Shown here: positions 1 to 10,211 of the stretch, in pieces
How positions within the stretch are numbered: the stretch's first letter is position 1
Layout of the letters: each line of letters opens with the position of its first letter
Source: Giardia intestinalis
Taxonomy: Eukaryota
Assembly: GCA_000002435.2 (NCBI GenBank)
Contig: AACB03000017.1
Strand: one strand, 5' to 3'
DNA length: 10,211 nt
The notes under the pieces: model-generated
What the model was told of the DNA's origin: nothing
The model's database searches: none
The model's input: the letters and a program-made list of their open reading frames with translations, nothing else
Made by a program: the position numbers and the translations under genes

Positions 1-663
1 CTGTTTCCCCGGTCAACGAGGTGCGTCGATGGGCCAACCTGTCCTGGCATGCTGTTTCCCGGTCAACGAGGTGCGTCGATGGGCCTAGCTGGCCCGGAGT
101 CCCATTTCCCCGGTCAACGAGGTAGTCGATGGGCCTAGCTGGCCCGGAGTCCATTTCCCCGGTCAACGAGGTATGTCGATGGGCCAGCTGGCCGGCAGTC
201 TGTTCCCCGGTCAACGAGGTGCGTCGATGGGCCAACCTGTCCTGGCATGCTGTTTCCCCGGTCAACGAGGTGCGTCGATGGGCCTAGCGGCCCGGAGTCC
301 CATTTCCCGGTCAACGAGGTGCGTCGATGGGCCTAGCTGGCCCGGAGTCCCATTTTCCCCGGTCAACGAGGTGCGTCGATGGGCCAACCTGTCCTGGCAT
401 GCTGTTTCCCCGGTCAACGAGGTGCGTCGATGGGCCTAGCTGGCCCGGAGTCCCATTTCCCCGGTCAACGAGGTATGTCGATGGGCCTAGCTGGCCCGGA
501 GTCCCATTTCCCGGTCAACGAGGTGCGTCGATGGGCCAACCTGTCCTGGCATGCTGTTTCCCCGGTCAACGAGGTGCGTCGATGGGCCTAGCTGGCCCGG
601 AGTCCCATTTCCCCGGTCAACGAGGTGCGCGATGGGCCTAGCTGCCCGGAGTCCCATTTCCCC

Positions 664-714
664 GGTCAACGAGGTGCGTCGATGGGCCAACCTGTCCTGG
701 CATGCTGTTTCCCC
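664..714. repeat. Representative subfamily-A unit (variable block 'ccaacctgtcctggcatgctgtt')
   Basis: 'ggtcaacgaggtgcgtcgatgggccaacctgtcctggcatgctgtttcccc'. This is the majority type, roughly 95 of about 148 units by hand count. Confidence 0.9.
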
Positions 715-1564
715 GGTCAACGAGGTGCGTCGATGGGCCTAGCTGGCCCGGAGTCCATTTCCCGGTCAACGAGGTGCGTCGATGGGCCAACCTGTCCTGG
801 CATGCTGTTCCCCGGTCAACGAGGTGCGTCGATGGGCCAACCTGTCCTGGCATGCTGTTTCCCCGGTCAACGAGGTGCGTCGATGGGCCTAGCTGGCCCG
901 GCATCTTTTCCCCGGTCAACGAGGTGCGTCGATGGGCCAACCTGTCCTGGCATGCTGTTCCCCGGTCAACGAGGTATGTCGATGGGCCAACCTGTCCTGG
1001 CATGCTGTTTCCCCGGTCAACGAGGTGCGTCGATGGGCCAACTGCCCGGCATCTTTCCCCGGTCAACGAGGTATGTCGATGGGCCAACCTGTCCTGGCAT
1101 GCTGTTTCCCCGGTCAACGAGGTGCGTCGATGGGCCAACCTGTCCTGGCATGCTGTTTCCCCGGTCAACGAGGTGCGTCGATGGGCCTAGCTGGCCCGGA
1201 GTCCCATTTCCCCGGTCAACGAGGTATGTCGATGGGCCTAGCTGGCCCGGAGCCCATTTCCCCGGTCAACGAGGTGCGTCGATGGGCCAACCTGTCCTGG
1301 CATGCTGTTTCCCCGGTCAACGAGGTGCGTCGATGGGCCTAGCTGGCCCGGAGTCCCATTTCCCCGGTCAACGAGGTATGTCGATGGGCCTAGCTGGCCC
1401 GGAGTCCATTTCCCCGGTCAACGAGGTGCGTCGATGGGCCTAGCTGGCCGGAGTCCCTTTCCCCGGTCAACGAGGTGTCGATGGGCCTAGCTGGCCCGGA
1501 GTCCCATTTCCCCGGTCAACGAGGTGCGTCGATGGGCCAACCTGTCCTGGCATGCTGTTTCCCC

Positions 1565-1615
1565 GGTCAACGAGGTGCGTCGATGGGCCTAGCTGGCCCG
1601 GAGTCCCATTTCCCC
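1565..1615. repeat. Representative subfamily-B unit (variable block 'cctagctggcccggagtcccatt')
   Basis: 'ggtcaacgaggtgcgtcgatgggcctagctggcccggagtcccatttcccc'. It has the same 28-bp core. The 23-bp block differs from A at about 9 of 23 positions and is colinear, so it is a diverged version and not an insertion. Confidence 0.9.
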
Positions 1616-1766
1616 GGTCAACGAGGTATGTCGATGGGCCTAGCTGGCCCGGAGTCCCATTTCCCCGGTCAACGAGGTATCGATGGGCCTAGCTGGCCCG
1701 GAGTCCCATTTCCCCGGTCAACGAGGTGCGTCGATGGGCCAACCTGTCCTGGCATGCTGTTTCCCC

Positions 1767-2782
1767 GGTCAACGAGGTGCGTCGATGGGCCTAGCTGGCC
1801 CGGAGTCCCATTTCCCCGGTCAACGAGGTGCGTCGATGGGCCAACCTGTCCTGGCATGCTGTTTCCCCGGTCAACGAGGTGCGTCGATGGGCCAACCTGT
1901 CCTGGCATGCTGTTTCCCCGGTCAACGAGGTGCGTCGATGGGCCTAGCTGGCCCGGAGTCCCATTTCCCCGGTCAACGAGGTGCGTCGATGGGCCAACCT
2001 GTCCTGGCATGCTGTTTCCCCGGTCAACGAGGTGCGTCGATGGGCCAACCTGTCCTGGCATGCTGTTTCCCCGGTCAACGAGGTGCGTCGATGGGCCAAC
2101 CTGTCCTGGCATGCTGTTTCCCCGGTCAACGAGGTGCGTCGATGGGCCAACCTGTCCTGGCATGCTGTTTCCCCGGTCAACGAGGTGTCGATGGGCCAAC
2201 CTGTCCTGGCATGCTGTTTCCCCGGTCAACGAGGTGCGTCGATGGGCCAACCTGTCCTGGCATGCTGTTTCCCCGGTCAACGAGGTGCGTCGATGGGCCT
2301 AGCTGGCCCGGAGTCCCATTTCCCCGGTCAACGAGGTGCGTCGATGGGCCAACCTGTCCTGGCATGCTGTTTCCCCGGTCAACGAGGTGCGTCGATGGGC
2401 CAACCTGTCCTGGCATGCTGTTTCCCCGGTCAACGAGGTGCGTCGATGGGCCTAGCTGGCCCGGAGTCCCATTTCCCCGGTCAACGAGGTGCGTCGATGG
2501 GCCAACCTGTCCTGGCATGCTGTTTCCCCGGTCAACGAGGTGCGTCGATGGGCCAACCTGTCCTGGCATGCTGTTTCCCCGGTCAACGAGGTGCGTCGAT
2601 GGGCCAACCTGTCCTGGCATGCTGTTTCCCCGGTCAACGAGGTGCGTCGATGGGCCAACCTGTCCTGGCATGCTGTTTCCCCGGTCAACGAGGTGTCGAT
2701 GGGCCAACCTGTCCTGGCATGCTGTTTCCCCGGTCAACGAGGTGCGTCGATGGGCCAACCTGTCCTGGCATGCTGTTTCCCC
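1767..2782. repeat. Two tandem copies of a ~508-bp, 10-unit higher-order repeat (unit order B A A B A A A A A(48-bp deletion variant) A)
   Basis: Units starting at 1767 and at 2275 have the same order of unit types, including the same rare 48-bp 'ggtgtcgatggg' variant at the ninth position (about 2175 and about 2683). The offset is 508 bp, which is 9x51 plus the shortened unit within 1 bp. The ORF track shows identical 203-aa and 78-aa translations offset by 508 (1669..2280 vs 2177..2788, and 1944..2180 vs 2452..2688). Confidence 0.8.
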
Positions 2783-5700
2783 GGTCAACGAGGTGTCGAT
2801 GGGCCAACCTGTCCTGGCATGCTGTTTCCCCGGTCAACGAGGTGCGTCGATGGGCCAACCTGTCCTGGCATGCTGTTTCCCCGGTCAACGAGGTGCGTCG
2901 ATGGGCCTAGCTGGCCCGGAGTCCCATTTCCCCGGTCAACGAGGTGCGTCGATGGGCCAACCTGTCCTGGCATGCTGTTTCCCCGGTCAACGAGGTATCG
3001 ATGGGCCAACCTGTCCTGGCATGCTGTTTCCCCGGTCAACGAGGTGCGTCGATGGGCCAACCTGTCCTGGCATGCTGTTTCCCCGGTCAACGAGGTGCGT
3101 CGATGGGCCAACCTGTCCTGGCATGCTGTTTCCCCGGTCAACGAGGTGCGTCGATGGGCCAACCTGTCCTGGCATGCTGTTTCCCCGGTCAACGAGGTAT
3201 GTCGATGGGCCTAGCTGGCCCGGAGTCCCATTTCCCCGGTCAACGAGGTATGTCGATGGGCCAACCTGTCCTGGCATGCTGTTTCCCCGGTCAACGAGGT
3301 GCGTCGATGGGCCAACCTGTCCTGGCATGCTGTTTCCCCGGTCAACGAGGTGTCGATGGGCCAACCTGTCCTGGCATGCTGTTTCCCCGGTCAACGAGGT
3401 GCGTCGATGGGCCAACCTGTCCTGGCATGCTGTTTCCCCGGTCAACGAGGTGCGTCGATGGGCCAACCTGTCCTGGCATGCTGTTTCCCCGGTCAACGAG
3501 GTATGTCGATGGGCCTAGCTGGCCCGGAGTCCCATTTCCCCGGTCAACGAGGTGCGTCGATGGGCCAACCTGTCCTGGCATGCTGTTTCCCCGGTCAACG
3601 AGGTGCGTCGATGGGCCAACCTGTCCTGGCATGCTGTTTCCCCGGTCAACGAGGTGTCGATGGGCCTAGCTGGCCCGGAGTCCCATTTCCCCGGTCAACG
3701 AGGTGCGTCGATGGGCCTAGCTGGCCGGAGTCCCATTTCCCCGGTCAACGAGGTATGTCGATGGGCCTAGCTGGCCCGGAGTCCCATTTCCCCGGTCAAC
3801 GAGGTGCGTCGATGGGCCAACCTGTCCTGGCATGCTGTTTCCCCGGTCAACGAGGTGCGTCGATGGGCCTAGCTGGCCCGGAGTCCCATTTCCCCGGTCA
3901 ACGAGGTGCGTCGATGGGCCAACCTGTCCTGGCATGCTGTTTCCCCGGTCAACGAGGTGCGTCGATGGGCCAACCTGTCCTGGCATGCTGTTTCCCCGGT
4001 CAACGAGGTGCGTCGATGGGCCAACCTGTCCTGGCATGCTGTTCCCCGGTCAACGAGGTGCGTCGATGGGCCAACCTGTCCTGGCATGCTGTTTCCCCGG
4101 TCAACGAGGTATGTCGATGGGCCTAGCTGGCCCGGAGTCCCATTTCCCCGGTCAACGAGGTGCGTCGATGGGCCAACCTGTCCTGGCATGCTGTTTCCCC
4201 GGTCAACGAGGTGCGTCGATGGGCCAACCTGTCCTGGCATGCTGTTTCCCCGGTCAACGAGGTGCGTCGATGGGCCAACCTGTCCTGGCATGCTGTTTCC
4301 CCGGTCAACGAGGTATGTCGATGGGCCTAGCTGGCCCGGAGTCCCATTTCCCCGGTCAACGAGGTGCGTCGATGGGCCAACCTGTCCTGGCATGCTGTTT
4401 CCCCGGTCAACGAGGTGCGTCGATGGGCCAACCTGTCCTGGCATGCTGTTTCCCCGGTCAACGAGGTATGTCGATGGGCCTAGCTGGCCCGGAGTCCCAT
4501 TTCCCCGGTCAACGAGGTGCGTCGATGGGCCTAGCTGGCCCGGAGTCCCATTTCCCCGGTCAACGAGGTATGTCGATGGGCCTAGCTGGCCCGGAGTCCC
4601 ATTTCCCCGGTCAACGAGGTGCGTCGATGGGCCAACCTGTCCTGGCATGCTGTTTCCCCGGTCAACGAGGTGCGTCGATGGGCCTAGCTGGCCCGGAGTC
4701 CCATTTCCCCGGTCAACGAGGTGCGTCGATGGGCCAACCTGTCCTGGCATGCTGTTTCCCCGGTCAACGAGGTGCGTCGATGGGCCAACCTGTCCTGGCA
4801 TGCTGTTTCCCCGGTCAACGAGGTGCGTCGATGGGCCAACCTGTCCTGGCATGCTGTTTCCCCGGTCAACGAGGTGCGTCGATGGGCCAACCTGTCCTGG
4901 CATGCTGTTTCCCCGGTCAACGAGGTATGTCGATGGGCCTAGCTGGCCCGGAGTCCCATTTCCCCGGTCAACGAGGTGCGTCGATGGGCCAACCTGTCCT
5001 GGCATGCTGTTTCCCCGGTCAACGAGGTGCGTCGATGGGCCAACCTGTCCTGGCATGCTGTTTCCCCGGTCAACGAGGTATGTCGATGGGCCTAGCTGGC
5101 CCGGAGTCCCATTTCCCCGGTCAACGAGGTGCGTCGATGGGCCTAGCTGGCCCGGAGTCCCATTTCCCCGGTCAACGAGGTATGTCGATGGGCCTAGCTG
5201 GCCCGGAGTCCCATTTCCCCGGTCAACGAGGTGCGTCGATGGCCAACCTGTCCTGGCATGCGTTCCCGGTCACGAGGTGCGTCGATGGGCCAACCTGTCC
5301 TGGCATGCTGTTTCCCGGTCAACGAGGTGCGTCGATGGGCCAACCTGTCCTGGCATGCTGTTTCCCCGGTCAACGAGGTATGTCGATGGGCCTAGCTGGC
5401 CCGGAGTCCCATTTCCCCGGTCAACGAGGTGCGTCGATGGGCCAACCTGTCCTGGCATGCTGTTTCCCCGGTCACGAGGTCGCTAGCTGGCCCGGAGTCC
5501 CATTTCCCCGGTCAACGAGGTATGTCGATGGGCCTAGCTGGCCCGGAGTCCCATTTCCCCGGTCAACGAGGTGCGTCGATGGGCCAACCTGTCCTGGCAT
5601 GCTGTTTCCCCGGTCAACGAGGTGCGTCGATGGGCCAACCTGTCCTGGCATGCTGTTTCCCCGGTCAACGAGGTGCGTCGATGGGCCAACCTGTCCTGGC

Positions 5701-7538
5701 ATGCTGTTTCCCCGGTCAACGAGGTATGTCGATGGGCCTAGCTGGCCCGGAGTCCCATTTCCCCGGTCAACGAGGTGCGTCGATGGGCCAACCTGTCCTG
5801 GCATGCTGTTTCCCCGGTCAACGAGGTATGTCGATGGGCCTAGCTGGCCCGGAGTCCCATTTCCCCGGTCAACGAGGTGCGTCGATGGGCCAACCTGTCC
5901 TGGCATGCTGTTTCCCCGGTCAACGAGGTGCGTCGATGGGCCAACCTGTCCTGGCATGCTGTTTCCCGGTCAACGAGGTATGTCGATGGGCCTAGCTGGC
6001 CCGGAGTCCCATTTCCCCGGTCAACGAGGTGCGTCGATGGGCCTAGCTGGCCCGGAGTCCCATTTCCCCGGTCAACGAGGTGCGTCGATGGGCCTAGCTG
6101 GCCCGGAGTCCCATTTCCCCGGTCAACGAGGTGCGTCGATGGGCCAACCTGTCCTGGCATGCTGTTTCCCCGGTCAACGAGGTGCGTCGATGGGCCAACC
6201 TGTCCTGGCATGCTGTTTCCCCGGTCAACGAGGTGCGTCGATGGGCCAACCTGTCCTGGCATGCTGTTTCCCCGGTCAACGAGGTATGTCGATGGGCCTA
6301 GCTGGCCCGGAGTCCCATTTCCCCGGTCAACGAGGTGCGTCGATGGGCCAACCTGTCCTGGCATGCTGTTTCCCCGGTCAACGAGGTATGTCGATGGGCC
6401 AACCTGTCCTGGCATGCTGTTTCCCCGGTCAACGAGGTGCGTCGATGGGCCAACCTGTCCTGGCATGCTGTTTCCCCGGTCAACGAGGTGCGTCGATGGG
6501 CCAACCTGTCCTGGCATGCTGTTTCCCCGGTCAACGAGGTATGTCGATGGGCCAACCTGTCCTGGCATGCTGTTTCCCCGGTCAACGAGGTGCGTCGATG
6601 GGCCAACCTGTCCTGGCATGCTGTTTCCCCGGTCAACGAGGTATGTCGATGGGCCAACCTGTCCTGGCATGCTGTTTCCCCGGTCAACGAGGTATGTCGA
6701 TGGGCCTAGCTGGCCCGGAGTCCCATTTCCCCGGTCAACGAGGTATGTCGATGGGCCTAGCTGGCCCGGAGTCCCATTTCCCCGGTCAACGAGGTGCGTC
6801 GATGGGCCAACCTGTCCTGGCATGCTGTTTCCCCGGTCAACGAGGTGCGTCGATGGGCCAACCTGTCCTGGCATGCTGTTTCCCCGGTCAACGAGGTGCG
6901 TCGATGGGCCAACCTGTCCTGGCATGCTGTTTCCCCGGTCAACGAGGTATGTCGATGGGCCTAGCTGGCCCGGAGTCCCATTTCCCCGGTCAACGAGGTA
7001 TGTCGATGGGCCTAGCTGGCCCGGAGTCCCATTTCCCCGGTCAACGAGGTGCGTCGATGGGCCAACCTGTCCTGGCATGCTGTTTCCCCGGTCAACGAGG
7101 TGCGTCGATGGGCCAACCTGTCCTGGCATGCTGTTTCCCCGGTCAACGAGGTGCGTCGATGGGCCAACCTGTCCTGGCATGCTGTTTCCCCGGTCAACGA
7201 GGTGCGTCGATGGGCCAACCTGTCCTGGCATGCTGTTTCCCCGGTCAACGAGGTATGTCGATGGGCCAACCTGTCCTGGCATGCTGTTTCCCCGGTCAAC
7301 GAGGTGCGTCGATGGGCCAACCTGTCCTGGCATGCTGTTTCCCCGGTCAACGAGGTGCGTCGATGGGCCAACCTGTCCTGGCATGCTGTTTCCCCGGTCA
7401 ACGAGGTGCGTCGATGGGCCAACCTGTCCTGGCATGCTGTTTCCCCGGTCAACGAGGTGCGTCGATGGGCCAACCTGTCCTGGCATGCTGTTTCCCCGGT
7501 CAACGAGGTGCGTCGATGGGCCAACCTGTCCTGGCATG

Positions 7539-9583
7539 ATATCTATCTGAGACTTATCATTACTATACTTAGGTGGCATATTATATGTTCCTTTAACTAG
7601 ATAATGATTCAGATTAGAAACATTTTGGGCTCCAATGTCATAATAGCTAGATTGCTGATTCTTTTGATGACTCACTGAATTTTGCATCAAGGAGCAATTG
7701 ACACCCTTATCAACAAGCACTTGATTAATTTCGCAAGTAGAACCATTGTGAATAAATGCACCATCGTTTAAATCTCCGCTTAGATTTGTAGACGGATCAG
7801 CTAATGATTTAACACTCAAATGCTCCTCTTTCCATGCTACATGGCTTGATTGCTGGCTTAGGACTTCCGCCTCCCTCTGCGATTCGTACTGCATACTGGG
7901 ATCTTTGGCTTGTAAAACACTTCTGTTGCTAAGGTAATTAAGCTCAGGTGTGTAACCACTTAATTGGCGTGTGTTTTCATTTGGCAAAGTATCATACAAT
8001 GTGCTATCTTTAACAGAGAAAAGAGAGCTGTTATCTCCCCTATACCCTTGCTGGTTAGATACGCTTAGCTCCCGAGCGCCGGAGATACTTATGGTATTGT
8101 AAGGTGTATTGTCTTCATGAGATAGCTCCTTCACAGTCTCGTTTTCTCCCGGTTCTGGGTTAACAAGTGTGCTATAGCTCAAACCCCGTGCATGAGACGC
8201 CGTGATGGTAACATCATAAGGTGCTGATGGTGAAACCTGTGAACGCACGGGAAGATTTGGATCCCAACAATAGCTATGATCATACGGTGATACTGCTGTT
8301 AGAGGGGTGTTTATTTCTGACGTACTAATGTCGGACCTATCTGGCTTCTGCATCAATGTATTCTTATACTCCGTTGTATTATAAGTTGCTCTCTTCGTTT
8401 GTCGTGTGTAATCAGTCATATCATGGATTGTCTCAGCCTTGTCGTCTGGGCGCGCAGGGAATGTGTCTCCTGGCTTTCCGTATGCATAGCTCAGTACGCG
8501 GGCGCTTTTTACTAAAATCGGCCCGTCATTTCTATAAGGCGTGAGCCCCATATCGCTTCCAACTAGATTAGTTTCCATATCAGAAAAGATATCCTTCTGT
8601 GTTTTCTCTTTGTAGTCTTTTACGAGTTTATTCTCGTCTAACAATTCTTCTCTTGTTTGTGCTACCTTCTCCAGTTTATCTTTCCAATAGTTAGCCCATG
8701 ATATGTCGTCAGAAATAGTGACGGGCAGTGTTCCTGAAGTAGTACTGAGAACATTCTGTGTGTCTCCAGCCACAATTGCTGTGGGCATTGTAGCCAGCAG
8801 TGTTGCATTAGGTGTAAGTGCTATCTTCTTAGTGTCTTCAGATAACTGTACTTGGTGATCAATTGCGGTTGATTTCCCCGGTTCTATTGAATTACTTACA
8901 TTCCTAAATAATGTCTGTAAATTGCTTGTTGCAGCGGCACTATATCCATAGTTCTCTGGGCAGGTATTACTGTAATCGTTAGATTTGAATGTCTGCTGCT
9001 GAGACTTTGTCGCTACTAATTGATCTTGTGGAGCAGGTTTCGAAGAAGCTAAGTTGCCATATTGAGATTGGTGTAATGGGACAGTGATAAGGGGGTCTTG
9101 CTGAGATTTCGTCCAGTATGCCGGTGCTTTGGAAACCTGGCTTCGTAGGCTTTCAAACGCGGAGGGGAGCTGAGGAGGAGGCACGATGGGGCCGTGCTCC
9201 TTCAAATAGTCACGGTACACAGACCATGCTTTATGTATTCGTGGATGCTTGAGTAACTCATCTGCAGGAGGACGACTCCTGGGGTTATGATCGAGAAGCA
9301 GATTAATTATTCTGGTTAGCTCTGCACTGTAGCCGTGATATGATGTCTTTACAAAGGAACTGAGAGATTGTATGGCTTCCTGCTTGTTGGCACATGTCTC
9401 TCTGTACCGGCGAAGCGTGCACATTTCGTGTAGTACACATCCTAACATGAACATGTCGACCTTCGCCCCATACTTATGCCCCAAGAGCATTTCAGGCGCC
9501 ATGTAAACATAATCGCCAACCTGTTCAGAGATCTCAGACGCCTGACTCAAAGAGACTGCTTGACGCATACCGCCTAAAACCAC
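7539..9583 (-). CDS. Segment 3 of NEK-like kinase homolog: activation segment, C-lobe (subdomains VII to XI) and a ~560-aa low-complexity tail; the open frame continues into the satellite to 5840
   Basis: The ORF-track entry 5840..9583 begins at a GTG, which is an ORF-caller artefact; the frame is open from the stop at 9593-9595. 'VVLGGMRQAVSLSQASEISEQVGDYVYMAPE' has A-P-E at 9491-9499. 'DMFMLGCVLHEMCTL' is subdomain IX, close to NEK 'GCVLYELCTL'. 'HNPRSRPPADELLKHPRI' is subdomain XI. The unique part ends at 7539, and the last unique codons read ...KSQIDI before the repeat. Confidence 0.75.
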
Positions 9584-9660
9584 GCTGTGTTGTTAGACAA
9601 GAATATGGTTTCTGGACGTATGTTTCGATGAATTACTATTCCGACTTCGGGACAATTCAA
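9574..9660 (-). other. Catalytic-loop segment of the same kinase, encoded in a different minus-strand frame: 'LNCPEVGIVIHRNIRPETIFLSNNTAWF'
   Basis: Hand translation of the minus strand between the two ORF-track ORFs. The H-R-N codons are at 9622-9630. They align to the kinase HRDLKPENIFL catalytic loop, with D->N, K->R and N->T. The segment is bounded by a stop immediately upstream (minus-strand 'taa' at plus 9661-9663) and 'tag' at 9574-9576, so it joins the flanking segments only if a 1-nt shift is assumed at each end. Confidence 0.6.
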
Positions 9661-10061
9661 TTATAAGGTGAATGTAGGTAGGCAAGCACATCGCAGAGCT
9701 GGGCAAGAACCATCCAAATAGTGCTTTCGTCATAGAGATGCGCAGCCTCAAATCTGTCAACGATTTGCTGCCGTAAGCTCTGGCTTAAATATGCATCCAT
9801 GAAGACATAGTACGTGTGGCGGAACTGGTCGTGGAAAACATTATGAATCTGAAGAATTCCTGGGTGCTGAAGTCTCTGTGTTAGTTGATACTGTCGATCT
9901 ACATGCTCTCGAAGAGTAGTTGCAGATTGAGTGTAGTCTATAACTTTGCAGACAACGTCGTGTGAGGTCCACGTATCGTGCGCCCAATGAATCCTAGAAT
10001 GCTGCCCATGGGTAAGAAGAGGCCCAAGGCGGTACCTATCCATCAGGAGAGTCGTGAGCAT
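9657..10061 (-). CDS. Exon/segment 1 of NEK (NIMA-related)-like protein kinase homolog: N-lobe, kinase subdomains I to VIa; frame is interrupted at its 3' end
   Basis: 134-aa ORF. 'YRLGPLLTHGQHSRI' aligns to the NEK G-loop region but lacks GxGxxG. 'VVCKVIDY' corresponds to the VAIK lysine plus the NEK-typical K-E-L-D-Y context. 'HPGILQIHNVF' is subdomain IV, 'YYVFMDAY' is the hinge, and 'LAQLCDVLAYLHS' is subdomain VIa. It is the first in-frame ATG after an upstream stop, 4 codons upstream. The ORF stops 'TGA' at 9657-9659 immediately before the catalytic loop. Confidence 0.8.
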   Translation of the reverse strand: MLTTLLMDRYRLGPLLTHGQHSRIHWAHDTWTSHDVVCKVIDYTQSATTLREHVDRQYQLTQRLQHPGILQIHNVFHDQFRHTYYVFMDAYLSQSLRQQIVDRFEAAHLYDESTIWMVLAQLCDVLAYLHSPYN

Positions 10062-10211
10062 TGAGAGGCAAATTTAAGAATAAATTTACTCATTTGGATA
10101 GCATCATCGACGAATTGAGACATATATGGTGTTTTGACACTAAATACAGAAGAATCAAGCCAATTTCTTTTCAAGATAGGCGATGCTTGAGCAGAATTGT
10201 TGTCTTGTTCT
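10062..10211 (-). promoter_or_regulatory. AT-rich 5' flank of the kinase gene; possible core promoter, with a TATA-like 'catatatg' at about 10121-10128
   Basis: On the minus strand the sequence immediately upstream of the ATG is 'aaatgagtaaatttattcttaaatttgcctctca', which is AT-rich. 'atatat' lies about 62 nt upstream of the ATG. This is suggestive only. No organism-specific promoter model was applied. Confidence 0.2.

What the first reader, a model, noticed from the sequence alone, without database searches (positions are those of the whole stretch)
1767..5220. Higher-order repeat structure and recent multi-unit duplications inside the array
(i) Units starting at 1767 and 2275 form two adjacent copies of a ~508-bp 10-unit block with identical unit order, including the same rare 48-bp deletion unit in the ninth position. 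(ii) The 6-unit string atg-B, A, A, atg-B, gcg-B, atg-B occurs at 4303-4608 and again exactly 12 units (612 bp) later at 4915-5220. (iii) A 4-unit motif A A A atg-B recurs at least four times. Its identical 61-aa minus-strand translations are at 4123..4308, 5534..5719, 6094..6279 and 6757..6942. This indicates unequal crossing-over or segmental conversion operating on blocks of 4-12 units, so the array evolves as higher-order repeats and not only unit by unit.
Basis: seen in the sequence. Interest (0 to 1): 0.55.

Follow-up and report, generated by a model that had tools for sequence, protein, structure and literature searches.

The report
Block duplications in Giardia kinase repeat
The repeats are the 17-amino-acid coding tail of a Giardia Nek-type dead kinase, and the array does contain exact multi-unit duplications, which is ordinary minisatellite behaviour seen here in an error-prone long-read assembly.

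Summary
Window 1-7538 is a single 51-bp array of 149 units, with 119 units letter-perfect copies of four variants. It is the 3' part of a minus-strand Giardia Nek pseudokinase gene, 82% identical to the assemblage E orthologue and 74% to assemblage B. Each unit encodes MPGQVGPSTHLVDRGNS or a variant.

All three sequence claims check out. The 508-bp blocks are identical. The 612-bp repeat is exact over 488 nt. These are the two longest self-matches in the array.

- The "48-bp" unit is 49 bp, a frameshifting 2-bp deletion that is probably a consensus error.
- The 4-unit motif is barely above chance.

Perfect tandem multi-unit blocks are enriched: 11 observed against about 3 in shuffles (P<0.0005). 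There is no array-wide period.

Orthologues support block-wise change. Assemblage B isolate GS_b has a perfect 2-unit higher-order repeat. B isolates differ by whole dimers.

Caveat: the assembly carries homopolymer deletions, including two in the conserved kinase domain. The array runs off the window, so unit order needs read-level confirmation.

Verdict: real but ordinary, a new member of a known kind.

The parts
1..7538 (-). 51-bp (17-codon) coding tandem array of 149 units that runs off the left end of the window. Units are four canonical variants, defined by His/Tyr at site 1 and S-M..V / G-T..L at site 2.
   Evidence: TRF reports period 51 and 149 copies. Unit listing. 119 units are letter-perfect copies of the four 51-mers. 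The in-frame translation is continuous with the kinase ORF. The same 17-aa repeat occurs in orthologues P0001, P0002 and P0003.
1709..2795 (.). 10-unit (508-bp) exact tandem duplication. Blocks are 1757-2264 and 2265-2772, unit order B A A B A A A A X A, where X is the 49-bp unit.
   Evidence: This is the longest exact self-match in the array.
4143..5242 (.). 12-unit (612-bp) near-tandem duplication. 4143-4630 is identical to 4755-5242 (units 82-91 versus 94-103).
   Evidence: This is the second-longest exact self-match.
3692..5066 (.). 11-unit string BbABAAAAbAA present twice, 16 units apart (from about 3692 and about 4506). Together with the previous part it forms a local 12-unit higher-order block bBbABAAAAbAA at units 72-83, 88-99 and 100-103 (partial).
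   Evidence: At base level, a 319-nt exact run at lag 815.
3946..4455 (.). 4-unit tandem block AAAb AAAb AA (units 78-87), nested inside the 12-unit block.
6645..7203 (.). 5-unit tandem block bbAAA x2 (units 132-141).
   Evidence: A 304-nt exact run at lag 255 from 6645.
5243..5500 (.). Error-dense patch of four mangled units with 17 bases net missing. It starts exactly where the second copy of the 612-bp repeat ends. It may mark a mis-join or structural heterogeneity.
1..1756 (.). Low-quality end of the array. 17 of 35 units are not 51 bp. Features include homopolymer contractions and chimeric A/B units, for example at 151-198, 855-903 and 1005-1050.
7539..9583 (-). Non-repeat part of the gene: the kinase C-lobe (YMAPE, DMFMLGCVLHEM) followed by a linker of about 570 aa.
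   Evidence: Translation. Pfam Pkinase E=9e-14. 82% identical to P0001 and 74% to P0002 over 100% of the query.
9584..9659 (-). Catalytic-loop segment (IVIHRNIRPETIFLSNNTA) left in a third frame. Two 1-nt deletions near 9661 and 9581, relative to both orthologues, flank it.
   Evidence: Three-way DNA alignment. Sequence.
9657..10061 (-). Kinase N-lobe with the start codon at 10061 (MLTTLLMDRYRLGP...).
   Evidence: Pfam Pkinase E=7.5e-10. The N-terminus is identical to P0001 and P0002.

Best explanation
Positions 1-7538 are the C-terminal coding minisatellite of a Giardia Nek-family pseudokinase gene read on the minus strand. Each 51-bp unit encodes 17 residues (MPGQVGPSTHLVDRGNS). Only two sites vary. 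One is His/Tyr. The other is a linked block giving ..NS-MPGQV.. or ..NG-TPGQL... That yields four unit types.

The order of these types is not random. It contains exact tandem blocks of 3, 4, 5, 6, 10 and about 12 units. The most likely cause is out-of-register homologous repair between units: unequal sister-chromatid or inter-homologue exchange, SDSA, or replication slippage. This copies or deletes several units at once. Conversion keeps all units otherwise identical, and purifying selection preserves the peptide.

The result is a patchwork of local segmental duplications rather than a regular higher-order repeat.

Shown: block identities, their statistical excess, the coding frame, orthology, synonymous-only divergence, and block-wise structure and copy-number change in the orthologues.

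Inferred: the recombination mechanism; that the indel-bearing units are consensus errors; that the source is an assemblage-A-like isolate assembled from long reads.
For: Block identities: the exact 508-bp and 488-nt repeats are the two longest self-matches in the array.

Statistical excess:
- 11 perfect tandem multi-unit blocks against about 3 in order-0 and Markov-1 shuffles, P<0.0005.
- With deletion units merged, 12 against 4.4, P=0.0005.
- In the clean part alone (units 74-148), 6 against 2.7, P=0.03.
- Three repeats of 10 or more units against shuffles, P<=0.001 for the second and third.

Coding identity:
- The ORF runs from the kinase domain into 31 in-frame units.
- Pkinase matches.
- Orthologues are named Kinase, NEK (P15) and Ser/Thr kinase (assemblage B), and carry the same repeat.

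Selection on the peptide: the window's main unit and the P15 main unit differ at 7 of 51 nt, all synonymous.

Orthologue block structure:
- GS_b has a 102-bp period at 100% identity against 68% for the 51-bp period.
- B isolates have 3 versus 7 units, a difference of two dimers.
- P15 has a 152-bp period at 99%.

Spread by copying: Tyr is strongly linked to the B-type unit (Fisher P=1.7e-8). Variant types are regionally clustered, with the B fraction at 59%, 18% and 35% in three segments. Both are as expected if variants spread by local copying.
Against: - No constant period exists; only lag 12 stands out in the autocorrelation.
- Shuffled strings already give longest repeats of 8-9 units because type A dominates. 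4- and 6-unit matches are not above order-0 shuffles.
- Assembly quality is poor. There are homopolymer contractions and net deletions throughout. Half the units in 1-1756 are damaged. Two frameshifting deletions fall in the conserved kinase domain.
- The array runs off the window end.
- The second 612-bp copy abuts a mangled patch at 5243-5500.
- Both 508-bp copies share the same frame-breaking 2-bp deletion.
- No read data or second assembly of the same lineage was available.
Confidence: 0.62

Rival explanations
1. Assembly or polishing artefact. The array is real, but the specific long duplications, and perhaps much of the unit order and length, were created when noisy long reads were overlapped out of register in a near-identical array and then polished with ambiguously placed reads.
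For: - Homopolymer contractions (C4>C3, T3>T2, C3>C2) and net deletions occur all along the array. They rise sharply towards the window end: 17 of 35 units in 1-1756 are damaged.
- Chimeric A/B units are present.
- Two 1-nt deletions break the conserved kinase ORF.
- Ten site-1 deletions sit exactly on the dimorphic GCG/ATG site. GGTGTCG is what remains when the two discordant bases are dropped, as expected from a consensus of mixed reads.
- The same such deletion is in both 508-bp copies.
- The second 612-bp copy ends at 5242, where a mangled patch begins.
- A published Giardia PacBio assembly reports homopolymer frameshifts, gaps at long repeats and small repeat-rich leftover contigs (PMC7000408).
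Against: - The excess of tandem blocks is array-wide. It holds in the clean stretch and when deletion units are merged.
- Independent short arrays in other assemblies show perfect multi-unit periodicity and dimer-step copy-number differences.
- Mis-assembly of tandem arrays more often collapses than duplicates. This last point is general knowledge, not tested here.
Confidence: 0.28
2. Chance. With only four unit types and type A making up about 60% of units, repeated multi-unit strings arise without any block duplication.
For: - The longest repeated string in shuffles averages 7.9-8.6 units and reaches 11 or more in 2.5-9% of shuffles.
- Matching 4-unit and 6-unit pairs are not above order-0 shuffles.
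- With deletion units merged, the single best repeat has P=0.07-0.08.
Against: - Three independent repeats of 10 or more units: the second and third best have P<=0.001.
- Perfect tandem blocks: 11 against 3, P<0.0005 under two null models.
- Lags 508 and 612 stand well above every other lag.
Confidence: 0.05
3. Protein-level super-repeat. Selection for a structural period of several 17-aa units, rather than neutral recombinational turnover, maintains the multi-unit order.
For: The peptide is under purifying selection: 7 of 7 differences from P15 are synonymous. Strict 2-unit alternation in assemblage B and a 3-unit period in P15 and in the left part of this array (lag 3 z=2.0-2.4).
Against: - Block sizes differ within one array (3, 4, 5, 6, 10, 12 units) and between lineages (2, 3 units).
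- Long runs of a single type exist, such as units 139-148.
- No Pfam family matches the repeat.
Confidence: 0.05

Closest known systems
Intragenic coding minisatellites (VNTR genes) that change by unequal recombination. Examples are yeast FLO1 and other adhesins, human mucin VNTRs, and tandem-repeat antigens of Plasmodium and trypanosomatids (from general knowledge, not tested here).
   Same: The unit length is a multiple of three. Units are near-identical at the DNA level. Copy number differs between strains. Multi-unit blocks are duplicated. The repeat forms a long tail on a protein.
   Different: The host protein is a cytoplasmic-type Nek pseudokinase of Giardia, not a surface protein. No signal peptide or transmembrane segment was looked for here. 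Unit homogeneity is extreme, with no substitutions outside two dimorphic sites.
Higher-order repeats of satellite DNA, such as primate alpha satellite (general knowledge).
   Same: Blocks of several monomers are more alike than neighbouring monomers. The structure is explained by out-of-register exchange and conversion.
   Different: The array is coding. There is no constant period across it; blocks are local and of different sizes. Only four monomer types exist. The assemblage B orthologue, a perfect 2-unit period, is the closer analogue.
Giardia Nek kinase expansion (Manning et al. 2011, PMC3218828).
   Same: The protein has a Pkinase domain. Its orthologue is annotated 'Kinase, NEK'. The catalytic Asp is lost (HRN for HRD, LGG for DFG), as in the 71% of Giardia Neks that lack key residues. 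In the orthologous loci the gene lies in a tandem cluster of kinase genes.
   Different: It has no ankyrin or coiled-coil hits. Instead it has a linker of about 570 aa and a very long 17-aa repeat tail. No protein in the collections searched carries the long form.

Membership tests
Higher-order repeat (HOR) array | Monomeric tandem periodicity | tested here: met
   Period 51, 149 copies.
Higher-order repeat (HOR) array | Multi-monomer blocks more alike than adjacent monomers, beyond chance | tested here: met
   Exact blocks of 10 and about 12 units. 11 perfect tandem blocks against about 3 in shuffles, P<0.0005.
Higher-order repeat (HOR) array | One constant multi-monomer period across the array | tested here: not met
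   In the autocorrelation only lag 12 reaches z=3.7. Block sizes of 3, 4, 5, 6, 10 and 12 coexist. The feature is met in the assemblage B orthologue, with a 102-bp period at 100%.
Coding minisatellite / VNTR gene | Unit length a multiple of 3 and translated in frame with the flanking gene | tested here: met
   51 bp equals 17 codons. The ORF runs from the kinase into 31 units. The same peptide repeat is in frame in three orthologues. Divergence from the P15 unit is synonymous only.
Coding minisatellite / VNTR gene | Uninterrupted reading frame through the whole array | tested here: inconclusive
   The frame breaks at about 5958 and at later indels. These look like assembly errors: homopolymer contractions, which are also present in the kinase domain. 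That was not proven.
Coding minisatellite / VNTR gene | Copy number varies between strains | tested here: met
   Assemblage B has 3 units (BAH15c1 and an ENA record) versus 7 units (GS_b). P15 has about 6. This window has at least 149. The short-read assemblies may be collapsed.
Giardia Nek kinase family | Protein kinase domain, and orthology to proteins annotated as Nek | tested here: met
   Pfam PF00069 matches on both halves. 82% identity to EFO64379.1 'Kinase, NEK [Giardia lamblia P15]'. Nek subfamily placement by phylogeny was not done.
Giardia Nek kinase family | Catalytic residues K72, D166 and D184 (active versus pseudokinase) | tested here: not met
   HRN replaces HRD, and LGG replaces DFG. 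The Lys in VVCKV is present. The protein is therefore predicted inactive, like most Giardia Neks (PMC3218828).

The most novel reading that the evidence does not exclude
The array may be a real lineage-specific expansion, at least 149 units and 7.5 kb against 3-7 units in assemblage B and about 6 in P15. It encodes a conserved 17-aa repeat in a catalytically dead Giardia Nek, giving a protein of more than 3,300 aa that is missing from the protein collections searched. Its block-structured unit order would then be a high-resolution strain marker. It would also record recombination and conversion among the four genome copies of a binucleate, supposedly asexual parasite.
Probability: 0.45. Interest if true: 0.4.

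Novelty: new member of a known kind. Interest (0 to 1): 0.22.

Why it matters
In practice, this locus is a clear case where an annotated gene model depends entirely on how a tandem array was assembled. The P15 protein ends in an out-of-frame artefact. The B proteins have 3 or 7 repeats. The long form here is broken by indel errors and is not in the protein collections searched.

Biologically, a conserved 17-residue repeat, with only synonymous differences between lineages, expanded to at least 149 copies on a dead kinase suggests a scaffold or filament-like role worth testing.

The block-wise unit order could also serve as a hypervariable typing marker, and as evidence on mitotic recombination in Giardia.

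As a statement about repeat evolution it adds nothing new. Multi-unit duplication by unequal exchange is the textbook behaviour of minisatellites.

Tried and rejected
- Repeat-only protein search in the indexed collection found nothing, although P0001 and P0003 contain the repeat. This null is a limit of the method.
- The exhaustive HMMER search of 1.84 billion representatives gave a 3,588-aa top hit. It is a Drosophila futsch-like protein with an unrelated GPSSTHLQD repeat, so it was rejected. The only true relative was P0002.
- The N-lobe search returned 'no candidate' although P0001 shares the first 36 residues, so it was uninformative.
- Exact-product look-ups for three ORFs of the window are not on record. 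The source assembly could not be identified and no DNA beyond the left end was obtained.
- The metagenome scan for the 51-bp unit gave 0 matches. The metagenome protein scan found only a distant kinase at 39% identity.
- Treating the long + strand ORFs in the array (such as 3832-7539) as genes was rejected. The orthologues fix the minus-strand frame.
- Treating the gap between the N-lobe and C-lobe ORFs as an intron was rejected. The missing catalytic loop lies in the third frame, and the orthologues are colinear apart from two 1-nt gaps.
- My first per-unit edit tabulation and my first attempt to count exact canonical units (the second table) were out of phase and were discarded. The count was redone correctly. 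The unit-length table was unaffected and is used.
Full report
**What is there**

TRF finds one array, 1-7538, with period 51 and 149 copies. It is 63% G+C against 40-49% in the flank, and it runs off the left end of the window.

Listing the units shows very little real variation:
- Site 1 is GCG or ATG.
- Site 2 is a linked 19-nt block, AACCTGTCCTGGCATGCTG (type A) or TAGCTGGCCCGGAGTCCCA (type B).

119 of the 149 units are letter-perfect copies of the four resulting 51-mers: hA 74, yB 21, hB 17, yA 7. Every other unit differs only by indels, almost all of them deletions.

**It is coding, on the minus strand**

An ORF starting at 9583 runs through 681 non-repeat residues into 31 in-frame units reading MPGQVGPSTHLVDRGNS / TPGQLGPSTYLVDRGNG. 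The non-repeat part begins with a protein-kinase C-lobe. The ORF 10061-9657 is the N-lobe (Pfam Pkinase).

The best relatives are:
- EFO64379.1 'Kinase, NEK [Giardia lamblia P15]', 82% identity.
- KWX12190.1 from Giardia assemblage B, 74% identity.

Both cover the whole query. The E and B orthologues are 74% identical to each other. The window's lineage is therefore sister to assemblage E, which makes it probably assemblage A. That is an inference, because no A protein was retrieved.

All three orthologues end in the same 17-aa repeat. This fixes the coding frame.

The catalytic loop reads HRN for HRD, and LGG replaces DFG. The protein is therefore predicted to be a pseudokinase, like 71% of Giardia Neks (PMC3218828).

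The window's main unit and P15's main unit differ at 7 of 51 nt, all synonymous. The peptide is therefore under purifying selection.

**Checking the three claims**

(i) 1767-2274 and 2275-2782 are identical. Exact identity at lag 508 runs 579 nt from 1709. The odd unit is 49 bp (a 2-bp deletion), not 48.

(ii) 4303-4608 equals 4915-5220. The exact match is in fact 488 nt long, 4143-4630 against 4755-5242.

(iii) The four segments are identical.

A scan of every lag shows that lags 508 and 612 give the two longest exact self-matches in the array. Nothing else exceeds 325 nt.

- An 11-unit string repeated 16 units apart.
- A nested 4-unit tandem block.
- A 5-unit tandem block, bbAAA x2.

Units 72-103 read as a local 12-unit block, bBbABAAAAbAA, about 2.5 times. 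One copy carries an internal AbAA duplication.

**Is it more than chance?**

Type A makes up about 60% of units, so shuffled unit strings already contain repeats of 8-9 units. 4-unit matches are at chance (155 pairs against 186 and 130), and 6-unit pairs are not above order-0 shuffles. The AAAb motif occurs 8 times against 4.3 expected (P=0.03, post hoc). Claim (iii) therefore carries little weight.

The long repeats are a different matter:
- Having three of them is rare in shuffles. P<=0.001 for the second and third best, and 0.017-0.03 for the best.
- Perfect tandem blocks of 3 or more units number 11, against about 3 expected. P<0.0005 under both order-0 and Markov-1 shuffles.
- With the deletion units merged into their parent types the count is 12 against 4.4 (P=0.0005).
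- In the clean stretch alone, units 74-148, it is 6 against 2.7 (P=0.03).

Autocorrelation shows no array-wide period; only lag 12 reaches z=3.7. The picture is local segmental duplications of various sizes, not a regular higher-order repeat.

Tyr at site 1 is strongly tied to type B (Fisher P=1.7e-8). The B fraction differs by region, at 59%, 18% and 35%. Both fit variants spreading by local copying.

**Independent support from the orthologues**
- GS_b (assemblage B, locus L003): the array has a 102-bp period at 100% identity over 3.2 copies, while the 51-bp period is only 68%. This is a textbook 2-unit higher-order repeat.
- Other B isolates have 3 units instead of 7, a difference of exactly two dimers.
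- P15 (locus L001): about 6 units with a 152-bp (3-unit) period at 99%.
- The S-M versus G-T/G unit dimorphism is shared by all three lineages, so it predates their split.

**Why the assembly must be distrusted**

The non-canonical units are homopolymer contractions (C4>C3, T3>T2, C3>C2), 2-bp deletions at the dimorphic site 1, and A/B chimeras. They are concentrated at 1-1756, where 17 of 35 units are affected, and at 5211-5500.

The unique region is also affected. Compared with both orthologues, the window lacks one base near 9661 (an A-run on the gene strand) and one near 9581. This splits a conserved kinase domain into three frames.

The recurrent GGTGTCG form is exactly what is left when the two bases that differ between GCG and ATG are dropped. 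I therefore read these '49-bp units' as consensus artefacts at places where reads carrying His and Tyr units were mixed. That is an inference. It would also explain why both 508-bp copies carry the same lesion.

The second 612-bp copy ends at 5242, where the mangled patch begins. This could mark a mis-join or structural heterogeneity among genome copies.

A published Giardia PacBio assembly reports homopolymer frameshifts, gaps at long repeats and small repeat-rich leftover contigs (PMC7000408). [quoted passage not shown]

No reads and no second assembly of this lineage could be obtained.

**Is the long form known?**

The 681-aa query found only the E and B clusters. An exhaustive HMMER search with 14 repeat units against 1.84 billion representatives found only the B orthologue as a true relative. 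The top hit is a Drosophila futsch-like protein with an unrelated repeat. The long-array protein is therefore not in those collections.

**Verdict**

Multi-unit block duplication is statistically real in this sequence and is mirrored in the orthologues. However, there is no regular higher-order repeat, and the two headline duplications need read-level confirmation.

This is ordinary minisatellite behaviour in a newly noticed locus. I estimate the probabilities at 0.62 for real block-wise turnover, 0.28 for assembly artefact behind the specific long duplications, 0.05 for chance and 0.05 for a selected protein super-repeat.

Noticed in passing
window about 9661 and about 9581 (also about 10094 in the 5' leader): Single-base deletions relative to both orthologues split the conserved kinase domain into three reading frames. 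One lies in an A-run. They are either long-read consensus errors or a very recent pseudogene.
   Followed up: partly
window 5243-5500: An isolated error-dense patch of four mangled units, with 17 bases net missing, sits in an otherwise clean stretch. It begins exactly where the second copy of the 612-bp repeat ends.
   Followed up: partly
window 151-198, 855-903, 1005-1050: These units are chimeras of the A and B site-2 blocks, for example TAGCTGGCCCGGCATCTTTT. That is expected from a consensus of misregistered reads.
   Followed up: no
window 1-7538, site 1 of each unit: Ten units carry a deletion exactly at the GCG/ATG dimorphic site (6x GGTGTCG, 2x GGTATCG, and others), although no homopolymer is there. 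Tyr (ATG) is strongly associated with B-type units (Fisher P=1.7e-8).
   Followed up: partly
L001 8641-8850 (P15, ACVC01000096.1): One unit in the P15 assembly is 50 bp. The last 60 or so residues of the annotated protein EFO64379.1 (HRARWVRPRTSLIGETAC...) are therefore an out-of-frame reading of the same repeat. The contig ends about 140 bp after the array.
   Followed up: partly
L001 1-6000; L002 1-6000: In the orthologous loci the gene is the last of at least five tandem kinase genes on the same strand. The window holds only 150 bp upstream, so this could not be checked here.
   Followed up: no
window 7488-7545: The first unit next to unique sequence is already a canonical A unit (..QIDI-MPGQVGPST..). 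In P15 and assemblage B the first unit is degenerate (TLGQLGPST / ALIQLAPST). Homogenisation has therefore reached the 5' edge of the array in this lineage.
   Followed up: no
window 3832-7539 (+), 3869-5056 (-) and other long ORFs inside the array: Long ORFs in several frames and on both strands are by-products of a stop-free repeat unit. Only the minus-strand frame that continues from the kinase is supported by the orthologues.
   Followed up: yes
window 7539 boundary: G+C drops abruptly from about 63% in the array to 40-49% in the rest of the gene.
   Followed up: no

Follow-up and report, generated by a model that had tools for sequence, protein, structure and literature searches.

A 51-bp tandem array in Giardia intestinalis read in frame as the repeat tail of a NEK-type kinase gene

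The locus analyzed here raises the question of how a long GC-rich tandem array has come to lie directly against AT-richer unique DNA holding a kinase gene. The window, i.e. the whole stretch of 10,211 nucleotides from contig AACB03000017.1 of Giardia intestinalis (GCA_000002435.2), has a GC content of approximately 0.62 in the array and of approximately 0.38-0.45 beyond it, in agreement with the low-GC unique sequence noticed in the initial annotation. What looked like a fused satellite is, as we argue below, actually the gene's own repeat domain on the opposite strand.

The array in the reading frame of the kinase gene

When the whole window was analyzed with TRF, positions 1-7538 were found to hold 149 copies of period 51 with 89% matches. 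The units are arranged head-to-tail, and unit parsing separates them into two interspersed subfamilies, A (...CCAACCTGTCCTGGCATGCTG...) and B (...CCTAGCTGGCCCGGAGTCCCA...), which translate to (S)MPGQVGPST(H/Y)LVDRGN and (G)TPGQLGPST(H/Y)LVDRGN, respectively; parsing also reveals a linked 2-nt GC/AT variant among the units. The array shows higher-order patterns, and one string of 11 units is repeated 16 units apart, showing that multi-unit patterns have been duplicated.

The kinase gene on the minus strand, with its ATG at 10061, reads in frame through the junction and continues into the array, where it encodes the repeat MPGQVGPSTHLVDRGNS, and the open reading frame 9583..5840 (1247 aa) is continuous across 7539/7538. 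The final unit ends after ...CCTGGCATG at 7538, a base which is the third of an Ile codon in ...SQIDI/MPGQ.... The array had been taken for a satellite adjoining the kinase gene at its 3' end, and this continuous frame shows it to be kinase coding sequence instead. An open frame alone is weak evidence, since the unit is free of stops in five of its six frames, and the comparison with orthologues is given below. As the window stands the gene is broken, by two frameshifts in the kinase domain and by a frameshift and stop after 30 intact repeats. The latter frameshift is found in the 50-nt unit 5932-5981 (CCCC to CCC), and the stop then follows at 5840-5842.

The catalytic-loop segment (Table 1) has a single-base deletion on either side when compared with both orthologues, the first in the run 9661-9662 and the second at approximately 9581/9582. 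The open reading frame of the N-lobe stops early at 9657-9659 because of the first of these. An intron at 9583-9657 was considered and rejected, since, compared with either orthologue, the window lacks one base on each side of 26 codons that are conserved in the third frame. The gene belongs to a tandem cluster of kinase genes as judged by synteny, and the upstream member lacks its stop (expected at 10086-10088) because of a 1-nt deletion in the A run 10093-10095.

Both kinase reading frames match PF00069 above its gathering cut-off of 31.7 bits, the N-lobe with 39.1 bits and the C-lobe with 50.5 bits. The P15 orthologue is named 'Kinase, NEK' by NCBI, and on the basis of this name we assign the gene to the Giardia NEK family by orthology. 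Pfam detected neither ankyrin nor coiled-coil accessory domains, and the matches of the long reading frame at E <= 0.01 were to kinase models only. In the window as well as in both orthologues HRNIRPE is found in place of HRD, and ILGGMRQ where DFG is expected, with the catalytic residues read by eye against the Pfam coordinates. When K72, D166 (HRD), and D184 (DFG) are used as the activity criterion, as in Manning et al. 2011 (PMC3218828), this NEK-family kinase is probably catalytically dead.

Table 1 Features of the analyzed window.
Feature	Position	Strand	Description	Evidence
51-bp (17-codon) tandem array	1..7538	minus	at least 149 units; runs off the window start	TRF, unit parsing, translation
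Array part in frame with the kinase ORF	5840..7538	minus	30 intact 17-aa units	ORF translation
Homogeneous edge, first repeats of the protein tail	7053..7538	minus	9.5 type-A units	unit parsing
Unique/repeat junction	7538..7539	minus	in frame; colinear with both orthologues	translation, DNA alignment, repeat-similarity tests
Unique coding sequence, 681 codons	7539..9583	minus	kinase C-lobe (Pfam Pkinase positions 147-261), then ~565-aa non-repetitive region	
Catalytic-loop segment …LNCPEVGIVIHRNIRPETIFLSNNTA	9584..9656	minus	third frame	DNA alignment, translation
Kinase N-lobe	9657..10061	minus	ATG at 10061-10059	ORF, Pfam, alignment
Short conserved AT-rich intergenic stretch and 3' end of upstream kinase gene	10062..10211	minus		alignment; synteny in L001, L002

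The boundary in assemblages E and B

Orthologues from P15 (assemblage E; P0001) and from assemblage B (P0002) both cover 100% of the unique 681 aa, the former with 82% amino acid identity, a dN/dS of 0.15 and a dS of 0.55, and the latter with 74% identity, a dN/dS of 0.09 and a dS of 1.64. The repeat follows directly after ...SNDRSQINNT in P15 and after ...NTDKSQTNSA in assemblage B, at the same codon position as in the window, and the DNA alignment with both orthologues is gapless through the junction. A repeat-free kinase 3' end, which the reading as a fused satellite would lead one to look for elsewhere, is found in neither; both keep the repeat, and in both the array ends in a short tail followed by a stop.

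In the MPGQ frame, all seven nucleotide differences that separate the consensus A unit of the window from the major P15 unit are synonymous (dN = 0 for the A unit). Read in the other frames, the same seven differences give no synonymous changes in four out of five, and the antisense frame with coinciding third positions gives six synonymous and one not, as expected. Compared with the assemblage B unit there are six synonymous and four non-synonymous codon changes. The window lineage appears nearer to assemblage E than to B, which is compatible with assemblage A. Since the same repeat is found at the same codon position, in a gapless alignment and with only synonymous divergence from P15, the boundary is ancient and lies within coding sequence; that the adjacency of the array and the unique part is old also follows from the dS values to the two lineages sharing it.

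The number of copies is at least 149 here versus approximately 6 in P15 and 3 in assemblage B, where the latter two may be collapsed assemblies. The P15 contig stops approximately 100 nt past the gene, and short-read assemblies probably under-represent the array (PMC6868369).

Searches beyond the orthologues gave little. The junction 29-mer and the unit core had no matches in metagenome scans, and exact-sequence look-up of the window's reading frames, aimed at independent assemblies, returned no record. The repeat peptide had no match in a set of 5.8 billion proteins, even with the repeat present in P0001, and an N-lobe query did not return P0001 either; we read both results as limits of the tool and not as evidence. 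Two matches to the repeat region from a representative search (P0008 and P0035) were rejected as unrelated repeat proteins. The literature searched, on the peptide itself as well as on tandem repeats, minisatellites and Neks of Giardia, held no mention of this repeat.

The homogeneous edge and the irregular units

The initial annotation described the last ten units before the junction as near-identical members of subfamily A, and this is indeed the case: they are identical except for a GC to AT change at 7255-7256 (Thr-His to Thr-Tyr), and the B-specific segment nearest to the junction ends at approximately 7031, leaving only A units in 7053-7538. The junction is also sharp to the base, as had been claimed, with similarity ending exactly at 7538/7539 and no transitional units. 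Repeat-derived sequence beyond it was sought at both the DNA and the protein level and not found. Positions 7539-7640 aligned to three tandem consensus copies with a best local score of 6 (shuffles 6.97 +/- 1.17), none of the tiles of the unique region scored above 12 against the consensus unit, and a unit HMM that gave 43.8 bits for control units had no match among the 681 unique residues. A degenerate unit hidden in ...NMPPKYSNDKSQIDI, where M, P, and (I)D can be aligned by eye, was rejected after the null HMM and DNA tests, and is also disfavoured by the absence of the motif from assemblage B.

The first unit after the unique part is divergent in both orthologues (TLGQLGPS... and ALIQLAPS..., respectively), whereas the window has an exact copy of the bulk A unit there, which points to lineage-specific homogenisation up to the array edge. 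The units probably evolve in concert, by unequal exchange, conversion or slippage, so that each lineage fixes its own synonymous variants across units, with purifying selection keeping the peptide unchanged. In the lineage of the window this homogenisation has probably overwritten even the first unit, and replacement by the bulk type would make the junction sharp to the base; the absence of degenerate edge units would likewise be explained by selection on a presumably translated repeat together with ongoing homogenisation.

Compatible with this, slippage or unequal sister-chromatid exchange could have locally amplified a single A unit at the promoter-proximal array end in a real and recent event, in which case the A-only edge would be due neither to chance nor to a technical effect. 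A run of ten A units at the junction end is expected with P of about 0.006-0.01 under a shuffling or first-order model, the first unit, of type A here, is divergent and B-like in both P15 and assemblage B, and type A makes up 22 of the 29 units in 6001-7538 versus 12 of the 30 in 1-1500. However, the junction end was picked after looking at the data and such a run anywhere in the array has a P of 0.26 (26% of shuffles), so that the homogeneous edge carries modest statistical weight. A run of seven A units exists elsewhere in the array, and since one unit inside the edge run carries the older H to Y variant, this run does not go back to one clonal burst. We therefore regard a recent local amplification as a real possibility, albeit one somewhat more likely to be wrong than right.

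The expansion or homogenisation at the edge suggested by the initial annotation is thus supported in part, by the first unit; the contrast to a degenerate far side is best explained technically. The left ~1.5 kb, described as degenerate, is indeed less regular, with 17 of its 30 units differing from 51 nt, and the fraction of such units rises with the distance from the junction (0/29, 4/29, 4/29, 5/30, and 17/30), but the irregularity lies in deletions, not in substitutions. Positions 1-1700 have 31 nt deleted, 2 inserted and 9 substituted, and the irregular units overall have 52 nt deleted (31 + 21) and 2 inserted versus 10 substituted. The deletions are mostly of 1-2 nt, often in homopolymers, and 15 of the 27 single-base deletions lie in runs of at least three, which make up 20-31% of the unit positions. 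One 2-nt deletion is seen repeatedly, in seven units between 1630 and 3655, and could be a real allele, as some of its copies lie within duplicated multi-unit blocks. The 2.7 kb of unique coding DNA has three single-base deletions relative to both orthologues, with the codons between them conserved; two of the three are approximately 80 nt apart, which is odd under random error.

For the long-read genome of Giardia WB, PacBio frameshifts in homopolymers have been documented, as have gaps at long repeats (PMC7000408). Because the apparent degeneracy is dominated by deletions and enriched in homopolymers, and because similar deletions are found in the unique genes, it is best explained as technical. 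Judged from the assembled sequence, the decay toward the window start would mainly be long-read consensus error that grows farther away from the unique anchor, presumably since fewer reads can be placed at such a distance.

Alternatively, the gene may be a lineage-specific pseudogene, recently inactivated by real frameshifts at approximately 9662 and 9581, whose repeat tract was freed from selection and expanded to at least 149 units with real indels, the junction-proximal part being pristine since it was the latest to be amplified. The closeness of the two frameshifts in the catalytic loop would be in line with this, as would the frame-breaking units throughout the array, some of them in duplicated blocks, the copy number far above that in the orthologue assemblies, and the numerous fragments and pseudogenes of Neks and their fast turnover reported for Giardia (Manning et al., PMC3218828). 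Real decay should, however, be dominated by substitutions and not by homopolymer-enriched deletions. Moreover, codon conservation is complete both between the kinase frameshifts and beyond them, with 681 codons free of stops and under the constraint given above, the third deletion of the same kind lies in the neighbouring gene, and the smooth rise of indels away from unique DNA fits consensus quality. We consider a pseudogene quite improbable.

A recent structural event or artefact, in which a non-coding satellite was inserted or recombined onto the kinase 3' end or mis-joined by the assembler, could draw on the base-sharp junction, the jump in GC content and the identical edge units, but is hardly credible when two independently sequenced assemblages share the transition at the same aligned codon, unit divergence from P15 is purely synonymous in the gene frame, and the adjacency is as old as the dS values imply.

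Taken together, we find it highly probable that the array is the 17-aa repeat tail of a NEK-type kinase, with an old and conserved boundary common to three assemblages, concerted evolution of its units, and a left-end decay that is mainly consensus error. The C-terminal domain of the kinase would accordingly be a long coding minisatellite with a unit of 51 bp (17 aa), composed of MPGQVGPSTHLVDRGNS and its TPGQL variant.

Relation to known systems and significance

Giardia has an expanded set of Neks, most of them catalytically inactive (Manning et al. 2011, PMC3218828). The present gene resembles these in its 'Kinase, NEK' orthologue, its Pfam Pkinase match, the HRN and LGG replacements in three assemblages and its place in a kinase gene cluster. 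It differs in that the usual ankyrin repeats or coiled coil were not detected by Pfam, with the unique region and a very long 17-aa repeat instead.

Coding minisatellites (protein VNTRs) in concerted evolution are found in mucins, in the yeast FLO adhesins and in repeat antigens of Plasmodium, Trypanosoma, and Leishmania. The array is an ordinary coding minisatellite, although an unusually long one, and shares with them an in-frame unit of a multiple-of-three length, near-identical units within each lineage, lineage-specific synonymous changes and block duplications. Unlike those systems, the host is a pseudokinase of intracellular type and not a surface or secreted antigen, and the peptide is strictly conserved rather than diversifying. 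Non-coding satellites have edges with substitution-diverged monomers and no protein-coding constraint. The long head-to-tail organization with two interspersed subfamilies and higher-order patterns is reminiscent of these, but here the array is coding, under purifying selection, bounded at a conserved position, and its divergent units differ by deletions.

Beta-solenoid proteins form about one coil per 16-18 residues, e.g. in the left-handed beta-helix (LbH) enzymes. A single-sequence AlphaFold2 model of the repeat shows two short strands per 17-aa unit with pLDDT 75-88, and its top Foldseek matches were LbH proteins, all of them non-significant (E >= 0.36, TM about 0.1-0.2). An out-of-frame control translation of the array gave one long helix with pLDDT 89, above the in-frame model, and for perfect repeats AF2 has a known tendency to over-predict such folds (PMC11795689). 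Since the out-of-frame control scored higher, we discount the predicted structure as functional evidence.

If the whole array of at least 149 units, i.e. at least 2,500 aa and extending past the window, were translated, the Nek pseudokinase would exceed 3,300 aa, and its tail, massively expanded compared with assemblages E and B and invariant in peptide, might serve as an extended and regular structural element of the cell, such as a cytoskeletal fibre or ruler; we regard this as an unlikely but not far-fetched idea. In the published gene models of P15 and assemblage B the repeat tail is cut short or collapsed, and it therefore goes unseen in current annotations and kinome surveys. It gives diagnostic tryptic peptides (GNSMPGQVGPSTHLVDR, GNGTPGQLGPSTYLVDR, and GNGTPGQLGPSTHLVDR), and would lend itself naturally to strain typing as a VNTR marker if the copy number of the array varies. 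For the Giardia Neks, the analysis flags a conserved predicted pseudokinase with an exceptionally long and strictly conserved 17-aa repeat tail.

A kinase gene reading into the array

On the minus strand an open reading frame of 1247 aa (9583..5840) begins in the C-lobe of a kinase domain, runs through 681 non-repetitive codons and then enters the array, crossing 7539/7538 in frame as ...KYSNDKSQIDI followed by MPGQVGPSTHLVDRGNS MPGQ.... Pfam Pkinase matches this ORF (profile 147-261) as well as the adjacent upstream ORF 10061..9657 (profile 6-116), and a Pfam search for ankyrin or other accessory domains found none. Querying proteins with the 681 unique residues gave two full-length relatives, P0001 from P15 (assemblage E; 82% identity), recorded as 'Kinase, NEK [Giardia lamblia P15]', and P0002, a Giardia duodenalis assemblage B kinase (74%). 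Both carry the same repeat in the same place, with junctions reading ...SNDRSQINNT LGQLGPSTHLVDRGNG TPGQVGPSTHLVDRGNS MPGQ... and ...NTDKSQTNSA LIQLAPSTHLVDRGNS MPGQMTPSAHLVDRGNG..., respectively, and the DNA of the window aligns colinearly with the P15 locus (L001) and the assemblage B locus (L002) with no gap over the junction. Taken together, the in-frame ORF, the repeat at the same site in the orthologues and the ungapped DNA identify the 51-bp array as the repeat domain at the C-terminus of a Nek-type kinase of Giardia, with 7538/7539 a domain boundary within coding sequence. The P15 and assemblage B arrays finish in a short tail followed by a stop codon. Nucleotide identity of the window is 86% with P15 and 75% with assemblage B, suggesting a lineage nearer to E than to B, consistent with assemblage A.

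The catalytic loop reads HRNIRPE in place of the HRD of active kinases, with ILGGMRQ at the DFG position, in all three assemblages (by eye). Manning et al. (PMC3218828) class 71% of Giardia Neks as inactive, and by their criterion the gene product is probably a pseudokinase. In an exhaustive representative search the distant kinase-domain relatives P0007 and P0012 have the HRNI(R/N)P loop without the repeat and no other protein with this repeat was found; metagenome scans for the array or junction sequence gave no matches. An unrelated 215-aa protein, P0008, has an 18-aa tandem repeat GPMDHLDDKIAKVMRGLA aligning to the GPSTHLVDRG core of the Giardia unit; its E-value of 1e-13 is inflated by repetition, and the likeness is probably chance or convergence.

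Five consecutive kinase genes on one strand lie 3' of an HMG-CoA synthase gene in both L001 and L002, and the repeat-bearing gene is the last of them. In the P15 gene model a 50-nt unit (AACG-GACACC, L001 12690-12700) shifts the frame within the repeat, so that the C-terminus given in the annotation (…GHRARWVRPRTSLIGETA…) is read out of frame; in frame, the array would close with MPGQVGCF*. The P15 contig stops ~100 nt past the gene.

Unit types and units of irregular length

Tandem Repeats Finder reports one array only, at 1-7538 (period 51, 149 copies, 89% matches), with a GC content of ~0.62-0.65 against 0.38-0.50 rightwards. Cutting the array at a conserved anchor gave two unit types, A with ...CCAACCTGTCCTGGCATGCTG... 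and B with ...CCTAGCTGGCCCGGAGTCCCA..., and a linked GC/AT dinucleotide variant also occurs; of the 148 units, 115 match one of four 51-mers exactly. B-type units rise away from the junction, from 7 of 29 in 6001-7538 to 18 of 30 in 1-1500, which is a genuine gradient. A Tyr variant (ACA TAC) is found chiefly in B-type units. An 11-unit higher-order pattern (aadaaaacadc) is repeated at 16-unit spacing in 1-7538, and a 10-unit pattern (aaaacaaca plus a 49-nt unit) is repeated in tandem.

Coordinates of gene features, units of irregular length, single-base losses and the fold control
Feature	Location	Observation	Remark
Kinase gene cluster	L001 1869-9976; L002 1985-9977	five genes	conserved tandem cluster
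Units not 51 nt	6001-7538	0/29	
Units not 51 nt	4501-6000	4/29	
Units not 51 nt	3001-4500	4/29	
Units not 51 nt	1501-3000	5/30	
Units not 51 nt	1-1500	17/30	
Lost A	9661-9662	TATAAATTG to TATAATTG	relative to P15 and assemblage B
Lost base	~9581		relative to P15 and assemblage B
Lost A	run 10093-10095, minus strand	run one base shorter	relative to P15 and assemblage B
Out-of-frame fold control	7078-7536, minus strand	+1 frame	AlphaFold2

Units deviating from 51 nt become commoner farther from the junction. In the interval 1-1700, 31 nt are deleted, 2 are inserted and 9 are substituted; outside it the array has 21 nt deleted, 1 substituted and one hybrid unit. Single-base deletions fall within runs of at least three bases in 15 of 27 cases, such runs making up 20-31% of unit positions. 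Evolutionary decay is expected to be dominated by substitutions, and residual long-read consensus error by deletions that are enriched in homopolymers and worsen away from a unique anchor. Since the lesions show the latter pattern, we infer that the gradient in unit length is mainly technical. The initial annotation had called the far side of the array degenerate; it is indeed less regular, but almost all of its lesions are deletions. The PacBio genome of Giardia WB has documented frameshifts of this kind as well as gaps in long repeat tracts (PMC7000408).

Two local groups of lesions stand out. Seven 49-nt units in 1630-3655 have a common 2-nt deletion (GAGGT[GC]GTCG), which may be a true variant that has spread or a systematic error of basecalling; two of these units, at 2138 and 2646, are separated by 508 nt within an apparent duplicated 10-unit block. 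A damage cluster at 5235-5523 holds one unit with five separate 1-nt deletions (5235-5280) and, within 5433-5523, a 40-nt hybrid unit with an A-type start fused to a B-type body.

The unique DNA bears lesions of a like kind: the lost A in the run 10093-10095 removes the stop codon of the upstream kinase gene (10086-10088), and the other two losses flank the catalytic-loop codons, splitting the kinase gene into three frames. An intron between the kinase ORFs, first suspected, was ruled out by the 26 perfectly conserved third-frame codons between the two 1-base deletions. The deletions bracketing the catalytic loop (9581-9663) would reflect either long-read error or very recent inactivation. The main rival to the technical reading is real pseudogenisation in the window isolate; the scarcity of substitutions in the array speaks against it, and we regard it as unlikely.

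The array edge and concerted evolution

A satellite with a sharp, homogeneous edge, produced by a recent event, had been proposed in the initial annotation. Unit splitting bears out the homogeneity, as the ten junction-nearest units are all type A and differ only by GC to AT at 7255-7256. The final unit closes with ...CCTGGCATG at 7538 and is followed by ATATCTATCTGAGAC, and the junction is base-sharp: the first 102 nt past it score 6 against three tandem consensus units (shuffles 6.97 +/- 1.17), and a profile of the 17-aa unit finds no match in the 681 unique residues (appended control units, 43.8 bits each). The statistical weight of the homogeneous edge is moderate, with P ~0.006-0.01 for ten A units at the junction end and an A run of ten or longer anywhere in the array in 26% of shuffles. 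The first unit is B-like and divergent in both orthologues (T-LGQL... in P15, A-LIQL... in assemblage B), and in the window it matches the bulk A unit base for base, suggesting that homogenisation has extended to the first unit in the window lineage. Of the initial proposal, expansion at the edge is the one element with support in the data; a recent insertion, recombination or mis-join at the junction is contradicted by the orthologous loci. The sharp homogeneous edge has an ordinary explanation.

An open frame is by itself weak evidence of coding here, because the 51-bp unit, read on both strands, has no stop in five of its six frames. Many long spurious ORFs result, the longest on the plus strand (3832-7539) reaching 1235 aa, and these would mislead a gene caller. 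Comparison between lineages gives a stronger test. Between the window A unit and the major P15 unit 7 of 51 nt differ, and in the MPGQVGPSTHLVDRGNS frame all seven are synonymous; the antisense frame with coinciding third positions gives six synonymous and one non-synonymous change, matching expectation, and the remaining four frames give no synonymous changes. The window B unit differs from the P15 TPGQ unit by six synonymous changes and one non-synonymous. In the unique region dN/dS is 0.15 with dS 0.55 relative to P15, and 0.09 with dS 1.64 relative to assemblage B. These values and the synonymous unit divergence indicate that the unique region and the repeat have long been adjacent, and a peptide that is kept while each lineage fixes its own synonymous variants across units is the hallmark of concerted evolution under purifying selection. 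Unequal exchange may be the mechanism, consistent with the duplicated 11-unit pattern.

Predicted fold and the class of the array

AlphaFold2 run without an alignment gave a regular, solenoid-like stack with two strands per unit (pLDDT 75-88), for which Foldseek found no significant PDB match (best E = 0.36, left-handed beta-helix enzymes at the top). An out-of-frame translation of the array DNA (CQDRLAHRRTSLTGETA x 9) was predicted as a single long helix at pLDDT 89, and confident beta-solenoids are a known over-prediction of AlphaFold2 on perfect repeats (PMC11795689); the predicted stack therefore carries no fold assignment. The out-of-frame helix is a concrete case against trusting single-sequence confidence on perfect repeats.

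The gene itself is already known, since its orthologues are annotated as Nek kinases and the deposited proteins show their short repeat tails. No mention of the repeat was found in the searchable literature on Giardia Neks and repeats, and the scale of the array (at least 149 units and at least 7.5 kb, extending beyond the window start) appears to be unreported. The array is a very long instance of a familiar class, the coding minisatellites, with which it shares concerted evolution.

Follow-up and report, generated by a model that had tools for sequence, protein, structure and literature searches.

At one end of a 10,211-nucleotide stretch of DNA from Giardia intestinalis (contig AACB03000017.1; the whole stretch is referred to here as the window) begins a kinase-like gene in which nearly all of the catalytic signatures are altered and which is, in addition, interrupted by changes of reading frame, raising the question of whether it encodes a conserved pseudokinase, a kinase that works with unusual residues or the remnant of a gene. 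On its sequence, the gene is the previously catalogued Giardia lamblia WB GL50803_114469 (GK273), from a WB-like member of assemblage A. Indeed, the published WB protein aligned with the window in three tblastn segments, residues 1-133, 135-160 and 162-399, each in a frame of its own and each 100% identical; together they account for 397 of its 399 residues, with only K134 and C161, at two sites of deletion, falling outside the aligned stretches. In the published kinome curation this gene is classified as Nek-Unclassified, 1:1:1, with 'No ankyrin repeats', and carries the remark 'Dead Nek - missing D166, D184', the same verdict as that of the original prediction, which had been made from the DNA letters alone; a MPGQVGPSTHLVDRGNS repeat at the C-terminus is recorded as well, and the WB sequence is flagged there as non-identical to the GiardiaDB 2.3 model, with the reason unstated (Manning et al., 2011, Genome Biol 12:R66, Additional file 1). 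A first protein search returned no assemblage A proteins. In both of the short-read contigs examined (L003 and L004) the gene is truncated by the end of the contig at the repeat, and the exact L003 product is missing from the protein collection; the clustered database probably does not include contig-cut products of this kind.

From the N-terminus to the C-terminus, the gene encodes a Nek-type kinase domain without a workable active site, approximately 570 mostly unstructured unique residues and an array of 17-residue repeats, and all of the features described here lie on the minus strand. The start codon (ATG, 10059..10061) opens an N-terminus, MLTTLLMDRY, that is the same in the WB, P15 and assemblage B proteins. 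The pseudokinase domain (9236..10034) comprises residues 10-276 of the corrected protein, with boundaries as given by Manning et al. (2011, Additional file 1). The range originally assigned to the domain, 9491-10061, does contain motifs of the family, but the domain runs on to approximately 9236 and its GCVLHEMCTL motif lies at approximately 9411-9440; all of the motif strings quoted in support of the prediction were recovered from the minus strand, in the places given for them or close by, including the lysine codon of VVCKVIDY (9945-9947) and HRN (9622-9630). The unique C-terminal region, residues 277-842 (7539..9235), is an open frame that aligns with its orthologues; a Pfam scan identified no domain in it, while a per-block comparison of the orthologues singled out residues 541-630 (8174-8443) as strongly conserved, and its dN/dS was 0.11-0.18 in three pairwise comparisons. 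Upstream, the 3' end of a tandem Nek-type kinase gene occupies 10086..10211; the corresponding WB protein (XP_001704159.1 / KAE8302701.1) ends in ...SQFVDDAIQNE and has an intact C-terminus under both accessions. The window gene and its orthologues in P15 and in assemblage B are each the last in a tandem row of kinase genes.

The profile search and the structure prediction that had been proposed as checks both identified the domain as a protein kinase. The Pfam Pkinase profile (PF00069) scored 106.7 bits, with the cut-off at 31.7 (E=1.7e-30), a match that chance could not explain and that spans positions 6-261 of the 263 in the profile. For the P15 orthologue domain, which is 93% identical to the intact assemblage A domain encoded by L003, the AlphaFold2 model reached a pLDDT of 83.7 and a pTM of 0.84, and superposed by Foldseek on the solved structures of Aurora A, CaMKII and NEK2 with TM scores of 0.70-0.78. 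As judged from this model, the bilobal kinase fold is kept by the domain. By sequence, the best-scoring solved kinases in HMM alignments were human NEK1 and NEK2 (PDB 4apc and 2w5a), in support of the proposed NEK-like assignment. Their kinase domains are approximately 24% identical to that of the window over the whole domain and have in common with it the LGCVLYELCTL-type motif and the hydrophobic core. In contrast, both are active enzymes with a GxGxxG loop, an αC glutamate, HRD..K..N and DFG, all of which are missing from the Giardia protein.

The losses are distributed over the whole active site. The residues LGPLLTHGQHS (12-22) include the degenerate glycine loop T17-H-G-Q-H-S22 (9996..10013), which the profile alignment places opposite the IGEGSFG loop of NEK1, as had been proposed; only the middle glycine of GxGxxG is retained, with two of the three lost. 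Residues 1-30 are invariant across the window protein and its P15 and assemblage B orthologues, while the AII contig L003 departs at codon 18, within the glycine-loop region. The catalytic loop HRNIRPET (9607..9630) aligns with HRDIKSQN of NEK1 and HRDLKPAN of NEK2, so that the anticipated replacements of aspartate by asparagine (D166 to Asn147) and of lysine by arginine (K168 to Arg149) are borne out, and the loop is the same in WB, P15 and GS. At the DFG position, LGGMR is found in place of the LGDFG of NEK1 and NEK2, and the alignment of Manning et al. (2011) has the identical register, G165-M166-R167 (9563..9571). Since G165 stands opposite the DFG aspartate, D184 is absent. The original prediction had put 'LGG' at this position; in the window protein MRQ comes directly after LGG, and that register is two residues upstream of the aligned triplet, but the absence of a metal-binding aspartate stands. 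The misalignment by eye that could have undermined the prediction was confined to this motif, with HRN and the glycine loop at their catalytic positions. Two further losses had not been listed: the αC glutamate (E91), replaced by Gln57 (9891..9893) in the NEK1 and NEK2 alignments and invariant in the orthologues, and the catalytic-loop asparagine (N171), replaced by Thr152. The residues expected to be retained were all found: Lys39 (9945..9947), the VAIK lysine (K72), aligned with the lysine of NEK2 LVWKELDY and an invariant column in an alignment of 12 kinases; the APE motif of YMAPE, A189-P190-E191 (9491..9499), in which P190 and E191 are invariant columns of the same alignment; and the subdomain XI arginine, Arg264. 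A further C-lobe signature residue, Asp203, is kept too. A pseudokinase is defined operationally here as lacking K72, D166 or D184; the window domain lacks both D166 (HRN147) and D184 (G165), and HRN is found in three assemblages.

The same degenerate site is shared by the orthologues. The P15 protein (assemblage E; P0001, annotated 'Kinase, NEK') is 84-86% identical to the window protein and that of G. duodenalis assemblage B (P0002) is 76% identical; both contain the identical glycine loop, HRN and LGGMR, and, unlike the window, both have intact ORFs. Over the kinase domain, dN/dS was 0.069 for the pair of window and P15 and 0.034 for that of P15 and assemblage B. Comparison of these sequences indicates that strong purifying selection is at work and that the dead-site substitutions have become fixed in all three assemblages (A, E and B). 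Given that the degenerate motifs recur in the orthologues and that such selection acts on the domain (dN/dS 0.07), the gene is regarded as a conserved pseudokinase.

Two other views of the domain were considered. Kinases that lack some of the canonical residues are active in some cases, and HER3 binds ATP in spite of having HRN in place of HRD. The Giardia protein might, in the manner of WNK, CASK or HER3, rely on non-canonical residues and be an active, if atypical, kinase or a switch that binds ATP, and the invariant VAIK lysine, the HRN shared with HER3 and a conservation so strong that the domain must be functional in some way are all compatible with this. Nevertheless, six elements are jointly lost, namely two glycine-loop glycines, the αC glutamate, D166, K168, N171 and the DFG aspartate D184, and near G165-M166-R167 there is no obvious acidic residue that could compensate, which makes such an activity very improbable. 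The family assignment is more open to debate, as a recent reannotation questioned the Nek label for divergent Giardia kinases, arguing that most of the 'Neks' had been grouped mainly via in-paralogues, and renamed them ncPK/ncPsK (PMC12538575, 2025). The gene could accordingly encode a Giardia-specific non-core pseudokinase outside the Nek family, with its resemblance to Neks a nearest-neighbour effect of a divergent kinase. The fold search did not discriminate, with Aurora A, CaMKII and NEK2 tied at E values of approximately 1e-17 to 1e-18; in the single-sequence search Aurora A was only approximately 6 bits behind NEK1; and with the 876-residue query Pfam identified the kinase domain alone, and neither TALM-ankyrin repeats nor a recognised Nek-type C-terminal domain. 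On the other hand, when a profile of the orthologues was compared with the PDB, NEK1 (83.5 bits) and NEK2 (approximately 80 bits) were the sole chains with E<=1e-18, Nek-like motifs such as LGCVLHEMCTL (compared with LGCVLYELCTL) are present and the published class is Nek-Unclassified (Manning et al., 2011). A non-Nek origin is considered somewhat unlikely, although it carries appreciably more weight than residual catalysis, and the protein is referred to below as a Nek-type pseudokinase.

In the window, the kinase domain is split over three frames (10061..9663, 9660..9583 and 9580 downwards) because two single nucleotides have been deleted. The original prediction had worked with a frameshift-corrected protein; no single ORF encodes the domain, and the frameshifts corrected in this way are most likely to be sequence errors. 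The first deletion leaves 'AA' of the Lys134 codon AAA (9661..9662), a gap relative to P15, assemblage B, L003 and L004, so that the starting frame runs into a TGA stop at 9657-9659; the second leaves 'TG' of the Cys161 codon TGT (9581..9582), a gap relative to the orthologues and to both short-read contigs. K134 and C161 are both present in the WB protein. A third single-nucleotide deletion, of AAAA to AAA at about 10096, lies in the upstream gene and is a gap relative to L003 and L004. Over 897 nt, L004 differs from the window by no mismatches and exactly three 1-nt gaps. Against L003 there are 13 substitutions, with gaps at those three positions again. Since L004 is otherwise identical and lacks the deletions, and since the adjoining repeat array has defects of the same deletion-only kind, the frame breaks, which are peculiar to the window sequence, most probably arose as consensus errors during long-read assembly. 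The three deletions fall within approximately 520 nt of unique sequence and the next 2 kb is clean, which is somewhat odd for random error, and only two of the three have a homopolymer context.

The alternative that the frameshifts are real, for example as a result of relaxed selection in axenic culture, would make the dead Nek a newly true pseudogene in the source isolate and would alter the C-terminus of the upstream kinase. Three frame-breaking deletions do stand in the window, Nek pseudogenes and rapid gain and loss of Neks between strains have been reported (Manning et al., 2011), and 31 old WB kinase genes were deprecated in the 2025 reannotation (PMC12538575). This alternative is nonetheless rather improbable, given three deletions without a single substitution relative to L004, the purifying selection on the gene in three assemblages, the recurrence of deletion-only defects throughout the adjacent array and the absence of the broken ORF products, looked up exactly in a collection of 15 billion proteins, from every public assembly searched. 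The gene does not behave as a genomic pseudogene, with the frameshifts absent from L004 and L003 and a dN/dS of 0.07; what looks like a frameshifted pseudogene is best understood as a sequence error and should therefore not be counted as a gene loss. Biological bridging of the frames, by programmed ribosomal frameshifting, splicing or an alternative genetic code, has a vanishingly small probability. The TGA of the first frame does follow directly after the shift site, and CTAACAACACAG at 9585-9596 resembles the Giardia intron 3' motif. However, this string (with its CTAAC) codes for LSNNT, which is conserved in all orthologues, no GT-type 5' splice site is present upstream of the TGA, and excising candidate GT..AG segments leaves the frame broken. 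Programmed -1 frameshifting is opposed by the absence of a slippery heptamer (X XXY YYZ) at either site, and the orthologues and same-strain contigs contain a plain continuous ORF with one extra base per site. A code in which TAR specifies glutamine, as in hexamitid diplomonads, leaves the frames unjoined and the blocking stop is TGA, which is not known to be reassigned in the TAR-recoding diplomonads.

Downstream of the unique region, a tandem array of 51-bp units (1..7538, by TRF and unit analysis) contains at least 147 units and is cut by the edge of the window. In the frame of the gene it encodes the 17-residue repeat MPGQVGPSTHLVDRGNS and variants thereof. All four canonical unit types are exactly 51 nt long, and only the frame of the gene lacks stops in every one of them, but deletions of 1-2 nt farther into the array close this frame beyond 5840. 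The defective units have 63 deleted, two inserted and six substituted bases, and their share grows with depth. By comparison, the 2007 WB gene model contains 15 units, the assembled P15 array contains six and assemblage B contains approximately three; in P15 the annotated C-terminus is out of frame because one unit is only 50 nt long. Plus-strand ORFs of the array (for example 3832-7539) were rejected as genes and regarded as by-products of a GC-rich repeat, the repeat continuing the frame of the kinase gene in P15 and assemblage B; an exact look-up of the 1235-residue plus-strand ORF in the protein collection gave no matches. The long-read data suggest that the C-terminal repeat is approximately ten times the length of that in the reference gene model, which bears on the annotation of the GL50803_114469 locus. 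That the strain truly possesses at least 147 units, translated throughout in the frame of the gene, is a tentative proposal with chances somewhat below even. If so, the dead Nek would end in more than 2,500 residues made up of Pro/Gly-rich 17-residue repeats, in a protein of more than 3,300 residues, and would represent a lineage-specific, rapidly expanding multivalent scaffold.

Taken together, the evidence makes it probable that GL50803_114469 (GK273) is a conserved, non-catalytic Nek-type pseudokinase and that its frame breaks are consensus errors. The protein is inferred to be incapable of phosphate transfer, and binding of ATP-Mg by it is improbable. The organism fits this picture, as the original prediction had anticipated in its hint at a protist with expanded and often inactive Neks: the host is Giardia, with a massive, mostly inactive Nek expansion, in which 139 of the 195 Neks of WB are catalytically dead through the lack of K72, D166 or D184, and these dead Neks are Giardia-specific, stable between strains and presumed to be scaffolds (Manning et al., 2011). 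Like them and the Protein 21.1 family, the window gene encodes a kinase-like N-terminal domain in a presumed scaffold, but whereas two-thirds of Giardia Neks contain TALM-ankyrin repeats it has none, and displays instead a unique tail and a 17-residue tandem repeat. Its most likely role would be that of a non-catalytic scaffold or docking module, which may establish protein-protein contacts through the surface of the kinase fold and the repetitive tail, as has been suggested for the remaining dead Neks of Giardia, approximately 139 in number. The 2011 catalogue already contained the gene together with its dead catalytic site and its unusual repeat, and little here counts as a discovery. Strong purifying selection despite the loss of essentially every catalytic residue nevertheless makes it a clean example of a functional pseudokinase within the Giardia Nek expansion.

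The minus strand of the window carries a kinase-like gene distributed over three reading frames. The first, opening at the ATG at 10061 and closing at a TGA at 9657-9659, spans 134 codons (MLTTLLMDRYRLGPLLTHGQHS...LHSPYN); the catalytic-loop string LNCPEVGIVIHRNIRPETIFLSNNTA lies in the second frame, and the third, which holds VLGGMRQAVSLSQ...YMAPE...GCVLHEMCTL, remains open for 1247 codons, as far as 5840. All motif strings quoted in the original prediction are present, and its coordinates for HRN (9622-9630) and the VAIK lysine (9945-9947) are exact. The joined protein covers essentially the whole Pfam Pkinase model, scoring 106.7 bits where 31.7 is the cut-off (E=1.7e-30), the outcome of the profile search that had been proposed as a check; the kinase-like feature is genuine and far above chance.

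Protein searches identified full-length orthologues named 'Kinase, NEK' in G. lamblia P15 (assemblage E; 949 amino acids, 84-86% identity) and in G. duodenalis assemblage B (894 amino acids, 76%), in which the ORF is intact through the region and the LTHGQHS, HRNIRPET and LGGMRQ strings are the same. The WB protein is GL50803_114469, or GK273, which Manning et al. 2011 list in their Additional file 1 (Genome Biol 12:R66, PMC3218828), and its 399 printed residues matched the window in tblastn with 100% identity at 1-133, 135-160 and 162-399, the three stretches lying in three different frames. By this match the feature is a rediscovery of a catalogued gene, already known to the level of the specific gene. 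GK273 was classified as Other/Nek/Nek-Unclassified, with 1:1:1 orthology and the remark 'Dead Nek - missing D166, D184', and is expressed without differential expression (SAGE R = 3.1; PMC3218828). Neks account for 198 of the 278 Giardia kinases, and 139 of 195 are without K72, D166 or D184 (PMC3218828). A 2025 reannotation retained the pseudokinase verdict for such proteins but questioned whether every one of them is a true Nek and used the term non-core pseudokinases (PMC12538575).

In a single-sequence phmmer search of PDB sequences, NEK1 (4apc, 82 bits) and NEK2 (~79) ranked at the top, with Aurora A next (76), and with a profile of the three orthologous domains only NEK1 (83.5 bits) and NEK2 chains reached E<=1e-18. 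The NEK1/NEK2 alignments from these searches, from which the residue pairing was taken, place the altered glycine loop (L-T17-H-G19-Q-H-S22, keeping one of the three glycines of NEK1 IGEGSFG) and the altered catalytic loop (HRN147-I-R149-P-E-T152 against HRDIKSQN / HRDLKPAN) at catalytic positions, as had been predicted. LGG had been equated with DFG; the absence of the DFG Asp stands, but the alignments pair NEK LGDFG with LG-G165-M166-R167, which shifts the register of that assignment by two residues. Two further losses emerged, those of the alpha-C Glu (Gln57) and Asn171. The VAIK lysine (Lys39, paired with that of NEK2 LVWKELDY) is indeed retained, and so are APE (189-191), Asp203, Gly208 and Arg264, whose columns do not vary among 12 aligned kinases. 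The P15 orthologue domain as modelled by AlphaFold2 (pLDDT 83.7, pTM 0.84) displays the canonical order of strands and helices, and the kinase fold is thus predicted to be normal, in line with the structural check suggested earlier. Foldseek matched this model about equally to Aurora A, CaMKII and NEK2 (TM 0.70-0.78), and fold comparison alone does not decide the family. The profile alignments and best PDB matches to NEK1/NEK2 support the pseudokinase and NEK reading overall.

Beyond the unique tail lies a 51-bp tandem array (1-7538) of 64% GC that is truncated at the window edge and comprises at least 147 units; TRF counted 149 copies, and 146 anchored intervals (147 anchor sites) were resolved. 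Four exact 51-nt unit types account for 73, 21, 17 and 7 units, the other 28 being defective. These types encode MPGQVGPSTHLVDRGNS and GTPGQLGPSTYLVDRGN variants and are all stop-free in the kinase gene's frame only, which the 17-residue repeat continues. Whereas the window holds at least 147 copies, the 2007 WB gene model has 15, P15 six and assemblage B ~3, so that the C-terminal repeat appears about ten times the length given by the published gene model. Plus-strand ORFs of up to 1235 amino acids, such as 3832-7539 (+), are most likely non-coding by-products of the GC-rich repeat. The 28 defective units (21-5977; units 30-145) differ from their nearest canonical type by 63 deleted, two inserted and six substituted bases, mostly as 1-2-nt deletions; the farther the units lie from the unique flank, the larger the share that is defective (0/30, 3/30, 5/30, 7/30, 13/26). 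Six units of types E and H share one 2-nt loss, which turns GACGCAC or GACATAC into GACAC and looks like a systematic long-read consensus error; the deletion-only defects worsening with depth likewise look like long-read assembly consensus error, not natural decay.

Aligned at the DNA level with its P15 and assemblage B counterparts, the window shows two single-base gaps, at Lys134 (TAT-AA-TTG against TAT-AAA-TTG) and Cys161 (GCG-TG-GTT against GCG-TGT-RTT). Two independent assemblage A Logan short-read contigs were found via the upstream gene. That from SRR18693200 covers 2.7 kb of the window at 99.4%; the two differ by 13 substitutions, and the window has three 1-nt gaps against it. That from SRR26411002, which encodes the WB upstream protein exactly, reveals the same three gaps in the window and 0 mismatches over 897 nt. 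The third gap (AAAA to AAA, ~10096, minus strand) falls within the upstream kinase gene (3' end 10086-10211), 8 nt short of its stop codon; taken at face value, the upstream ORF would run into the start of GL50803_114469. It is absent from the short-read contigs and from the WB upstream product (XP_001704159.1 / KAE8302701.1), which ends intact (...AIQNE). The broken-ORF products did not occur in a collection of 15 billion proteins. The clustering of the three sites within 520 nt could mean that the gene has truly and recently become a pseudogene in the source isolate, but this is improbable given an otherwise identical contig without the deletions and array defects unlike natural decay. Since the deletions in unique sequence are of the same kind as the array defects, they are probably artefacts, and the frameshifts are best handled as errors in the sequence. 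An intron was also considered at CTAACAACACAG (9585-9596, minus strand), which resembles the Giardia intron branch/3' splice motif; it lies inside the conserved coding LSNNT with no matching 5' splice site, and the likeness was therefore judged coincidental.

GL50803_114469 closes a row of five kinase genes set in tandem on one strand, an arrangement conserved in assemblages A (332-11037 of the SRR18693200 contig, downstream of an HMG-CoA synthase gene), E (1-8850 of P15 contig ACVC01000096.1) and B (1-8685 of its contig). The SRR18693200 and P15 short-read contigs end in, or within ~100 nt of, the repeat array, and the SRR26411002 contig stops inside the kinase domain. The fourth P15 repeat unit (8671-8720 of ACVC01000096.1) has 50 nt (GGGACACC to GGACACC), probably through a homopolymer error in the P15 assembly. 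This shorter unit puts the C-terminus annotated for P15 (HRARWVRPRTSLIGETAC...) in the wrong frame, and an in-frame reading would finish with ...MPGQVGCF*.

Nei-Gojobori dN/dS on codon alignments of the kinase domain was 0.069 between the window and P15 (dS 0.42) and 0.034 between P15 and assemblage B; for the unique tail (residues 277-842; 7539-9235) it was 0.11-0.18 in all three pairs. Residues 1-30, including the degenerate glycine loop, are invariant among the window protein and both orthologues. A 90-residue tail block (541-630; 8174-8443), 87-97% invariant across assemblages A, E and B within an otherwise variable tail and lacking a Pfam match, may be a second functional module. On these values the dead domain is being maintained as a functional module and is not decaying.

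The domain thus combines a kept kinase fold and strong constraint with lost catalytic and nucleotide-binding residues. An unconventional catalytic mechanism seems very unlikely, because six catalytic elements are lost at once. Pfam found no ankyrin repeats in the protein and no domain in its long tail, which contains the one highly conserved block and the 17-residue repeat. The protein is instead most likely a non-catalytic scaffold or docking protein, in which the pseudokinase domain would provide an interaction surface and the 17-residue repeats a multivalent or spacer element. Such a scaffold would be consistent with the roles proposed for Giardia dead Neks (PMC3218828, PMC12538575).

Follow-up and report, generated by a model that had tools for sequence, protein, structure and literature searches.

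A Nek pseudokinase gene of Giardia intestinalis, split over three reading frames in one assembly, is very probably intact

Results

A Nek gene read in three frames

The window, by which we mean the whole 10,211-nucleotide stretch of DNA analysed here, carries on its minus strand the Giardia intestinalis gene GL50803_114469 (GK273; assemblage A, WB-type). Its kinase domain, at 9,574-10,061, is spread across three reading frames, with a 51-nt tandem array, which encodes C-terminal repeats of 17 residues, on one side and the tail of another Nek gene, GL50803_13964 (GK196), on the upstream side (Table 1). GL50803_114469 has been classed as Other/Nek/Nek-Unclassified and annotated as "Dead Nek - missing D166, D184" (Manning et al. 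2011, Genome Biol 12:R66, Additional file 1; PMC3218828). The gene, its dead-kinase status and the occurrence of frameshift artefacts in Giardia long-read assemblies are already known. A text search of indexed papers for the gene ID returned no occurrence.

Table 1. Features of the window, in minus-strand reading order, followed by the three deletion sites.
Feature	Position	Strand	Description	Basis
Frame 1, kinase N-lobe	9657..10061	-	134 codons from ATG 10061-10059; ...LAYLHSPYN, then very probably artefactual TGA 9659-9657	ORF list and translation
Frame 2, catalytic-loop segment	9574..9660	-	LNCPEVGIVIHRNIRPETIFLSNNTA(WF-stop); very probably artefactual TAG 9576-9574	aligns to the HRD...N loop of NEK1/NEK2
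Frame 3, kinase C-lobe	5840..9583	-	C-lobe, unique tail of ~560 residues and first 31 repeat units	
51-nt tandem array	1..7538	-	~149 units encoding MPGQVGPSTHLVDRGNS and variants; runs off window start	TRF and unit-by-unit analysis
First array defect	5965..5967		minus GGGG read GGG in unit 30 (length 50); ORF passes to the -1 repeat frame and stops at 5840	
Deletion site 1	9661..9662		tt on the plus strand, ttt in every other assembly; minus Lys codon AAA read AA	
Deletion site 2	9580..9581		one base lost between two C's; plus ACACAC read AC-CAC, minus GTGTG read GTG-G; non-homopolymer	
Deletion site 3	10093..10095		plus ttt where others have tttt (minus AAAA read AAA); tail of upstream gene	alignments

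An earlier account of this DNA, made from its letters and open reading frames and called here the sequence-only reading, had the N-lobe frame stopping at TGA 9657-9659, the catalytic-loop frame stopping at TAG 9574-9576 and the C-lobe frame opening after the stop at 9593-9595. The ORF list and the translations place all three exactly there. The catalytic-loop frame opens after TAA 9661-9663 and reads LNCPEVGIVIHRNIRPETIFLSNNTAWF up to its TAG. The C-lobe frame, open after the TAA at 9593-9595, reads VVLGGMRQAVSL... through 1,247 codons; the start listed for this ORF is a GTG, which only the bacterial code permits. The N-lobe frame is identical to residues 1-133 both of the intact product encoded by short-read contigs and of WB GL50803_114469 (Manning et al. 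2011, Additional file 1), and the C-lobe frame is identical to the short-read contigs as far as the start of the array. The split into three frames is not a matter of chance, because the joined reading forms one Pkinase stretch that is collinear with intact orthologues. An intron was considered and rejected, the middle segment coding for the conserved catalytic loop in a frame of its own.

The joined (repaired) protein matched Pfam Pkinase PF00069 without interruption from residue 15 to residue 274 (profile positions 6-261 of 263, E = 1.5e-29), scoring 103.7 bits against a gathering cut-off of 31.7. Its best PDB matches were human NEK1 and NEK2 (4apc, 4a4x, 2w5a; E = 1.7e-21 and 1.5e-20), which, together with the 2011 classification and the name "Kinase, NEK" given by NCBI to the orthologue from strain P15, place it in the Nek family. 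The Giardia protein could be aligned with NEK1 and NEK2 across the entire domain and retains the VAIK lysine and the APE motif. The active site differs at four places: HRN stands for HRD, Arg for the loop Lys, Thr for the Mg-binding Asn and GGM for DFG. In PKA numbering, of the three residues expected of a competent kinase, K72 is kept (VVCKV), whereas D166 is an Asn (HRN) and D184 a Gly (LGGM for LGDFG), in agreement with the "Dead Nek" description of 2011. Because of these four replacements the protein is predicted from its sequence to be catalytically inactive. The proteins of assemblages A, E and B have the active-site changes in common.

The frame is continuous in the other sequences of the locus

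Contigs for comparison were reached through the protein cluster of the upstream neighbour, which includes the WB proteins XP_001704159.1 / KAE8302701.1 (GL50803_13964), and those encoding its members were fetched; 16 further contigs were collapsed as carrying mostly the same neighbouring proteins. Nine de novo contigs (L004-L012) came from nine runs: SRR26411002, SRR22734121, SRR1957175, SRR13990249, SRR3177759, SRR13990248, SRR3177744, SRR3177768 and DRR745022. They match the minus strand of the window across 897-2,703 nt, eight of them without a substitution and L010 with one, and all end at the start of the array. Against them the window has three 1-nt gaps, at 10093-10095, at 9661-9662 and between 9580 and 9581; the only other differences are the L010 substitution and a deletion of L007's own. 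In eight of the nine, gene calling gives a single open product (249-851 aa) that extends as far as the end of the contig, within the repeat. In L007 the contig's own 1-nt deletion, which lies elsewhere in the gene, breaks the product into pieces of 413 and 423 aa. A tenth contig, L003, from a different assemblage-A strain (13 SNPs), is intact at all three sites. Two orthologues are likewise intact, the "Kinase, NEK" of Giardia lamblia P15 (assemblage E; 84% identity, 949 aa) and a serine/threonine kinase of Giardia duodenalis assemblage B (76% identity, 894 aa). The sequence-only reading had proposed that the same indels be sought in independent isolates; they are absent from the other assemblage-A contigs and from the assemblage E and B orthologues.

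Recoding was considered as an alternative, whereby programmed ribosomal frameshifting, transcriptional slippage or RNA editing would bypass the shifts and a full-length protein would still be made. In its favour, the two shifts in the kinase gene have the same sign and the joined reading gives a complete kinase domain. A recoding signal should be conserved, yet the other strains and both orthologues have one continuous frame, and a third lesion of the same kind affects the final codons of the neighbouring gene, for which recoding would be pointless. We know of no such recoding mechanism in Giardia. Recoding or editing was rejected, the DNA being intact in all other sequences of the locus compared here, and we regard it as extremely improbable.

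Three bases are missing, one of them from the neighbouring gene

Alignment of the window with the assemblage E and B orthologues gave three single-base gaps. The two frameshifts described by the sequence-only reading are both present in the sequence; the 1-nt deletion at 10093-10095 was not among them. Judged against the ten assemblage-A contigs and the two orthologues, the true sites do fall inside the intervals to which that reading had confined the shifts (9657-9663 and 9574-9592). The repairs themselves have to be placed differently.

At site 1, the proposed lengthening of the plus-strand aa at 9659-9660 would give ...SPYNLNCPEV.... The alignment reads TATAAATTG in L001-L012 and TAT-AATTG in the window, so that what is missing is a T of the plus strand, from the tt at 9661-9662; its return restores the Lys codon AAA and ...SPYKLNCPEV.... 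At site 2, lengthening the plus-strand aaaa at 9576-9579 had been expected to yield ...NNTAWFLGGMRQ.... Here L004-L012 read GCGTGTGTTTTAGG and the window GCGTG-GTTTTAGG, the orthologues having TGTATT; the missing base is a plus-strand A between C9580 and C9581 (minus T; plus ...aaaac[a]cacgc...), which restores ...NNTACVLGGMRQ... and the affected peptide ...TACVLGG.... Neither base therefore falls in a plus-strand A run as had been supposed, the first being a T and the second an A that sits between C's, beside the aaaa and outside it. The corrected peptide across the two sites, ...HSPYKLNCPEVGIVIHRNIRPETIFLSNNTACVLGGMRQ..., exactly matches the 2011 WB protein, which derives from the earlier assembly and has K and CV at the two positions.

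Site 3 lies about 430 nt upstream of the other two, and the three deletions together span 515 nt. It shifts the last two codons of GL50803_13964, changing the end of the protein from ...AIQNE to ...AIQMSKFILKFASQCSRLS before the stop and overrunning the ATG of GL50803_114469. All members of the assemblage-A cluster of this upstream protein that reach the C-terminus end in ...FVDDAIQNE. The intact upstream product was found in 73 blocks of a collection of ~15 billion catalogued proteins, from which the frameshifted products, namely the N-lobe of 134 aa and the tail-extended upstream protein, were absent.

The gene is under purifying selection

Across three pairwise comparisons among assemblages A, E and B, pN/pS, taken from uncorrected proportions, ranged from 0.09 to 0.10 over the kinase domain and from 0.21 to 0.28 over the unique tail; synonymous sites are saturated between A and B, where Jukes-Cantor dN/dS is unusable. 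GL50803_114469 behaves as a conserved pseudokinase under strong purifying selection and not as a decaying gene.

These values bear on the choice that the sequence-only reading had left undecided, between under-calls in an intact gene and slippage mutations in a dying one. An established assemblage-A pseudogene might have explained why a homology search with the repaired protein returned the assemblage E and B orthologues only and no assemblage-A protein, an absence that is better explained by the protein being missing from the database searched or withheld there, its sequence being published. Against such a pseudogene stand the frame open across both sites in ten assemblage-A contigs, the intact WB model of GL50803_114469 (Manning et al. 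2011) and the pN/pS of 0.09 between A and E. Nor do substitutions accompany the indels, as relaxed selection would have it: 2.7 kb are free of them relative to the WB-type contigs. None of the lesions recurs in the same strain type, whether in the nine contigs, the 2011 WB protein or the protein catalogue. The contigs and the WB protein refute an established pseudogene, which we consider very improbable. Because the locus is intact in nine contigs, in the WB protein and in the assemblage E and B orthologues, and is under purifying selection, an intact gene is strongly favoured.

The repeat array shows a deletion-dominated pattern of defects

Each unit of the 51-nt array was compared with the perfect unit closest to it. 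Over its first 30 units (~1.5 kb) the array is perfect; deeper units carry defects, nearly all of them deletions, and the remaining ~6 kb hold 62 deleted bases, one inserted base and three mismatches. In nine of the events 2 nt are lost at, or in overlap with, the one dinucleotide at which the unit is dimorphic (GACGCACC or GACATACC, here GACACC or GATACC). Most of the remaining events sit in GGGG, AAA, CCC and GGG runs, and some at non-homopolymer positions. Losses of two bases just where the repeat variants differ suggest a consensus of mixed or misaligned reads rather than divergence, and 7.5 kb of near-identical 51-mers were probably obtainable from long reads only.

Two further observations concern the length of the array and of its product. 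At about 149 units, a minimum since it runs off the window start, the array is about ten times longer than in the 2011 model of GL50803_114469, which was noted with "15 copies" of the repeat (Manning et al. 2011, PMC3218828). The stop at 5840 is made by a 1-nt deletion in the array, and the true protein may therefore continue across the entire array; should the frame be open throughout, it would be longer than about 3,300 residues.

Discussion

The lesions that split GL50803_114469 are, in our judgement, very probably single-base deletions introduced when the consensus of this assembly was made, in a gene that is itself intact. They are private to one assembly when set against the contigs, the protein catalogue and the 2011 WB protein, and the sequence that carries them has an indel-dominated, deletion-biased spectrum in the array and in the unique region. 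In the unique region, relative to contigs free of substitutions, there are three deletions, no insertions and no substitutions, and one deletion belongs to a different gene from the other two. We infer that the cause was an error of consensus or polishing. The assembly would most likely be a long-read one in which polishing failed locally and left the three 1-nt deletions behind.

A simple error of this kind is not without difficulty. The deletions cluster within 515 nt and the next 3.6 kb are clean (2.0 kb of unique sequence and the first 1.5 kb of the array), where the local error rate would predict well over ten errors. Because a uniform rate would not give clustered deletions, it must be assumed that the rate was locally raised, perhaps because coverage was low, contigs were joined or short-read polishing failed. 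No homopolymer is present at site 2, and that of site 1 is just a 3-mer, which fits a classic long-homopolymer under-call poorly. Of the homopolymer under-calls offered by the sequence-only reading, the assembly error can be kept, while the homopolymer label fits loosely at best; deletion-biased consensus error describes the lesions better.

The deletions could also be real and private to the material sequenced, either as recent mutations of a clone or on a single copy (one of the four of the genome, or a duplicate of the locus) that the assembler happened to report, so that this copy of the gene would be a very young pseudogene. The lesions are unambiguous in the sequence, Nek genes turn over among Giardia strains, and WB is reported to have 30 kinase pseudogenes (PMC3218828). 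Such a reading may draw further on the way the comparison contigs were made, in a de Bruijn-graph pipeline whose bubble popping may hide a minority allele or a minor duplicate copy with the deletions. It would, however, call for three independent 1-nt deletions within 515 nt, one of them in a different gene, with no substitutions over 2.7 kb, next to an array with the same deletion-dominated spectrum and its 62 deleted bases. None of 24 contigs and no catalogued protein has any of the three variants. Moreover, 29 of the 30 WB kinase pseudogenes belong to subfamily GL4, whereas GL50803_114469 is a stable 1:1:1 orthologue outside GL4. Real, private deletions thus seem to us unlikely. Were they real, in a clone or on one of four genome copies, a constrained dead Nek would have been caught at the moment of its inactivation, and the neighbour GL50803_13964 would gain a 17-residue C-terminal extension.

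On the preferred reading, that of consensus deletions in an intact gene, the frameshifts themselves bring no new biology. The gene is best annotated as intact, with three bases restored at the locus, and the frameshifts are best not recorded as a real biological feature. As the sequence stands, annotation would turn a conserved gene into fragments or a pseudogene, extend its neighbour falsely at the C-terminus and shorten the repeat-bearing ORF; counts of Nek pseudogenes, construct design and peptide mapping based on it would go astray. Residual deletion errors in this assembly reach beyond long homopolymers and repeats.

The closest known counterpart is the 2011 WB gene model. The repaired window protein is identical to it, the N-terminus MLTTLLMDRYRLG... 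and the segment ...SPYKLNCPEVGIVIHRNIRPETIFLSNNTACVLGGMRQ... agreeing in both, and the repeat MPGQVGPSTHLVDRGNS and the upstream neighbour GL50803_13964 (GK196) are common to the two; unlike that model, the window has two 1-nt deletions within the kinase domain. The genuine kinase pseudogenes of WB, 30 in number with 29 in Nek subfamily GL4 (Manning et al. 2011, PMC3218828), resemble the window gene in having a Nek kinase domain broken by frame disruptions. The window gene differs from them in lying outside GL4, in its strong purifying selection and in having lesions that no other sequence of the same strain type shows.

Errors of a comparable kind have been described for Giardia. In a long-read assembly of WB, PacBio homopolymer errors had cut short full-length genes, and Illumina reads served to correct 85 indels across 38 genes (Xu et al. 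2020, Sci Data 7:38; PMC7000408). Nanopore-plus-Pilon hybrid assemblies exist as well, for WB and for a beaver isolate (Pollo et al. 2020). In the PacBio assembly as in the window, single-base indels truncate otherwise full-length genes. The errors there were homopolymer errors, whereas site 2 of the window lies outside any homopolymer. Short reads revealed and corrected those lesions, and the lesions in the window likewise vanish in assemblies of other runs.

Single-base deletions outside the kinase domain

Besides the two deletions in the kinase domain, a third 1-nt deletion lies in the upstream Nek gene GL50803_13964 (Table). Through this loss the C-terminus of the encoded protein changes from ...AIQNE* to ...AIQMSKFILKFASQCSRLS*, and the ORF thus extended overlaps the ATG of GL50803_114469. 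A 1-nt deletion was also detected in one of the WB-type comparison contigs, L007 (run SRR13990249), to which it is private; there GL50803_114469 is split in two, with products of 413 aa and 423 aa. L009, the contig from the sister run SRR13990248, lacks this deletion. The L007 deletion is an error specific to its run or, alternatively, a variant truly present in that sample.

Coordinates of the deletions, the stop of the long ORF and the repeat array
Feature	Position	Detail
Third 1-nt deletion	window 10093-10095	plus-strand ttt versus tttt in all other sequences; last codons of GL50803_13964
1-nt deletion private to L007 (SRR13990249)	L007:5751 (window-equivalent 8879)	GGGG read as GGG
1-nt deletion in repeat unit 30	window 5965-5967	GGGG read as GGG
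Stop of long ORF	window 5840-5842	after frame change in unit 30
51-nt tandem array	window 1-7538	~149 units; continues past window start

GL50803_114469 is intact in a second assemblage-A strain as well. The contig from run SRR18693200 (L003:8332-11037) differs from the window and the WB-type contigs by 13 substitutions over 2.7 kb (0.5%), among them His18Asn in the N-lobe, and SRR18693200 is a different assemblage-A strain.

The annotated C-termini and the repeat array

The long ORF ends where it does because, after the deletion in repeat unit 30, the repeats are read in their -1 frame (ETACQDRLAHRRTSLTG). This deletion is probably another consensus error, in which case the annotated C-terminus would be artefactual. 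Across window 1-5967, the defects in the array are nearly all deletions, with 62 bases deleted versus 1 inserted, and their density rises toward the window start. Nine of them each remove 2 nt, either at the unit's one dimorphic dinucleotide or overlapping it, which suggests that consensus calling merged a mixture of repeat variants.

The assemblage E (P15) orthologue, as annotated (protein P0001; C-terminus at L001:8600-8952), likewise enters the -1 repeat frame (...GETACRARWVRPRTSLIGETAC...), in its case after 4-5 units and about 100 nt short of the end of its contig. Given this slip, the C-terminus published for P15 is probably artefactual, arising from an array that was collapsed or contains errors.

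In the array of GL50803_114469 the perfect units are of eight types, which combine three dimorphic segments (QV/QL, H/Y and NS-M/NG-T). An array that stays in frame over its whole length would give a protein of more than ~3,300 residues; for the same WB gene, 15 repeat copies have been given (Manning 2011, PMC3218828).
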